A DNA stretch of 64,000 nucleotides from an uncultured Verrucomicrobiae bacterium (GTDB taxonomy: Bacteria; Chlamydiota; Chlamydiia; Chlamydiales; Rhabdochlamydiaceae): contig OY970364.1 in NCBI GenBank assembly GCA_963718565.1, forward strand, positions 1,664,001 to 1,728,000, read 5' to 3'. A program made the position numbers and the translations under genes. How positions within the stretch are numbered: the first letter of the stretch is position 1; each line of letters begins with the position of its first letter. This document shows, one piece after another, positions 1 through 64,000 of the stretch. Below the pieces are notes generated by a model. The model was given only the letters and a program-made list of their open reading frames with translations, had not been told where the DNA came from and did not search any database.

Positions 1-947
1 TTCTCTCCGGGGTGAAGGCATCTTCTCAGTTGCCTTACCTCAAGGAACTCCAAGAGCGCCAAGAGCGCTTTCAGAAAAAGGGACCTGATGAATTAGGAAT
101 CACGGGAATCCCCACACACTTTGTCGATTTGGATAAATTGACCAACGGCCTTGGCGCCTCCAACTTAATGATCCTCGCGGCGCGGCCCGCAATGGGAAAG
201 ACCGCCCTTGCACTCAATGTTGTTGAAAATGTCGCTTTTAAAAATTCACTTCCCGTAGGTATCTTCTCTTTGGAAATGACCGCCGAGCAGCTTCTCCATC
301 GCATGATCTGCAGTCAGGCAGAAGTCGAATCGGATAAAATTCGGACAGGTTCGGTCAACGGCATCGAATACCAACGCATCGTCGCTGCTGTCAATTCCAT
401 GATGAAAGGAATTGTGATTATCGACGACCAGCCTGGATTGAAAATCACTGATTTACGCGCCCGTGCACGCCGTATGAAAGAAAGTCATAACATCCAACTT
501 CTCGTCGTCGACTACCTGCAGCTGATCTCAGGTTCGGGACTTTCGCGTAGCGGGGAAAATCGTCAAAATGAAATTTCTGAAATTTCGCGTATGATGAAAA
601 CTTTAGCACGCGAATTGAATTTGCCCATCCTCTGTTTATCCCAGCTCTCCCGTAAAGTCGAAGAAAGGCAAGGCCATCGTCCTATGATGAGTGATTTGAG
701 AGAAAGCGGCGCGATCGAGCAGGATAGCGATATCGTGATGTTCTTATTGCGCCGGGAATACTATGATCCTTATGACAAACCGGGAATGGCAGAGTTGATT
801 GTTGCTAAAAACCGTCATGGAGCTGTGGGAAGTGTGAACCTGACTTACCGAAAAGAACTTGCACAGTTTGCCAACTATTCGCCCATGCATGCAAGTGCTA
901 GCCCTTCTGCAGATAACGATGAGGCTTTCGCTGCTTTTTCTCATTGA
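1..947 (+). CDS. dnaB: Replicative DNA helicase, 5'-truncated by window edge
   Basis: Walker A AARPAMGKT, VDYLQL, LSQLSR, SDLRESGAIEQD, AKNRHG motifs. Confidence 0.97.
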   Translation, partial: LSGVKASSQLPYLKELQERQERFQKKGPDELGITGIPTHFVDLDKLTNGLGASNLMILAARPAMGKTALALNVVENVAFKNSLPVGIFSLEMTAEQLLHRMICSQAEVESDKIRTGSVNGIEYQRIVAAVNSMMKGIVIIDDQPGLKITDLRARARRMKESHNIQLLVVDYLQLISGSGLSRSGENRQNEISEISRMMKTLARELNLPILCLSQLSRKVEERQGHRPMMSDLRESGAIEQDSDIVMFLLRREYYDPYDKPGMAELIVAKNRHGAVGSVNLTYRKELAQFANYSPMHASASPSADNDEAFAAFSH

Positions 948-1007
948 TTACCAATGGGTTACACGAAAAATCTCCCGAGCATTGGCCTCTGCTAATTTTT
1001 TATTTTA

Positions 1008-1039
1008 GAGGGAATTGCAAAACTCCTCGCTGCATAAAA
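1008..1039. repeat. Family A MITE, single end fragment
   Basis: GAGGGAATTGCAAAACTCCTCGCTGCATAAAA matches one end of the 182-bp element; followed by an imperfect hairpin to ~1104. Confidence 0.85.
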
Positions 1040-1202
1040 CGGCAAGCCAAGATTTGAACTGATTTCGCGAGCGAAGCGAGTGAAATTAGTCCAAACCCAA
1101 GTATAATCCCTTTACTTTTTCTTATTTTGCTTATAAACTCGCCATTTACTTTTTAATAGACCCTTTTTAAGTTGATATTTAGATCAGGGAGCATTATTCT
1201 CT

Positions 1203-1289
1203 ATGGCATCTGTAAAGAAAAAACGCCGTGCTAAGATCGCAAAGCACAAAAGAAAAAAAAGACGCCGCCGTGATCGGCACAAAAAATAA
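1203..1289 (+). CDS. 28-aa basic protein, bS22/mS38 (AURKAIP1/COX24)-like ribosomal protein; absent from ORF track
   Basis: Hand translation MASVKKKRRAKIAKHKRKKRRRRDRHKK*; matches MxSVxKKRRxKxxKHKxKK pattern; GGGAG upstream. Confidence 0.85.
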   Translation: MASVKKKRRAKIAKHKRKKRRRRDRHKK

Positions 1290-1322
1290 CTCTAAAAATT
1301 AGAGTTGTTTCGAGAGGGCCTC

Positions 1323-1496
1323 TATACCGAAACAACATGAAGAATTGAAATTTTGGCAAAGCTGGCGCCCAAAGTTTGAACCAGCGAAGCGGCGACGAAG
1401 CAGCACAACTTGAACAAGTTGTGCGATGCAGGCGGGATCAAAATCTGGGATGTCCAGCGCAGCCAAAAAACCGATTCTTCATGTTGTTTCGGTATA
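1323..1496. repeat. Family C palindromic MITE-like element (174 bp)
   Basis: Perfect 23-bp terminal inverted repeat TATACCGAAACAACATGAAGAAT; end fragment recurs at 18303-18319. Confidence 0.85.
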
Positions 1497-1559
1497 AACT
1501 TAAGCAATGAAAGTCTATTGCAGTAGGGGTTTTTGTCATTACTCAATCCGTTCTTTTTG

Positions 1560-1629
1560 ACCTGAGTTTTGGACTTTTTTTATAGTAAACTGGGCGCAGT
1601 ATGGTATGAAATGAACCCAAAACTCAGGT
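1560..1629. repeat. Family B MITE-like element, short form
   Basis: ACCTGAGTTTTGG...CCAAAACTCAGGT; same ends at 29620-29700 and 30903-31147. Confidence 0.85.
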
Positions 1630-1639
1630 TTTTTAAATC

Positions 1640-3472
1640 ATGTGGACATACCCAGAAGAATTTGATGTCATTGTCGTAGGTGCCGGACACTCGGGTTGTG
1701 AAGCTGCACATGCAGCTGCAAAAATGGGAGCCAAAACTCTCCTATTGACAATGAATCTGGACACGATCGCCAAGATGAGTTGCAATCCGGCTGTTGGGGG
1801 GACCGCGAAGGGACATATCGTCCGTGAAATCGATGCTCTTGGCGGGATCATGGGAAAAGTGACGGATCAAACAGGAATTCAGTTTCGGATGCTGAATGCC
1901 TCCAAAGGGCCAGCTGTCTGGTCTCCACGAGCGCAAACGGATAAGTTCGCTTACGCAGCCGCCATGAAACATCGCCTCGAGAAAGCCCCCAACTTGTTGA
2001 TTAAGCAAGGGACCACGGAATCTCTTGTTGTTGCAGGAAATAAGATCTGCGGACTCGCAACCCTGGAAGGGATTGGCTATCAAGGTAAAACCCTTATCAT
2101 TTCCTCTGGGACATTTATGCGAGGCTTGATCCATATTGGACAGGCCCAATTTCCAGGCGGAAGGGCGGGAGATAAGCCTTCCGTGGGTTTGTCTGCCCAT
2201 TTAGAATCGCTTGGGTTTAGATTAGGACGGTTAAAAACAGGCACACCACCGCGCATCAACCGACGCAGTATCGACTTTTCTCAAATGCAAGAGCAGCCTG
2301 GAGAAGAAGGCATCCGTTTTTCTTACGATGAAGCGGAAGGTCCAGGCCTTCCCCAAGTCCCATGCCACATCACTTATACTAACGAGGAGACCAAGAAAGT
2401 CATCCGCGAAAATCTCCATCTTTCTCCGATGTACTCCGGACAAATCAAAAGTATTGGTCCAAGATACTGTCCTTCCATTGAAGATAAAATCGTCCGATTT
2501 GCAGATAAAGAGCGGCATCAATTGTTCCTCGAACCCGAAGGTTTAAACACGGAAGAAATTTACGTTAACGGAATTTCATCCTCTCTTCCTTTCGATGTCC
2601 AGCTCCGCATGCTGCATACGATTCAAGGACTGGAAAAAGCAGAAGTCATGCGCCCCGCTTATGCGATCGAATACGACTACGTGAAAAGCGGACAGCTTTA
2701 TTCCACTTTAGAAACTCAACTTATCGAAGGTTTGTTCTTCGCGGGACAAATCAATGGGACAACAGGATATGAGGAGGCGGCGGGGCAAGGCCTCATTGCT
2801 GGAATCAATGCCGCATTGAAAGTTGCTAGCAAACCTCCTTTTGTCCTCAAGCGCTCTGAGGCATACATCGGCGTCATGATCGATGAGCTCATTTCTAAAG
2901 AACTCGATGAGCCTTATCGCATGTTCACAAGCCGTGCAGAGCATCGTCTGCTGCTTCGTCAAGATAATGCCGATCTGCGTTTGCGCGAATTTGGGTACCA
3001 TTTGGGATTGATTGACTCCGGACGTTATCAACGGCTCCAAGAAAAGAAAACATGCATAGAATCTGAAATTGCCCGACTGACCAAAACGTACTGTCAAGTT
3101 AATGGAAAATCGATATCTCTTGCACAGCTTCTCTGTCGTCCAGAATTTACCTGCCAAAAAATTTTGGAAGAATTCTCCGATCGTGTCACTGATTACGGCC
3201 CAGAGATCAACTTCCAAATTGAGCTGAACTTAAAGTATGCAGGATATATTGAAAGGCAGACGCAAGAAGCGGCCAAATTGGAAACGATCGAACGTTTTCT
3301 GATTCCCAAAAATTTTAATTTTTTAGAAGTCACAGGATTAAGCAATGAGGCACGTGAAAAACTCCATCGTATTCAACCTTCCAATCTCGGGCAAGCTTCC
3401 CGCGTTTCCGGTGTTTCCCCAGCAGATATCTCCGTTTTAATGGTTGCACTCAAACAAAATCAAAAAAGGTGA
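1640..3472 (+). CDS. mnmG: tRNA uridine-5-carboxymethylaminomethyl modification enzyme MnmG/GidA
   Basis: GAGHSG FAD motif, [34 protein letters not shown]. Confidence 0.98.
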
Positions 3473-3475
3473 TTC

Positions 3476-4417
3476 ATGACCAGCTCAGATTCACTCCCGA
3501 TCATTTTGGTCGTTTCTGCGGACAGCTACAAAAGCGCTTTTTTTAAACGCACGCTGCAAGGGTTATTTTATGTGATCGATGCCACTGATAGTTTTACAGC
3601 CGTTGATTGGCTGAAAGGCGTGCACGCTTCCCTCATTATTCTCGATGAAAAAACTCTCTCAAACACATGGCCCATTATCGCCGATCATATTAGAACCTTA
3701 AGCGGCTATCGCGAGGTTCCTCTTTTATTGATCACTAATAACCTTAAAAAAAATTTTCTCGTTAAAGCGCTAAATATGGGGATTACCGATTTTCTCAATG
3801 AGCCTTTCGATGCGGATGAAGTATTTCAGCGTATTCTTGTCGCTACTCAATCAAAGCCCGTGACAAAAAAAATCACTCTAATGGCTAAAAAATTCAAAAA
3901 AACGCCCTCCATATCCCCTGCTAAACTCTCTTCACCTCAACGTTTTGTCATTACTGAAGATGCCATCAAAGAAATTGCGACAGTGCAGCGAAAACATCAA
4001 TCGATGTGTTTGCTGCTCTTAGAAATGGATGGCTTTCAAAAAATCGCCCAGGAAGTTGGCGAGGGAGGGGCGCAGAAACTCCTCTCGCATATTCAACATC
4101 TGTTCAAAACTCATCAACGGCGCCTAGACGTCATCTTACCTCAAGGCAATGGCCGGTTTTTATGGATGTTGCCCAATACTTCTCATCGCGCCGCAATGAC
4201 AATAGCGGAGACTTTGCGCAAAGAGATTCAAGAAAAACCGTTTCCTATCAAATCGCATTCCATTCCGCTCTCTTTATCGATTGGAGTCGTCACTCTCGAT
4301 AAAAACTCTGTCTTGTCTCAAAGCGCCTATGACCAATTCGGCTCTTTACTAGGAAAAGTTGACCGTGCTCTTAATAAAGCCAAGCAAAAAGGCAATCAAA
4401 TTATTTCGGAGAAGTAA
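3476..4417 (+). CDS. Receiver domain plus degenerate GGDEF domain protein
   Basis: N-terminal REC-like (LIILDE, GITDFLNEPF); C-terminal GGDEF-fold cues (EMDGFQKI, SLSIGV, VDRALNKAKQKGN) with GNGRF in place of GGDEF. Confidence 0.75.
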   Translation: MTSSDSLPIILVVSADSYKSAFFKRTLQGLFYVIDATDSFTAVDWLKGVHASLIILDEKTLSNTWPIIADHIRTLSGYREVPLLLITNNLKKNFLVKALNMGITDFLNEPFDADEVFQRILVATQSKPVTKKITLMAKKFKKTPSISPAKLSSPQRFVITEDAIKEIATVQRKHQSMCLLLLEMDGFQKIAQEVGEGGAQKLLSHIQHLFKTHQRRLDVILPQGNGRFLWMLPNTSHRAAMTIAETLRKEIQEKPFPIKSHSIPLSLSIGVVTLDKNSVLSQSAYDQFGSLLGKVDRALNKAKQKGNQIISEK

Positions 4418-4430
4418 TACTTGGAAAAAT

Positions 4431-5132
4431 ATGTTTCAGGTGCTTCGATTAAAATCTTATCCCATTTTTGACCAACTTCTCCTCGAAGAGAAACTCTTGC
4501 GTTCTGATTCAGGCAATTGGTGTCTGATCAATGAAGGCTCAACACCTGCGATTGTGATGGGCATTTCTGGGAAAAAGGAGGAATGGGTCGATTGTGCAAG
4601 AGTTGCAGAAGATAAGATCCCTTTGATTAAACGATTCAGTGGTGGCGGGACCGTCTTTGTCGATGAGGACACTTTGTTCATTACTTTCATTTGTCAAAAG
4701 CAGCTTCACAATTTTCCTGCTTATCCCGAGCCAATCATGCGATGGACAGAACAGATTTATGCGCAAGCGTTCCAACACCCTGGATTTTGCCTAAAAGAAA
4801 ATGATTATGTCATCGAAGATCGAAAATTCGGCGGTAATGCACAATACATCAAAAAAGATAGGTGGCTGCATCACACTTCCCTTTTATGGAATTTCTCTTC
4901 CGAAAAGATGCAGTATCTGCTTCATCCTAAAAAAACGCCTTCCTACCGCTCTGGACGCCCGCATGAGGAATTCCTTTGCCGGCTCTCGGAATATTTTGCT
5001 GATAAGGAAGAATTCATTGAACGGGTTATCCATGAAATTGGGAAACGCTTCCCTATTCAGAAAATTTCTCTGGAAGAAGCGCAATCCATCCCTCAACATT
5101 CCACTCGTCAATCAACTAAAAGATATGGGTAA
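4431..5132 (+). CDS. lplA: Lipoate-protein ligase A family protein
   Basis: KRFSGGGTVF, KFGGNAQ, HHTSLL; ATG at 4431 after upstream stop. Confidence 0.9.
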   Translation: MFQVLRLKSYPIFDQLLLEEKLLRSDSGNWCLINEGSTPAIVMGISGKKEEWVDCARVAEDKIPLIKRFSGGGTVFVDEDTLFITFICQKQLHNFPAYPEPIMRWTEQIYAQAFQHPGFCLKENDYVIEDRKFGGNAQYIKKDRWLHHTSLLWNFSSEKMQYLLHPKKTPSYRSGRPHEEFLCRLSEYFADKEEFIERVIHEIGKRFPIQKISLEEAQSIPQHSTRQSTKRYG

Positions 5133-5166
5133 TAACATGTGTCCGCGTTTCCGACATATGAAATGG

Positions 5167-5498
5167 AGGCATTACTTCAATGCCTAGCCTCAACACTTTG
5201 ATTTACACCCCCAAAATTTACAAAAATTGCCTCAAAATCTAAGACAATTTACTATAGAGGGAATTGCAAAACTCCTCGCCAGCAGAAAATCGATGATTTT
5301 GGCACCTGTTGCCAGAACCCGCACAGCGGGTTCGGTTGGCGGCGGCGAAAGCATACTTGGATAAGTTGGCTGCGAAGACACGAAAAGGTCCGGGGAACCT
5401 TCGTAAGTAGCAAAGCAGGTGAGCGAAGAGCGAACCGGGGCCGAAGGCAGCCGCCGCCAAGGCAACAGGTGCCAAAAGCGCGATTAGAGAACCCAAAC
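5167..5498. repeat. Nested repeat: long family A copy (5257-5485) inserted in a family B remnant
   Basis: 5167-5256 matches the B internal/right part (cf. 31007-31126); A starts after ACTATA; B-like GAACCCAAAC resumes at 5489. Confidence 0.75.
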
Positions 5499-5510
5499 TT
5501 TGAGGCTTTT

Positions 5511-5960
5511 ATGTCATCACTTGATGTCCGTCTTCATGACTGTATTGAAAAATACAACGTTCTACAGAAACCAACAGAGCAAATTAACGCATATTTCCAA
5601 GAACACCCTAATTTCTATAAGGTCGCTCTACTTGTAAATCACGTTTGTCGCGCCCTTGCCATGGCCGCTTTCTGTTCAATGCTCCCCTTTTCAGGTGCGA
5701 TCAACGTCGCTATTTGTTTTGCAGGATCGCTCTTTTACCGCCTCACTGTGGAAACGAATTGCGCCTATAAATTTGCTCTTCCAGCTTTTGCTGGATCGAT
5801 CGCAATCCCGATGGCAATGACGGCACTAAATCCTATCATCACTGGCGTGGCTCTTGCTTCATTAACCGGCCTTGGCCCCGCCTTTGTTTCCCTCATTCCA
5901 CTCGCTGCTTATATCACTTACATTGTCTTGACGGTGAACTATGACGTGGACAATCGCTAG
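5511..5960 (+). CDS. Hypothetical multi-pass membrane protein
   Basis: ATG 5511 preceded by GAGG; about four hydrophobic segments. Confidence 0.65.
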   Translation: MSSLDVRLHDCIEKYNVLQKPTEQINAYFQEHPNFYKVALLVNHVCRALAMAAFCSMLPFSGAINVAICFAGSLFYRLTVETNCAYKFALPAFAGSIAIPMAMTALNPIITGVALASLTGLGPAFVSLIPLAAYITYIVLTVNYDVDNR

Positions 5961-5982
5961 AGGGAGTTGCAAAACTCCTCGC
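5960..5982. repeat. Family A solo terminal repeat between convergent stop codons
   Basis: GAGGGAGTTGCAAAACTCCTCGC. Confidence 0.8.
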
Positions 5983-6758
5983 TAACTATCTGGAAGGCTA
6001 ATCATTTCCTTGAGGGCTTGTTTAACAACAGAGCGTCCCATCAGCGCAATTGATTCGGTCAAAGGGATCTTTTTGGGGCAGACCGCAGCACAATTTTGCG
6101 CATTACCGCAATCTGTGACTCCCCCTTCTTCCATCAAAGGACGAAGACGCTCACCTTCCATCAACTTACCGACCGGATGCGAGTTGAAAAGACGCACTTG
6201 AGAAATAGGCGCAGGACCGATGAATTTGGAGCGCGCATTCACTTGAGGGCAAGCTTCGGTGCAGCAGCCACAAGTCATGCAGGTAGAGAGGACGTACATC
6301 GCTTCTTGAACTTTGGGACTGATTTTAGGTCCAAACCCGCGATCAAGCGCATCGTCCACTTCAACCCAGGCTCTGATTCGCTTAAGACTCTCGAACATGA
6401 GATCGCGATTGATGACAAGATCTTTGACAAGAGGAAATTTTGTCAACGGGGCAATGGCTACGGTATTGCTTGCAGTGGATTCAAGCAATTGATGGATCAA
6501 GGCCGTACAACCCTGTCTTGGGCGGCCATTGATCAACATGGAACACGATCCGCAAACCTCTTCCAAGCACCCTTGTTCCCAAGCAACGGGAGTGACTTTT
6601 TCTCCTTTGTGATTGATGGGATTTTTTTGAACCTCCATCAACGCTGCGGTGATATTAAAATAAGGCTTGAGTTCCAGTTCAAATTCTTCCCAATATTGCT
6701 TTCCAGAAACGCCGCGATACACTTTAAGAATAAATGTTCTTTTTGGCTTGTTTTCCAT
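5982..6758 (-). CDS. sdhB: Succinate dehydrogenase iron-sulfur subunit
   Basis: CLEEVCGSC, CMTCGCCTEACP, CGNAQNCAAVCP Fe-S motifs. Confidence 0.97.
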   Translation of the reverse strand: MENKPKRTFILKVYRGVSGKQYWEEFELELKPYFNITAALMEVQKNPINHKGEKVTPVAWEQGCLEEVCGSCSMLINGRPRQGCTALIHQLLESTASNTVAIAPLTKFPLVKDLVINRDLMFESLKRIRAWVEVDDALDRGFGPKISPKVQEAMYVLSTCMTCGCCTEACPQVNARSKFIGPAPISQVRLFNSHPVGKLMEGERLRPLMEEGGVTDCGNAQNCAAVCPKKIPLTESIALMGRSVVKQALKEMISLPDS

Positions 6759-6770
6759 GCTTTCTTCTAC

Positions 6771-8654
6771 TCAGATAGGCAATTTGATGTTGGCTGGCAC
6801 ATTTTCAAAATGGGGAACGACTTTCTTCGCTTTGCTATAATCGCGAGCCACCGGTTTCAAGTAACGCAGGTCAACAGGGAGGTAACTGATCACAGGCTCG
6901 TCTTGATTCGGATCATATGTTGCCAGGGTGGTTTTCAACCAGTTTTGATCTTCGCGCTGAGAAAATTCAGGTTTATAATGCGAACCTCGGAACTCATCGC
7001 GCAACAATGCGCCTTTTGTGATCACGAGCGCAATTTCTAGCATGGGACCAAATTGACTCGCAAAAGCATACGTTTGATTGACAGTAGAGCCGCGGTCATC
7101 GAGACTGATCTGCTTGTAGCGTTCTCGAATTTCTTTAATTAGATTCACTGTTTTTTTCAGATCGGCATTATTGCGCTTCACCGTGACGTTCTTGATCATC
7201 ACATCTGCAAGCTCATCGTGCAATCGGTGGACGTTTTCCTTTCCTTCTCGTGTCATCAAATCCTGTTTCAAAGTCTCTTCACTAGTCAGTGCGTCCGCAA
7301 ATAGGCGCGAAGGTAAGTTGCCGTAACTCGCGCTCAACGTTTCGAGATAACGAGGAACTTCCATTCCTGCGACAAGCCCGCCAAAAATGCAAGAAAGCAA
7401 AGAGTTGGCGCCAAGACGATTAGCCCCATGATACTGAAATTCTGATTCGCCAACGTTAAAACAGCCTGGAATATTGGTCATTTGTCGAAAACGCTGCATG
7501 CGATCAGGATCATCTGCCGCCGGCCAGTCGACCCAAGCGCCTCCCATCGAATAATGGACAGCAGGAAAGATCTTCATCGGAACTCGGTGGGGATCGTCAC
7601 CTGTAAACTTCCGATAGATATCGAGGACCGATTCAATCTTATGTTGAATTTTAGCAGAAAGATGAGAGACGTCGAGATAGACCTGCATGCTGCCATCGAT
7701 GCCAAGGCCGAGCTCGCAAATGCGCAAGACCTCGCGAGCGCCAATGTCGCGTGGCACAAGGTTGCCAAAGGCAGGGTACATCTCTTCGAGGAAATACCAC
7801 GGCTGTCCAGTAAGACCGCAAGGAATCGTTCTCCCATCTGGGGCCATGATCGATTTTGAGGAGTCGCCATAGACCCAAACTCTTCCCCCCTCGCCGCGTG
7901 CTGACTCCGAGATTAAACGCAATTTATCTTCGCCAGGGATCGCCGTCGGATGGATCTGGATGAATTCCCCATTGGCGTATTTCATCCCTTGCATATAAAG
8001 ACGACCATTGGCAGCCCCGGTGCAAAAAGTCGAGTTAGTCGATTTTTTAAAAATAAGACCTGGACCGCCGGTCCCAAAAACAACAGCATCCGCTTTCAAT
8101 ACATCGAGCTTTAAATTGTTGAGGTCCATGATCACGATGCCGCGCGCGCACCCTTCTTCATCGAGAACAAGTCGCATAAATTCGTGATGTTCAAATTTTT
8201 CGACTTGCCCGTGTGCTTCATAGCGGCGGACTTGTTCATCTAAGGAATAAAGCAGCTGTTGCCCCGTGGAAGCACCACAAAAAGCTGTACGGTGATAGAG
8301 AGTTCCTCCAAATCGACGAAAATCAACATTACCTTCGGGAGTTCGGTTGAAAGTGCAACCAAATCGATCCAGCATTCGAATGATCCCCGGAGCAGCAAGA
8401 CACATCTCGAGCACAGGGGGTTGATCGGCGAGGAAATCACCTCCCTTAATTGTATCGTAAGCATGAATGAGCGGTGAGTCTTCCTCATTTTTTAAATTCA
8501 TCGCGGCATTGATTCCGCCTTGAGCACATACAGAATGGGATCGTTTGACTTTCGTTACGGAGACGATCTTGACATGACATCCATTTTCAGCCAGTTTCAT
8601 TGCACAGCTTAAGCCCGCAAGGCCTCCGCCAACTACGATGACTTCTTTTCCCAT
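6771..8654 (-). CDS. sdhA: Succinate dehydrogenase flavoprotein subunit
   Basis: GGGLAG, RSHSVCAQGG, HGANRLGANSL. Confidence 0.98.
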   Translation of the reverse strand: MGKEVIVVGGGLAGLSCAMKLAENGCHVKIVSVTKVKRSHSVCAQGGINAAMNLKNEEDSPLIHAYDTIKGGDFLADQPPVLEMCLAAPGIIRMLDRFGCTFNRTPEGNVDFRRFGGTLYHRTAFCGASTGQQLLYSLDEQVRRYEAHGQVEKFEHHEFMRLVLDEEGCARGIVIMDLNNLKLDVLKADAVVFGTGGPGLIFKKSTNSTFCTGAANGRLYMQGMKYANGEFIQIHPTAIPGEDKLRLISESARGEGGRVWVYGDSSKSIMAPDGRTIPCGLTGQPWYFLEEMYPAFGNLVPRDIGAREVLRICELGLGIDGSMQVYLDVSHLSAKIQHKIESVLDIYRKFTGDDPHRVPMKIFPAVHYSMGGAWVDWPAADDPDRMQRFRQMTNIPGCFNVGESEFQYHGANRLGANSLLSCIFGGLVAGMEVPRYLETLSASYGNLPSRLFADALTSEETLKQDLMTREGKENVHRLHDELADVMIKNVTVKRNNADLKKTVNLIKEIRERYKQISLDDRGSTVNQTYAFASQFGPMLEIALVITKGALLRDEFRGSHYKPEFSQREDQNWLKTTLATYDPNQDEPVISYLPVDLRYLKPVARDYSKAKKVVPHFENVPANIKLPI

Positions 8655-8663
8655 CTTAAGTCC

Positions 8664-9692
8664 TTAGAGACGTTCTCTTAAATTAATCCAATAAGTTCCC
8701 CATACAGCAATCAATCCGAGGAAGAGAAGAACTGCCATAAAAACAATGGAGACCATCACCCATGCTCTTTGTGCGGCCATTTTTAGCACCCATCCCCAAG
8801 TGATGAGAAATGTCCAAAACCCATTGCAGGCATGAAAACAAGCTGCAATGACAAAAATTGTGTACAGCGCAATGTAAATAGGATTTTTAAAAGTATTGCG
8901 CACCGCTAACAGTGACGCTGTGCCAAATTCTTTAGCGCAAGCAATGACATGTCCTGGAGACAACTTTTCTGTTTCTAGCGCTTGTACAAAATTGAGATGC
9001 GCTTGGTAGTTTTGTGCGGATCCTAATACGAGTGCTTTTTGCGAGTTATACTCTTGTGCTACAGGCCCTGTCCAAGGGTTAAACTTTTCTCCTTCTATCC
9101 TCTTTGCAACTTCTAACAAAGTTCGCTCTTTGCCACGCGCATCCAGAGCGACTCTTTCCTTTGCGACTGCATTCGCGTCAAAGAGAACAATATTCAGGCG
9201 ATCTGCCAATGTGTAAAGCCCATTGTCCATCGAAATGTCCACGAGATACACTGTCTGATCACCTACATGAACCTTATTCGGATATTCTAAAAATCGAAAT
9301 TTTGCGACGTGTAAAACGATCCCAATCAGCAAAATCCATGACGTGATGCGCTGCCAAGTATAGGCTTGATTGCGTCCTAAAGGTAAATGAGGCGCGCTCC
9401 CATCGCTGCGGTTGCTATTAAATCTCGCAGTCAACAAATACTTCACTCCCCAACAGGCATGAATGAAAATCGGTACTCCAATCAACATGATTTCAATCAC
9501 TTCGAGATAAGGCAGATTGTGAATGGCGTTGACCATTTCGACAAAACCTTTCCCATCATCCCCAAGCCAAAGGGCAGCCTGCGAATTGGTAAGCAAGTGT
9601 TCCATTAAAAACAGCACAATCCAAAGGCCCATCAAGGAATGGATTCTTCGCCAGATAAATGCCTTGGGTATTGCAGCAGACGCTACAGTCAT
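8664..9692 (-). CDS. sdhC: Succinate dehydrogenase cytochrome b558 subunit
   Basis: RRIHSLMG, WQRITS, FHACNG heme-His motifs; first gene of sdhCAB; start uncertain. Confidence 0.9.
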   Translation of the reverse strand: MTVASAAIPKAFIWRRIHSLMGLWIVLFLMEHLLTNSQAALWLGDDGKGFVEMVNAIHNLPYLEVIEIMLIGVPIFIHACWGVKYLLTARFNSNRSDGSAPHLPLGRNQAYTWQRITSWILLIGIVLHVAKFRFLEYPNKVHVGDQTVYLVDISMDNGLYTLADRLNIVLFDANAVAKERVALDARGKERTLLEVAKRIEGEKFNPWTGPVAQEYNSQKALVLGSAQNYQAHLNFVQALETEKLSPGHVIACAKEFGTASLLAVRNTFKNPIYIALYTIFVIAACFHACNGFWTFLITWGWVLKMAAQRAWVMVSIVFMAVLLFLGLIAVWGTYWINLRERL

Positions 9693-9769
9693 GAAAAAAT
9701 CCTTAAGATAAAACGGCTTTATACCCAAGTTGTCTCAAAATTTGGGTATACATTCGATGATTAACACTT

Positions 9770-9951
9770 GAGGGAATTGCAAAACTCCTCGCCGCATAAA
9801 ATCGCGCTTTTGGCACCTGTCGCCTTGGCGGCGGCTCTCCTACTTATCCAAGTATGCTTTCGCCGCCGCCAACCGAACCCGCTGTGCGTGTTCTGGCAAC
9901 AGGTGCCAAAATCATCGATTTTCTGCTGGCGAGGGATTTTGCAATTTCCTC
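9770..9951. mobile_element. Family A MITE, complete 182-bp copy with ACTT target duplication
   Basis: GAGGGAATTGC...GCAATTTCCTC flanked by ACTT on both sides. Confidence 0.92.
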
Positions 9952-9965
9952 ACTTGTTTTACAAG

Positions 9966-10745
9966 TTATATCACTTTAGAAAAAGAAAAAAACGCTTCCG
10001 CATTTTTCACAGTGGCCAATGCGAGTTTTTCAAGTGAAATTCTCTTAGCGTGAGCAATGATCTGCGCTGTTTCTTGAAGATAAGAGGGTTCATTCCTTTT
10101 GCCACGATGACTTTGTGGAGCAAGATAAGGAGAATCTGTTTCGATGAGCAATCGATCCAATGGAACATATTGCGCGACTTCCCTCAATCCTTCCGATTTT
10201 TTAAATGTCACAATGCCGCTAAGAGAGAGATACCATCCGCGATCTAAAACAGCTTTTGCTTCTTCAAGAGTTCCCGTGAAACAATGTAGAACTGCAGGAA
10301 AGCCGTGATATTCTTGATCTGCCATTGAAAAAAGGTCCGTAAAGGCATCTCGGCAATGAAAGATGAGTGGAAGTTTCACCTGTGTTGCGAGCGAAAAGTA
10401 CAACGATAGGTATTTCTGTTGTTCTTCACGGTTGGAATGCTCATAAAAATAATCCAATCCTGTTTCTCCAATCGCAATTAATTTTCCTTCCACAGCACAG
10501 CGCTCGACAAGAGGAAAAAAGGATGCCCCTTCGAGTTCCACATCATGCGGTGTCGTCGCGGCAGCATTAAAGACCCAGGGGTAATTGCCCCGCAGCAACA
10601 GCCCTTCTTTTAAGCTATTTTCATCCGTGCAAATATTGACGATTGTGCAGATCCCTTTTTCTTGTGCGCGACCCAACACGCCCTCGATAAGAGGAAGAAT
10701 CTGTTCCGATGTGAGATGGGCATGCGTGTCAATAAACTGCATCAA
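9966..10745 (-). CDS. tatD: TatD family deoxyribonuclease
   Basis: IDTHAHL, IGETGLDY, HCR, HCFTG, ETDSPYLAP. Confidence 0.95.
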   Translation of the reverse strand: MMQFIDTHAHLTSEQILPLIEGVLGRAQEKGICTIVNICTDENSLKEGLLLRGNYPWVFNAAATTPHDVELEGASFFPLVERCAVEGKLIAIGETGLDYFYEHSNREEQQKYLSLYFSLATQVKLPLIFHCRDAFTDLFSMADQEYHGFPAVLHCFTGTLEEAKAVLDRGWYLSLSGIVTFKKSEGLREVAQYVPLDRLLIETDSPYLAPQSHRGKRNEPSYLQETAQIIAHAKRISLEKLALATVKNAEAFFSFSKVI

Positions 10746-10763
10746 AACCCAGGTTGTAAATAT

Positions 10764-10928
10764 TAGACCTCTTGCATAACCTTATTTACCTGCTAAAATC
10801 GCCCTTTTTCCGGCCTTTTGATCCTCTGCTGCATCGCCTACTTCCTTAAGTATGTCTCGCAGCAGAGGATCAAAAGGCCGGGAAAATCATCGATTTTTTC
10901 AAGTAAAGCAGGTTATGCAAGAGGTCTA
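10764..10928. repeat. Family F palindromic element (RPE-like, 165 bp)
   Basis: Perfect 19-bp terminal IR TAGACCTCTTGCATAACCT and internal 23-bp perfect stem CCGGCCTTTTGATCCTCTGCTGC. Confidence 0.88.
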
Positions 10929-11033
10929 TTTAAGCGGGCTTATACCGTTCAGCATACACTTCACCACAGTTTTTATGCACCCTTCCATTCGCAGAGCTAT
11001 GGCTTTGTTGCATAAATGTTTGAATTTTACCAC

Positions 11034-11052
11034 AGGGAATTGCAAAACTCCT
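11034..11052. repeat. Family A solo end fragment
   Basis: AGGGAATTGCAAAACTCCT. Confidence 0.75.
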
Positions 11053-11102
11053 AGTCACTAAGGGTGATATATTTATGTTGAAATAATGGGGCAAGCTAAA
11101 TT

Positions 11103-11144
11103 TTACTCATTGCATTGAGTGAAATTACTCAGTATATTGAGTAA
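11103..11144. promoter_or_regulatory. Two tandem palindromes TTACTCA-N6-TGAGT(G/A)A, putative operator
   Basis: 22-bp period, ending 19 bp before ATG 11164. Confidence 0.6.
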
Positions 11145-11163
11145 AAAAGATATTAAGAGCCTT

Positions 11164-12360
11164 ATGCAAAAGCGACCCATCTTCTCCGAACTTATCAAGC
11201 GCCTTCAAGAGCCGCGTGGGTTTATTCAAGTTTTACTCGGACCGAGACAGGTAGGAAAAACTACGTTGGCATTGCAGGTCTCAGAAGTCATTAAAAGGCC
11301 TACACACTATATTTCGGCAGATTTAGCCACATTGCAAAATTTGGCATGGATTCAGCAACAGTGGGAAGTCGCAAGGAGTAAAGTTGCCTCATCTGAGGGT
11401 GCATTGTTAATTATCGACGAGGTGCAAAAGATTCCACATTGGTCAGATGCGATTAAGGCGCTTTGGGATTATGACACACGAAATCAAATCAATTTATCGG
11501 TGATGATTCTTGGCTCTTCTCCTTGGTTGATGCAAAAAGGATTGTTCGAAAGCCTAGCGGGCCGTTTTGAGATTATTCCAATCACACATTGGTCGTTTGG
11601 AGAAATGCATGAGCTTTTTGGGTGGACTTTAGATAAATACCTTTATTTTGGAGGATATCCAGGCGCTGCTTTATTAGCTGATGAAGATGATCCCTCGCGT
11701 TGGGGATATTACATCAATGAATCACTGATTGAAACAACGATTTCACGGGATATTCTTTTAATGACTCAGGTTAATAAGCCAGCTTTGCTGCGACGGCTAT
11801 TTCAATTAGGCTGTAACTATTCTGGGCAGATTCTTTCGTATTCTAAAATGTTAGGTGAACTGCAAGAAGCCGGAAACACAACTACTTTGGCCCACTATCT
11901 CGATTTATTGTCAGGCGCAGGATTACTCAGTGGCATACAAAAATTTGCAAAACAGCAAATAAGGCAAAAAGCATCTAGCCCAAAATTTTCTGTACTTAAT
12001 ACAGCCCTAATGTCGGCCCTATCGGGAAAAACTTTTAAACAGGCTCGCGAAGATCATGTTTTTTGGGGAAGACTTGTCGAATCTGCTATAGGAGCTTATC
12101 TTTTGAATGCTACTCGAGGCACACAAATAGAAGTTTTTTATTGGCGAGAAGGGGACAAGGAAGTTGATTTTGTTCTTAGCCGTGGAAATTCCATTACGGC
12201 AATTGAAGTCAAAAGCGGAAAAGAATCCATAAATAATTCAGGAATTGATCTTTTTGTCAGCAAATTCAAGCCAGAGCGTATTTTGTTGATTGGGAATCAG
12301 GGCATATCTATTGAACAATTCTTATTAACCCCTCTTTCAAATTTTATATCCAAGATCTAA
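11164..12360 (+). CDS. AAA_14 ATPase with DUF4143/PD-(D/E)XK-like C-terminus
   Basis: GPRQVGKTT, IIDEVQK, GGYPG, GRLVESAI, YWRE..EVDFV..AIEVKSG. Confidence 0.88.
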   Translation: MQKRPIFSELIKRLQEPRGFIQVLLGPRQVGKTTLALQVSEVIKRPTHYISADLATLQNLAWIQQQWEVARSKVASSEGALLIIDEVQKIPHWSDAIKALWDYDTRNQINLSVMILGSSPWLMQKGLFESLAGRFEIIPITHWSFGEMHELFGWTLDKYLYFGGYPGAALLADEDDPSRWGYYINESLIETTISRDILLMTQVNKPALLRRLFQLGCNYSGQILSYSKMLGELQEAGNTTTLAHYLDLLSGAGLLSGIQKFAKQQIRQKASSPKFSVLNTALMSALSGKTFKQAREDHVFWGRLVESAIGAYLLNATRGTQIEVFYWREGDKEVDFVLSRGNSITAIEVKSGKESINNSGIDLFVSKFKPERILLIGNQGISIEQFLLTPLSNFISKI

Positions 12361-13248
12361 AGGAATCTGATAGGTCAGAGAAACATCGATTTTGACGACT
12401 TCTTCATGAGACAATTTGCGCACATGCGAAAAATCGCAGCGTGAAAAAGCTTTGGGCTTTTTGAGAATATCAATCAAAATATAAGGGGCAACTGTGATAA
12501 ATTCATATCCATGGACAAAATCAGTCCCGTTGAAATCATGAGAAAATTCTTCTTCGATTTGTGCTGTCCAATCCCGCTCCCAATTATGACTCCAGCTCAC
12601 GACCTTTCGAATGAGCTGTTCTTTAGTCCTTACCCAACTATAATGATGAAACATCGGATTGCCATCATTGCCAAGCATTCTCTTCGTCTTATTTCCGGGA
12701 ATCTCATCGTAGATTCCAGACCTTTCCAGCTCCGTCATTAAAAGGGTGCCATCCAAGATCTCTTTTTTCACTAAGAGCGGAGAATTTTCCCAAGTTTTAG
12801 CCTGCAACCGGCTTTCGCGAAAATACCAATAATTGCAAAACCGAATTGCCTCATAATCAGGATATGGAAATATCTTTAGCCACTCGGAAAAGCGCGGAAT
12901 GTCTGCGATCTCATCGCAATCCAGGAAAAAAGCATAACGGATATCACTTTTAAGAAAAAATCTTCCAATCATTCGCGCTAAATTATGCCAATACACTGAA
13001 GAATGGGATCCATATAAACTTTTGTCTGGATCGAAAGGGAACTCAATAAACTGAACATCAGGATGTTCAGCATAAATCCGATCCAGCGTTTCACGGTCTT
13101 CTTTCTTGCCATCAAAAAAATGGTCGCAAACAGGAATAATCACTTGTGCCGAAACGGGTTTTATGGAATCGATGCAATGACGCAAAAAAGGGTAATCGTT
13201 GCTGCAGAAGTTAATGACTGTGCCGAGAGGCGCCAAGCATGAGTTCAT
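12337..13248 (-). CDS. GT-A fold (GT2-like) glycosyltransferase
   Basis: FLDCDEI DxD motif, HHYSW; paralog of upstream gene. Confidence 0.65.
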   Translation of the reverse strand: MNSCLAPLGTVINFCSNDYPFLRHCIDSIKPVSAQVIIPVCDHFFDGKKEDRETLDRIYAEHPDVQFIEFPFDPDKSLYGSHSSVYWHNLARMIGRFFLKSDIRYAFFLDCDEIADIPRFSEWLKIFPYPDYEAIRFCNYWYFRESRLQAKTWENSPLLVKKEILDGTLLMTELERSGIYDEIPGNKTKRMLGNDGNPMFHHYSWVRTKEQLIRKVVSWSHNWERDWTAQIEEEFSHDFNGTDFVHGYEFITVAPYILIDILKKPKAFSRCDFSHVRKLSHEEVVKIDVSLTYQIPLDLGYKI

Positions 13249-14164
13249 ATTCGATCTGTCTTTTAAAAGCTTCTTTTTTGCTCACCATAATGACATTGGG
13301 AAAGCGATGCAAGCCCTTTAAATGCTCTTGATAAGACAGATCCGCGACATGAGGAACAGGCTCGATTAGGGGGTCAAAACTAGGCTCTACTTCGCGATAG
13401 CGATAGCAGCGGATAAAATCTTTACCATTAAAAGGGCGAGAAAATTCTTCCCGAATGAGACGTTTCCAATCCCGTTCCCAATAATGTCCCCATGAAGTAA
13501 ATTTTTTAATCAATTCTTCTTCCGTCCGTACTCCGCTGTAATGGCGAACCATCGGAGCGCCATCGCAACCGTGCACGCCAGGATCTTTTTTACCGGGAAG
13601 AGATTGAAAGACTCCCATCCTTTCGTCTTCATCCCACAAAACATGGGGTTCCATTGCCGTTTTTTTGACAAGTAAACTCAAGTCAGCGCACGTCAGCGCT
13701 TCATATTTGGCTTCGCGGAAATGCCAGAGTCCTGCAAACCGATAGGCAGAATGACCTTTAAAATCTGCTTTTGTGAGCCAATCCTTGAAACGCTCACTAT
13801 CGACAATTTCATCACAGTCTAGAAAAAAAAGAAATTCCGTGTCTGGAAAAGAATAGAAATAACTCAACCAGCGGCCTGTGTTATGCCATTCGTGCCGCCA
13901 ATGGATATGTTCAGGATAAAGAGGAGAAAAAGGGCGATAGCTTTGTTCCGCATCAAAATTAAACTCGAGAAATGCGCAATGGGGAAAAGAGCGAAAAGCT
14001 TCTTCTAGAAGGCCATAGTTTTCCTGGGAACCGTCAAAAAAATGATCACAGACAGTGATGATCACCTGCTCAGAAAAAGTTGAAACAGCATCGATACACT
14101 GTTTTAAAAAACGCCAATCATTTGAGCAAAAACTGATAACTGCACTAATTCTTGGAATTTGCAT
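13211..14164 (-). CDS. GT-A fold (GT2-like) glycosyltransferase
   Basis: ISAVI start, FLDCDEI, RHYSG; shares FCSND and CDHFFDG with neighbour. Confidence 0.65.
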   Translation of the reverse strand: MQIPRISAVISFCSNDWRFLKQCIDAVSTFSEQVIITVCDHFFDGSQENYGLLEEAFRSFPHCAFLEFNFDAEQSYRPFSPLYPEHIHWRHEWHNTGRWLSYFYSFPDTEFLFFLDCDEIVDSERFKDWLTKADFKGHSAYRFAGLWHFREAKYEALTCADLSLLVKKTAMEPHVLWDEDERMGVFQSLPGKKDPGVHGCDGAPMVRHYSGVRTEEELIKKFTSWGHYWERDWKRLIREEFSRPFNGKDFIRCYRYREVEPSFDPLIEPVPHVADLSYQEHLKGLHRFPNVIMVSKKEAFKRQIEYELMLGASRHSH

Positions 14165-14173
14165 TGACTCTGC

Positions 14174-14773
14174 TTATCTCCAGAAGCGATAACGGCGTGA
14201 GGCCTGATAATGTTCAATGACGACCTCCTCAGGATCAATCTCCTGAGCATCGATGTCAAAAACCTTCGCGTAGGCAATAGGAAGAGAGAAAACCCGCACT
14301 TGCTCTCCGCATTCAATCAAATCCACAAGGGAAATTTGATCTAAAAATTGCAAATCTTCTTTGTTGTCGATTCGAAGCTGACAATACTGACACCACTTAT
14401 CGGCAAATTCCAATCCGCGCTGCGTATAATTTAAGAAGAGAGAACCGGAGAAATATTTAAAACGCTTATCGTCTGAAAATCTCTTCATTTCGCGAAAAGC
14501 GAGGTCGCTATGGAACATCGAAGAAAAATCGGGCTTTTTCTTGAAAACAGCATCCGCATCGACCCAAAAAATCGAACGTTTTTTTTCCAAAAGTTTTCTG
14601 CGAATGAAAAAAGGTTTGATCGTACAGTTGCGCTCCCATGATCCTTCGGAAGGAATTCCATCGATCTCAGCTTCAATACCATGCGAATGGCAGGAGGCGA
14701 TCAATGACATCGCTTCGAATTGATAAGGAGAATTTTCTGTATAAAAACTGATGACCAAAGGATCTTGTGACAT
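14174..14773 (-). CDS. Putative nucleotide-diphospho-sugar transferase
   Basis: ISFYT, KPFFI, WVDADA, DQISL, IEHYQASR. Confidence 0.6.
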   Translation of the reverse strand: MSQDPLVISFYTENSPYQFEAMSLIASCHSHGIEAEIDGIPSEGSWERNCTIKPFFIRRKLLEKKRSIFWVDADAVFKKKPDFSSMFHSDLAFREMKRFSDDKRFKYFSGSLFLNYTQRGLEFADKWCQYCQLRIDNKEDLQFLDQISLVDLIECGEQVRVFSLPIAYAKVFDIDAQEIDPEEVVIEHYQASRRYRFWR

Positions 14774-14854
14774 TCTTGACAATTGCTCCTCGTTCAGGTA
14801 TTCTTAAAGAGATTTCGGTCACAATTGACCGAAAAAATTCATCACAGCAGATTC

Positions 14855-15616
14855 ATGAGCATTACTATCCCACTTTCCAACATCGGCGCCTTCGTTACAG
14901 CCTATGCCCAATCTGACCTTCTTGGTAAACTTATTATCTTAGGATTAATTTCTTTGTCCATCCTTTGCTGGATCCTCTTAGTCCAAAAAGTGTGGATCAC
15001 GCGCCAAGTAGGGCAGATTTCCAAAGCCTTCTACAAGGCTTATCAGTTAAATAAAGACCGCCTTTTACATCTCGAACTCGAAGAGCTCCCAAAGCCAAAA
15101 AATAAATTAATTCCCCATCCTTATGCAGAAATTTTTCGTGAACTAAAGACAAAAACCGTTGAAATCCTTAATAAGAACCATTTTTTTTCCTCAAAACATT
15201 CGGGCAAGGAAATCGGACAGGTTTACCTTTCTCCAAGCGATCTCGAAATTGTCGAGACGCATGTTTTAACGACAATTTCCTCTCAGATCAAGATCCTCGA
15301 GAAGAATCTTTTTATTCTCTCGACAATTATTACACTTGCTCCTTTTCTTGGACTTCTGGGAACTGTTTGGGGGATTTTGATCACTTTCTCTGAATTGCAC
15401 TCTGGGGGAACAGCTGGATCGAACAGCGCAGTTCTCGGCGGTTTATCGACCGCCCTCTCGACAACAGTTCTCGGATTGATCATTGCTATTCCTGCATTGA
15501 TCTCCTATAATTATCTTAAAAACGCGGTCAAGAATTATGCTTCGGATATGGAAGAGTTTCTCTATCAACTTCTTTCTTCCGTAGAGCTGCAATATCGCAA
15601 AGCAGATATCACATAA
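14855..15616 (+). CDS. tolQ: TolQ/ExbB/MotA family proton channel
   Basis: APFLGLLGTVWGI, GLSTALSTTVLGLIIAIPA. Confidence 0.92.
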   Translation: MSITIPLSNIGAFVTAYAQSDLLGKLIILGLISLSILCWILLVQKVWITRQVGQISKAFYKAYQLNKDRLLHLELEELPKPKNKLIPHPYAEIFRELKTKTVEILNKNHFFSSKHSGKEIGQVYLSPSDLEIVETHVLTTISSQIKILEKNLFILSTIITLAPFLGLLGTVWGILITFSELHSGGTAGSNSAVLGGLSTALSTTVLGLIIAIPALISYNYLKNAVKNYASDMEEFLYQLLSSVELQYRKADIT

Positions 15617-15632
15617 GGTTATAAAGGCAACT

Positions 15633-16061
15633 ATGCGTAAGTTGCGCCTACCAGGCCTCAAAGAAGGATCATCCGAGGAAACTCATATCAATCTGACGCC
15701 TCTTATCGACGTTGTCTTCGTCGTTTTAATCATGTTTATCATCATCGCGCCTATGCTCGAGCTCGACCGCATTCAACTAGCCTCGGCAGCACAGCGCGAT
15801 AGCAAAGAGATAGCTGTCGTCCAAGAAAATAGCCCTGTAGCAATCCACGTCCACGAAGACAATTCGATTTGGATCAACAATCGAGTGGTGACAGAAAAGG
15901 AGTTGATTCACATTTTAAAACAAGCAAAACACGCTTATCCACAAAAGATTCCGCAACTCTTTCACGATAAAAAAGCTCAATTTGGCACGTACCAAACGGT
16001 GAAAAACGCCGTAGAAATCGCAGGGTTCGAACAGCTCGACGTCATCCTCCAACCAGGGTGA
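15633..16061 (+). CDS. tolR: TolR/ExbD family protein
   Basis: INLTPLIDVVFVVLIMF. Confidence 0.92.
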   Translation: MRKLRLPGLKEGSSEETHINLTPLIDVVFVVLIMFIIIAPMLELDRIQLASAAQRDSKEIAVVQENSPVAIHVHEDNSIWINNRVVTEKELIHILKQAKHAYPQKIPQLFHDKKAQFGTYQTVKNAVEIAGFEQLDVILQPG

Positions 16062-16065
16062 GTTT

Positions 16066-16914
16066 ATGAACTATTTTCGTTCCAATCCGTTGCTCCATGC
16101 ATTTTTGTGCACCATCGTCGTTCTCCATGTTCTGTTTCTCCTTATTCTTTTTATTTCTCCGACTTTCGTCTTCCAAAAAAAACAACATAAACCTTTGATC
16201 GTTAAAACAATTGTTTCCAGGCCTTTAGCAAAAACGGCAGCCTTCGACAAAAAAAGTCCTCGCCAAAATAGCACAGCCGCATCTTCTTCTTCCCCCAAGC
16301 CTGCGCAATCCCCATCCCCATCTAAACAACAGCAATTGCCAAAAGCACAAGCGCAGCCAAAAAAAGAGCCCGTTCCACAACCTGCAATACAAAAGCCCAT
16401 CCTTTCGGCAAAAAAAGAGCCAGCCATCGCAGACAAACAACTCAGCAAAACCAAACAGTCCGCCGCAAAAAAAAGTCCTCCTCCTCAAAATCGGGCAAAA
16501 ATTTCCGATTCCCTTGTGAAAGAACTCGAAGAAAGCATTGCTAAAATTGAGAATAAAAGCGATAAAGGGGGAAGCAAAAAAGCAGCTCTTGGCTCCAAAG
16601 CTCTTGGCCCTATCGTCTTGCAAATCGATGCCCCCTCTTATGAACTGGGAGCGGAAGGAGCAAGCGACTATACAGATGTTTTAATTTGCCATCTTCACCA
16701 GTGTTTAAGTCTTCCCGACTACGGAGAAGTTAAAATTCAATTGAGCTTGCGTCAAGACGGCACAGTCTGTAAAGTAATTGTCCTTAAAGCTCAAAGTGAG
16801 AAAAATAAGCAGTATTTGGAAAGTCACCTGCAACGATTAAAGTTTCCACGTTTTGAGGGTGCTTATGCGAACAAAAAAGAATATACTTTCATTGTGACTT
16901 TTTGCAATGAATGA
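16066..16914 (+). CDS. TolA/TonB-like energy transducer
   Basis: N-terminal TM with His, Pro/Lys/Gln-rich linker, compact C-domain; lies between tolR and tolB. Confidence 0.7.
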   Translation: MNYFRSNPLLHAFLCTIVVLHVLFLLILFISPTFVFQKKQHKPLIVKTIVSRPLAKTAAFDKKSPRQNSTAASSSSPKPAQSPSPSKQQQLPKAQAQPKKEPVPQPAIQKPILSAKKEPAIADKQLSKTKQSAAKKSPPPQNRAKISDSLVKELEESIAKIENKSDKGGSKKAALGSKALGPIVLQIDAPSYELGAEGASDYTDVLICHLHQCLSLPDYGEVKIQLSLRQDGTVCKVIVLKAQSEKNKQYLESHLQRLKFPRFEGAYANKKEYTFIVTFCNE

Positions 16915-16923
16915 GGTATTGCT

Positions 16924-18291
16924 ATGAATTGGATTTTATTACTCTTCATCTGCGCGTTTCCTGTGCTTACTTTTACTGCTGAAACGGATCCAAGCCAAGA
17001 AATTCGCGTCCAACTCCCTACTTCCAGTCCGCTGCTACCCATTTATATGGGAAAAATCCAGGCGCAAAATACTCCATTCGATTCCTCCTACCTTAACCAA
17101 CTCGAATCCATTTTGGCCTACGACCTCAATTACAATGGTTCCACAAAAATCTCTCCGAAAAGTCCAGAAAAGGAACAACTTCTGTTTTCTAAAGACAATG
17201 CAATTGCCTTTAGCTTATCTGTCTGGAAAAACTTTGGGATCTCCTATGCTATTCGCTGTCAAGTTACAGACCGCATCTTGTCGCTTGCAGTTTTCAATTC
17301 TCAAAGTGGATCGCTTAAAACTTTCCCGACTGTTACTCTATCGGGCGACTTAAGCCAGGATAGGCGTCTCATTCACAAGCTCGCTGATGGGATACATAAA
17401 GTTTTGTTCGACACCGAGGGGGTTGCAAATACTCGAGTCCTATTCTCTTATCAAACAAAAAATCCTCGTTCTGATGGGTCTGAATGGATCTCGGAAATTT
17501 GGGAGTGTGATTGGGATGGGGCAAACGTTAGGCAAGTCACACATGATGGAAGCTACAGCGTGACCCCAGTGATTGTTCCTCATAACAGCCGCTATAACAA
17601 TGACCATTTCCTTTATGTTTCTTACAAAATAGGACAGCCAAAAATTTATCTCGGCTCTTTAAAAGGAGGCGAAGGTAAAAGGTTGATTGATTTGCGCGGC
17701 AATCAACTTCTGCCGACGATCTCTCCCAAGCGCGACAAAATCGCTTTCATATGCGATGCGGGTGGCCGCACCGATCTTTTCATGCAACCCTTCAATCCAG
17801 AAAGTGGAGAGGTTGGCAAACCTGTACAACTTTTTTCTTACCCTCGCTCCACTCAAGCATCCCCGACATTTAGCCCAGATGGTTCAAAGATTGCATTTGT
17901 CTCAGACAAAGATGGAGGAATGCGGATATATGTCATCCCTGCTGTCGCAAGTGATAAGCGCGCCAATGCCGTGATGATCAGCAAACAAAATCGGGAGAAT
18001 TCCTGCCCTTGTTGGTCCCCTGATGGAACAAAATTAGCTTATAGTGCTAAAACAAATGGAATACGGCAGATATGGATATATGACTTCGGGTCAGGGGAGG
18101 AATGGCAATTGACCTCCGGCCCTGGCAATAAGGAAAATCCTTATTGGGCTCCGAACAACAAACATATGGTCTTCAATTCAACAGATGCTTCAGGTTCAGA
18201 GCTTTATATTGTTAACTTAAATCAACCTGAGGCGACAAAAATCAGCAGAGGCCCTGGAAAAAAACATTATCCGACATGGGGCGCTCGCTAA
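16924..18291 (+). CDS. tolB: Tol-Pal beta-propeller protein TolB
   Basis: Signal peptide; PD40 repeats PTFSPDGSKIAF, PCWSPDGTKLAY. Confidence 0.93.
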   Translation: MNWILLLFICAFPVLTFTAETDPSQEIRVQLPTSSPLLPIYMGKIQAQNTPFDSSYLNQLESILAYDLNYNGSTKISPKSPEKEQLLFSKDNAIAFSLSVWKNFGISYAIRCQVTDRILSLAVFNSQSGSLKTFPTVTLSGDLSQDRRLIHKLADGIHKVLFDTEGVANTRVLFSYQTKNPRSDGSEWISEIWECDWDGANVRQVTHDGSYSVTPVIVPHNSRYNNDHFLYVSYKIGQPKIYLGSLKGGEGKRLIDLRGNQLLPTISPKRDKIAFICDAGGRTDLFMQPFNPESGEVGKPVQLFSYPRSTQASPTFSPDGSKIAFVSDKDGGMRIYVIPAVASDKRANAVMISKQNRENSCPCWSPDGTKLAYSAKTNGIRQIWIYDFGSGEEWQLTSGPGNKENPYWAPNNKHMVFNSTDASGSELYIVNLNQPEATKISRGPGKKHYPTWGAR

Positions 18292-18343
18292 CAACCTGAA
18301 TATTCATGTTGTTTCGGTACAACATTATTTTATGGAGAAAACA

Positions 18344-19012
18344 ATGAAACATACTCGAATCCTCGTCGCTCTAATCTGTGCAACAGCATGCAGCCTTGTC
18401 ACAGGATGCAAAAAAAATAATGGCGGAGGCGTCTGGGACGATAATTCAACTGCCGGAAACTACAAAGGCAGCGCGCATTCCTTATGGGGCGAAGACAATT
18501 CCGGAGATGACTTCTTCGGTCCGAGCAACGAAGATTTTGTCAGCCTTAAAGATGAAGATTTGCGTTCTCAATTTGCGGATGGCGCCATCCCTCAGCCTAA
18601 GACTTCTCCCGGAGAACCTGGAAGCAGTATCCCTGGCCTCGACAGTTTCCGCACTCCAACGGGTGCCGAAGCTGCGATTTTCAAGAATGTTTACTTCAGT
18701 ACCGATGACCATATTTTACGCGGTAAAGATTACATCAATATCGTCGATCGCATCGCAACTCATTTGAAATCCCACGAAAATGTGTACCTTTTCGTCTCAG
18801 GACATTGCGATGAACGTGGACCTGAAGCTTACAATCTCTCTTTGGGAGCAAGACGCGCGAATTATATTCGCTCTCTTCTCGTTCAAAAAGGAGTCGATCC
18901 TGAAAGGATCCACACTGTATCCTATGGGAAAGAACGGCCTATAGATCTTGGGCATCATCAAGAAGCATGGTCGAAAAACCGTCGCGGTGAATTCCGCATT
19001 TATCAAAAATAA
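18344..19012 (+). CDS. pal: Peptidoglycan-associated lipoprotein (OmpA domain)
   Basis: Lipobox LVTGC; GHCDERG, YNLSLGARRA, SYGKERP, KNRR. Confidence 0.95.
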   Translation: MKHTRILVALICATACSLVTGCKKNNGGGVWDDNSTAGNYKGSAHSLWGEDNSGDDFFGPSNEDFVSLKDEDLRSQFADGAIPQPKTSPGEPGSSIPGLDSFRTPTGAEAAIFKNVYFSTDDHILRGKDYINIVDRIATHLKSHENVYLFVSGHCDERGPEAYNLSLGARRANYIRSLLVQKGVDPERIHTVSYGKERPIDLGHHQEAWSKNRRGEFRIYQK

Positions 19013-19032
19013 CCTGAGTTTTGGACTGGCCA

Positions 19033-19680
19033 ATGCAACGAATCCTCTTTCTCTTTGCCCTCCTTTTTTGCGCACTTTCGCTTGATGCAAAACCTCAGTC
19101 GGCATTTTATACAAATCCCGAGCTAGATGAGCTCCGCATCGAGCTCGACGATCTCAAACACGCGCTTAAAACCGTCCAAATTGACTTTGGACTTCTCGAT
19201 GAGCGTTTAAAAAAACAGGACAACTCCTTGAGTCAAGTCAAAGGCCAAGCCCAAGGAAAAGATGCGAGCTCATTGAGTCTGCTCACGGCACAAATCAGCG
19301 CTTTAGAAAAAAAAGTTTCTGGACTAGAAAAGACTTTAGAAAAAGCCGCAAATGATTTAAGGACTTTGAGCACTGCATCGACTCAGGTCCTAAACAAAAT
19401 TCAAGAAGTGGAACAACATCTTTTGTCTCACGAAAACCGCCTTGATGAGGTCGCTAAACTCAAAGGCACGCTGACGAGAATTTCTAAGGCAATCCACCAA
19501 CGGCCTTCAAACGAAGCGTCATCTTCAACAAAAACCTATCGCGTCAAGGCGGGGGATACTTTAGAAAAGATTGCGCGCATCCATTCCACTTCTGTCGAAG
19601 TCATCCAAAAACTCAATCACCTTACCCATGATAAAATTGTGACCGGACAAGAACTAAGGCTCCCCGATGACTCCACTTGA
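19033..19680 (+). CDS. Secreted coiled-coil plus LysM protein
   Basis: Signal peptide, long coiled coil, YRVKAGDTLEKIA LysM. Confidence 0.88.
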   Translation: MQRILFLFALLFCALSLDAKPQSAFYTNPELDELRIELDDLKHALKTVQIDFGLLDERLKKQDNSLSQVKGQAQGKDASSLSLLTAQISALEKKVSGLEKTLEKAANDLRTLSTASTQVLNKIQEVEQHLLSHENRLDEVAKLKGTLTRISKAIHQRPSNEASSSTKTYRVKAGDTLEKIARIHSTSVEVIQKLNHLTHDKIVTGQELRLPDDST

Positions 19681-20500
19681 TCCGCGCCTTGGCAGCATTG
19701 GCATATTCGACTCCGGATTCGGAGGCTTGACAGTGATGCGAGCGATCCGCGAGCTCATGCCTTATGAAAATATTGTTTACTTCGGCGATACAGCTCGGCT
19801 TCCTTATGGGAGCAAAAGTTCAGAAACCATCTTAAGGTATTCTTTAGAAAATGCTTCTTTTCTGAAGACACAAGGGATCAAAGTCCTTGTTATCGCTTGC
19901 AATACTTCCTGCTCTGCGGCGCTGGAGCAAGTCCGCAACTCCTCGGACATTCCTGTCATCGGCATTACTGAGCAAGGCGTAGAAGAAGTGATGCGCTTAT
20001 TCAACCAAGGTAAAATCGCTATCCTTGGCACTCGGGCCACAATTACTTCTGGCATTTATCAACAGCAAATCCTGTCCCGCTGTAGCAATCTCGAATTGTA
20101 TTCGATCTCATGTCCTCTGTTTGTTCCGTTGGTCGAGGAAGGTTATGTCGAACATCCGATGAGCGCATTTGTTGTCCAAGAATACTTACGCCCCTTAAAA
20201 AATCGCGGGATCAGTGGTGTGCTGTTGGGCTGTACTCATTATCCCCTCCTACAGTCAACGATCCAACATGAGTTGGGATCAGAAGTTCTTCTGGTCGATC
20301 CTGCGGTCGCCTGTGCGGAAAAAAGCCGAATGGTGCTTGCGGAAAAAAATCTTCTCAATCCTTCTACTTGTCTTCCGCACTACCAATTTTTCGTCTCGGA
20401 TGACCCTGAAAAATTCCGTCTGCTCGGGAAAACCTTTCTCAACTATCCCATCGAACACGTTCAGCAAAAACTCGCTGAGCAGTACAAATCCAGTGTCTAG
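19667..20500 (+). CDS. murI: Glutamate racemase
   Basis: FDSGFGGLTV, PYGSKS, ACNTS, LGCTHYP. Confidence 0.97.
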   Translation: MTPLDPRLGSIGIFDSGFGGLTVMRAIRELMPYENIVYFGDTARLPYGSKSSETILRYSLENASFLKTQGIKVLVIACNTSCSAALEQVRNSSDIPVIGITEQGVEEVMRLFNQGKIAILGTRATITSGIYQQQILSRCSNLELYSISCPLFVPLVEEGYVEHPMSAFVVQEYLRPLKNRGISGVLLGCTHYPLLQSTIQHELGSEVLLVDPAVACAEKSRMVLAEKNLLNPSTCLPHYQFFVSDDPEKFRLLGKTFLNYPIEHVQQKLAEQYKSSV

Positions 20501-20565
20501 AGGGAATTGCAAAACTCCTCGCCAGCAGAAAGTCGATGATTTTGGCACCTGTTGCCAGAACCCGC
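20500..20565. repeat. Family A MITE, truncated copy starting at murI TAG
   Basis: First 66 bp of element. Confidence 0.88.
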
Positions 20566-20635
20566 TCTGAAATAATGCCCTTTGCGTTTATTACGTAGAG
20601 AATTTATGATTTTTTTGTGATCTCAAGGAGGTTCT

Positions 20636-21418
20636 ATGGAAAATCAACCCAAAGAGCAGCTTCCGATCGGTCGCGCTGCCTTGGCCAAAGTCATCTGCGC
20701 AGATTGGATTACAGAACATAGCAAGAAAATTCTTCTTTCCTGCGTTAGTCTCATTGTATTGGCTTTTTTTCTTTTTCAATTGCTCAGCAAAGTTTCTATC
20801 GGAAAGAAATCCGATTATCTCGAAGTGAAGCGGGCATTCAGCGAATGGATCTCTCAAGAAGCGCAAGATCATAAATTACTTAAAAATTTAGAAAAGCCTT
20901 TAAACCGCCATCCAGAATTACAAGCAAAATTTGGAAATCAGATTGCTCAAAGATTGTTAAGTCTTGGCGATGCCAGCAAAGCGGATATTTATGCAAAAGC
21001 TGCTCTCGTCAGATCCCAAGACCTTACTTCTCCTTACTATTCACGCTTTGCACGAAATACGTTGATCATCTCTCAGGGCAAATATTTGGAAGCCCTTAAA
21101 GAAGCCAAAAGCCTCAAACAGGACCTCGAAAAAAACGACGCCTTTTGGGAAAATCGAAACCCATTCGCTCTTTCAGGAACAGTTCTTTACGCTTATAACT
21201 TAGTCAGAATCGCTTCCCTGGAAAGACAGTTGGGTTCCAAAGAAGGGGAGCTTAAGGCTTGGGAAGAGTTAGTGAGGAATGCAGGATGGAAAGATCAGCC
21301 TGTAAATCTGAAAGCCTATGATCCAGAAGCCTATGCTCTTTTAGCACAGAATTTTACGCAAGGAGATATCTCGTTGCTCGATTATATCGAACAGCGAAAA
21401 AAAGAGCTTTCAGACTAG
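20636..21418 (+). CDS. Hypothetical single-TM helical (TPR-like) protein
   Basis: AGGAGG RBS, one N-terminal TM. Confidence 0.7.
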   Translation: MENQPKEQLPIGRAALAKVICADWITEHSKKILLSCVSLIVLAFFLFQLLSKVSIGKKSDYLEVKRAFSEWISQEAQDHKLLKNLEKPLNRHPELQAKFGNQIAQRLLSLGDASKADIYAKAALVRSQDLTSPYYSRFARNTLIISQGKYLEALKEAKSLKQDLEKNDAFWENRNPFALSGTVLYAYNLVRIASLERQLGSKEGELKAWEELVRNAGWKDQPVNLKAYDPEAYALLAQNFTQGDISLLDYIEQRKKELSD

Positions 21419-21419
21419 A

Positions 21420-21499
21420 GAGGGAATTGCAAAACTCCTCGCCAGCAGAAAATCGATGATTTTGGGATTTTATGCGGCGCGGAGTTTTGCAATTCCCTC
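21420..21499. mobile_element. Family A MITE, 80-bp internally deleted copy with TAGA target duplication
   Basis: Both ends intact; TAGA on both flanks. Confidence 0.92.
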
Positions 21500-21509
21500 T
21501 AGATAATCC

Positions 21510-21899
21510 CTATCGAGACTTAGTTTGGTTATAGACTTCTGTTGCCCAATGCTGCATATCTTTTCCGCCATGGAGTCCAAGCAGAAGGAAATACAGAGGA
21601 GGGATGAAAATCGCCAAAATGAGTCCGACTATCCCTAAGACGAGCTGAATGGTATGTTCTTGCTTAAAGACGAAAGAGAAAACCATCTTTGAAAACTGCA
21701 TGATTTTTCCAGCAAGCAGCACTCCAATGATTGCCCCGATTGCAGCTGCAATGATTGACCAACCCGGCCCCCATAATACAAATGTGAAGAAACAAGCTAA
21801 GATAAAAACAAGACAGAAAAAGACTTCAAAACGATGTTTTTTAGCAAAAGCTTCAATTTCTTTCACAGATACCCCTTCTTTAGGTTTGTCCCCACTCAT
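21510..21899 (-). CDS. Hypothetical membrane protein
   Basis: 129 aa, two hydrophobic hairpins, GAGGG RBS. Confidence 0.7.
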   Translation of the reverse strand: MSGDKPKEGVSVKEIEAFAKKHRFEVFFCLVFILACFFTFVLWGPGWSIIAAAIGAIIGVLLAGKIMQFSKMVFSFVFKQEHTIQLVLGIVGLILAIFIPPLYFLLLGLHGGKDMQHWATEVYNQTKSR

Positions 21900-22110
21900 A
21901 AACCCTCAATATATTCTCTCTTCTTAATTGTGATTTAAATATTAGTTTTGTTTTTTTTGCAACTAACAACTTTTTTCAGGGTGTAAATCGTACGTCCTTA
22001 AAAACTCATGGCAAAAGTTGAAGACCATTTTGATCCATGCCAAACTTACCACTTATCGATCTTGATTGGGCACGGATCGAAATGGTCTTGACATTCAGTG
22101 CTTGCCATAG

Positions 22111-24177
22111 CCCAAGTTCGCCCGAGAGAGCTGACCTAAGTCCCTCATAATCAACAACATTAAAATCAACCTTTGCTTTCGTAAGTCCCTTATTTTTAGT
22201 GCTTTGCTGTTTTTGCGAATTTGTAGTGACTGAAAATCTGTAAAATAATTATTTCATGTTTAAATAAATTCGATCCATCGGTAAGATCTGAGGGCATGTA
22301 TATAAGAAAAACCCTCAAGACAGACCGTAAGAGCGGAAAAACCTACTCTGCTTTTCACTTGGTTGAATCCGTGAGGACTGATAGAGGCCCGCGCCAACGC
22401 GCGCTTCTATACATGGGAGCCGAAATCAACCTCCCAGAAGAACAGCATGCACTTCTCGCTCAATGCATTGAAGATATTCTTACAAGTGCGCAATCGTTAT
22501 TCGCTTATCCAGAAGAGATTCAAAAGCTAGCCCAATCTTACACCTCGCAGATTGTGCGTCGTTTGTCCGACCCAGGAGACAACGCGGAACAACTAAAACA
22601 AGATCTACTACCTGAATTTGTCAATATCGACGTTCATTCAATTGAACAGACTGAACCACGGTCTGTTGGTGCGGAACATCTCTTACTTCAGATGGGAAAT
22701 CAACTCAAACTGCCGGAACAGCTGCAAAAACTAGGCCTTTCAAAAACAGATGCCGCAATTGCCTTGGGATCGATCGTTGCCAGGGCTGTACACCCAAGCA
22801 GCGAAAGGGAAGCTTATCGGTGGCTATGCACTAGCAGTGGTCTTGGCGAATTGCTTGATTTCGACTTTACAAAAACTACTTTGCACAAGCTCTATAAAAT
22901 CAGCGATACGTTGCTGTCTCATAAAGACGGGTTGGAAACAGCTTTAGAAACCATCGAACAGCAATTTCATGGATACAAAAGTACAATAGCTCTCTACGAT
23001 TTAACCAATACCTATACAGAAGGGCGGGCTGAGGCAAATCCAAAAGCTGCCTATGGTCTTTCGAAAGAAAAACGAAATGATTGCCCTCTCATTACTATAG
23101 GGCTAGTCATGAATGAGCACGGATTTCTCATCAAAACCTCATTACTTGCAGGAAATGCTTCAGAGCCCCAAACCCTACAAACAATGATCGCGAGCCTAAG
23201 TATTCACTCGTCTCTAATCAAGCCAACTATTGTATTGGATGCAGGGATTGCTACCGAAGAGAATCTGACCTGGTTACGCAAGAATAGATATACGTATGTT
23301 GTCTCAGCAAGACAAGATCCTCCCGTTGTTGAATTTGAAGGACAATTAGTCTCAGTAGGTGATCAGCATGACCTAGTAAAAGCTGCCTTGATCAGTCAGG
23401 ATGGTAATGAGGAAAATTGGCTCTATTGCGAATCTGAAGCAAAAGCAGCGGTCGCCTCAGGGATGAAGAAAAAATTTAGAAAACGATTTGAAGATGATCT
23501 ACAAAAACTTGCGAATGGTCTTTCCAAACCTAAAGGGCGCAAGAAGCATAACAAAGTGCTTGAACGGGTAGGTCGGCTCAAGGAAAAGCATAAGAGAATT
23601 TCAGGATGCTATGAAGTCAATGCAATTCCTTCAGAAGATGGGCTCACCACAATTGCTGTGGAATGGAAGGTGATCGAAGAAAAAATGCAAGAAAAGCTCA
23701 CTGGCTCCTATTTTCTGAGAACAAATCGAACCGATTTGGAAGCAAAAGAGTTATGGCAATTGTATAATGTTCTCAGAAGCGTTGAGGATGCGTTTCGATT
23801 TATGAAATCCTCATTAGGATTGCGTCCAGTCTATCACCAGAAGGAACATCGAGTGGACGGGCATTTATGGATCACCATACTTGCCTACCATCTAATCCAA
23901 CACTGCAGGCACCAATTAATTCGAAAAGGGATAAACTATTTGTGGCAGACAATACGTAATATCATGATTACTCGAGTCCGAGTAACTGTGCGGGCCAAGA
24001 CAACAGAAGGCAGGGTGCTCTACCACCGCAGCACTACAAAGGCAGAAGGCGAGCAAATAGAGATTTACAGGGCGCTGGGATTATCGTCTTCAATTCTCAG
24101 AGGTCATAAAACACTCGTTTAATTCAAGATGTAGTGACGAATTTGCATAGCTCCTCTGGGAAAGCCGCGAACTTGGG
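22111..24177 (+). mobile_element. IS1634-like insertion sequence, 2067 bp
   Basis: 11-bp TIR CCCAAGTTCGC/GCGAACTTGGG; ATAG duplicated on both sides. Confidence 0.9.
22296..24122 (+). CDS. IS1634 family DDE transposase
   Basis: YDLTNTY, VLDAGI, VEDAFRFMKS.LGLRPVYH, GHLWITILAY. Confidence 0.92.
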   Translation: MYIRKTLKTDRKSGKTYSAFHLVESVRTDRGPRQRALLYMGAEINLPEEQHALLAQCIEDILTSAQSLFAYPEEIQKLAQSYTSQIVRRLSDPGDNAEQLKQDLLPEFVNIDVHSIEQTEPRSVGAEHLLLQMGNQLKLPEQLQKLGLSKTDAAIALGSIVARAVHPSSEREAYRWLCTSSGLGELLDFDFTKTTLHKLYKISDTLLSHKDGLETALETIEQQFHGYKSTIALYDLTNTYTEGRAEANPKAAYGLSKEKRNDCPLITIGLVMNEHGFLIKTSLLAGNASEPQTLQTMIASLSIHSSLIKPTIVLDAGIATEENLTWLRKNRYTYVVSARQDPPVVEFEGQLVSVGDQHDLVKAALISQDGNEENWLYCESEAKAAVASGMKKKFRKRFEDDLQKLANGLSKPKGRKKHNKVLERVGRLKEKHKRISGCYEVNAIPSEDGLTTIAVEWKVIEEKMQEKLTGSYFLRTNRTDLEAKELWQLYNVLRSVEDAFRFMKSSLGLRPVYHQKEHRVDGHLWITILAYHLIQHCRHQLIRKGINYLWQTIRNIMITRVRVTVRAKTTEGRVLYHRSTTKAEGEQIEIYRALGLSSSILRGHKTLV

Positions 24178-24280
24178 ATAGGTTTTTGAGAACGTACCCT
24201 GCCAACCCTCACACTTCACCCTTTCGTTTATTTTTGAAATGCCCTAGACTTTCCCTACTCTATGAGGAGTAAATGAGTCC

Positions 24281-25576
24281 GTGTTAATCCTTCCTTCTAT
24301 CACAATTCCTGTCGATCGATGGCTAAAGCAAAGTACACACTTGGCTGCAGGTTTTTTCAGTATTTTAGGCGTCGCGTTAATTCTATTTTTCATTTTTGAT
24401 CCTTTGCATAAGAAGGAGACCTCCCTTTCCGGAGGAACTTCCCAAAAAGCAGGACGATTTATTTTCCCTTACGAGGCAATCGGTTCCGGAGGCCTTGCCC
24501 TTCATCCGCGCCATGCATTGGGATGGATCTCGCGCCTTGCCGATGAAGTGGTTTTGATCGCTTACAATAGCCGCCCCGACGTCGAATCCAAAGATGCAAA
24601 GATCCTGATCTCTTTAAAAAATGGCAAAGAGCAGTTGACCCTTTCCAATGGGCGTACAATTTTTTTAAAAGAAAGCGAACAAGGTAAAGGATTACATTCT
24701 TCGGAAGAGGCGACAGGACTTTGGGCTAAACCAATCCTCCTCGACAATGGGGCTGTGCTTATAGAAGCCGGACGCAAATTCGTTTCACAGGATGGACATA
24801 CAGGTGAAGAAAAAGGGCAGTTCATGATTGCTGGGCAAAGAGGAGTCCCCTCCCGTCACAATTCTGCAAATCAATCCTTTGCAAAAGAATTAAAGTCTGG
24901 GCGTGGTTTTTCTCATGATTTATTGATGCAGGAGTATGGGGGACGAGAATATGCTGCTTGGCGTGAAAAAGGAGTCATCGAACTGTCTCACAGTCATTCC
25001 ACGTATGCGTGCTTTGTCTCCCCCGGAGACTACCTCCTTTATGATCAAGGAGAATGGCGTGTCTGTTCCTTTGAAGAATTGAAAATGGATCATCCTATTG
25101 CTCAAGTCAAAGCGATTTCTGGAAAAACAATTGAAATTGAAGCTTGGGATGAAACAGGTCTTTGCCCCTTCCAGTTCAAGATTGAAATGGAAAAGCAGGG
25201 CCTCTCTCAACTTAAGGCCGAAATGATGCCCTCAGCGATCCGTTTACGCAGTGGAACACAAGTCAGCTGTGCCTTTGGAAAAAGACATATGATTCTTAAA
25301 CAAGGAGATTGGCTGCTTAAGACTTCCACGGGGTGGCGCAAATTGCGGCGCTCTGAAGAAATCGAGCACTATTTGCATCATCGTTTAAAAGGGGAACTGC
25401 TCATCTTCGATGGCATCGCAAAAGAGCAAGGCCGCATTGTCATGAAGGGTCATTTGTTTGATGAGACTCGAACTCACATGCAACCTTTGGCTTTGCCCAT
25501 CGAGGCCGATAAAGCTCAGGGCAAGGCGTCGCGTAAAAGAAAGCCTATCTTTTCAGCCGATCGGAGGGCAGCATGA
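24281..25576 (+). CDS. Hypothetical TM-anchored protein heading the T2SS operon
   Basis: N-terminal TM; ATGA overlap with gspD. Confidence 0.7.
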   Translation: MLILPSITIPVDRWLKQSTHLAAGFFSILGVALILFFIFDPLHKKETSLSGGTSQKAGRFIFPYEAIGSGGLALHPRHALGWISRLADEVVLIAYNSRPDVESKDAKILISLKNGKEQLTLSNGRTIFLKESEQGKGLHSSEEATGLWAKPILLDNGAVLIEAGRKFVSQDGHTGEEKGQFMIAGQRGVPSRHNSANQSFAKELKSGRGFSHDLLMQEYGGREYAAWREKGVIELSHSHSTYACFVSPGDYLLYDQGEWRVCSFEELKMDHPIAQVKAISGKTIEIEAWDETGLCPFQFKIEMEKQGLSQLKAEMMPSAIRLRSGTQVSCAFGKRHMILKQGDWLLKTSTGWRKLRRSEEIEHYLHHRLKGELLIFDGIAKEQGRIVMKGHLFDETRTHMQPLALPIEADKAQGKASRKRKPIFSADRRAA

Positions 25577-27930
25577 CGAGGGAATTGCAGTTCTCCCTGA
25601 CAAAAAAATGGGCGATTGCCGCTGCCGCATTCGCGTTTTGCCTTGCTGATCAATCTCTACTATCTTCTCAGACAATTGCTGAAAAATTGGCAAGCGGGTC
25701 TAAAGTAGGGGAAAATGCTGGGAATTTCGATGGGATGGTAAAGGATATCAATCACCAGCTTACCGCACTGCGCACTGATCTCGACAGTTGTTACACAAAA
25801 GCCCGTGAACTCTTCTCTAGTAGTGCTCCCGAAGAGGAGTTTCAACTGCTTTTAGAACGCGCCAACGCTCTCAAAGGACAAATTCATTCCTTGGAAATCC
25901 GATGGCATGGTGCTGCCGTCAGCGAAGCAAAACGCGAAGAAGAAGGATATGCCTTGTGGGATCAAGAGGAAACGACTTTAGCACAGCTCGTAATGGAATA
26001 TGGCGCTCTTGACTATCTCTTTATCGTCCCTCCAGAAATGGCTGCTTTAAAACTCAATATGCATTCCAATATTCCGATCCCCCGCGAATCTTGGAGTGAA
26101 ATGCTCGAAATTATCCTTGCCCACAACGGTATTGGTGTTAAAAAAGTCAATACTTATGTAAGGCAGCTTTACATCTTAAAGCAGGACCCATCGGCAATTC
26201 AAAGCATCGCTTCCTCTCCCCAACAATTACAATGGATCCCTGACCATACACGTCTTTTCTACGTCTTCAGCCCGCCTGTTGAGCAAGTGAAAAGCTCCTT
26301 TCAATTTTTTGAACGCTTTGCAGATGCCAAGCAGACTTTTATTTATCAAATCGGTCCAAAGATAGCGATCATTGCCAACAAAGAAGAGGTCGTCAAACTT
26401 TTAGACTTGTACAACACAGTGTGGCAGAACGCCCAAGGTAAAATTTCCCGTGTTGTCACCATCTCTAAAATGGCGGTCAAAGAGATGGAGAAAATTCTTC
26501 AATCTTTCTTTGGCGAGACCATTGAAAAAAATCGTCCTCCATTTGGTAAAACCGAACAAGAGGGTCTCAGTATCTTTTCGCTTACTCAGGGGAATGCTTT
26601 GATTCTGATCGGGCAGGAAGAAGTTGTCGATCGCGCAGAGAAGATCATTAAAGAGACAGAAGAACAGTTGCAAGATCCAGCGGAAATGACAGTTTATTTG
26701 TATCCCTGCCATCATTCTAATCCCGATGATCTCGCTAAAGTTCTGGAAAAGGTCTACAACTCGCTGTTGTTAGCTTCCACCGAGGCTAACAAAGAAGTCG
26801 ATGTTAACTTTGCCACCCAAGGCCCTCAATTTAAAACCCCTCCTGATGGCTATCCTCCAGTCTCTCCTCTTGTTGTTTCTCCTCCGCCGTTGAAATTAGG
26901 AAGTACAGCTTCTCTTGAGGTAGAGGAAGGTTCAGATCATTTTATTTCTGATCCTAAATCCGGAAATCTCTTGATGGTCGTCCGGCGCGATGCTCTCGCA
27001 AAAATTAAAGATCTACTCCGTAAGCTCGATGTTCCCAAAAAAATGGTCCAAATCGAAGTGATGTTGTTTGAAAAGCGCATTAAAAATGAGAACAGCTACG
27101 GCATGAACATGCTCAAATTAGGCTCAAAAAAGAATGGGATCAGATTCAGTTCTGAATTTGCGCCTCAGGGTCGTGGCGTACTGCAATATTTGCTGCACGG
27201 GCATCATTCCAAACATTTTCCTGCCTATGATCTCGCGATGAATTTCTTGATGTCGCAAGAAGATATTCAACTCAATGCAGCCCCTTCCATCATCACTGTC
27301 AATCAAACCCCTGCGACCATCTCGATTGTCGAAGAAATTTCAATCAATAATGGCGCTGCGCCTATGGACACAAATAAAGGGATCGCATTTGAAAAGTCAT
27401 TTTCTCGTGCCCAATATGGGATCACGATCATTTTAACGCCTACAGTCCATCTTCCCGATCATCAGGATGAACTTTCCAATGGCAAAGGATTTGTCACACT
27501 TCAAACCAATGTGACTTTTGATACGACAAAGCACCACAATCAGGACGATCGTCCACTCGTCGACCGTCGCCATATTGAAAATGAAGTGCGCGTTTCCGAT
27601 GGTCAAACAGTGATCTTAGGGGGCTTAAGACGTAAGTCTTCTCAAGATAACGAAGACAAAATTCCTTTTCTTGGTGATATTCCAGGCCTCGGCAAGTTAT
27701 TCGGCTCTATGAAGCTCACGAATCATAATACAGAAATGTTCATCTTCATTACTCCGACAATTGTCCTTGATGCTGAAGAGCAGCTGATCCAAATTCGCAA
27801 TGAAGAGGTCAAAAGGCGACCTGGCGACATTCCTGACTATCTCGAGCGCGTCGTGGAAGCACAAGAAAAAGAACGCAAGAAGTATTTTCAAAATAGCTTT
27901 AAAGCTTTGTTCGGTAATAGCAATGTCTAA
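25573..27930 (+). CDS. gspD: Type II secretion secretin
   Basis: LDVPKKMVQIEV, DGQTVILGGL, KIPFLGDIPGLGKLF, IFITPTI. Confidence 0.92.
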   Translation: MTRELQFSLTKKWAIAAAAFAFCLADQSLLSSQTIAEKLASGSKVGENAGNFDGMVKDINHQLTALRTDLDSCYTKARELFSSSAPEEEFQLLLERANALKGQIHSLEIRWHGAAVSEAKREEEGYALWDQEETTLAQLVMEYGALDYLFIVPPEMAALKLNMHSNIPIPRESWSEMLEIILAHNGIGVKKVNTYVRQLYILKQDPSAIQSIASSPQQLQWIPDHTRLFYVFSPPVEQVKSSFQFFERFADAKQTFIYQIGPKIAIIANKEEVVKLLDLYNTVWQNAQGKISRVVTISKMAVKEMEKILQSFFGETIEKNRPPFGKTEQEGLSIFSLTQGNALILIGQEEVVDRAEKIIKETEEQLQDPAEMTVYLYPCHHSNPDDLAKVLEKVYNSLLLASTEANKEVDVNFATQGPQFKTPPDGYPPVSPLVVSPPPLKLGSTASLEVEEGSDHFISDPKSGNLLMVVRRDALAKIKDLLRKLDVPKKMVQIEVMLFEKRIKNENSYGMNMLKLGSKKNGIRFSSEFAPQGRGVLQYLLHGHHSKHFPAYDLAMNFLMSQEDIQLNAAPSIITVNQTPATISIVEEISINNGAAPMDTNKGIAFEKSFSRAQYGITIILTPTVHLPDHQDELSNGKGFVTLQTNVTFDTTKHHNQDDRPLVDRRHIENEVRVSDGQTVILGGLRRKSSQDNEDKIPFLGDIPGLGKLFGSMKLTNHNTEMFIFITPTIVLDAEEQLIQIRNEEVKRRPGDIPDYLERVVEAQEKERKKYFQNSFKALFGNSNV

Positions 27931-29617
27931 TTCGACAGCCTCTTCCAGAATCAAGGAATTGCTCGATGAATTGATCAAAGTCCTTAAACGAAAAAGCAGC
28001 TCGGAAGCCGTTCCTTCAAATGCGGGTATTTCCAGTCCTAAGTCGCAAAAAAACTTTGGCGATATTGAAGAGATCGCTAAACGATTCCATCTCGCCTATT
28101 TTACTAACCTTTCTGAATTTCCCTACGTTAAAGAGAAAATTACCCCTCTTCCCTATTCTTTTGCAAAGGCGCGTCTTCTTCTTCCCCTAGAAGAAAAGGA
28201 AGGCGTTCTTGTCATCGCAATGACCCATCCCTTTGATTTTGAGCTCCTTGAAGAAGTCCGTTATTTGGTCCATTGTGAGATCTGTCAAGTATTGGCTCCC
28301 AAAGCGGCCCTCGAAGAAGCGATCGAACTCTGTTATCACCAAAAAGAAAATGAAGCTTCAGAATATATCGCCAGCTTGCAACACGACAGATCCTCTGGGC
28401 AATCAGACGAAGAAGAGGGATATGATCTTCTAGAAAAGAACACGGAATCCCCCGTCATCCGCATGCTCAATGTCATGCTTGCTGAAGCTGTCCAACAAGG
28501 GGCTTCAGATATCCATTTCGAGCCGATGGAAAATGGTCTTGGCGTCCGTTACCGAATCGACGGCGTATTACAGCAAAGGCACGCTCCTCCGAAGGAATTC
28601 CAGTCGCAGCTGATTACACGTATTAAAGTCATGGCCCGTCTTGATATCGCTGAACGTCGCCTGCCTCAAGATGGACGGATCAAGTTAAACATGGGAGGTA
28701 GACAGATCGATTTCCGTGTCAGTACGGTCCCCGTTGTGTTTGGCGAACGGATTGTGCTGCGTATTCTCGATAAAGGAAACGTCTTGCTCGGGCTGAACAA
28801 CATCGGCATTCGCCCTCCTTTGCTCGCTGCTTTGACAAAACTGATTAATTTGAGCGAAGGAATTGTCCTTGTTACCGGCCCCACAGGCAGCGGTAAGACG
28901 ACCACGCTTTACAGTGCCCTTTCGGAGATCAATAATTCCGAAATGAATATCATGACCATCGAAGATCCTGTGGAATACAAGCTTCAAGGGATGGCTCAAA
29001 TCGGGGTCAATCCAAAAATCCATCTGACTTTTGCGACAGGGCTGCGCCATATTCTCCGTCAAGACCCTGATGTGATCATGATCGGTGAGATCCGAGATAA
29101 AGAAACGGCCGAAATTGCCATCCAAGCCTCTCTGACGGGGCATCTCGTTCTTAGCACGCTTCATACAAATGATGCCCCTTCTGCGCTTACCCGGCTCGTC
29201 GATATGGGAATTGAACCTTATCTTTTGACCTCTTCTGTTGTCGGTGTATTGGCCCAACGTCTTGTGCGTCTCATCTGCCCCGTTTGCCGCATTGATTATC
29301 ACCCTTCAGACCAAGAGCTTAAGGAATTGGGAATCCTACAGGAAACATTGACTGAAGGAAAATTGTTCAAGGGGCAAGGCTGTGCGCATTGTTTCGGCTC
29401 GGGTTTTAAAGGACGCCATGGCATTTATGAATTGATGGCAGTTTCCTCTGCGATCAAGCGTCAGCTTTTGATGAGTCCTGATGCCCTTGAGCTACAAAGA
29501 GCTGCTTTTTCAGGAGGGATGGCAAGTTTGCGTCAAGAAGGATCCCTTTTAGCAATCCAAGGATTGACAGCATCCAGTGAAGTCCTGCGCGTCACCCGCG
29601 GATGCGATGAACTCTAA
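27923..29617 (+). CDS. gspE: Type II secretion ATPase
   Basis: ASDIHFEP, GPTGSGKTTT, LRQDPDVIMIGEIRD, CxxC Zn motifs. Confidence 0.96.
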   Translation: MSNSTASSRIKELLDELIKVLKRKSSSEAVPSNAGISSPKSQKNFGDIEEIAKRFHLAYFTNLSEFPYVKEKITPLPYSFAKARLLLPLEEKEGVLVIAMTHPFDFELLEEVRYLVHCEICQVLAPKAALEEAIELCYHQKENEASEYIASLQHDRSSGQSDEEEGYDLLEKNTESPVIRMLNVMLAEAVQQGASDIHFEPMENGLGVRYRIDGVLQQRHAPPKEFQSQLITRIKVMARLDIAERRLPQDGRIKLNMGGRQIDFRVSTVPVVFGERIVLRILDKGNVLLGLNNIGIRPPLLAALTKLINLSEGIVLVTGPTGSGKTTTLYSALSEINNSEMNIMTIEDPVEYKLQGMAQIGVNPKIHLTFATGLRHILRQDPDVIMIGEIRDKETAEIAIQASLTGHLVLSTLHTNDAPSALTRLVDMGIEPYLLTSSVVGVLAQRLVRLICPVCRIDYHPSDQELKELGILQETLTEGKLFKGQGCAHCFGSGFKGRHGIYELMAVSSAIKRQLLMSPDALELQRAAFSGGMASLRQEGSLLAIQGLTASSEVLRVTRGCDEL

Positions 29618-29619
29618 TC

Positions 29620-29700
29620 ACCTGAGTTTTGAGTTCCTTTCATAGTACCTTGCCTCGAAACCTACGACAATCTACTATAAAATGGACTCAAAACTCAGGT
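29620..29700. repeat. Family B element, internally deleted, between gspE and gspF
   Basis: ACCTGAGTTTTGAG...CTCAAAACTCAGGT; equals the long copy minus the segment between TTGCC direct repeats. Confidence 0.88.
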
Positions 29701-29712
29701 TATGAGAAAGGT

Positions 29713-30900
29713 ATGCCACTTTATCGATATAATGCGATCAGCGCTGAAGGAAAAACAAGCAAAGGAGTCATCGACGCCGATTCGCTGACGGCCGCAAAAG
29801 ATCGCCTTCGAAAACAGCAAATTCTTGTCACAACGGTTGTTCCTCTTCCCAATAGACAAGATCAACTCTCATTTTCTCAAAATCTCTTACTTTCCTTCAC
29901 ACGAGAACTCGCTCAGCTTCTCAAGGCTGGGCTTCCCCTTTATGAGAGCCTGCTCACGATCGAAGAAAAATATCGACGGAACAAAGCTCACCCCTTGTTC
30001 CTCGATCTTTGCGACCATCTCAAAGAAGGGGCTTCACTTTCGAGCGCACTCAAACGCTATCCGGCGACGTTTAACAGGATCTACCTTTCGATGGTGCAAG
30101 TGGCAGAACAAAGTGGCAATTTGGCAGCAGTTTTTGATCAGCTCGCCCAATTGATTACCCGCCAGCAAAAGTTAAAAAAACAGCTTTCAGCAGCCCTGAC
30201 CTATCCTACATTTCTGGCTCTATTTTGTTGTTGTATCGTTTGTGGTTTATTGTTTTTCGTGATTCCCTCAATGAAAGAACTCTTTGAGGACCGGGAGCTT
30301 CATCCCATGACTGCAACTGTTCTTGCCATCAGCCGATATGCAAATGACAATGTCACTTTCCTTTGCGTCGCCCTTTTGACGCTTATCAGCGGATTCATCT
30401 TTGCCATCCGCAGCAATTGGGGAAAGCGGTTTATCTATGAACTTTCCTTAAAGCTCCCCTTTGTGAAAAGCTTGCTTCTGCATTCTGCCCTTGTCCGTTT
30501 TTGCCGCTCTTTCGCCATGTTGCTTGCCGGAGGAGTTCCTCTACTGGAATCGTTGAGCCTCTCACGCAATGTTGTGAAAAGCCCGCTGATTGAAGAAGCG
30601 ATCAGCGATGCGGAAAAACGTGTTGGGCAGGGCGAAAGGATCAGTGTGGCCTTTAAAGGGGCGTCAATCCTCCCCCCCCTTGTTCTGCGCATGCTAGCCC
30701 TTGCCGAAGAAACCGGAAAAATGGATGAAGCCTTTTTCAATCTCGCCGAAATTTATGACGAAGAAATGGAAAAGCATCTTTCCCAAATCTCAACATTTCT
30801 TCAGCCGGCTTTATTAATCACTTTAGGAGCGATCGTCGGCCTTGTTGTGCTCTCCATACTCCTTCCTCTCACCGATGTGAGTTCTTTCATATCCAATTAA
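29713..30900 (+). CDS. gspF: Type II secretion inner-membrane platform protein
   Basis: MPLYRY start, LLKAGLPL, EQSGNL, ALTYP, EETGKM. Confidence 0.95.
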   Translation: MPLYRYNAISAEGKTSKGVIDADSLTAAKDRLRKQQILVTTVVPLPNRQDQLSFSQNLLLSFTRELAQLLKAGLPLYESLLTIEEKYRRNKAHPLFLDLCDHLKEGASLSSALKRYPATFNRIYLSMVQVAEQSGNLAAVFDQLAQLITRQQKLKKQLSAALTYPTFLALFCCCIVCGLLFFVIPSMKELFEDRELHPMTATVLAISRYANDNVTFLCVALLTLISGFIFAIRSNWGKRFIYELSLKLPFVKSLLLHSALVRFCRSFAMLLAGGVPLLESLSLSRNVVKSPLIEEAISDAEKRVGQGERISVAFKGASILPPLVLRMLALAEETGKMDEAFFNLAEIYDEEMEKHLSQISTFLQPALLITLGAIVGLVVLSILLPLTDVSSFISN

Positions 30901-30902
30901 CA

Positions 30903-31147
30903 ACCTGAGTTTTGGGTTCCTTTCATAGTATCTTGCCGTATCTTTTAAGGCACTTTTTGCAAATTTTGGGGGTGTAAATAAAAGTGTTGAGGCTAGGCAT
31001 TGAAATAATGCCTAGCCTCAACACTTTTATTTACACCCAAATTTTGGCACGTCCATAGGTGCCTCCAGCTATTGAACGCGCCAAAATTTGCAAAAATTGC
31101 CTCGAAACCTACGACAATCTACTATAAAATGAACCCAAAACTCAGGT
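30903..31147. mobile_element. Family B element, long form (245 bp)
   Basis: TIR ACCTGAGTTTTGGGTTC; TAACA on both flanks; internal perfect 32-bp stem 30970-31038. Confidence 0.88.
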
Positions 31148-31163
31148 TAACAGGAGAACCTTA

Positions 31164-31586
31164 ATGAAAACCCGTAGAAAAAAGAGAACGTTGACCCTTC
31201 TTGAAATCATGATCGTCATCGTGCTGATCGGCTTGATCGGCAGCGTGCTTGGTTATAACATGAAGGGCAGTCTTGACGAAGGGCGCGCCTTCAAAACAAG
31301 ACAAGCCCGAGAACAAATTCACGATATTCTCATGCTCGAAGTGGCTCGGGGAGCATCCATTGAAGATGTCGTCAAGGACCGGCAGATTTACCTTAAAAAT
31401 TCAGGGTTGGTGAAGAATCCCAATGCCTTGTTAAAGGATGGCTGGGGACAGGAATTTGAAGTCAAAGTTGACGGAAGATCCAATGGTGAAATTATCGTTC
31501 ATTCCGCAAGACTCAAAAGCCATGAAGATAAGAAAAATGTAAAATTAGGGAAGACAGTTGTTGAAACTCAAGAAGAAGAAGATTAA
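31164..31586 (+). CDS. gspG: Major pseudopilin-like protein
   Basis: Prepilin-like LTLLEIMIV; KDGWGQEF. Confidence 0.8.
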   Translation: MKTRRKKRTLTLLEIMIVIVLIGLIGSVLGYNMKGSLDEGRAFKTRQAREQIHDILMLEVARGASIEDVVKDRQIYLKNSGLVKNPNALLKDGWGQEFEVKVDGRSNGEIIVHSARLKSHEDKKNVKLGKTVVETQEEED

Positions 31587-32091
31587 ATCTTCTCGTACAT
31601 TTACGCTTATGGAGATGATGATCGCACTAGTCATTTTAAGTGTGGTCGGCGTCTTATCTACAGTCCAGATTAAAAAACTCACCGATGCCCATCGATTCGA
31701 AAAAGAAATTTCTCATCTATTTATTGCTTTGCAAGAAGCGCAGGTCCTAGCTGCAACTTACCAAACGGACATTTCTTTAGATTTCTATCGAGATAAAGGA
31801 AATCTCCGTTATCGATTTTCAACCTACGAGCCATTTACAGCGCAGCAATTCCATCGGGAACCTCGCTCTTTAAAGCGCGCTTCTGTCATGCAATTCCAAG
31901 GAAAAAAGGTCAACGAGCTCCACCTGGACATTTTCTCTGGACGCGTTGAGCCTCGGGGGATCCTCGCATTCTTTCAAACACCTGCAAAGGATAGCAAAGC
32001 TCTGTGGCTTGATCTGCAATACGGACAATTGCTTAAATTTTCCTATCGCAAGCCCATTCTCGCTAAACAAAAACCCCCAGCCCCACCATGA
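31558..32091 (+). CDS. Minor pseudopilin-like protein
   Basis: FTLMEMMIALVIL N-methylation motif. Confidence 0.78.
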   Translation: MLKLKKKKIKSSRTFTLMEMMIALVILSVVGVLSTVQIKKLTDAHRFEKEISHLFIALQEAQVLAATYQTDISLDFYRDKGNLRYRFSTYEPFTAQQFHREPRSLKRASVMQFQGKKVNELHLDIFSGRVEPRGILAFFQTPAKDSKALWLDLQYGQLLKFSYRKPILAKQKPPAPP

Positions 32092-32112
32092 GCATGCATG
32101 CCCGTGAAAACG

Positions 32113-32197
32113 TATACGGCGCGCGGTTAGGTTTGGTGAATTTTGACAGGCTGCGACTTTGCCAAATAGTCAAAAATCTACTATCAAATAAACCTAA
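32113..32197. repeat. Family E imperfect palindromic element
   Basis: TATACGGCGCGCGGTTAGGTTT...AAACCTAA; related sequence at 61121-61149 and 62393-62412. Confidence 0.55.
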
Positions 32198-32237
32198 AGT
32201 TTAGGTTAATATGCGATTAGAGAATGGAGGTAGCAAA

Positions 32238-32705
32238 ATGATGACGCTAACCAGCCCGGCCTTCACTGAAGGAGGCAAGATCCCATCCAAGCACACTTGT
32301 GAAGGAGACAATGTCAACCCTGAACTCTTAATCAGCGACGTTCCCAACAATGCCAGATCGCTTGTTTTGATCATAGATGATCCCGATGTCCCTGAATTTA
32401 TACGTAAAGAAAAAATGTATGACCATTGGGTGGTTTTTAATATTCCCCCTTCAACAACCAAGATCCCCGAAAATTCTCAGCCTCAGGGCACCCCTGGCAA
32501 AAATACTGGAGGCGGTCTCAATTATTTCGGTCCTTGCCCTCCCGATCGCGAGCATCGCTATTTCTTCAAATTATACGCTTTGGACTCGGACTTGCTCTCT
32601 CTTCCCAAAGGGGCCTCTAAAAAAGATGTCGAACAGGCGATGCAAGGACATATTATTGCCAAGGCTCAATTAATGGGCCGCTATGAAAAACAGAAAAAAA
32701 GCTAA
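32238..32705 (+). CDS. YbhB/YbcL family PEBP protein
   Basis: DDPDVP, HWVVFNIP, YFGPCPP, HRYFFKLYALD. Confidence 0.95.
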   Translation: MMTLTSPAFTEGGKIPSKHTCEGDNVNPELLISDVPNNARSLVLIIDDPDVPEFIRKEKMYDHWVVFNIPPSTTKIPENSQPQGTPGKNTGGGLNYFGPCPPDREHRYFFKLYALDSDLLSLPKGASKKDVEQAMQGHIIAKAQLMGRYEKQKKS

Positions 32706-32729
32706 CTATAGAGGGAATTCAGATACTGA

Positions 32730-32858
32730 GTACGTCCTTAAAAACTCATGGCAAAAGTTGAAGACCATTTTGATCCATGCCTAATCAAGATCGATAAGTG
32801 GTAAGTTTGGCATGGATCAAAATGGTCTTCAACTTTTGCCAGAGTCTTCAAGGAAGTT
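32730..32858. repeat. Family D palindromic element, uninterrupted
   Basis: Stem GGCAAAAGTTGAAGACCATTTTGATCCATGCC; loop is the near reverse complement of the loop in the 21990 copy. Confidence 0.88.
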
Positions 32859-32875
32859 AATGTACGTGCTACCAG

Positions 32876-33180
32876 TCAAGGTGTGGCCGGAGAGGCTGTT
32901 TGATAACGCTCATGAACAAATTGTGCTAAATCGATCGGATCCCCTCGAAACCACCGACTCAAATACTCCCAAAAGCTCACGCCAAGTCTGGCGCATGTCT
33001 GCTTGAGCGTCAATAGGCCGTCTCGAAATTGTCTGCCCTCTACGCTTTTGGTAGTGCCAGAGATATTTCTTCGTTTAGCCACACCTCGGATATCTTGCTC
33101 ACTGTCATTATTGTGCAGGGGAAGGCCGGGATGATCAAGCGCTTTTAGCATTTCTTCGCGGTATTTGGAAAATGAAACAA
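32876..33180 (-). pseudogene. IS66-family transposase C-terminal remnant
   Basis: PLHNNDSEQDIR..KRRNISG..TLKQTCARLGVSFWEYL. Confidence 0.8.
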
Positions 33181-33762
33181 TGTTACACTACCCTTTTTTC
33201 GGTACTTTTTCCCCATATGTTCTTCAAGCCGGTTGAGCCAATCATCTCTCTGAAGCCAAGGAACAGCGTGCAGTTCTGAATGGATCTTAGAAAGGCAAAT
33301 GCGGTATCTACATCTAAAACAATCTCATCTTCAACACCAGTATATTTTCTTGGGAGGGTATCTAGAGTCAATTTGGAATATTTAGGTGCTTTAAGAAGTG
33401 CGATCATAGCTGCTCGACCGACTTCATAACTTGGAAAAATGGCAAAGGTGTATTTTTGTTCCTTCCCCTGTTCATTATGATTGACTTGCGATTATTCTAG
33501 TTCCAGCTATTTCGTGTAAATCATTTTTGAGAGCTGAACAGGTGACTGATATCGAGAAGATCACCTCAGCGATGTAAGCTTTCCCTCAATAGAAATTGCA
33601 TTTTGTTGGCAAAGAATTCAGAAAAATCTCTGAAGGTTCAGATCATTTGCGTAAAAAAAATGCGGAATTTTCCTTTTGTGCGCCGTGACTTTCTTAAAAC
33701 ATTCTTGCATTAAATTTTAAATTTGTGTGTAGTGATTTTTTTCTTAACATAAGGAGTATGCT

Positions 33763-34974
33763 ATGATTGGGAACGTTGCGAAATTTTGTGCGGTCTTTTT
33801 TTGCATTTTCGGGTTGGAAATCGCATCGGCTACTGAGATCTATTCTTTCTTTTTACAACGTCAAGATGGAACGATTTTGGAGGGCTATTTTTCTCCTCCT
33901 AGCACAAGTAGTTCTCCCATCATTTTCGCAAATCAAGGATCATCTTGCCAAAGTATATTGCAGTGGCACAAAGATCTATGCGATCAAGCCAATTCCCTGG
34001 GTTTAGGGATAATCAGTATAGAAAAACAAGGGATTTCCAAAGAGAGTATTGACTTTTTAGAATATTATCAGACCAATTGTCTTCAAAAACGCATGGAAGA
34101 TTCGATGTTTTGCATTGAAAACATGCATCTTATCTGTCCTGAATGGGAAGGAAAAATGATTTTTTGGGGCGAATCTGAAGGTGGCATGATAGCAGCCAAT
34201 TTAGCTGCTCACACACCTCAAACAGCAGCCGTTCTATTATTTGCTACAGGTGGTGGTCTAAAACCGCGAGAAGAAGTAAAATGTTCGCTTCGTCTCCGTT
34301 TAGAAAAACATGGCGCGGTGCAAGATGAGATTGATCAATATATGATTTCCTTGGAAGAACAAATGGATGCAATGATACTCGACCCAACGCCAAATAAGCA
34401 ATTTTTGGGTAATACCTATAAATGGTGGACCTCTCTTCTCGCCGCAGATGAAGCATCACTGCCTCTCCATCAACATTCTCTTCCGATTTACCTTGCCCAT
34501 GGCGTTGAAGATAGTCAAATCCCTATTCTCAGTGCAGATCTTGCTGCTAAAAACTTAAAGGAAACAAATAGTCTCACTTATCATCGTTTGGAAGGCTATG
34601 GTCATAATTTGGATACTGTGGACATCCATACTGTGGCTTACCAGTGGTTACATTCGATTCTTTGCGGAAATGAACAATTGAATAATGACCAAATTGGTCT
34701 GACAGTTTCATCTGCAGCGCCTTCTTCAGAGGATTGGGAAACAGATATCGCGCATTACACTTTCAGTCTCGGTAGAGGAGAGACTCATGGAGGAGCAAAA
34801 GGAAGTAGAGACTCAGAAGGCAATGAGAACGCTTCAGTCGATGTTGGGGCTTCATATCAATTTGATAACGGCGTTAGATTGGACATAGATGCCGGGGCTT
34901 CTGCGAACAAAGACAGTCAAGGGAATACCAAAGGAGAAGTGTATGTTGAAGGAAGGGTTTCGAAAGATTTCTAA
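33763..34974 (+). CDS. Secreted alpha/beta hydrolase
   Basis: Signal peptide; GESEGG nucleophile elbow, HGVEDSQI, GYGHNL. Confidence 0.85.
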   Translation: MIGNVAKFCAVFFCIFGLEIASATEIYSFFLQRQDGTILEGYFSPPSTSSSPIIFANQGSSCQSILQWHKDLCDQANSLGLGIISIEKQGISKESIDFLEYYQTNCLQKRMEDSMFCIENMHLICPEWEGKMIFWGESEGGMIAANLAAHTPQTAAVLLFATGGGLKPREEVKCSLRLRLEKHGAVQDEIDQYMISLEEQMDAMILDPTPNKQFLGNTYKWWTSLLAADEASLPLHQHSLPIYLAHGVEDSQIPILSADLAAKNLKETNSLTYHRLEGYGHNLDTVDIHTVAYQWLHSILCGNEQLNNDQIGLTVSSAAPSSEDWETDIAHYTFSLGRGETHGGAKGSRDSEGNENASVDVGASYQFDNGVRLDIDAGASANKDSQGNTKGEVYVEGRVSKDF

Positions 34975-36628
34975 TCTTTTAAAATATTTGGTGTTTCTTG
35001 TAATCGGTGTAACATGCACTGCTGTCTTAATCCATTTCTGTTTTAGCGGCTATTTTAGTTCCCATGAGATTAGCTATGACGAATATAATTTCCCTCTCAT
35101 TGATGCCGAATTGCAAGGGAAAAACTATTCATTAATTGTGGATCTAGGTTTCCGCTTTCCTTTATTTCTATGTAAAGACACATTGGACGGGATCGATAAA
35201 CAACCGCGAGGGGTAGGCCAATGGCATACCCTCGCAGGTCAAACACGCGAGGCACCTTCTTATCTTATTCCTGAAATGAGGTTAGGGAACCTAACCATGA
35301 AAAACATCATAGCTAATCAAATGATGGAAAATACGCGGCCTGGTCACTTGGGGGGGTTTTTCGGAGGAGAATTCAATCTTCTTTTAGATTTTCCTCATGA
35401 CAGAATCATCGCTTCGGATACTTTTTCCAAACTTCGGGGGAAAAAAATTGCTAACGATGATTGGATAAGCATTCCATTTGAGATGCATCGAGGTGGAATC
35501 GTATTTTCTGTCGATACTGACTTTGGGCCTTTAAGACTTGTTCTTAAAACCGCATGCACATTGAACCATCTCCGTTCGTCATTTTTTCTTTCTAATGCCC
35601 CTTTTCCTTCTGTCTCATCTTCCTTCTCCTTAGAAGGTAGGCATTTTGGCAATGTCAAATTTCATCCTATCGAATTACCAGAGATTCTGAATGAAATTGA
35701 TGGATTTATTGGTATGGATTTTCTCAAAAAACACGCTATTTATCTCGATTATGGGCGTAAAATCGCTTATGTTGAGCCACCTGAAAGTTATTTTGAGCAT
35801 ATTCCCGTCACTTTTGCTAGTCGTGGTAGCCCAACCATCAGTGTATCTATTGAAGATAATGCTTATCCTTTAGAACTAGATCTTGGCAGCTCTTTTCCAT
35901 TTTCTCTATGCGAAAAGACTTTACAAAATCTTCGCAAGATTTCTTATGGCACCGCAGAATGGAGTGATTTTAGAGGACAAAGATATAAATCACCTGCCTA
36001 TACAATTCCAAAGATCAGGATTGGCAATCTAACATTCGACAATATGATCATTCGACAAAATAGGGAGGATTTTCATGTCAATGCGACATTGATGAATACC
36101 CCACTACAGCCTATTGGTACTATTGGATTGCCCATTCTGGAAAAATACAATCTGTTCCTAGACTTTCAGCATTTTGCCATCTATGCCAGCAGTGACTACT
36201 TGGCCCTGCGGCAAGCCGGCCTTGTTTCTCATAATTTTCTAACTATCCCTTTCACCCTTCATCAAGATGGTATCTTGATCTCTGTTGAAACAGATATGGG
36301 CATTTATCGCCTCATCCTTGACACAGGCGCTACTCACACGGTGATACGGCATCCTCATCCAAACTTTACAAAGCAGTTCTGCCTAATGGGATGTGATTTT
36401 GGGTCACGCTCTATCATCCCTGTTGATTTGAGTTCTCAATTTGATTTTGATGGCTGCCTTGGTCTAGATTTTCTTCGCGAGTATCCTATTTTTATCGACT
36501 ATGCCAATCGAAGCATCCTTCTCGATTTACAATATGAAAAAGACAAGGAGTCTTCTAAATCGATTTCTAAAGTAGATGAGATTACACAAGTTAAGGACAG
36601 GGGAAATCTATTTGTTGTTTCGGCCTAG
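34943..36628 (+). CDS. Membrane-anchored protein with four retropepsin-like aspartyl protease domains
   Basis: IVDLG, VLKTA, ELDLGS, ILDTGA each followed by a G-h-h-G motif; start uncertain. Confidence 0.75.
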   Translation: MLKEGFRKISNLLKYLVFLVIGVTCTAVLIHFCFSGYFSSHEISYDEYNFPLIDAELQGKNYSLIVDLGFRFPLFLCKDTLDGIDKQPRGVGQWHTLAGQTREAPSYLIPEMRLGNLTMKNIIANQMMENTRPGHLGGFFGGEFNLLLDFPHDRIIASDTFSKLRGKKIANDDWISIPFEMHRGGIVFSVDTDFGPLRLVLKTACTLNHLRSSFFLSNAPFPSVSSSFSLEGRHFGNVKFHPIELPEILNEIDGFIGMDFLKKHAIYLDYGRKIAYVEPPESYFEHIPVTFASRGSPTISVSIEDNAYPLELDLGSSFPFSLCEKTLQNLRKISYGTAEWSDFRGQRYKSPAYTIPKIRIGNLTFDNMIIRQNREDFHVNATLMNTPLQPIGTIGLPILEKYNLFLDFQHFAIYASSDYLALRQAGLVSHNFLTIPFTLHQDGILISVETDMGIYRLILDTGATHTVIRHPHPNFTKQFCLMGCDFGSRSIIPVDLSSQFDFDGCLGLDFLREYPIFIDYANRSILLDLQYEKDKESSKSISKVDEITQVKDRGNLFVVSA

Positions 36629-36779
36629 CTATAAAAAATCCTATAATAGGAGTATTTGGAAACTTGTGCCTCAGGAATTCTTTAGCTGCCTTGAAATGAG
36701 TTCCTTTAATAAGCGTATCATCGAAAAGCCAAATTTCTTTAGGCGTTGGGTTAGTTGCTTGTTCATTTAGGGTAAATTT
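36591..36779 (-). pseudogene. Phosphoribosyltransferase-like C-terminal remnant
   Basis: Hand translation IWLFDDTLIKGTHFKAAKEFLRHKFPNTPIIGFFIAR; PRPP-loop-like; in-frame stops upstream. Confidence 0.6.
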
Positions 36780-36845
36780 CTACTAAGCTACAAACATCTT
36801 TGACTGAATCCGAGTTGCTTCAGATTGCACGTACAGTCATTGTGT

Positions 36846-36994
36846 TGATCTGCCGCTTTTGTTATAGTTATATTTAGCAGATGAAACATAAGGTTTGTCT
36901 TAACCTGCCAGTTATAGATGAACTGTAACCGGCAGATGAGGCGAAAACGTTGTCCTGATCTGCCAGTTATAGACAGCGCAAGAGTGGCAGGTTA
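36846..36994. repeat. Three-unit 55-bp-period palindromic array
   Basis: TRAYCTGCC-N21-RGCAGRTKA starting at 36846, 36901, 36956. Confidence 0.8.
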
Positions 36995-37048
36995 ACGCAG
37001 TCATTTATAATACATTTATCCTGAACATGTTATGCCTTATTGGACTTC

Positions 37049-38548
37049 ATGAAAAAAGATTCCTCTACTGAAACCAATCCCCTAGGCAAGGTGATTGGCC
37101 GTGAAAATGAGAAGGAAATACTAAAAGAAATCATCGCATCCAATAGAGCGGAATTTGTCGCCGTCTATGGACGCCGGAGAGTAGGAAAAACCTATCTCAT
37201 CAGAAATTTTATAGCATCAACTCCATGTGCGTTTTTCCACGTTACAGGCATTCAGAAGGCCGCATTGGAAGAGCAGCTGGAAGAGTTTGCAAAACAAATA
37301 GGGGCTACCTTTTATCAAGATGCGTCGATTACCCCTAGGAAACGCTGGAGGGACGCTTTCGAAGATCTCACTCAAGCAATTTCCAAAATTCCACGGAATA
37401 AAAAAATTGTGCTCTTTTTTGATGAGCTGCCTTGGATGGCAACTCCCCGCTCAAAACTGCTTGCAGCCTTAGAGTTATATTGGAATCGCTATTGGGTGTT
37501 CGATCCCAGGATCAAGCTCGTTGTCTGCGGCTCAGCCACCTCATGGATTATTGAAAAAATCATCAATGACAAAGGCGGCCTTCACAATAGAGTAACTCGA
37601 ACGATTAATCTGAGGCCTTTTTCTCTTAATGAGACAAGACAATTTTTGAAAGCGCACCATATTGATCTTGAACATCGGCAAATTCTGGATCTCTATACTG
37701 TGTTCGGAGGCGTACCTCTTTATTGGTCTTATGTCCGTAAAGGTCGCTCTGCTCATCAGTGTATAGATGAGATGTGCTTCCAGAAGGATGGAGCTCTGGT
37801 TAAAGAATTTGGGCGGCTTTTTGCTTCCCTTTTTGAGGATCCCAAACCTTATATGGACCTCATTAGAATCGTCGCACAGCATCGATATGGGATTGGTCAA
37901 GCCGATCTAATCGCCAAGTCTAAACTCCCTCCCGGAGGAACCACAGCCCATCGATTGGAGCAATTAGAGGAAGCAGGATTCATCACTGCTCTCGTTCCCT
38001 TTGGCCATAAAGATAAAGGGGTCTACTACGTCATCGACGATGAGTATAGCCTTTTCTATTTGAATTGGATAGAGTCTAATTTGAATTCAATAGCTAAAAA
38101 GGCAAAAAACAAAGGATTTTGGCTGTCCCTATCTCAGAGGCCATCTTGGAAGAGCTGGTCAGGTCTCTCATTTGAATCAATATGCTATAAACATATCGAC
38201 CAGATTCGTCATGCCCTAAAACTAGAACCGGGGTCAATTGCATCGACTTGGCGTTATAAACCCCGATCTAAGACGGATCAAGAAGGAGCTCAGATTGATT
38301 TGCTTTTTGATCGTCCCGATGGCTCGATTACCATTTGCGAGATCAAGTGCTCCGATGGCCCTTTTGCTATCGACAAATCCTATTCACATGCCTTGTTAAA
38401 GAAGATGAATGTTTTTCGAAAGCAGACTAGAACAAGAAAACAGCTATTTCTAGCAATGGTGACCACCTTTGGCCTCCAGCCAACGATGTACTCGGAGGAA
38501 CTTGTAACAAATACTGTTGTACTCGAAGATCTATTCAAAGAGATGTGA
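37049..38548 (+). CDS. Archaeal-type (ATPase_2) AAA ATPase with wHTH and PD-(D/E)XK-like C-terminus
   Basis: YGRRRVGKT, FFDELPW, CGSA, GGVP, AQIDLLFD..ICEIK. Confidence 0.88.
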   Translation: MKKDSSTETNPLGKVIGRENEKEILKEIIASNRAEFVAVYGRRRVGKTYLIRNFIASTPCAFFHVTGIQKAALEEQLEEFAKQIGATFYQDASITPRKRWRDAFEDLTQAISKIPRNKKIVLFFDELPWMATPRSKLLAALELYWNRYWVFDPRIKLVVCGSATSWIIEKIINDKGGLHNRVTRTINLRPFSLNETRQFLKAHHIDLEHRQILDLYTVFGGVPLYWSYVRKGRSAHQCIDEMCFQKDGALVKEFGRLFASLFEDPKPYMDLIRIVAQHRYGIGQADLIAKSKLPPGGTTAHRLEQLEEAGFITALVPFGHKDKGVYYVIDDEYSLFYLNWIESNLNSIAKKAKNKGFWLSLSQRPSWKSWSGLSFESICYKHIDQIRHALKLEPGSIASTWRYKPRSKTDQEGAQIDLLFDRPDGSITICEIKCSDGPFAIDKSYSHALLKKMNVFRKQTRTRKQLFLAMVTTFGLQPTMYSEELVTNTVVLEDLFKEM

Positions 38549-38557
38549 AGCCAGTAA

Positions 38558-38587
38558 TTGACAAATAATTTGTTTAATCATTAAGGT
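38558..38587 (+). promoter_or_regulatory. Possible sigma70-type promoter
   Basis: TTGACA-N18-TAAGGT upstream of GGAGG/ATG 38624. Confidence 0.35.
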
Positions 38588-38623
38588 GAGAATCAGTGTT
38601 TTATCTAACTTTTTGGAGGCAAA

Positions 38624-39013
38624 ATGCAAATGCAAAACGCAATGTGGTTGGCCAGCATTTTCGGCCCCTTATTGATGATCGTAGGGATCTGGATGCTATT
38701 TTACCATGAGAACATGTTAAAAGTGTGTACATCCTGCAAGAACACCCCTTCTGTCCAATACATGTGGGGCTTGATTAACATGTTGATTGGTCTTGCCATA
38801 TTGAGCCAATATAACATGTGGACTTGGAGCCTTCCTTTGCTAGTTACGCTATTAGGGTGGCTGACACTAATACGCGGTGTCATGGCGCTCTTTGTACCGC
38901 AATTATTGCTGAAGCTGATGATGAATGATCCAGGTTGGCTCAAGATCAAAGGAATTATTCCTTTGATTTGGGGCTTTGGCCTTTGCTGGTTGGCTTTCTG
39001 GATGCAACAGTAA
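38624..39013 (+). CDS. Small 4-TM membrane protein
   Basis: GGAGG RBS; four hydrophobic segments. Confidence 0.8.
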   Translation: MQMQNAMWLASIFGPLLMIVGIWMLFYHENMLKVCTSCKNTPSVQYMWGLINMLIGLAILSQYNMWTWSLPLLVTLLGWLTLIRGVMALFVPQLLLKLMMNDPGWLKIKGIIPLIWGFGLCWLAFWMQQ

Positions 39014-39026
39014 GTAATATGTGAAG

Positions 39027-39125
39027 GGGCCTAAGGTTAGAGCTTTAGGCCTAATCTGAGTTTTTACCCAAAAGTGAGCATTTCTCGATGAAGAATTTTC
39101 CTAGAGGAAAATTTTCATCGAGAAA
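39027..39125. terminator. Two stem-loops downstream of the membrane-protein gene (terminator or repeat remnant)
   Basis: GGCCTAAG/TTTAGGCC and TTTCTCGATGAA..TTTTCC/GGAAAATTTTCATCGAGAAA. Confidence 0.4.
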
Positions 39126-39356
39126 GTAAATTACCCCATTTGCTCTCTTGAAATACGCGCGTCTCAAATAAGTTTTCTCCAAAATTCACCCCGTAAAAAC
39201 AAAAAAGTTCAAAAGAATCTCCAATCTGTAAAGGGGGGGGGTCTTTCAGTCCCCTGACTGGTGCTACAGCGGGAAATCCTCGCTTTTTGCTTCTCTTGTC
39301 GGATATGAGGGCTTTGAAGTATGCTGGTTAAAAACTATTCTCTTCAAAGGACAGTT

Positions 39357-41993
39357 ATGCGCTCTAAATTCTGGATCTCGATGTTACTCTGTCTTAGCTT
39401 TTCATTGGGATGGACTTCTCCAGAGCCCATTAAGCCGGTAGCTCCTGGGCTCAAACAACGGCAGCCCCATTGGCGTCCCAAAGTCTTGGAAAATTATCAG
39501 GAGGGACAACCCCAACGCGTTCTTTTTTACGAACAGATCGGGGCGACCAATGAAGCTCCTGTAAAGCAGGTGCTCTTTTATCGCAATGGTCAGATTAAGA
39601 CAGAGATGGATTTGATCGAGGTCGCAGAAGATTCCCCTGGAGCTAAAGAATGGAAATCGACAATTGTTCCGCATGGAATGAGTCTCTCTTTTTTCTCAAA
39701 TGGCCAGCCGGAAAGAGTTGCTTTTTATGATCGAGGAATTCTCCATGGAGAGGCGAAAATCTTTTATGCGAATGGAAAATTGCGTAGCCAATGCACCTTC
39801 AAACAAGGCGAGCGTCATGGGGAGATGATTTCTTATTTCGAGGAGGGAACAAAAGCGGAAGAGGCCACATTTGAAAATGGAAAGGTCATCGGCGAATTGA
39901 TCAGATATCATCCTAAAGGCAATCGCGCCGCATTAATTCCCTATGAGAATGCTGTTCCACATGGAAATGCAATGGAGTGGTATCCCAGTGGTGCTTTAAG
40001 AGCAAATTTACGCTATCAAAATGGGGTTTTTCATTCCGATGGGAAAAATCCCGCTGTAGTCATTTATGCGGAAGACCGTTCGATTCAAGAAGTCCAAGAT
40101 TTCAATCAAGGGGAACCGATAGGGACCCATCTTCGCTATTATCCCAACGGAAAAGAAGCTTACAAAGTCCAATATAAAAATGGGCAAAAGCAAGGGAAAG
40201 AGCAGTTTTTTGCACAAGATGGAAAAGTGATGGGTGAAGGGGAATATAAAAATGGGATTCCTTATGGCAAACATTGGCGCAATGCGGAAAATGGGACGCT
40301 AGTTTACCTCGCTGATTATGATAAAGAGGGCAAGCTTTTGGCTCCTGTAGAAGAATTTACCCCTGAGGGCAAAAAGATCGCAGAGTATTTCTTTCTTGAG
40401 GGTAAACGCCATGGTGTCTTCCGACAATGGTTTGCAGAGGGTACTCCTCATGTGGATTTCAATTATAATCATGGCGTCTTTGACGGAGAACAGAAAGAAT
40501 ATTACGAAAATGGCCAGATGAAGGTTAAGGCGTTTTATCACAACAATGCCAAGGATAAGATTTTTGAAGAATGGTATGAGAGTGGGCAAGCCTCAGCATG
40601 CTATGAATTGAAAAATGGCGTTAAGCACGGCCTTTGTCGTGATTGGTATCAGGATGGGACTCCTAAACTCGAAGAATTCTATGTGGATGGAAAGCTCGAC
40701 AAAACGCGAAAGGAGTGGCACGCTAATGGTGTGCTGCACTTGGTAGGCGATTTTGCTCTTGGCAAGAAACGGGGTATGCACAAGCAATGGAATGAAGCCA
40801 ATGAGCTGATCATGGAAGTGCGCTATGAAAATGATCTTCCCGTGGGGACTGCTAAAACCTGGTATGCGAAAGACAAGCTCAAGCAAGTCGTCCCATTTGA
40901 AAATGGCAAACGACAAGGAAAAGAAGAAGAGTATTATCCCAATGGGCAATTAAGAGCTGCCGTCGATTATAAGGAAGGCACGCCCGATGGAGAAATGAAA
41001 GCATGGTATGAAGATGGCACACTTTGTTCTGTGAAATCATTCCGTGCTGGTATTCCTATAGGAGAACACAAAGAGTATTTCTCCAAAGCAGATCTTCAAA
41101 ACGACCTCCTTCCAGAAAATGCTTCTAAAAAATCAGTGTTGCAACTCGCAAGCCATTTCATTTACAACGCAGAGGGGCAATTTCAGGGAGAACAAAAGAC
41201 CTATTATCCGGATGGGACGCTCCATACATTGATTATCTATGACAAAGGAGATCTCCACGGTGTCAAGGCGATGTGGGACAATCAAGGCAATCTTTTGGAA
41301 GAAGCCGTTTATGAAAATGGTAAACTCAATGGCCGTTTCTTTGAAAGAGTTCAAGATGGTCGTGAAATTATTTTCCACTACAAGGATAACCTGCGCGAAG
41401 GAATCCATGAGGTGTTTTATCCTTCCCATGAATATTTCGGCAAAGTCCGTGCACTCGAGGTGAATTTCGTCAACGATCTTACCGAGGGGGAAGCGATTGA
41501 ATACAATGAATCCGGAGTCAAAATTTCAGCAACTCCTTATGTCCATGGAATGAGAGAAGGAATTGCAAAGGTTTTTTCCGCTAAAGGCCAAATGTTAATG
41601 GCGATCGAATTCCACAATGATAAGCGCAATGGACCGCTGCTTCAATATTTCCCCGATGGCAAACTTTTTGTCGAAAGTTCCTATGTCAATGACCAGAGGG
41701 AAGGAGAAGAAAAGACTTATTATGAAAGTGGCAAACTCGCTAAGAACATCCCTTACAAAAATGATCAGATCCATGGTTTATATTGTGAATGGAATGACCA
41801 AGGAATTGTGACTTTTGAAGGAGAATTCAAAGAAGGCAAACGTCATGGCAAATTCAATAAGTATTACGATGATGGGAAGCCTCGCTTGCTGCAAACCTTT
41901 GTTGAAGATGAATTACATGGAATTAAAAAGAGCTTTGATCAAGATGGCATAGTCTCGGAAACGCGCTATGACAAAGGCGTCAAAGTTGGTTAA
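39357..41993 (+). CDS. Exported MORN-variant (YwqK-like) repeat protein
   Basis: Signal peptide; many Y/W-Y-x-N/D-G...YxxGxxxG repeats. Confidence 0.88.
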   Translation: MRSKFWISMLLCLSFSLGWTSPEPIKPVAPGLKQRQPHWRPKVLENYQEGQPQRVLFYEQIGATNEAPVKQVLFYRNGQIKTEMDLIEVAEDSPGAKEWKSTIVPHGMSLSFFSNGQPERVAFYDRGILHGEAKIFYANGKLRSQCTFKQGERHGEMISYFEEGTKAEEATFENGKVIGELIRYHPKGNRAALIPYENAVPHGNAMEWYPSGALRANLRYQNGVFHSDGKNPAVVIYAEDRSIQEVQDFNQGEPIGTHLRYYPNGKEAYKVQYKNGQKQGKEQFFAQDGKVMGEGEYKNGIPYGKHWRNAENGTLVYLADYDKEGKLLAPVEEFTPEGKKIAEYFFLEGKRHGVFRQWFAEGTPHVDFNYNHGVFDGEQKEYYENGQMKVKAFYHNNAKDKIFEEWYESGQASACYELKNGVKHGLCRDWYQDGTPKLEEFYVDGKLDKTRKEWHANGVLHLVGDFALGKKRGMHKQWNEANELIMEVRYENDLPVGTAKTWYAKDKLKQVVPFENGKRQGKEEEYYPNGQLRAAVDYKEGTPDGEMKAWYEDGTLCSVKSFRAGIPIGEHKEYFSKADLQNDLLPENASKKSVLQLASHFIYNAEGQFQGEQKTYYPDGTLHTLIIYDKGDLHGVKAMWDNQGNLLEEAVYENGKLNGRFFERVQDGREIIFHYKDNLREGIHEVFYPSHEYFGKVRALEVNFVNDLTEGEAIEYNESGVKISATPYVHGMREGIAKVFSAKGQMLMAIEFHNDKRNGPLLQYFPDGKLFVESSYVNDQREGEEKTYYESGKLAKNIPYKNDQIHGLYCEWNDQGIVTFEGEFKEGKRHGKFNKYYDDGKPRLLQTFVEDELHGIKKSFDQDGIVSETRYDKGVKVG

Positions 41994-42170
41994 CTAAAAG
42001 CCAATTCCATAGCTGATTTGAAGAACAATATAGCTTTGCAAAAGATAGCAAAATGGCAATGAATTACGGGATGTTAAATCATGATACCCAACAACTCCTT
42101 TCAGAATGGGAATACACAATCCATACCCTTAAAATGCTCCTGGAAAAGATGAGTAATAAGTAAGTCCGCT

Positions 42171-42245
42171 CAGGCGATTTTAGCTCTCCGTTATTTTTAT
42201 GAAGAGATGCCTCAGTTGCACGTCATTGCGGCAGGGTCTCTTATT
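42171..42245 (+). pseudogene. Remnant of an AAA_14-type ATPase gene
   Basis: Hand translation QAILALRYFYEEMPQLHVIAAGSLI resembles the post-Walker B segment of this family. Confidence 0.55.
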
Positions 42246-42822
42246 GCACCGCTCGGAATTGGTGCAGGGCGGAACGAGAAAAGGTTCGTGTGTTGACGTG
42301 GCGCAAATGGGTTAGCGAAATGCCTTCGGGTTGCAAAGAAGGAGGCGTCGCTTCTTCCAGGAAGAGTGTTCCCTCGCTCTTTAGGAGAGGATGCGTATCG
42401 AAAAAGGTCAGAATGTCGTGAAGCAGATGTAAGCGCGTTGCTGCGGAATAAGGGGGGTCGGCATAAACAATGTCGAATTGCTGTGCTGATTTGGCTAGTT
42501 TTTTTAAGGCAAGAAAACAGTCATATCCCATCAAAGTACATTGAGGTACGACTTGCAATGTTCGAAGATTCTCTTCGATACAATGCAAAGCTTGGGTGCT
42601 GGTTTCGACAAATGTCGCATAAGAGGCTCCTCGGCTCAGAGCTTCGAGTCCCATAGCTCCCGTTCCTGCATAGAGATCGAGAAAGGAAGCTCCTTCAATC
42701 TGATTCTGAACAATGTCGAAAACAGCCTTGCGCATCACCGCTAATGTGGGGCGCGTCTGGTTGCCTTTGGGGGATTTCAAAGGACGGTTCCGAAAAGCTC
42801 CTCCAATAATCCGAAGGGTCAT
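42241..42822 (-). CDS. rsmD: 16S rRNA m2G966 methyltransferase
   Basis: LRIIGG, TRPT, LDLYAGTGAMGLEALSRGA, DPPY. Confidence 0.95.
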   Translation of the reverse strand: MTLRIIGGAFRNRPLKSPKGNQTRPTLAVMRKAVFDIVQNQIEGASFLDLYAGTGAMGLEALSRGASYATFVETSTQALHCIEENLRTLQVVPQCTLMGYDCFLALKKLAKSAQQFDIVYADPPYSAATRLHLLHDILTFFDTHPLLKSEGTLFLEEATPPSLQPEGISLTHLRHVNTRTFSRSALHQFRAVQ

Positions 42823-44720
42823 TCAAATGCGATCTCGTGACGCGATTTTTTGAGGATTTCTTTCGCTTCTTTCAAATGCGCAGCTTTTCCCTCCTGGAGA
42901 AATTTAGCATAGCAGCGGTGAGCATGCTGTGCTGACCAATCCGATTCAAGGGCTTGGCTGCCTTTTTGCCCTTCGATAAAGGAGACACTCTTCTTAATAG
43001 CGATCCATTGATCGCAATGGCGACCTTGGATGATGAGATCAAAAGCGCAAGGGTCGTCAATTTGGCCGATGAGAAGATAAGGTTGATGGGAATAGAGTGC
43101 AGGTAGATGAGATCCCGCTGCGTAAAATTCAATATGAGAATGGGGATGATGCGGAATTGCTGTGATCATCAGATCTTTGGCAATGGGATCTTTTAAGTCG
43201 AGGACGAGTTTAGCTAGCTTTCTGGGAAAAGAGGCGTGCGTATCCGAATAGAGCAATTTACCCCCGCTCACGGAACTCAGCATGTCGAGCCCGACAAGGT
43301 CATTATCGCGGCCGATAGCAGCAGTATAAAGGGCTAATTTTCCATTGTTTTTCTCCACCCACTGTTTCAAAGCTTTCTGTTTACGCTCAGGACTCAAACT
43401 CGACTTGCCATCCGTCAGTAAGATTGCAGTATGGATCTCTTCATCATCTGGAATCACAGGGAGAATTTTTTCTAAAGAAGTGTAAATTTCTCCCGCAGCA
43501 AATCGTCCGCCTGCTTCTTCTTTATCTAGAAACTCTTCTGCAGCCTGGATATTTTTCATTGTGATGGGGCGGCTTTGCGGACTGAAGGTGACGAGTTTTT
43601 TATCCATGATGAGGATATTAAAAGTGTCCCCATGCTGCATGCTGGCAAGCGCTTTAAGCACGGCGCGTTTGAAGACGGCAAAACGATGTTTTTGCACGGA
43701 GTTAGAGCGGTCAATGATAAAGTAAAGATTTTGTCTCAGGCTATGGCTGCTAAAATCGTAATTGGGTTGGATAGAAAGCGAGAAGATATATCCCTGTCCT
43801 TCAGGATTAGGCAGGAAGAGAACATCGACGTCAAAATCATTGTTCCATTCGGCGGCCATGGCCATGGCTGGAAAATCGTACTGTTCCAAATCCGATAAGG
43901 AACTTGCCACTTTAATATCCTTTGTGTCTGGGGAAGTTTGAGCTGCTTTGAGAACAAAAAGGGTGGAGCGCACCTTTTCCTTCTCAAGCATTAAATCTTT
44001 CGCGGTGATTTGTGCAGCCTGGGGGGCTTTATCTGCTTTAAGTTCAAGATCCTCGCCGATCTTCAAACTGCTAGGCGAGGCGAGTTGGGGAGAGAGATTT
44101 AGGGAGTAGTCAGTTTCAAAAGTAGGATGAAGGGAATAATCACTGACGGCGATCAAATCGTCATATTTTCCTTGCCCTAGGGGAATGGCAACGGCAGGGA
44201 TTTGAGAGACTGCCGGCTCAGGATTAATCTGCAGCTGAGAGGCGATGGGAGTCTCCATTTCTTCGGGTGAAAAAAGGGAGCGAAAGTCATTTCCCTCTTG
44301 ATCTTGGAATTCATTGACAGCAGTGAATGCAAAATCTCTTCCTGAGGAGGTCAGATCGGGCAAAAAGGTGTCTTGAGGGTAAGTGGGTATGGTTTCCTCT
44401 TCATTAGGAGCAAGAGCGATGCCTTTAGGAAGGTCGATGAAATCGTAAGGTTTTTGAAAATGGGGAGAAAGGAGAACGATGTGCTCAAAAACCTCTTCGA
44501 GCATCTGATTTTTCTTCTTTAGAAATTCCCCATTCTCTTCATCGATATTAAGCAAGATGGGAGTCGCTGCTGTCATTCCAAAGAGAGACTTAAAGGGGCC
44601 TTGCACAATCAAGGGATGGAAATAAAAAAAAGTGACCGCAGCGATATGGGCTACAAGAGAAAAAAGGATGCATTTCACAGCTAGGCGTCGCAATCGATGA
44701 GGTAGGGTCATTATATTCAT
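42819..44720 (-). CDS. Membrane-anchored VWA-domain protein
   Basis: N-terminal TM; MIDAS IIDRSNS, LLTDG. Confidence 0.82.
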   Translation of the reverse strand: MNIMTLPHRLRRLAVKCILFSLVAHIAAVTFFYFHPLIVQGPFKSLFGMTAATPILLNIDEENGEFLKKKNQMLEEVFEHIVLLSPHFQKPYDFIDLPKGIALAPNEEETIPTYPQDTFLPDLTSSGRDFAFTAVNEFQDQEGNDFRSLFSPEEMETPIASQLQINPEPAVSQIPAVAIPLGQGKYDDLIAVSDYSLHPTFETDYSLNLSPQLASPSSLKIGEDLELKADKAPQAAQITAKDLMLEKEKVRSTLFVLKAAQTSPDTKDIKVASSLSDLEQYDFPAMAMAAEWNNDFDVDVLFLPNPEGQGYIFSLSIQPNYDFSSHSLRQNLYFIIDRSNSVQKHRFAVFKRAVLKALASMQHGDTFNILIMDKKLVTFSPQSRPITMKNIQAAEEFLDKEEAGGRFAAGEIYTSLEKILPVIPDDEEIHTAILLTDGKSSLSPERKQKALKQWVEKNNGKLALYTAAIGRDNDLVGLDMLSSVSGGKLLYSDTHASFPRKLAKLVLDLKDPIAKDLMITAIPHHPHSHIEFYAAGSHLPALYSHQPYLLIGQIDDPCAFDLIIQGRHCDQWIAIKKSVSFIEGQKGSQALESDWSAQHAHRCYAKFLQEGKAAHLKEAKEILKKSRHEIAFE

Positions 44721-47440
44721 AAACTTTTTGTCAAAGCCTCTCTACTTTTAAGGATGCGTTGCATCAGTGATTCTTCGGTTGTTTCCGCTAAAAGTTGATC
44801 TAATTTTTCTTTCGATTCGCGAAGAAGCGGGAGATGATGTGCTTCTTCTGCTTTTAGGCGCTCGATTTCGATATCGACGAAGGCTAAATATTGACGGCAC
44901 AGTTTCTCTTTGTCGGGAAATTGAAGCGAGGCAGAAAAATATTGTTGAACCAACGGATCCTGTTCAGATGAGAAGTTCTCTTTCAATTGTCCGAGTAAAA
45001 AAATCGCACGTTTCCTTCGCTGAGCTGAGGGAGCTAATTCTGATTTGCATTCCACATAACAAAGGCCTGCTTCCAAATGGAGCGGTTCGGAATGAAGTTT
45101 GCGTTTTGTTTGAATATCTTTTAAAGCATCTAAGATCGTTTGTGAGGCTGGAGAATCTTCAGATTTACCCATTCCCTTCAATGTGGAAAAATCAAGCTTG
45201 GCTTTCTCAACGGTTGCGGCAATGGCAAAATAAGAGGAGACATGAGAGGAGGATGCAATCAAATCTTCAAAACTGTTGCGCGCTTTTTCTTTTTCTCCTG
45301 CTTCAAGATAAGCTTTCCCTAGTTCAAATTGGGCCATGCGCTGGTATTTCCATTGGAAATCAGGGTGGATTTGATATTCTTTGACCAAGGCTTCGAGCAG
45401 CTGTACGCGTTCTTTAAAGCGGCTTGTTTTCTTATAGAGCTCACTGAGTCTTAAAGCTTCTGCTTCCTTTTCCAGAGTTTGCTGAGTCATTGCCAAGGCA
45501 AAGGCGTTTTCATTAACCCCGAGTAATTTTTCCAAAGTAATCGCAGCGCGTTCCATCGCTGTGTCTTTGCCATTTTTGTATTGCTGAAAGTAATAGCTCG
45601 CTAGCCAGCGTCGGTTTTGTCTGTTTGCGGGTTTGTCCAAAGCTAAGAACAGATGATCAGCAGCTTTGTCCATCAGTTCCATTTTTTCATCGTCATAGGC
45701 TTTTCCGGCCAGGCTTAAATATGTATTGAATAAGGTCAGGTGAAGATCGATCGCCCCTTCCAATCTGGGGTTGATGCTTAAGGCTTTTTCCGCATTCAGC
45801 GCAAAATGAATCTCATCGCGCTCCTCTTTATGATGGGCGTAGGCCAAAAGAAGATAAGCGTCTGCACAGCTGGAGTCCTTAGAAAAATCTCTGACGTATT
45901 CGCTTAAACTTCCAATACATTCCTCGTAATTGCCCAGTTCAAATTGAATTTTGCCGAGCAGATAACGCATTTTTTGTTTTTCGACAGGGGAGAAAGTTTT
46001 CTTCTCTTGCAATGAGGCATTAAGAATTGTGAGGAGTTGTTCTTTCTTTATTTTTTCGGTGCCTCCCGAAGCGCGTCTAATATCTTCTAACCGGCAATTG
46101 ACGATCTGACGCAAGGCGTTTGCGCGCCATGTGCTTTGAGGAAACGCCAGCAGAAAGGCTTCAAAGGCACAAGCGCTTTCTTGCCATTTTTCTTCTTGTA
46201 GTAGCAAGAGCGCGTTGTCATAGTGAAGCGCCTCGCGTTGCGGATGTTGCGGATTCATTTCTAAGATTGCGCGTACCTCGGCCCTTGCTTTGGACCACTC
46301 CTTTTTGTCTCGACAGAGCTGAGCGTGCATGAGCAAGATGTTTTCAGTTTCTTCATCCTGTGTGAATTGCACTTTGAGCGTGGCGAGCGTTTTTTCAAAT
46401 AAAGGGAGATCCTGAGTTTCCTGCGCTATAGCGATCAGCGAGATCAGTGCGCTTTTCTCTTGCTGCCGATCCAGTGTTTTAGAAGCAAGGCTCTGTGTCA
46501 AAGGTTCGATTGCACGCACATAATCCTGTGTGAGAAATAAAGATTTGCCCAAATAGTAATGGATGAGTGGGACTTTATCTTGTGTGACGTGCGCGATCGC
46601 TTTCTCATAAACAAGCACAAAATCGCGGTAATGCTTTTCTTGAAACAGAAGATTAAGCTGGTTAAAGGCAGCCTTTGACGCGCTCTTTCCTCCGAGCTCA
46701 TAGATAGTGCCAAAGGTTTCGATCGCCTTGTTCTTATCGAAATGAATTTGTAAAGATGCCGCTTGAAAAAGATATTCCTCTTTTTTGCTTTGGTCTTTGT
46801 GAGAGAGCAAAAGGAAGAGGGCAGCTGCTTTCTGACGCTCTTCTAAAAAAGCAAAAATGTGCGCTTGCGGGAGCAAAGTCATATCGCCATATTTTGTCTG
46901 CATCAGTTGTTGGTATTCTGTGAGCGCCACTTTCATTAATTTTTTCTTTTTATCGGCATTTTCAGGTGCAAAGGCTTTACAGAAATAGATTTCTCCTAGT
47001 TCAAAGCGGATCGTATGGATATCTGCGGCTTTAGCGTTGGGATCTTTTAAAAAAAGTTCAGAGGCAAGGATGAATTCATCGTATTTCTTAGCTACGTACA
47101 GACAGTGCAAACGATGGAACTGAGATTTGTGGCGGAACTGTTTGTCTTGGACTTTCTCGTAACTTGCAAGAGCCTCTGAGAAATTTTCTTCTTGAAAGTA
47201 GAGATCGCCGAGCATCGCATAGAGCTGGTCGACGTAGGAGCTCTTGGGGTTTTTGCTTAAAAAATTGCGGATCTGAGCTTTAACAGTCTTATAGTCCTTT
47301 TCCTTCCAATACTCTGCAATCCGCCTCAATTCAAGACTTTCCTCCAAAGAGGCATCGAGATTTTTGGCCGATAGCATAGAAAAACAACTGAAGACGGCTA
47401 AGAAAAAAACAGGAAATAATTTAGTAATACTCACTCTCAT
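44717..47440 (-). CDS. Large exported TPR-repeat protein
   Basis: Signal peptide; repeated LG..YF....Y..A helical motifs. Confidence 0.82.
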   Translation of the reverse strand: MRVSITKLFPVFFLAVFSCFSMLSAKNLDASLEESLELRRIAEYWKEKDYKTVKAQIRNFLSKNPKSSYVDQLYAMLGDLYFQEENFSEALASYEKVQDKQFRHKSQFHRLHCLYVAKKYDEFILASELFLKDPNAKAADIHTIRFELGEIYFCKAFAPENADKKKKLMKVALTEYQQLMQTKYGDMTLLPQAHIFAFLEERQKAAALFLLLSHKDQSKKEEYLFQAASLQIHFDKNKAIETFGTIYELGGKSASKAAFNQLNLLFQEKHYRDFVLVYEKAIAHVTQDKVPLIHYYLGKSLFLTQDYVRAIEPLTQSLASKTLDRQQEKSALISLIAIAQETQDLPLFEKTLATLKVQFTQDEETENILLMHAQLCRDKKEWSKARAEVRAILEMNPQHPQREALHYDNALLLLQEEKWQESACAFEAFLLAFPQSTWRANALRQIVNCRLEDIRRASGGTEKIKKEQLLTILNASLQEKKTFSPVEKQKMRYLLGKIQFELGNYEECIGSLSEYVRDFSKDSSCADAYLLLAYAHHKEERDEIHFALNAEKALSINPRLEGAIDLHLTLFNTYLSLAGKAYDDEKMELMDKAADHLFLALDKPANRQNRRWLASYYFQQYKNGKDTAMERAAITLEKLLGVNENAFALAMTQQTLEKEAEALRLSELYKKTSRFKERVQLLEALVKEYQIHPDFQWKYQRMAQFELGKAYLEAGEKEKARNSFEDLIASSSHVSSYFAIAATVEKAKLDFSTLKGMGKSEDSPASQTILDALKDIQTKRKLHSEPLHLEAGLCYVECKSELAPSAQRRKRAIFLLGQLKENFSSEQDPLVQQYFSASLQFPDKEKLCRQYLAFVDIEIERLKAEEAHHLPLLRESKEKLDQLLAETTEESLMQRILKSREALTKSL

Positions 47441-47837
47441 CTCAACTTTCCTTGATGAGCGCACCTCGCCACTCCAAAGTCAAATTTTTCGAATTTCGAG
47501 ATGCGCTCATCTAAAACTTACAACGTGGAATTTTTTTAATTATATACTTCTTTTTCAAAGGCACAACAAGTTTCTCTGGTGGGCAGGCGATGGTTCTGCC
47601 TAATCCATTCATTATTAGGGCCTTATATTTTTATGCGCCTCTAAGATAAAAAAAATTCAGTTTGCGCATTTAAAATTTTATTCAGGCAAAGCTCGTCATT
47701 TAAAAGCTAATAATATATTTAATGCACGTCAAATACAATGAAACAAAATTTTACCTCCATGTTTTTGTTCAACTAAACTATTTCGCTTGTTATAATTAAA
47801 ACAAAAATAATCAGATATAAAGTATAGAGGTGTAATT

Positions 47838-49868
47838 ATGGCTACAAATCTAAATCATGTTATTGAAAACAGTTTATTTGCTCAATCTGTTCTTTCTCCC
47901 GTATTAGGAGATGCTGGAGATAGTAAAAAGAATTTATTGAACAGAATTAAAAAATTAAATCAAGGTGAAAGATCAGAATTAGTGAAGGAATTAAATGAAA
48001 TCTGCTTACGTATTGACCTTCCCAAAGAGGGCTCGCTTCCCGATCACTTTTCTCGGGCTGCTATTCCTCTTCAAGAAAAAGGATTGAGCACTTTCCTTCT
48101 CTCTGATGATGGAAAGCAAGCAGAAGAGCATTGGTTCATTGTTTCCTTTTTTTTAGGATTGATGAATCGAATGGGTAAGAGAATCGGCAGTGATTTTATT
48201 ATGGAGCAGCTTTATGATACAAGAGCCTTATTACGCAGTCGCGGGTATGAGATTCGCGCTAACGAGGTTAATGCAGAACCAGGACTGAATGCATACATTT
48301 CCTTCCTTGAGGACAAATTAAAGGAAAAGAGCCCTGCTGAAAAAATCAACCCTTTGATCGATGAACTAGAAAAAATTAAACTAACATTCAACGATGCGTC
48401 ATCAAAAGATTGGGCCAGTCCGGGTGTCTTGCTGCAATTCCAATATCAACTTGCTTTTTTCAAAAAGCAACTTCAAACAGGTCCCCTCTCTGACTCCATC
48501 AGAACTACGGTTGAAGAAGCAATACAAAAAATCACGAACATTATTCAAGAGAGCAGAACACAAAGTCGCGACGTATTATCTGCAAACCTGCGTGACAATG
48601 CTCTTCCTGTTTTAAAGAACTTCGGATTTTCTGAAAATTTACTCGAATCTTTTGGGAGAAACTTAAGCGCACTTGCTCGCGGAGAACAGCTTCCTGAAAA
48701 GGTAGCTAATATTGGTTATTGGAGACGAAAGGTGATTATTCCTTATATAGGATGTCAACTAAGCACCATTAAAAAGGAGTTGCAAGGGATCATTTCCTCA
48801 TTTGAACTTGAGCAAAGAAAAACCCAAACTGAACTTGAAATCATCCATGGGCGTCTGGAAAAATATCAATACAACTCTCAAAATGCCATTAAGCGTGGAA
48901 GCCTTGCTACTGCAACTTTAAGCATTAAGGCCTTTGAGAAAGAATGGAAAGATTCTGCTTTAATTTGTGGTGTCATAAGTTCTGCGATAGTCGTGATATC
49001 TCAAGCAAAAGTTAAGAGTTTGGAATGGGTTAAAAATGCCGTCGAATTGATATACGCAGATGTGGCAGGTTCTCCAAATATTGATGAATCAAAAGCGAAG
49101 GGAGACTTTAAGCGCGATCTCCAACTCTTAAAAGATTTTTCTTATTCTGATTTTTCAATGAATAGGCAGCCCTTGGCTAATGCGCTTGACAAGCTTGAAT
49201 CATTACGTAGTAATCCACAAGGTTCTCTCGATGTCTACACAAGATTGAATCAGTTCAAGTCCAATCCGAGTGCCTATGATTTGACTTCTGATTTAAAGAA
49301 AATCAACTTCATCGACGATTATTTTGCTTATTGGAAATTCATTTTTGATCAGTCGAAACTTAGTAAAGCTGAAGAATTAAATAATGCCTTGGGAGCTAAA
49401 AAGAAAATTGAAGAGGAATTGACTCTTTCTTCATCTTCTGTGCCAAAACCTGTCGTGGGGGTACGTTCTCCTACAGTGACTCAGAATCCTATAGTGATTT
49501 CTGAAACTAAAGGGGATGCTAACCTCAGAGCCATAGCTAAAGGTCTACAAAATCATCGATCTAATTCTTCTATGGATTCAACTTGGTATGGACAAGTAGT
49601 GGCTGGCCCAAAATTGCATTCTGACCTAGTCAAGCAAGTGTACGGAAACTTTTATTGGATCATGAAGGATGCTGGAAAACTATGTGGAAAGTTACAAAGC
49701 GACGGACATGCAGAAGATAGTAATTGGGGGGGGGAAGTATTTACCTCAGGAAGCCTCGATGGAGTTCAACCTGCAGTTATTCGTCCTTTATTGAACCATT
49801 ATCGCGTGCAGGCAATGGCCGAAGTGTTGGAAGATAAAATTCGAACCCGAGCCAATCAAGCCTTCTAA
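47838..49868 (+). CDS. Hypothetical helical protein, possible secreted effector
   Basis: 676-aa ORF, AGAGGTG RBS, AT-rich upstream, no motif recognised. Confidence 0.65.
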   Translation: MATNLNHVIENSLFAQSVLSPVLGDAGDSKKNLLNRIKKLNQGERSELVKELNEICLRIDLPKEGSLPDHFSRAAIPLQEKGLSTFLLSDDGKQAEEHWFIVSFFLGLMNRMGKRIGSDFIMEQLYDTRALLRSRGYEIRANEVNAEPGLNAYISFLEDKLKEKSPAEKINPLIDELEKIKLTFNDASSKDWASPGVLLQFQYQLAFFKKQLQTGPLSDSIRTTVEEAIQKITNIIQESRTQSRDVLSANLRDNALPVLKNFGFSENLLESFGRNLSALARGEQLPEKVANIGYWRRKVIIPYIGCQLSTIKKELQGIISSFELEQRKTQTELEIIHGRLEKYQYNSQNAIKRGSLATATLSIKAFEKEWKDSALICGVISSAIVVISQAKVKSLEWVKNAVELIYADVAGSPNIDESKAKGDFKRDLQLLKDFSYSDFSMNRQPLANALDKLESLRSNPQGSLDVYTRLNQFKSNPSAYDLTSDLKKINFIDDYFAYWKFIFDQSKLSKAEELNNALGAKKKIEEELTLSSSSVPKPVVGVRSPTVTQNPIVISETKGDANLRAIAKGLQNHRSNSSMDSTWYGQVVAGPKLHSDLVKQVYGNFYWIMKDAGKLCGKLQSDGHAEDSNWGGEVFTSGSLDGVQPAVIRPLLNHYRVQAMAEVLEDKIRTRANQAF

Positions 49869-49972
49869 ATCACACTTCGAGCGAATTGCGAGATTGACAA
49901 AACGGGGTGATTTCCTGGGGGCTTGTAACAGAATCCATTGAACTTATTCAAACCTGATTATATATTATCAGA

Positions 49973-50395
49973 ATGAACAAGTTTTTAAGCATTCAGGAAG
50001 CAGCAAAATGTTTGGGAGTTTCTCCACAAACACTCCGCCGATGGGAAAGACAAAAGAAAATCGTTCCCTGTCATCGCATACAGGGCGGCCAACGCCGCTA
50101 TAGTCTCACTCAGTTACAGCCATTTAATTGCGGAGATAAAACCTCTGATCGTCTAACTGTTGCCTACGCAAGAGTTTCGAGTCATGATCAAAAAGAAGAT
50201 TTACAACGACAAGTCCATATGTTAGAAATTTACTGCTTTGCAAAAGGATGGGTGTTTTCGGTAACCAAAGACCTCGGTTCCGGGATGAACTATAATAAAC
50301 GTGGGCTAAAACAACTGCTTGAGCAAAATGGTTCAAGAAGCCATAAGAACAAACAGCTTTTGGCCAACCTTCAAAATGCGGTCGCCAATGTCTAA
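49973..50395 (+). pseudogene. tnpA: IS607 serine recombinase TnpA with in-frame internal deletion
   Basis: MerR-like HTH, YARVSS, DLGSG, then GLKQLLEQN joined directly to GSRSHKN; DRLxRFG segment missing. Confidence 0.85.
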
Positions 50396-51854
50396 AGAGA
50401 ATCTGGTTCTTAAGCTGAGAATTGAAGCAGACCCTCAAACAATTTCTGAGCTCGATGGGCAATCGCGGATCTGTAATTGGCTTTATAATCATCTGCTAGA
50501 AAAAAGCCTGGAACTCAAGCGGGAATTTATTCATTCCGGCAACCCGGAGGCATCAAAGACCCTCTATACAGAAAGAGGACTCAGAAATGAACTTCCAAAA
50601 CTCAAGGAAGAGCACCCCTTTCTAAAAGTCGTCCACTCTTCTCCATTAAAAAATACCGCTTTGAGACTTAGTGAAGCAATCCGGGTTCATCAAAAATCAA
50701 AAAAAGGAAAACGGAAAGGCAAACAGATGGGTTGGCCCAAATTTCGGGCCTGGAAACGGGACTGGTTTTCTCTTTTTTACGATGAACCAGAAAAAGGTTT
50801 CAAGATTCAAGGCAAAGCCTTGTTCCTCTCCCTTGGAATGGGCCAGGACCGCAAGCGCCGCTTCCTCACTCTCGAATTACCCGAAGCACATCTCCTCAAA
50901 GACAAAACCCCACGCAATTTGCGCATTATCTCCGAACTGGGAACCTACTATGCCATTTTTACCATTCAGAAAGAACTCCCCATCCGAAAACCCATTTCTA
51001 AAATCCTCGCACTCGATCCCAATCACAAAAATCTCGCCTATGGTGTTGACACAAGTGGAACAGCCATTGAGATTGCATCTCCTCACTGGCTCAAAACTTA
51101 CGATAAACGCCTGGACGAACTAAAAAGTAAAAGAGACCGCTGTGATAAAAAATCTAAAAAATTCCATGTTCTGGATGAAAAAGGCAATCCCACAGGAAAA
51201 GAATTCCATCTTCCTTCCAGGCAATGGAGAAAATACGATCATGCCCTAAAAAGCGCACTGCGTAAACGCCGAGAACAGACCAAGACGTTTATGTTTACAA
51301 GCGCTCATCGCCTTTTCCGAAATTACGACTGCATTGGAATCGGAGACTATACACCAAATGGCGAAGGCATTACTAAACCAATGCGGCGAGCGATGAATAA
51401 TCGATCCTTGATTGGACGTTGGAAAAACACCCTCTCCTGGGTAGCTCGAAAATCGGGAAAAACCTTTATTGAATTCGACGAGAAAGGGACAACCCGGACC
51501 TGTAGCCACTGCCTGCGGATTGAAGAGCGGGGAATCCCTGTCTCATTGAGACAATGGCAATGTCCACAGTGCAAGACCGTTCACATTCGCGACGAGAATG
51601 CCGCAATTAACGGCTTGAGAAAGATCTTGCGAGATCTTTCAGCAAAAAATGAAGGAGGATATCCTTCAATAGTGTCTGGCTCAGACCTCGCTTTTATCCA
51701 AAAGCGATGGGCCTGGTGTGTTTTGCCTAATGGTGTACATGTGACACCGTGGGGGCAAGACAGCAAAGCAATTTGCAGCACCAGGAAATTAAACCGAGGG
51801 CATGATAGCCCTCGATCAAAAGTTGATAATTTGGTTATATATGATCAGGTTTGA
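50388..51854 (+). CDS. tnpB: RNA-guided endonuclease TnpB
   Basis: CNWLYN, GWPKFR, RuvC-I LALDP, IGIGDY, FDEKGTT, CSHC/CPQC, RDENAAIN. Confidence 0.93.
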   Translation: MSKENLVLKLRIEADPQTISELDGQSRICNWLYNHLLEKSLELKREFIHSGNPEASKTLYTERGLRNELPKLKEEHPFLKVVHSSPLKNTALRLSEAIRVHQKSKKGKRKGKQMGWPKFRAWKRDWFSLFYDEPEKGFKIQGKALFLSLGMGQDRKRRFLTLELPEAHLLKDKTPRNLRIISELGTYYAIFTIQKELPIRKPISKILALDPNHKNLAYGVDTSGTAIEIASPHWLKTYDKRLDELKSKRDRCDKKSKKFHVLDEKGNPTGKEFHLPSRQWRKYDHALKSALRKRREQTKTFMFTSAHRLFRNYDCIGIGDYTPNGEGITKPMRRAMNNRSLIGRWKNTLSWVARKSGKTFIEFDEKGTTRTCSHCLRIEERGIPVSLRQWQCPQCKTVHIRDENAAINGLRKILRDLSAKNEGGYPSIVSGSDLAFIQKRWAWCVLPNGVHVTPWGQDSKAICSTRKLNRGHDSPRSKVDNLVIYDQV

Positions 51855-51892
51855 TCAAGTTTTGAAGAGCGGCTTTAAGCTGAATAATTTCC
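51700..51892 (+). ncRNA. Predicted TnpB omegaRNA scaffold plus guide
   Basis: Hairpins over the tnpB 3' end (GGTGT/ACACC, CGAGGG/CCCTCG); position typical for TnpB; boundaries inferred. Confidence 0.5.
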
Positions 51893-51914
51893 CTCAGAAA
51901 ATCACCCCGTTTTG

Positions 51915-52991
51915 TTAATTTTGCAATTCCCTCTCTGGATATTCATCATTCAAGACAGCATCGTAATGTGCAATCAGCTCTGTTGCTTTTGCATCGCTGC
52001 TTTTTTTGAGTTGTTCGTAAATCCGCAAGCCTTGCGCGCTTAAGCCATATTTAAAATAAAGGACGCCGAGGCGGAAAAGAACTTCGCGATCATTAGACGA
52101 TATTTTAAGGATTGTTTCGTATTCATGCATCTCTTCCTGAAATAGGTCAAGATTGTGGTAGATCTGTGCAAGTTGCGCATGGACCCAAGGGTCATTGGGG
52201 GCGTAAGAATCGAGGATTTTGTACTCTTCAATCGCTTTAAAAGAGGTTTGCTTAAATTTTTCCAACATCCTTGAGCCGGCGTAATCTGGAGAGATCCAGA
52301 AGTGCTCCTCATCAGGATAAAGTTTTCGCGGGTCCACATAGAGTTGAGAAAGTGTGAGATAGGAATTGGCAAGATGGGCGTGAGCTTCAAGATCGGTGGG
52401 CTTTAGCTTGATAAGTTCGATCTGCTGTTTGATCATTTTTAGGAGTAGCAGCTCCTTCATCTGATGGAGGTCTTTCCAGTGGGTCCAAGCACTGAATTTT
52501 TGCATCAACGGGGAAAGAGTTTTGAATGAAGCAGGCGCTGTATAATAGGAATATTCCAGGCGATGAAGGTTTGAAAGCAGGCGTCCTAAGGTTGTCGCAA
52601 GAGCAAGATGATGTTCGACACTATTTTTTTCAAAAGGAAGTATCGAGTGCGAGGCTTCAAGAAAATTAGCCCTGACCTCCAGAAGCTGGTTGGGTTTTTT
52701 GGCTTGAAAGTAAAACAAGAGGACAAAATAGGTAAAACCAGTAAAAAATAATCCTGCCAGCGAAAAGGCAAAGATTGTTGCCTTAGTGAAAAAGGAAAAG
52801 AAAAGGATAAAGGCGGCAAGTTCTAAGACTGCAATGGAGAAAAAAGTGATATGGAATAGAGCATATTGTCGCGTGACTTGTTTGAAATCTTCTAACGCTT
52901 CATTGCAAAATTGATCGATCCGTTCATCGAATGTGGAACGATGAAAATGAGCCTGTGGATTTATTCTTAAGGGCTCTTCAGTTGTTGTCAT
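51915..52991 (-). CDS. Two-TM protein with C-terminal TPR repeats
   Basis: Hydrophobic hairpin; HAHLANSY, HAQLAQIY, LFRLGVLY; last codons RELQN* lie in a family A end. Confidence 0.8.
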   Translation of the reverse strand: MTTTEEPLRINPQAHFHRSTFDERIDQFCNEALEDFKQVTRQYALFHITFFSIAVLELAAFILFFSFFTKATIFAFSLAGLFFTGFTYFVLLFYFQAKKPNQLLEVRANFLEASHSILPFEKNSVEHHLALATTLGRLLSNLHRLEYSYYTAPASFKTLSPLMQKFSAWTHWKDLHQMKELLLLKMIKQQIELIKLKPTDLEAHAHLANSYLTLSQLYVDPRKLYPDEEHFWISPDYAGSRMLEKFKQTSFKAIEEYKILDSYAPNDPWVHAQLAQIYHNLDLFQEEMHEYETILKISSNDREVLFRLGVLYFKYGLSAQGLRIYEQLKKSSDAKATELIAHYDAVLNDEYPERELQN

Positions 52992-53070
52992 AGAAACTCA
53001 GCTTAGTCGTGGCTCGATTGTAGCGAGCAGCTTGTTTTTCTCAATAGAAAATAGGCCGCAATCTTAAGAA

Positions 53071-53517
53071 TTATTGGTAAGGAGTTTGAAGCATGTGATC
53101 GACCACGCGTTGGGATACGCCATTGTTTCTGAGCTCTTGAACATCGCTTGTAGAGAGATGGTAAACACTGCCCGTCGAATGGATTGCGCCAATGATTTTG
53201 TCATCGGTAATTCCTGCTTGAGACATTTTTTTAATGTCCTGCATCGAGAGCTGTTCTCCTCGATCGATCTTATCCATCGTTCGAGGAGATTCATGCCGCA
53301 GAGTATCGCGGTCGGAGGAATCTAGAGCTGCTCCGATGAGGGCTCCTCCCACAGCGCCCACAGCGCCTCCAATCAGAATACCGGCTGGGGTTGGACTGAT
53401 CAGAGCGCCAGCAGCGACGCCCGCACCCGCACCGACTAATGCTCCTGTCTCCGCTTTATTTTCACAGCTGGCCATCATCATCGTTCCAATTGCACAAGTG
53501 AGAAATATAGACCGCAT
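53071..53517 (-). CDS. Glycine-zipper lipoprotein
   Basis: Lipobox MASC; GALVGAGAG..GGAVGAVGGALIG. Confidence 0.85.
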   Translation of the reverse strand: MRSIFLTCAIGTMMMASCENKAETGALVGAGAGVAAGALISPTPAGILIGGAVGAVGGALIGAALDSSDRDTLRHESPRTMDKIDRGEQLSMQDIKKMSQAGITDDKIIGAIHSTGSVYHLSTSDVQELRNNGVSQRVVDHMLQTPYQ

Positions 53518-53546
53518 GGAAGGCTCCTAAATTAGGAATATCTGAA

Positions 53547-53567
53547 GAGGGAATTGCAAAACTCCTC
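53547..53567. repeat. Family A solo end
   Basis: GAGGGAATTGCAAAACTCCTC. Confidence 0.8.
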
Positions 53568-53713
53568 ATATAATAGTCCTTTTACTCCTCATGTGTTGTG
53601 TTGGCAAGATTTTTTTAGAGTATATAAGAGTGATCTTTTTCACAAAATGCGTGAAAAAAAATTAATTTCTATGTTGAATTAGGAAAGCACAATCACGAGT
53701 CGAGGAGATATCC

Positions 53714-54430
53714 ATGAGCCATAAAAAGAGAATTCTGCTGATTGAAGATGAGGAAGATATTGCCGCTTTGATTAAGCTTCAAGCGGAAGCCTCCGGTTAT
53801 AAAATGCATGTGGAGGTCGATGGCATCAATGGGTATCGAGCCATTGAGCGCGAAAAGCCCGATCTTGTGATTCTCGATATTATGCTGCCAGGTCAAAACG
53901 GCTTTGACGTCTGTCGCAAAATCAAGAGCAGTCCTGAATTGAGAACAATCCCTGTGATCATTTTAACGGCAAAAGGTGAAGAACTCGATATGGTGCTGGG
54001 TTTGGAACTTGGGGCTGACGATTATGTCGCCAAGCCTTTTTCTCCCAAGGTACTATTCTCACGGATCAAAGCTGTCCTTCGACGTAGCAAAGAGCCTGAA
54101 AAAGCTCCCAAAGTGATCCTGTTTGGAGAATTTACTCTGGAAGTTGACCGTTATTTACTTCGAAAAGGCGATAAAATCATCACGATCACGCTTTCGGAAT
54201 TTGGTATCTTGCGGCGGTTGCTCACCAATCGCGGCAAAGTGCTCACTCGCAATCAATTGTTGGACGATATCCATAATGATGATGCGTTTATTGTCGATAG
54301 AAATATCGATGTTCACATTGCTTCGCTTCGAAAAAAGCTTGGTCCCAATTTTGATTGGGTTGAAACAGTCCGCGGAGTTGGCTATCGATTTCGAGAAGAA
54401 CCAGCTGCAATGCCAGCGGGCAAAAAATAA
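53714..54430 (+). CDS. OmpR/PhoB family response regulator
   Basis: IEDE, LDIMLP, GADDYVAKPF, IDVHIASLRKKL, TVRGVGY. Confidence 0.95.
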   Translation: MSHKKRILLIEDEEDIAALIKLQAEASGYKMHVEVDGINGYRAIEREKPDLVILDIMLPGQNGFDVCRKIKSSPELRTIPVIILTAKGEELDMVLGLELGADDYVAKPFSPKVLFSRIKAVLRRSKEPEKAPKVILFGEFTLEVDRYLLRKGDKIITITLSEFGILRRLLTNRGKVLTRNQLLDDIHNDDAFIVDRNIDVHIASLRKKLGPNFDWVETVRGVGYRFREEPAAMPAGKK

Positions 54431-54437
54431 TCAGGTT

Positions 54438-55673
54438 ATGTTTGAGAAACAAAGACAAAAGCGTTCTCTTTTTCCTGTCTTGCTTACTTATTTTCTCGAC
54501 AATTTTGGACTTGCGATCGTTTTTCCCATTTTTACGCCCTTCATCCTTAAATCTACCCACCTCATTTTATCTTATTCAGAAAGGACAATTCTTCTCGGCA
54601 TATTGATCGGCGCTTTTCCACTTGCGCAATTTTTTGGCGCTCCCTTGATTGGTCAGTTTTCAGACAGGTTTGGCAGAAAGAGGGCATTTTATATCACTAT
54701 TTTAGGAACAGCGATCGGCTATACTTTCACCGCTGTCAGTATCATGGAGAACTCTTTTACTGCCCTTTTCATTAGCCGCTTCTGCACAGGCCTTTTCGCA
54801 GGGAACTTGACGCTTTGCTTAGCGGCCATTGCTGATATGAGCTTAGATGATGCGAGCCGCACAAAAAATTTTGGCCAGATTGGCGCAATTGGCGGATTGA
54901 GTTTTATTGTTGCGATTGCTTTAGGGGGGATCTTTTCTGACCCAAGTATCGGTCGCCATTTCAATCCCAGCTTTCCCTTCTGGATCACTGCGTTACTTGC
55001 TTACGCCAATTTCATATGCATGATATTGCTCTTTCATGAAACGCATGTCCCCAATCGGCATCCAGGCGTTAATCCTTTTAAAGGAATTTACAATCTTGTT
55101 CTCGGACTTAAAAGCAAAGAATTGAAAATCATCTATGCTGTTAACTTTTTGTTCATGCTCACCTGGGTTGCTTCGATGCAATTTCTTCCAACGTTTCTTC
55201 TGTTTGATTTTCAATTTCACATTCTCGGAGTCACGCTTTGCCTCATGACAATTGGTGCGATCTGGTCTTTGACCAATATGTTCATCAACCGCATGCTCGC
55301 CAAATGGTTTTTTCCTGGCCGGACTTTGCTTTGCTGTCTCCTACTAATTTCTCTGTCATTATTGTTTCTTTTCTTTTCAAAGACACCCATGATGTTTCTC
55401 TATTTATTCTTCTTCGCGACATCTTGTGCTTCTCTTTGCTGGACAAATGGTATCGCGACAGTTTCTTTGAAAGCACCCGCTTCCATTCAGGGAAGTATTC
55501 TTGGCATCAATCAATCGATGAATGCGATTGCCGCGATGTTAAGTCCATTGATTGGCGGTGTACTTATGGCTCTTAACAAACATGTTCTTTATCTTTTCGG
55601 AGGGGTGGTCACTTTGCTGGCCTTCGGCCTTTTAATCTCTTCCAGGGCTTATGATGAACACCACCATGATTAG
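54438..55673 (+). CDS. MFS transporter, TetA/DHA1-like
   Basis: GQFSDRFGRK motif A; about 12 TM; ATG 54438. Confidence 0.9.
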   Translation: MFEKQRQKRSLFPVLLTYFLDNFGLAIVFPIFTPFILKSTHLILSYSERTILLGILIGAFPLAQFFGAPLIGQFSDRFGRKRAFYITILGTAIGYTFTAVSIMENSFTALFISRFCTGLFAGNLTLCLAAIADMSLDDASRTKNFGQIGAIGGLSFIVAIALGGIFSDPSIGRHFNPSFPFWITALLAYANFICMILLFHETHVPNRHPGVNPFKGIYNLVLGLKSKELKIIYAVNFLFMLTWVASMQFLPTFLLFDFQFHILGVTLCLMTIGAIWSLTNMFINRMLAKWFFPGRTLLCCLLLISLSLLFLFFSKTPMMFLYLFFFATSCASLCWTNGIATVSLKAPASIQGSILGINQSMNAIAAMLSPLIGGVLMALNKHVLYLFGGVVTLLAFGLLISSRAYDEHHHD

Positions 55674-55908
55674 AGCACAAGAAGTTAAGAGATTTTTTTA
55701 ATTCTAGTAAAAGTTTTTAAATTGCCTCTTTCTCTCATGTCGGGGACAAAGCACTACGTGTCCTTCGTCCCCTGCTGGCCCCTCTTGAGCTTCATCTCGC
55801 GTTGCCAAATCGCCCTTCGGGCCGGTTCACTGCGTTCACCTGCTTTGCATTGCGAAACTATAAAGTTTCTCCGCGTCTTTGCGGCTCTGCGTTGATCTCA
55901 TCCGTCAG

Positions 55909-57006
55909 CTAATTTGTCTTTGAGACAACTCGGGTATAGACTTTTTCCATTTCATCCAATGTTCTTTGCAAAGTAAAACGCTCTTCGACAAGTTGTTTTC
56001 CTTGCGAACCGTATTGAGTCCTCAGGCCTGGATTATCGACGAGCTTGATGACTGCCTTGGCCACTGATTCAGGCGACGAGGGAGGGATGATCAAGCCGGT
56101 CTTTCCATCCAAGCACACCTCAGGGAGTCCTCCAACACTTGTTGTCACAAGCGGCCTCTCGAGATAGGCAGCTTGAAGGCTTGCTTGCGAAACGCCCTCA
56201 TGGGCTGTGCTGAGCAAAACGAAGATATCCATAGCCCTGATTGCAGAAAATGGAGCTTCGAGATGGCCTGTAAACGTCACAATTTTTTCTAATCCGAACT
56301 CCGGAATTTTTGAGCGGTAATCATCCACATGCCCACCTCCGACAACTACCCATTTGATCTCCCTGCGCTCTTTGAGTAATGCTGCAGCCTGAAGCAAGTC
56401 AAGAATTCCTTTCCATGAACGAACAAAACACGCTGTTCCCACGAGAATATCGCTGGGTCCAACCCCAAGCGATGCCCGGAATTCTACAGCTTTTAGAGGA
56501 TCTGCTTTCAAAGCATGAGGATCGATTCCCGTGGGAATGCATTTCAAGCGGAAGGAGGGTAGACCAGCTTGCTTGCCGATCGTCGCTAAAATGGGAGTCG
56601 ATGTTGTGACCACAAAATCCGCTAAGGTGCGATAAAGGATTCTACTGTTAAGTCCTTTACGGATCGGCGTAGAGAGATGACGAGTGCGGATCACTTTTTT
56701 TTTGACAATCCTCGCGGCAATGCCGCCCAGCCAAGCATCTAAAGAAGAATGCGTATTGACCAAATCAATCCCATGCGATTTACAAATGTGAATGAGCGCA
56801 TAAATCGTCTTCCAGGCCAATGCTCTTTTAAACGGAAGTTCATAAACCAGAAACCCCGCTTCTTTGGCTCGGGGAATCAATGCGCCGCCTATATTAACAG
56901 CCAGGATAATCTCATGACCACGCTTGCGCATCCCTTCAGCTTCACGAAGGATACGGATCTCTTGCCCTCCCCAACCGCGCGAACTCTCAGTATGTAATAC
57001 CCGCAT
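55909..57006 (-). CDS. GT4 family glycosyltransferase
   Basis: GWGGQE, THSSLD, EGVSQASLQA, VGGLPE. Confidence 0.92.
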   Translation of the reverse strand: MRVLHTESSRGWGGQEIRILREAEGMRKRGHEIILAVNIGGALIPRAKEAGFLVYELPFKRALAWKTIYALIHICKSHGIDLVNTHSSLDAWLGGIAARIVKKKVIRTRHLSTPIRKGLNSRILYRTLADFVVTTSTPILATIGKQAGLPSFRLKCIPTGIDPHALKADPLKAVEFRASLGVGPSDILVGTACFVRSWKGILDLLQAAALLKERREIKWVVVGGGHVDDYRSKIPEFGLEKIVTFTGHLEAPFSAIRAMDIFVLLSTAHEGVSQASLQAAYLERPLVTTSVGGLPEVCLDGKTGLIIPPSSPESVAKAVIKLVDNPGLRTQYGSQGKQLVEERFTLQRTLDEMEKVYTRVVSKTN

Positions 57007-57018
57007 GCTTCCTCCACA

Positions 57019-58239
57019 TTAATTTATGATGGATTCTAAAAGCTTCAAGATCTTCCTATGGCCTGAAGAAAAGGGAAGCCTTTTGATCTCATGCCAAGGA
57101 ACCCACTCGTACTCTGGAACTTCGATTTTTTCGATTGCCTGCCATAAAGTGGGATAGAGCGTCACTCTAAAACGAGTAAAGGATTGTTTAACTTCAGGCA
57201 AGCTCCTTAATTTTTTTGCAGTAAACGGAAAGGGAAAGAGGGAATTGCAAAACTCCTCGCCAGCAGAAAATCGATGATTTTGGCACCTGTTGCCAGAACC
57301 CGCACAGCGGGTTCGGTTGGCGGCGGCGAAAGCATACTTGGATAAGTAGGAGAGCCGCCGCCAAGGCGGCAGGTGCCAAAAGCGCGATTTTATGCGGCGA
57401 GGAGTTTTGCAATTCCCTCGAAAGGTTGGACTATCCGCATAAGGAAATTCATAGAGATCCGCCATCAGTTTCCCCTCTTCCCCTTTTTTCACTAGTAATT
57501 CTCCTTCAAAAATAAGGATGAAGACCTGCCGTACAAGCGACGTAATTTCCACTTTCTTTTCTTTTTTAGGCAATAGTCTTTGCAATCCTTGATTGAAGGC
57601 GACACATTTTTCTTGCAAAGGACACGCTGTGCAACTCGGATCACGTTTACAAATGGTCGCACCAAGCTCGATCAAGCCTTCTACAATAAGCCAAGGTTGA
57701 TCCTCGGGCAAGATCTCTTCAGCGATTTCCCAGATTTTTTTAAGAGTTCTACTTTTCTGCACATCATCGAGGATGCCATAGTAACGTGAGAGAACGCGGA
57801 TGGTGTTGCCATCCACTGCGGCCGCCCTCTGACGAAAGGCAAAACTTAAGATAGCCCCAATCGTATAAGGCCCAAGTCCTTTGACTTGAGCGAGCTCTTT
57901 CCTGGAAGAAGGTAATTCTCCGCCATAATGATTCATCAAAAAAAGTGCAGCCTCATGCAGGTTCCGCGCTCTGCTATAATAACCGAGTCCTTCCCACATT
58001 TTTATCACCTCTTCCAAAGGAGCTGCCGCAAGAGCGGCAATCGTTGGGAAACAGGCCATCCAACGCAAATAATATTCCTTAACCACAGAGACTTGCGTCT
58101 GTTGAAGCATGATCTCCGAGACCCAAATTGCATAAGGATCCGTTGTTTTCCGCCAAGGAAGATCTCGCTGGGCAGCTTGAAACCAATTTTTTATAAGTTC
58201 GACTTCAAAAGGAAATTTTTTCACTATTTGAGCTGTCAA
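57019..58239 (-). CDS. mutY: A/G-specific adenine glycosylase with 62-aa in-frame MITE insert
   Basis: WVSEIMLQQT, GLGYYSRARN, VDGN, C-x6-C-x2-C-x5-C. Confidence 0.95.
   Translation of the reverse strand: MTAQIVKKFPFEVELIKNWFQAAQRDLPWRKTTDPYAIWVSEIMLQQTQVSVVKEYYLRWMACFPTIAALAAAPLEEVIKMWEGLGYYSRARNLHEAALFLMNHYGGELPSSRKELAQVKGLGPYTIGAILSFAFRQRAAAVDGNTIRVLSRYYGILDDVQKSRTLKKIWEIAEEILPEDQPWLIVEGLIELGATICKRDPSCTACPLQEKCVAFNQGLQRLLPKKEKKVEITSLVRQVFILIFEGELLVKKGEEGKLMADLYEFPYADSPTFRGNCKTPRRIKSRFWHLPPWRRLSYLSKYAFAAANRTRCAGSGNRCQNHRFSAGEEFCNSLFPFPFTAKKLRSLPEVKQSFTRFRVTLYPTLWQAIEKIEVPEYEWVPWHEIKRLPFSSGHRKILKLLESIIN
57238..57419. mobile_element. Family A MITE, complete 182-bp copy with GAAA target duplication inside mutY
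   Basis: Perfect 24-bp TIR; GAAA at 57234-57237 and 57420-57423. Confidence 0.95.
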
Positions 58240-58384
58240 TTAGGTAATAATTGCCGAATCTTGAAAAATCTAAGCGGGCGCAGTGTACCATACCAAGAGC
58301 ATTTCTCGATAATAGTCTTAAAGACGTGGGTTGGCACAATTTTTGCATCTTACCAATAGTCACCCGTTCATTGGGAAGGTTGGT

Positions 58385-58882
58385 ATGACACAGCAAAGCA
58401 ATCCTGGCAATCCTGAAGGTTGGCAAAGCCTGCACATTTCTTTGAGAGATGACCTACAAAAAGAAGTCTATTTAACGCGGGAGTTGCTCTCGAATATGCA
58501 CCAAGAAGAGGTCTCTCTCATGCTTCATGATACAGGCGGTCTCGATCAGATCTTACAGCAACGTTTCCAGATGCTGGAAAAATTGAGTTTGCTGCGCCTC
58601 CACCGTCAAGAGACGACAACAAAAATTGAAAAAATTGCCTCCGCAGATCACAAAACCCTTTCCTTGGATGAAATCTTGCCTCCTAATGAAGAGATTAGCA
58701 CTGAAATATTATCTTTAAGCGACCAATTGGTGGCCTTGAACGAGAGAATGAGCCGTCAGCAATCCCAAAATCAACGCCTGTCAGAACATCCTGATCACAG
58801 CCGCTATCCGCCTTTGCAGCCTTCTCCTCAAATGCGTCCCAAAAGAAAAGCTTCTGTTGCCACTTACCAAATAAAAAAGTGA
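58385..58882 (+). CDS. Helical protein resembling FlgN export chaperones
   Basis: L..E....RELL.....E...L...D...L..I...R...L..L.....R pattern. Confidence 0.5.
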   Translation: MTQQSNPGNPEGWQSLHISLRDDLQKEVYLTRELLSNMHQEEVSLMLHDTGGLDQILQQRFQMLEKLSLLRLHRQETTTKIEKIASADHKTLSLDEILPPNEEISTEILSLSDQLVALNERMSRQQSQNQRLSEHPDHSRYPPLQPSPQMRPKRKASVATYQIKK

Positions 58883-58890
58883 TAATGAGA

Positions 58891-58946
58891 GAGGAAATTG
58901 CCAAAACCATCGATTTTCTGCTGGCGAGGAGTTTTGCAATTCCCTC
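58891..58946. mobile_element. Family A MITE, 56-bp deleted copy with GAGA target duplication
   Basis: GAGGAAATTGC...GCAATTCCCTC; GAGA on both flanks. Confidence 0.88.
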
Positions 58947-58972
58947 GAGATGTAAAACAGGTTTACAATTTC

Positions 58973-60088
58973 ATGCGTGAAGCGTTTCTTTGTTCTGGGC
59001 TGATCTATGGCCCCGATTTGCATCATCTGGACCATCTAGCCCCTCTTTGTTCTTTGATGGACATTCCGCTCATTGTCACGGAAGAAAAAATTGCCGCACT
59101 CGCCAGGCTTTATTATCCTAATATTGAGGTCTTGCTTTTCGATTATATGAGCGTTCCCCAGTATCTGGTTGCACATTTCGATATTGTCTTTTATTCCATG
59201 CCTCGCGATCTGTTCGACGAAATCTTCTTTTTTATGCAAAAACTCAGTCAGAAACGCCTCCATACGATTTGGTGTCCGCATGGCAATTCCGACAAGGGGA
59301 ACAGTATTATTTACATGGAGGCTCTCAAAAAAGAAGAAGCCGCATTAGTCTATGGCAAGCAAATGATCGATTTTCTCAAACGCAAGTTTGTATTCGACCA
59401 ATTGAAGGGACATGTGATCACTGGCAATTTCCGTTATCAATTTTATCTCGATCATCGTCCCTTCTATGACTCTATTGCTGAAAAAGCAATCTCTCGGCGA
59501 CTGCTAAAAGCTAAAAAAACCCTTCTTTATGCCCCTACTTGGCAAGATTATGAGCACTCCTCTTCATTTTTTGATGCTGCTACACCGCTCATCGAGAAAC
59601 TTCCAGAAAATGATAATCTCATTATCAAGCTTCACCCCAATTTGCACCTTCAAGAAGAATTCCGCATTGATGAGCTTGTGGAAAAATACCAGGATTGGAA
59701 AAACGTCCTTTTTCTGATCGATTTCCCACCCATCTATCCTCTCCTCAACCTCATTGATGTTTACATTGGCGATATGTCCTCGATCGGCTATGACTTCTTA
59801 ACCTTTGACCGGCCCATGTTCTTCTTGAATCAAAAGGGAAAGGATCCCCAAAATGACTTAGGACTTTATCTATTCCGTTGCGGCATAGAAATTAAATACG
59901 ACCAATATTCAGATATTCATAAGATCATCGATCAGTATTTTCACTATGAATTGCGTGATTTTTCAGAGATCAGGAGAGAAGTCTACGCTTATGTCTTTGG
60001 CCACCCTAAATCTCTTGAAGAAATCAAAAAAGAGACCCTCGCTCTTTATGAGGACGTATTCAAAGATCATGACCTCAATTTCTTTTAA
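58973..60088 (+). CDS. CDP-glycerol glycerophosphotransferase (TagB/TagF) family protein
   Basis: HGNSDKG, LYAPTW, IKLHP, GDMSSIGYDFL. Confidence 0.85.
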   Translation: MREAFLCSGLIYGPDLHHLDHLAPLCSLMDIPLIVTEEKIAALARLYYPNIEVLLFDYMSVPQYLVAHFDIVFYSMPRDLFDEIFFFMQKLSQKRLHTIWCPHGNSDKGNSIIYMEALKKEEAALVYGKQMIDFLKRKFVFDQLKGHVITGNFRYQFYLDHRPFYDSIAEKAISRRLLKAKKTLLYAPTWQDYEHSSSFFDAATPLIEKLPENDNLIIKLHPNLHLQEEFRIDELVEKYQDWKNVLFLIDFPPIYPLLNLIDVYIGDMSSIGYDFLTFDRPMFFLNQKGKDPQNDLGLYLFRCGIEIKYDQYSDIHKIIDQYFHYELRDFSEIRREVYAYVFGHPKSLEEIKKETLALYEDVFKDHDLNFF

Positions 60089-60092
60089 TCAA

Positions 60093-61148
60093 ATGCGCAC
60101 TGTTGCCATCATTACAGGCCCCGAAACTCATCTCGATCACCTAGGCGTATTAAGCTCAATCCTCAGCATTCCTTTAATTGTGACAGAAGAGAAAACATTT
60201 CGTCTCGCCACACAGTTCTATCCCGCTCTCGATGTCGCCCTGCACGATCTAGGCGATCTGACAATGGAATTTTTAGCTAAAAATTACGACGTGATTTTTC
60301 AAACAGGAAAATTCTGGGCAATCGAACTTAGACCTTTTATGGAACTGCTCTTCCGAAAAAAAATGCGATTCGTCTTTTGTCCTCATGGGAATTCGGATAA
60401 AGGCCATTCTCTGCAAAATCATGTCGAGCAAGATATCTCTCTTGTTTATGGAGAACATCTGCTCAACCTATTACAACAAACGGGTGCAGCGCAAAAGATC
60501 CGCCACATTGTGAGAACAGGAAACTATCGATACCCCTATTACCTGCGACACCGTGCATTTTATGACAATCTTGCTGAAAAAATCGTCTTTAGTCGTTTTA
60601 AGACAGAAAAACCCACACTTTTATATGCTCCGACTTGGAATAATCAGGAAAATCCCACTTCTTTCTTTTCAACCACAGATGTTTTGATCGAAGAACTTTC
60701 TGCTTCTTTTAATATGATCATCAAGCTCCATCCCTTTTTGATCGAAGATCGTCCTGCGGAAGTTTTTCAGATCATGTCCCATTACGAAAATCATCCTTCC
60801 GCAATCCTCTTGGACAATTTCCCCCCCATTTATCCACTGCTTGAGCGATGCAGCCTTTATTTAGGTGACTACTCCTCAATCGGCTATGATTTCCTTATCT
60901 ACGATAAACCTCTTTACTTCTTCAATCCCAAAAAGGGATCCTCTTCTCCATTGCACTCCTGTGGATTAGAGCTTCCAGAAAACTTGAAAGGGAAGTGGAA
61001 CCAATTTTTTACAGAAACGCTTGGGCCAAATAAGGAATTTTATTCATCGCAAAGGAAAGAAACTTATTTTTATGCTTTTGGAGAGGAACTCGATCCCAAG
61101 AGCATAAAATCCGCTATATTGCGCCCGCTTAGGTTTTGCGAATTTTGA
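60093..61148 (+). CDS. CDP-glycerol glycerophosphotransferase family protein, tandem paralog
   Basis: HGNSDKG, LYAPTW, IKLHP, GDYSSIGYDFL. Confidence 0.85.
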   Translation: MRTVAIITGPETHLDHLGVLSSILSIPLIVTEEKTFRLATQFYPALDVALHDLGDLTMEFLAKNYDVIFQTGKFWAIELRPFMELLFRKKMRFVFCPHGNSDKGHSLQNHVEQDISLVYGEHLLNLLQQTGAAQKIRHIVRTGNYRYPYYLRHRAFYDNLAEKIVFSRFKTEKPTLLYAPTWNNQENPTSFFSTTDVLIEELSASFNMIIKLHPFLIEDRPAEVFQIMSHYENHPSAILLDNFPPIYPLLERCSLYLGDYSSIGYDFLIYDKPLYFFNPKKGSSSPLHSCGLELPENLKGKWNQFFTETLGPNKEFYSSQRKETYFYAFGEELDPKSIKSAILRPLRFCEF

Positions 61149-61168
61149 CTCTGCGAGACGAAATATTT

Positions 61169-61759
61169 TTAACCTGTGTCGTTCATCTTGATGCAAAGGG
61201 AAAGAGGCTCCCTATGATTTTTCCCCGGGCCAGGAATCGTCACTTTGAGCAAGTTTTTATCGTCGAGCATACCATGTTCAACGAAATAGTTCATCGAGCT
61301 TAAGGATATTTGCTTCTCTTCATCGCCTATGATTAAATATTCAGTGCCTGTGGAATCTCGAATGAGAATGATCAGCGGAAATAGAGATTTCTCTCCACCT
61401 TTCATAGATAGCTCTGCCATTAAATCACCCACACTCAAAATATGAAGAGCAGCAATTTTCCATGTTGTATCTTTAACGGGGAGATCTGTAAAAGCTAAAT
61501 CATCCCATGTCTGCATGAATGTGATGGGAAGATTCAAGCATAGGGTCAAAGCTTTTGATGGATGAAAAAAAAGGGCGACCTCTTTGTTTTGGAAACAGGT
61601 GAAAGCCTTTTCCTTTAAAGGCGGTTTTTTAAGAAAGATTACACCAATAATGAGCGCAAGACTGCCTGCGATGAATAACCATTGAAACAAGCGTGAACTG
61701 CGGCAAAAATGCCACAGCTTTTGCAAACACTTGAAAATGCCCATTTTTCCGCCAAACAA
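61169..61759 (-). CDS. Hypothetical single-TM protein
   Basis: 196-aa ORF with one TM; start uncertain. Confidence 0.55.
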   Translation of the reverse strand: MFGGKMGIFKCLQKLWHFCRSSRLFQWLFIAGSLALIIGVIFLKKPPLKEKAFTCFQNKEVALFFHPSKALTLCLNLPITFMQTWDDLAFTDLPVKDTTWKIAALHILSVGDLMAELSMKGGEKSLFPLIILIRDSTGTEYLIIGDEEKQISLSSMNYFVEHGMLDDKNLLKVTIPGPGKNHREPLSLCIKMNDTG

Positions 61760-61812
61760 ATTTTCAATTTACACCTCTTGAGATTTTTTGACACTTAGAG
61801 TCTGTCTGCGAC

Positions 61813-61965
61813 AAGAAATTGAAGAACTCCTCCTTGGAAAGGAGAAGTCCTTCAATCTTATCCAAGTATGCTTTCGCCGTCGCCAACCGAACCCGTTGCG
61901 CGGGTTCTGGCAACAGGCGCCAAAATCATCGATTTTCTGCTGGCGACAAGTTTTGCAATTCCCTC
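61813..61965. repeat. Family A MITE, degenerate copy
   Basis: 61857-61965 matches the element; decayed end GAAATTGAAGAACTCCTCC. Confidence 0.82.
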
Positions 61966-61970
61966 TATCA

Positions 61971-62156
61971 TCACTTTTCGCTAAAATGCAAGTACTCTCT
62001 AACTGCCAATAGCATTAAAACACCGGCTCCAACTGCAGAAAGACCTAAACAAAAGCTGACAGCTCCTGTTACATTAAAAGCGAACATTTTAAATGCTGCG
62101 CTAAAGAATAGATAGATTCCCAATAGAATCACGGAAATGATTTTTACAATGCTCAT
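61971..62156 (-). CDS. Small 2-TM protein
   Basis: 61 aa; paralog of neighbour. Confidence 0.7.
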   Translation of the reverse strand: MSIVKIISVILLGIYLFFSAAFKMFAFNVTGAVSFCLGLSAVGAGVLMLLAVREYLHFSEK

Positions 62157-62185
62157 ATTTACCCTTTATTTATAATTCTCAATTT

Positions 62186-62371
62186 CTATCTTCTAGATTC
62201 TTTTGTAAATCTACCAATGGATATTAAGATAAGCACTCCAGAAGCAACACCCAACAGCTGAACAGTATTGTTTGCTAAAGGTGCAAGAATAACCTCTGAC
62301 ATCGTGGCCAATCCCATTAAAATCAGATAGATGGCCAAAAAAATCATCCCAATCATTTTTATAACGTTCAT
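62186..62371 (-). CDS. Small 2-TM protein
   Basis: 61 aa; GAGGAG RBS. Confidence 0.72.
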   Translation of the reverse strand: MNVIKMIGMIFLAIYLILMGLATMSEVILAPLANNTVQLLGVASGVLILISIGRFTKESRR

Positions 62372-62465
62372 ATGCTCCTCAAAAGATTATAGTTATACGG
62401 CGCGCCGTATAAGGTTCACAATTTTCTAATTATCAGAAGCAAACAATTAATGAAAATAAATTTTA

Positions 62466-63635
62466 TTACGAGGGCGGAAGGACGAAGACATGATTCAAAA
62501 GATCGAGATTGCCTGCTGTAGAGACAGCTTCAATTTCATAGGAGGAAGCCCCTTCTTTGGGCGTCTGAATAGCCGAAACAATACCGACGCGAAAGCCGGA
62601 CGGAAAAACTCCATCCAAGCCAGTCGTAACAAGAAGATCCCCTGGCCTCAAGAGAGGCATTAATTCTTTCTTCCGGGGTATCGCATATGGTTCTCCGGAG
62701 CGCAAATTTCGCGCAGGCCCTTCCTCATCCGGAAAATCGCAATTGAACCCTCTTCCTTTCAACACTTGGCTTCGCGAACGCCACAAAGGATGGCTTGTTC
62801 CGTGAATTTCCCCTTTTGCAAGGTAGAAATCTCCAGATTGTTGAAGGAGGACTTTTTTGAGGCGGTCGAGATGCTGATTGAGAGCAGTACTCTCTTCCAT
62901 TGAAGAGAAAAGGTCTTCGCGCAACTCCAATGAAAAAATGAGCGCTTCTAAATGCTCCAAGAGATACCCGTTTTGCTGATTACCTCGACAAGCGCGCACG
63001 GAGGGTGTTAAACGTGAATCGGTGATCAATCGAACTCGAGATTGATGATCTCCGACATACTCGATGACACCGACAATCGACGTGCCTAAGAGAACGGGGC
63101 TATTTTTATCGACGATTTTTTTCCCCAGCCTTTGATTGTCCTTTTCCCCCAAATTGATCCACAAAGTACTGCTCCAAGACGCTGGTTCGCGAAAAATGAC
63201 TGTGGCGGGAAGGGCGCAAATGTGCAGGTCTAGCAAATGACAAAGTTCTCGACTTCGCCTTTTGAAAAACTCTTTCCAAAATATATCATCTAAATTTGTT
63301 TGCAAAAGATGTTTATAGCGGTCGACCTGTTCCTGGATGCGATCCTCATATAACAACCACTGTCTGACATTTTCAATCTGTGAACGCAAAAGTTGATTTT
63401 CTTGAGACAGCCGCTCGATTTCAAAAGTATCGCCTGGAGAATGCCCTGTCCTAAGTAAAGGAAGGGTCAATATAAAAAGCGTCTTTTCTTTTAAGAAGTT
63501 GAGTCCTCTCCAACAAGGAGAGAAAGAGCAGACAACACAAGAGCGAATGCGTTCAGAAGATTCATAAGACAAACTCATCACACAGAAAAAAAAGAGAGTG
63601 AGAAAGAGGTAAGGACGATAGGAGATTCGACGCAT
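62466..63635 (-). CDS. mreC: Rod shape-determining protein MreC
   Basis: Coiled coil ENQLLR, SRVRLITD, GDLLVTTGLDGVFPSG. Confidence 0.9.
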   Translation of the reverse strand: MRRISYRPYLFLTLFFFCVMSLSYESSERIRSCVVCSFSPCWRGLNFLKEKTLFILTLPLLRTGHSPGDTFEIERLSQENQLLRSQIENVRQWLLYEDRIQEQVDRYKHLLQTNLDDIFWKEFFKRRSRELCHLLDLHICALPATVIFREPASWSSTLWINLGEKDNQRLGKKIVDKNSPVLLGTSIVGVIEYVGDHQSRVRLITDSRLTPSVRACRGNQQNGYLLEHLEALIFSLELREDLFSSMEESTALNQHLDRLKKVLLQQSGDFYLAKGEIHGTSHPLWRSRSQVLKGRGFNCDFPDEEGPARNLRSGEPYAIPRKKELMPLLRPGDLLVTTGLDGVFPSGFRVGIVSAIQTPKEGASSYEIEAVSTAGNLDLLNHVFVLPPS

Positions 63636-63640
63636 ATTGT

Positions 63641-64000
63641 TTAACCTGACACAGTTGCGATGGCATTGACAACATCGTCAAGATTTTTTTGATTTAACCC
63701 GCACACATTGATCCTCCCATCGCTTGGCATATAAATGGCATATTCTTTCATCATGCGGTCCACTTGCGCTTTCGTGAGTCCCGTGTAGCAAAACATTCCT
63801 CTTCCTCTTCTAAGATAACTGTAATCAACGTCTCTGCTTTTTCCTGCTAAACGCTCAGCGAGTGCAAGGCGCAGCGTACTGATCCTTTCTCTCATTTCTT
63901 TGACTTCACTTTCCCATTGTTGGCGCAAAGAGGAAGTACTTAATACACAGGCGACCATCTTCGCTCCGTGGAGGGGAGGATTAGAATAATTCACCCGGAT
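63641..64000 (-). CDS. aspC: Aspartate/aromatic aminotransferase, C-terminal part only
   Basis: YSNPPLHGA, GMFCYTGL, GRINVCGL. Confidence 0.88.
   Translation of the reverse strand: MRVNYSNPPLHGAKMVACVLSTSSLRQQWESEVKEMRERISTLRLALAERLAGKSRDVDYSYLRRGRGMFCYTGLTKAQVDRMMKEYAIYMPSDGRINVCGLNQKNLDDVVNAIATVSG

Follow-up and report, generated by a model that had tools for sequence, protein, structure and literature searches.

The window analysed here (64,000 nt; positions 1,664,001–1,728,000 of contig OY970364.1, assembly GCA_963718565.1, from an uncultured Rhabdochlamydiaceae bacterium) contains an IS607-family element inserted in one copy of a palindromic multicopy repeat of the MITE type. Because the predicted guide fits this site alone, the locus is probably an ordinary nested insertion, in which a TnpB/omegaRNA unit guards a single donor site and is not aimed at the MITE family. 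All positions are window coordinates, and the features are summarized in Table 1.

Table 1 Features of the nested IS607/MITE locus.
Feature	Position	Strand	Remarks
MITE left arm	49879–49921	.	43/43 identical to family consensus; terminates in G-run
GGGG target motif, presumed TAM	49918–49921	+	Adjoins IS left end
IS607-family element	49922–51872	+	1,951 bp, CTTGTAAC...GAAGAGCGG; belongs to a set of 7 near-identical, uninterrupted copies
IS subterminal inverted repeat, left copy	49941–49970	.	Pairs with 51832–51861 (30 nt, 83%)
tnpA, in-frame 66-codon deletion	49973–50395	+	140 aa
tnpB, intact ORF	50385–51854	+	489 aa
Predicted omegaRNA/reRNA scaffold	51679–51872	+	3' end ...GAGCGG
Predicted guide template	51873–51892	+	Equals target half of donor joint; unique in genome
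Altered MITE centre	51873–51890	.	18 nt vs 27 nt in consensus; 11 edits, ~2 events
MITE right arm	51891–51933	.	2 substitutions vs consensus

The original prediction of an IS607 tnpA/tnpB element within a palindromic multicopy repeat was confirmed in its anatomy: the arms, the IS block and the protein domains were all found. A repeat search of the window recovered the two 43-nt inverted arms (86% complementary, spacing of 1969 nt), and a whole-genome search delimited the block common to the other IS copies as 49918–51872 (query 40–1994), with a match extending over the MITE arms in the window copy only. The left end is preceded by TGGGGG and the right end carries GCGG. The tetranucleotides flanking the arms are unequal (CTTC and TCTG), that is, without target duplication. 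The MITE copy holding the IS is placed between two convergent genes, and its right arm supplies the final codons and the stop of a minus-strand TPR gene. In-silico removal of the IS left 104 nt that fold into one long DNA hairpin (−31.3 kcal/mol), as had been proposed for a ~104-bp empty element. However, the empty repeat that occurs in the genome is 113 bp long and has a different centre, so the 104-bp form is only a reconstruction, with no other occurrence found.

As the original prediction also held, tnpA of the window copy is defective. The in-frame deletion is common to all eight tnpB-bearing copies of the genome, seven of which are uninterrupted and one broken near the right end; the uninterrupted copies differ from the window copy at 7–13 positions over 1,955 bp, and all encode a 140-aa TnpA and a 489-aa TnpB. 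The shortened TnpA has a MerR-type HTH and a Resolvase match confined to profile positions 2–58 of 145; the DRLLR stretch and most of the catalytic domain are gone, and what remains comprises the HTH, the serine region and the C-terminal tail. Owing to the deletion, it covers only positions 2–114 of the 187 in the NCBIfam IS607 transposase profile NF033518 (112.6 bits, cut-off 110). A full-length 206-aa TnpA is encoded at two other genomic places, one of which is a mini-element with both ends. This protein matches NF033518 over 2–187 of 187 positions (217 bits) and Pfam MerR and Resolvase (2–137 of 145), and, as is typical of IS607, is a small serine recombinase whose MerR-like HTH lies at the N-terminus and whose catalytic domain lies at the C-terminus. 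Since two copies keep the full protein, cognate mobilisation in trans suffices. The subterminal inverted repeat (Table 1) is probably a TnpA binding region. The element also occurs in relatives of the same genus, where it lies at unrelated sites, has the same ends and encodes a TnpA of 206–207 aa. Promoter and terminator scans gave results at the level of shuffled sequence, with one promoter-like site at 49938–49966 ahead of tnpA.

The tnpB gene follows tnpA on the same strand, its start overlapping the tnpA stop. Its product contains the Cas12f1-like_TNB and OrfB_IS605 domains and scores 138.6 bits against the NCBIfam guided_TnpB model. The RuvC-I aspartate lies in LDPN (residue 211), RuvC-III reads RDENAAIN, and a CxxC...CxxC zinc finger is present; both aspartates align with those of ISDra2 TnpB. 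Since the canonical RuvC-II glutamate position is occupied by glycine (GIGDY), the predicted activity rests on a C-terminally shifted glutamate, E366, whose context (E-x6-CxxC) fits the published shifted-glutamate pattern. The last ~195 nt of the IS have a conserved RNA structure of eight helices with 97.1% of cells paired. Compensatory changes occur in 12 of 70 pairs, compared with 0–2 in slid controls, and none of 500 shuffles reached the observed value. As is characteristic of IS607, the 3' end of tnpB and the right end thus appear to hold the predicted guide RNA scaffold; no Rfam family was detected in 49500–52300 at E values up to 1.

GGGG precedes the left end at 13 of 14 left junctions and AGGG at the remaining one, the base ahead of the G-run being variable, and the right end is invariably ...GAGCGG. 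The flanks are unrelated at all listed junctions, which have the form ...GG/CTTGTAAC and ...GAGCGG/ and show the GG core and the absence of target duplication that are hallmarks of IS607. They also show the contrast expected for a TnpB TAM and its self sequence, with GGG(G) on the left (14 of 14 junctions) and GCGG on the right. By comparison with published IS607 TAMs, we infer that GGG(G) is the TAM: in CboTnpB the TAM is TGGG and the right end TCGG (bioRxiv 10.1101/2023.11.20.567912), and in ISXfa1 the TAM is GGG with CGG at the guide side of an ~150-nt reRNA that continues ~17 nt past the boundary (bioRxiv 10.1101/2023.08.09.552727). Of the TGGGG motif originally proposed, the G-run before the left end stands and fits the published TGGG/GGG motifs, but the T is not conserved at the other junctions.

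The MITE is a short, non-coding, nearly perfect palindrome of 113 bp with terminal inverted repeats, and its consensus folds at −38.8 kcal/mol. Besides the window copy, the genome has 13 full and about 10 partial copies, all with the TAM-like G-run at the identical position. After the G-run, all 13 full empty copies have the centre AGATTAAGCTG(A/G)TTAGCTAAATAATTT, as do both full copies read from a genome of another genus (G081); the window copy has CTTTAAGCTGAATAATTT instead. No consistent target duplication was seen in the flanks of 14 MITE copies. Among 18 other genomes of the same genus, 17 gave no or a marginal match to the MITE, and one (G008) matched an arm partly at 83%.

The nesting in the MITE is real but not beyond chance. 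None of the other IS copies has MITE sequence beside it, and none of the 13 other full MITE copies contains the IS. The flank of a relative's copy (G001, query 32–2010) resembled the MITE through a chance extension, and its flanks are unrelated to the repeat. Counted over both strands, there are 10,605 GGGG sites in the genome and six in each MITE; since all 14 left junctions lie on GGG(G), the landing in a MITE G-run is an event of about 10% chance, calculated from these counts as at least one of 14 independent left junctions in one of 13 full MITEs. An unrelated second IS lies at nearly the same position of another MITE copy, for which reason the MITE centre may be a preferred, non-chance landing site. 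Mobile elements in small palindromic multicopy repeats have precedents: IS1397 and ISKpn1 insert in BIMEs and IS110-type elements in REPs, and these elements target their repeat specifically and repeatedly. In contrast, only one of 14 junctions considered here lies in the repeat, and the choice is explained by the 4-nt G motif.

The guide is predicted to start at 51873, directly past the right end, as expected for an IS607 TnpB and as originally proposed; by analogy with ISXfa1 (17 nt), its length was taken as about 16–20 nt. With up to three mismatches allowed, the 20-mer has a single genomic occurrence, and the guides of the other uninterrupted IS copies are all unique as well. The guide of IS copy c2 has 11 matches at this threshold, its own template included. 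The ten others all have three mismatches and none follows GGG; eight of them correspond to the end of another IS, with TTTAAA in front. For the window guide, the closest near-match beside a GGG lies in the frameshift region of an IS3-like element present in 11 copies (2 of 12 and 4 of 16 positions mismatched); with 48,711 GGG sites in all, chance alone would give about 1.8 of this quality. In the family set, two matches to the 20-mer were found at two mismatches, and the pattern read backwards as a control also had one. The window guide fits the donor site of its own element, a property that, to our knowledge, all TnpB guides share.

The originally predicted cleavage of every empty repeat copy by this guide, with homing through the MITE family or its culling as a consequence, is highly improbable in light of these matches. 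The mechanism as published would permit homing if the targets matched, and every MITE copy offers the TAM-like G-run at the same place. However, all 13 empty copies have the other centre, which in register differs from the guide at nine of the first 12 positions (compared by hand), and every GGG-adjacent site of the MITE copies has at least six mismatches in the first 12 nt. Shifting the consensus centre by one base leaves three of the first 12 positions mismatched, including positions 1–2, and changes the motif to GGGA. The empty ~104-bp element, with its particular combination of arm and centre, was not found again in this genome, nor in the other genomes searched (18 from the genus and 60 from the family), and none of the other full MITE copies is occupied. 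There is just as little to recommend the proposal that a DDE transposase mobilising the MITE family moves the arms and the IS607 as composite cargo. The 20–22-nt MITE termini do bound small elements of many sizes (terminus spacing 66–541 bp) and thus tolerate varied content. Against this, the genome contains no second arm-flanked tnpB copy, the present one is without target duplication, and quick inspection of 2 kb inward of 19 MITE termini revealed no common transposase reading frame; an autonomous partner may have been overlooked or be absent from this genome. Moreover, the form with the deleted tnpA occurs at many arm-less GGG(G) sites, and a full-length TnpA is available to move it.

A further explanation, which we regard as unlikely though less so than these two, is that the changed MITE centre bears the mark of selection against autoimmunity. 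An element that entered a consensus copy would produce a guide matching a dozen GGGG-flanked genomic sites, and only a lineage with a changed flank, different before the insertion or mutated after it, would persist. The window copy has 11 edits relative to the consensus in the 27-nt centre, compared with none in the left arm and two in the right, while the centre is unedited in 11 of its 13 siblings (one and four edits in the remaining two) and is also retained in the two full copies from another genus. Both complex changes fall inside the first 20 nt past the right end, that is, in the guide, and the uniqueness of the guides of other uninterrupted copies points in the same direction. However, the 11 edits amount to only about two events, AGA to CT plus one 8-nt deletion; the probability that at least two of four events over 104 nt fall in a given 20-nt stretch is about 0.17, and other MITE copies are equally diverged overall, with up to 10–11 edits. 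The state before insertion was also not recovered from the metagenome contigs searched. Contigs of four metagenome runs compared with 49300–52500 contained no joint across the IS and no empty site, and exact-pattern scans of metagenome contigs for arm/flank junctions found nothing. One contig begins exactly at 51872 with the window right flank, and another MITE copy is the source of a loose contig end at 49921 that carries the consensus centre.

On the preferred reading, an ordinary nested insertion, a non-autonomous IS607 element with a deleted tnpA, an intact tnpB and an omegaRNA scaffold would have been integrated by the cognate serine-recombinase TnpA, provided in trans, at a GGGG run that happens to sit at the centre of one 113-bp MITE copy. 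Excision of the window copy by TnpA would rejoin the donor site, in which GGGG adjoins the 20 nt of the guide template, and TnpB-omegaRNA would cut this joint, as published for IS607. Recombination with the sister chromosome would then restore the element. The guide fits this single locus and not the MITE family. One difficulty for this reading is that the flank beside the right end departs from the otherwise invariant MITE centre; simple entry of the IS into a consensus copy does not account for this, and a diverged target copy or a later change is needed. Expression, cleavage and retention by TnpB-omegaRNA are deduced here by analogy.

The element resembles the CboIStron of Clostridium botulinum in its serine-recombinase TnpA, the GG core, the G-rich motif ahead of the left end (TGGG in CboIStron, GGGG in the window element), a right end of the form xCGG with the guide directly after CGG, and the cutting of the donor joint for retention, which is predicted here. 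Since the right end terminates in xCGG, the −3 base would separate self from donor joint. In contrast to CboIStron, no group I intron was detected in the window element (Rfam, 49500–52300), the −4 base is G instead of T with a variable base before it, and tnpA is deleted in the tnpB-bearing copies. The arrangement of GGG against CGG is also that of ISXfa1, and the window TnpB has the E-x6-[CH]xxC...RDxxxxxN pattern of shifted-glutamate TnpBs; ISXfa1 itself has the typical active-site arrangement, and the window TnpB is longer at 489 aa (bioRxiv 10.1101/2023.08.09.552727). With DPN in place of the pro-Fanzor DPG, it would belong to the larger group defined by the shifted glutamate only. As in tnpB-only or PATE-like elements, many transposase-less copies share their ends with a few transposase-bearing ones, and the organization is modular, tnpA and tnpB being carried by different copies and the omegaRNA by each; that study concerns IS200/IS605 with a Y1 transposase, whereas the window element is an IS607 with tnpA deleted in frame, not absent (bioRxiv 10.1101/2023.03.14.532601). 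Among the papers listed in the literature search, none concerned a guide-carrying TnpB element in a MITE or palindrome, judged by titles and the openings of abstracts.

Only selection against self-targeting would add novelty, namely a guide-carrying transposon unable to stay unchanged in a multicopy repeat; if true, multicopy repeats would either be barred to such transposons as landing sites or force mutation once one had landed. As it stands, the locus is a routine case of little weight, a new IS607-family element with a shifted-glutamate TnpB in what looks like an uncultured bacterium of soil or freshwater, nested probably by chance in a palindromic repeat. As a clean example from nature, it shows three known features: the self/non-self arrangement of IS607 TnpB, GGG(G) versus CGG; labour divided between tnpA-bearing and tnpB-bearing copies; and a guide private to its own donor site.

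The region contains a nested pair, with a copy of a palindromic repeat outside and an IS607-family insertion sequence inside. NCBIfam assigns the window TnpA to the IS607 family transposases (112.6 bits, profile positions 2-114 of 187) and TnpB to the RNA-guided endonuclease TnpB family (138.6 bits). The source genome is a single 2,284,058-bp contig (43.6% G+C), of which the window occupies 1,664,001-1,728,000. In a whole-genome search with 49879-51933 as the query, the block common to the IS copies was window 49918-51872, and the arm sequence was matched by the window copy only. Thirteen left junctions read GGGG followed by CTTGTAAC with a variable base preceding the G-run, and the fourteenth reads AGGG followed by CTTGTAAC; all right junctions read ...GAAGAGCGG and then unrelated sequence. 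No target duplication was present at the junctions read, and the element was therefore placed at 49922-51872 with GGG(G) as the target motif. The other junctions do not preserve the T of the TGGGG target-adjacent motif (TAM) proposed in the original prediction.

Coordinates of features in the window and, where prefixed G000:C1, on the single contig of the source genome.
Feature	Position	Size or number	Basis or content
Palindrome arms	49879-49921 and 51891-51933	43 nt, 86% complementary	repeat finding
tnpA	49973-50395	140 aa	MerR-type HTH; Resolvase profile positions 2-58 of 145 only
tnpB	50385-51854	489 aa	Cas12f1-like_TNB and OrfB_IS605 domains
Full-TnpA copies without tnpB	G000:C1:1529877-1530768 (minus; L015) and G000:C1:47848-49047 (minus; L016)	206 aa each	
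GAGGGAATTGCAAAACTAAC-bounded elements, examples	G000:C1:1566178-1566265 and 2150716-2150842		
IS3-like sites	e.g. G000:C1:156144, 321048, 1737295	11	

Seven copies of the element are uninterrupted, each encoding the 140-aa TnpA and the 489-aa TnpB, and the other six differ from the window copy at 7-13 of 1,955 positions. An eighth has a break near the right end that shortens TnpB to 485 aa, and several further copies are internally deleted or truncated. The interrupted copy at G000:C1:189202-192278 carries an insert of ~1.1 kb located 31 nt before the right end, which replaces the last TnpB residues. In same-genus relatives, the element is 73-87% identical, has the same ends, and occupies unrelated sites.

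The 140-aa TnpA retains the HTH, the serine region, and the C-terminal tail, while 66 codons have been lost in frame compared with the full form (206-207 aa, complete catalytic domain) found in relatives and in two copies of the source genome. The lost part includes the DRLLR stretch, which would correspond to conserved catalytic residues of serine recombinases. The eight copies that bear tnpB all have this deletion but occupy different GGG(G) sites; therefore, the deleted form was moved by the IS607 route. A division of labour is apparent, in that the two full-TnpA copies have lost tnpB and the seven uninterrupted copies combine tnpB with the deleted tnpA. One of the former (L015) is a mini-element that has, besides tnpA, the two ends and precisely the final 206 bp, where the scaffold is predicted. 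For IS200/IS605, mobilisation in trans is established for elements with tnpB only (10.1101/2023.03.14.532601). In none of the eight copies is the 140-aa frame interrupted, and we speculate that its product may be a DNA-binding regulator or competitor rather than mere debris.

In an alignment with ISDra2 TnpB, the window TnpB has the Asp in place in both RuvC-I (LDPN) and RuvC-III (RDENAAIN), and reads GIGDY, with no Glu, at the canonical RuvC-II position. Glu366 lies six residues ahead of the first CxxC, and the protein fits the pattern published for TnpBs whose glutamate is shifted towards the C-terminus; it has DPN where pro-Fanzors have DPG. Nuclease activity is plausible. The scaffold was predicted from the final 200 nt of the element in the window and in four relatives' copies (two of the five rows are from one genome and nearly alike). 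The predicted fold has eight helices with 97.1% of cells paired, both sides changed with pairing kept in 12 of 70 pairs (0-2 in slid controls), and none of 500 shuffles reached the observed values. No Rfam family matched it. Since the last scaffold position is 51872, the guide template begins at 51873. A 16-nt stretch of the left arm (49903-49918) is 81% complementary to 51781-51796, a conserved unpaired part of the predicted scaffold; this is probably due to chance, and similar-sized pairs from the repeat list are clearly so.

The C. botulinum IStron report (10.1101/2023.11.20.567912) describes a GG core required by TnpA (TGGG preferred), a TGGG TAM needed by TnpB, and a scaffold ending in UCGG, where the -3 base distinguishes the donor joint from the intact element. 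For ISXfa1 (10.1101/2023.08.09.552727), the TAM is given as GGG; CGG is uncut and flanks the guide region, and the reRNA comprises a 144-nt scaffold with a 17-nt guide. The window element follows the same logic, with GGGG ahead of the left end and GCGG ahead of the guide template.

The original prediction held that the guide is aimed at empty copies of the repeat. All 13 empty copies read ...CCTGGGGG followed by AGATTAAGCTGATTAGCTAAATAATTT and CCCCCAG..., with the centre unchanged in 11, and in the window repeat copy the element is followed by CTTTAAGCTGAATAATTT. With up to three mismatches allowed, the genome contains the 20-mer at 51873-51892 only once. Among 48,711 GGG-adjacent genome sites, those in repeat copies have at least 6 mismatches over the first 12 guide positions. 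By hand comparison, the consensus centre differs from the guide in 9 of the first 12 positions in register, and in 3 of 12 (positions 1 and 2 among them) when shifted by one base, where the motif becomes GGGA. The element was found in no other repeat copy, and no repeat flanks were found at other element copies. The guide thus matches the donor site of this element, as any TnpB guide does, rather than the repeat family, and neither homing through the family nor its culling is supported. The observation behind the prediction was confirmed and its reading of the anatomy held in part, but its reading of function was not supported. The 11-copy IS3-like element has, in its orfA/orfB run-of-A region, GGGGG and then a 16-mer resembling the window guide (2 differences in the first 12 positions, 4 in all 16); chance alone would give ~1.8 such sites, and the resemblance is therefore probably a coincidence.

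Two changes separate the occupied centre from the consensus, AGA to CT at the very junction and a deletion of 8 nt, and both fall inside the guide template; the left arm has no changes, and the right arm has two substitutions. These changes could be drift of a diverged copy, as total edits reach 10-11 in other copies, or could have arisen after insertion; the pre-insertion state of the locus was not recovered. Selection against a guide that would match a dozen sites is a third, improbable reading. When the changes are tallied as events, their clustering is not significant (about 0.17 by our own arithmetic).

GGGG occurs 10,605 times in the genome, counting both strands, with six occurrences per repeat, and we calculated a probability of ~10% for at least one landing in a repeat (14 junctions, 13 full repeats). 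Pointing away from chance, another copy of the palindrome (G000:C1:1624273-1625696, minus; L029) holds a different IS of approximately 1.3 kb in its centre, with inverted ends CAGGGCCATTTAACTAAAA, a 424-aa DDE_Tnp_1/DDE_Tnp_1_assoc transposase, and a 12-bp duplication GGGAGATTAAGC. It lies at most ten bases from the position equivalent to the IS607 site, and therefore the repeat centre may be an easy landing site.

The arms are part of a 113-bp repeat, predicted to fold as a single long hairpin (-38.8 kcal/mol), with 13 other full and about ten partial copies in the genome; many copies share additional sequence on the left side. The 20-22-nt terminus GAGGGAATTGCAAAACTAAC occurs at 47 sites genome-wide, bounding small elements of widely varying size (terminus spacings of 66 to 541 bp) that form a modular family with several inner modules in common. 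A brief inspection of 19 termini revealed no transposase common to these elements; the composite is single and without a duplication, and the suggestion that the arms move tnpB as cargo has no support apart from the arms themselves. At 51915-51933, the right arm supplies the final five codons and the stop codon of a TPR-repeat gene (51915-52991, minus); therefore, the 3' end of this host gene has been rebuilt by the repeat. The whole 113-bp repeat was not found in 18 other same-genus genomes, with weak partial matches at most, and it is present with the consensus centre in G081 (L045 and L048), a genome of another genus and the only one among 60 sampled from the family. This distribution suggests horizontal spread of the repeat or of a putative partner.
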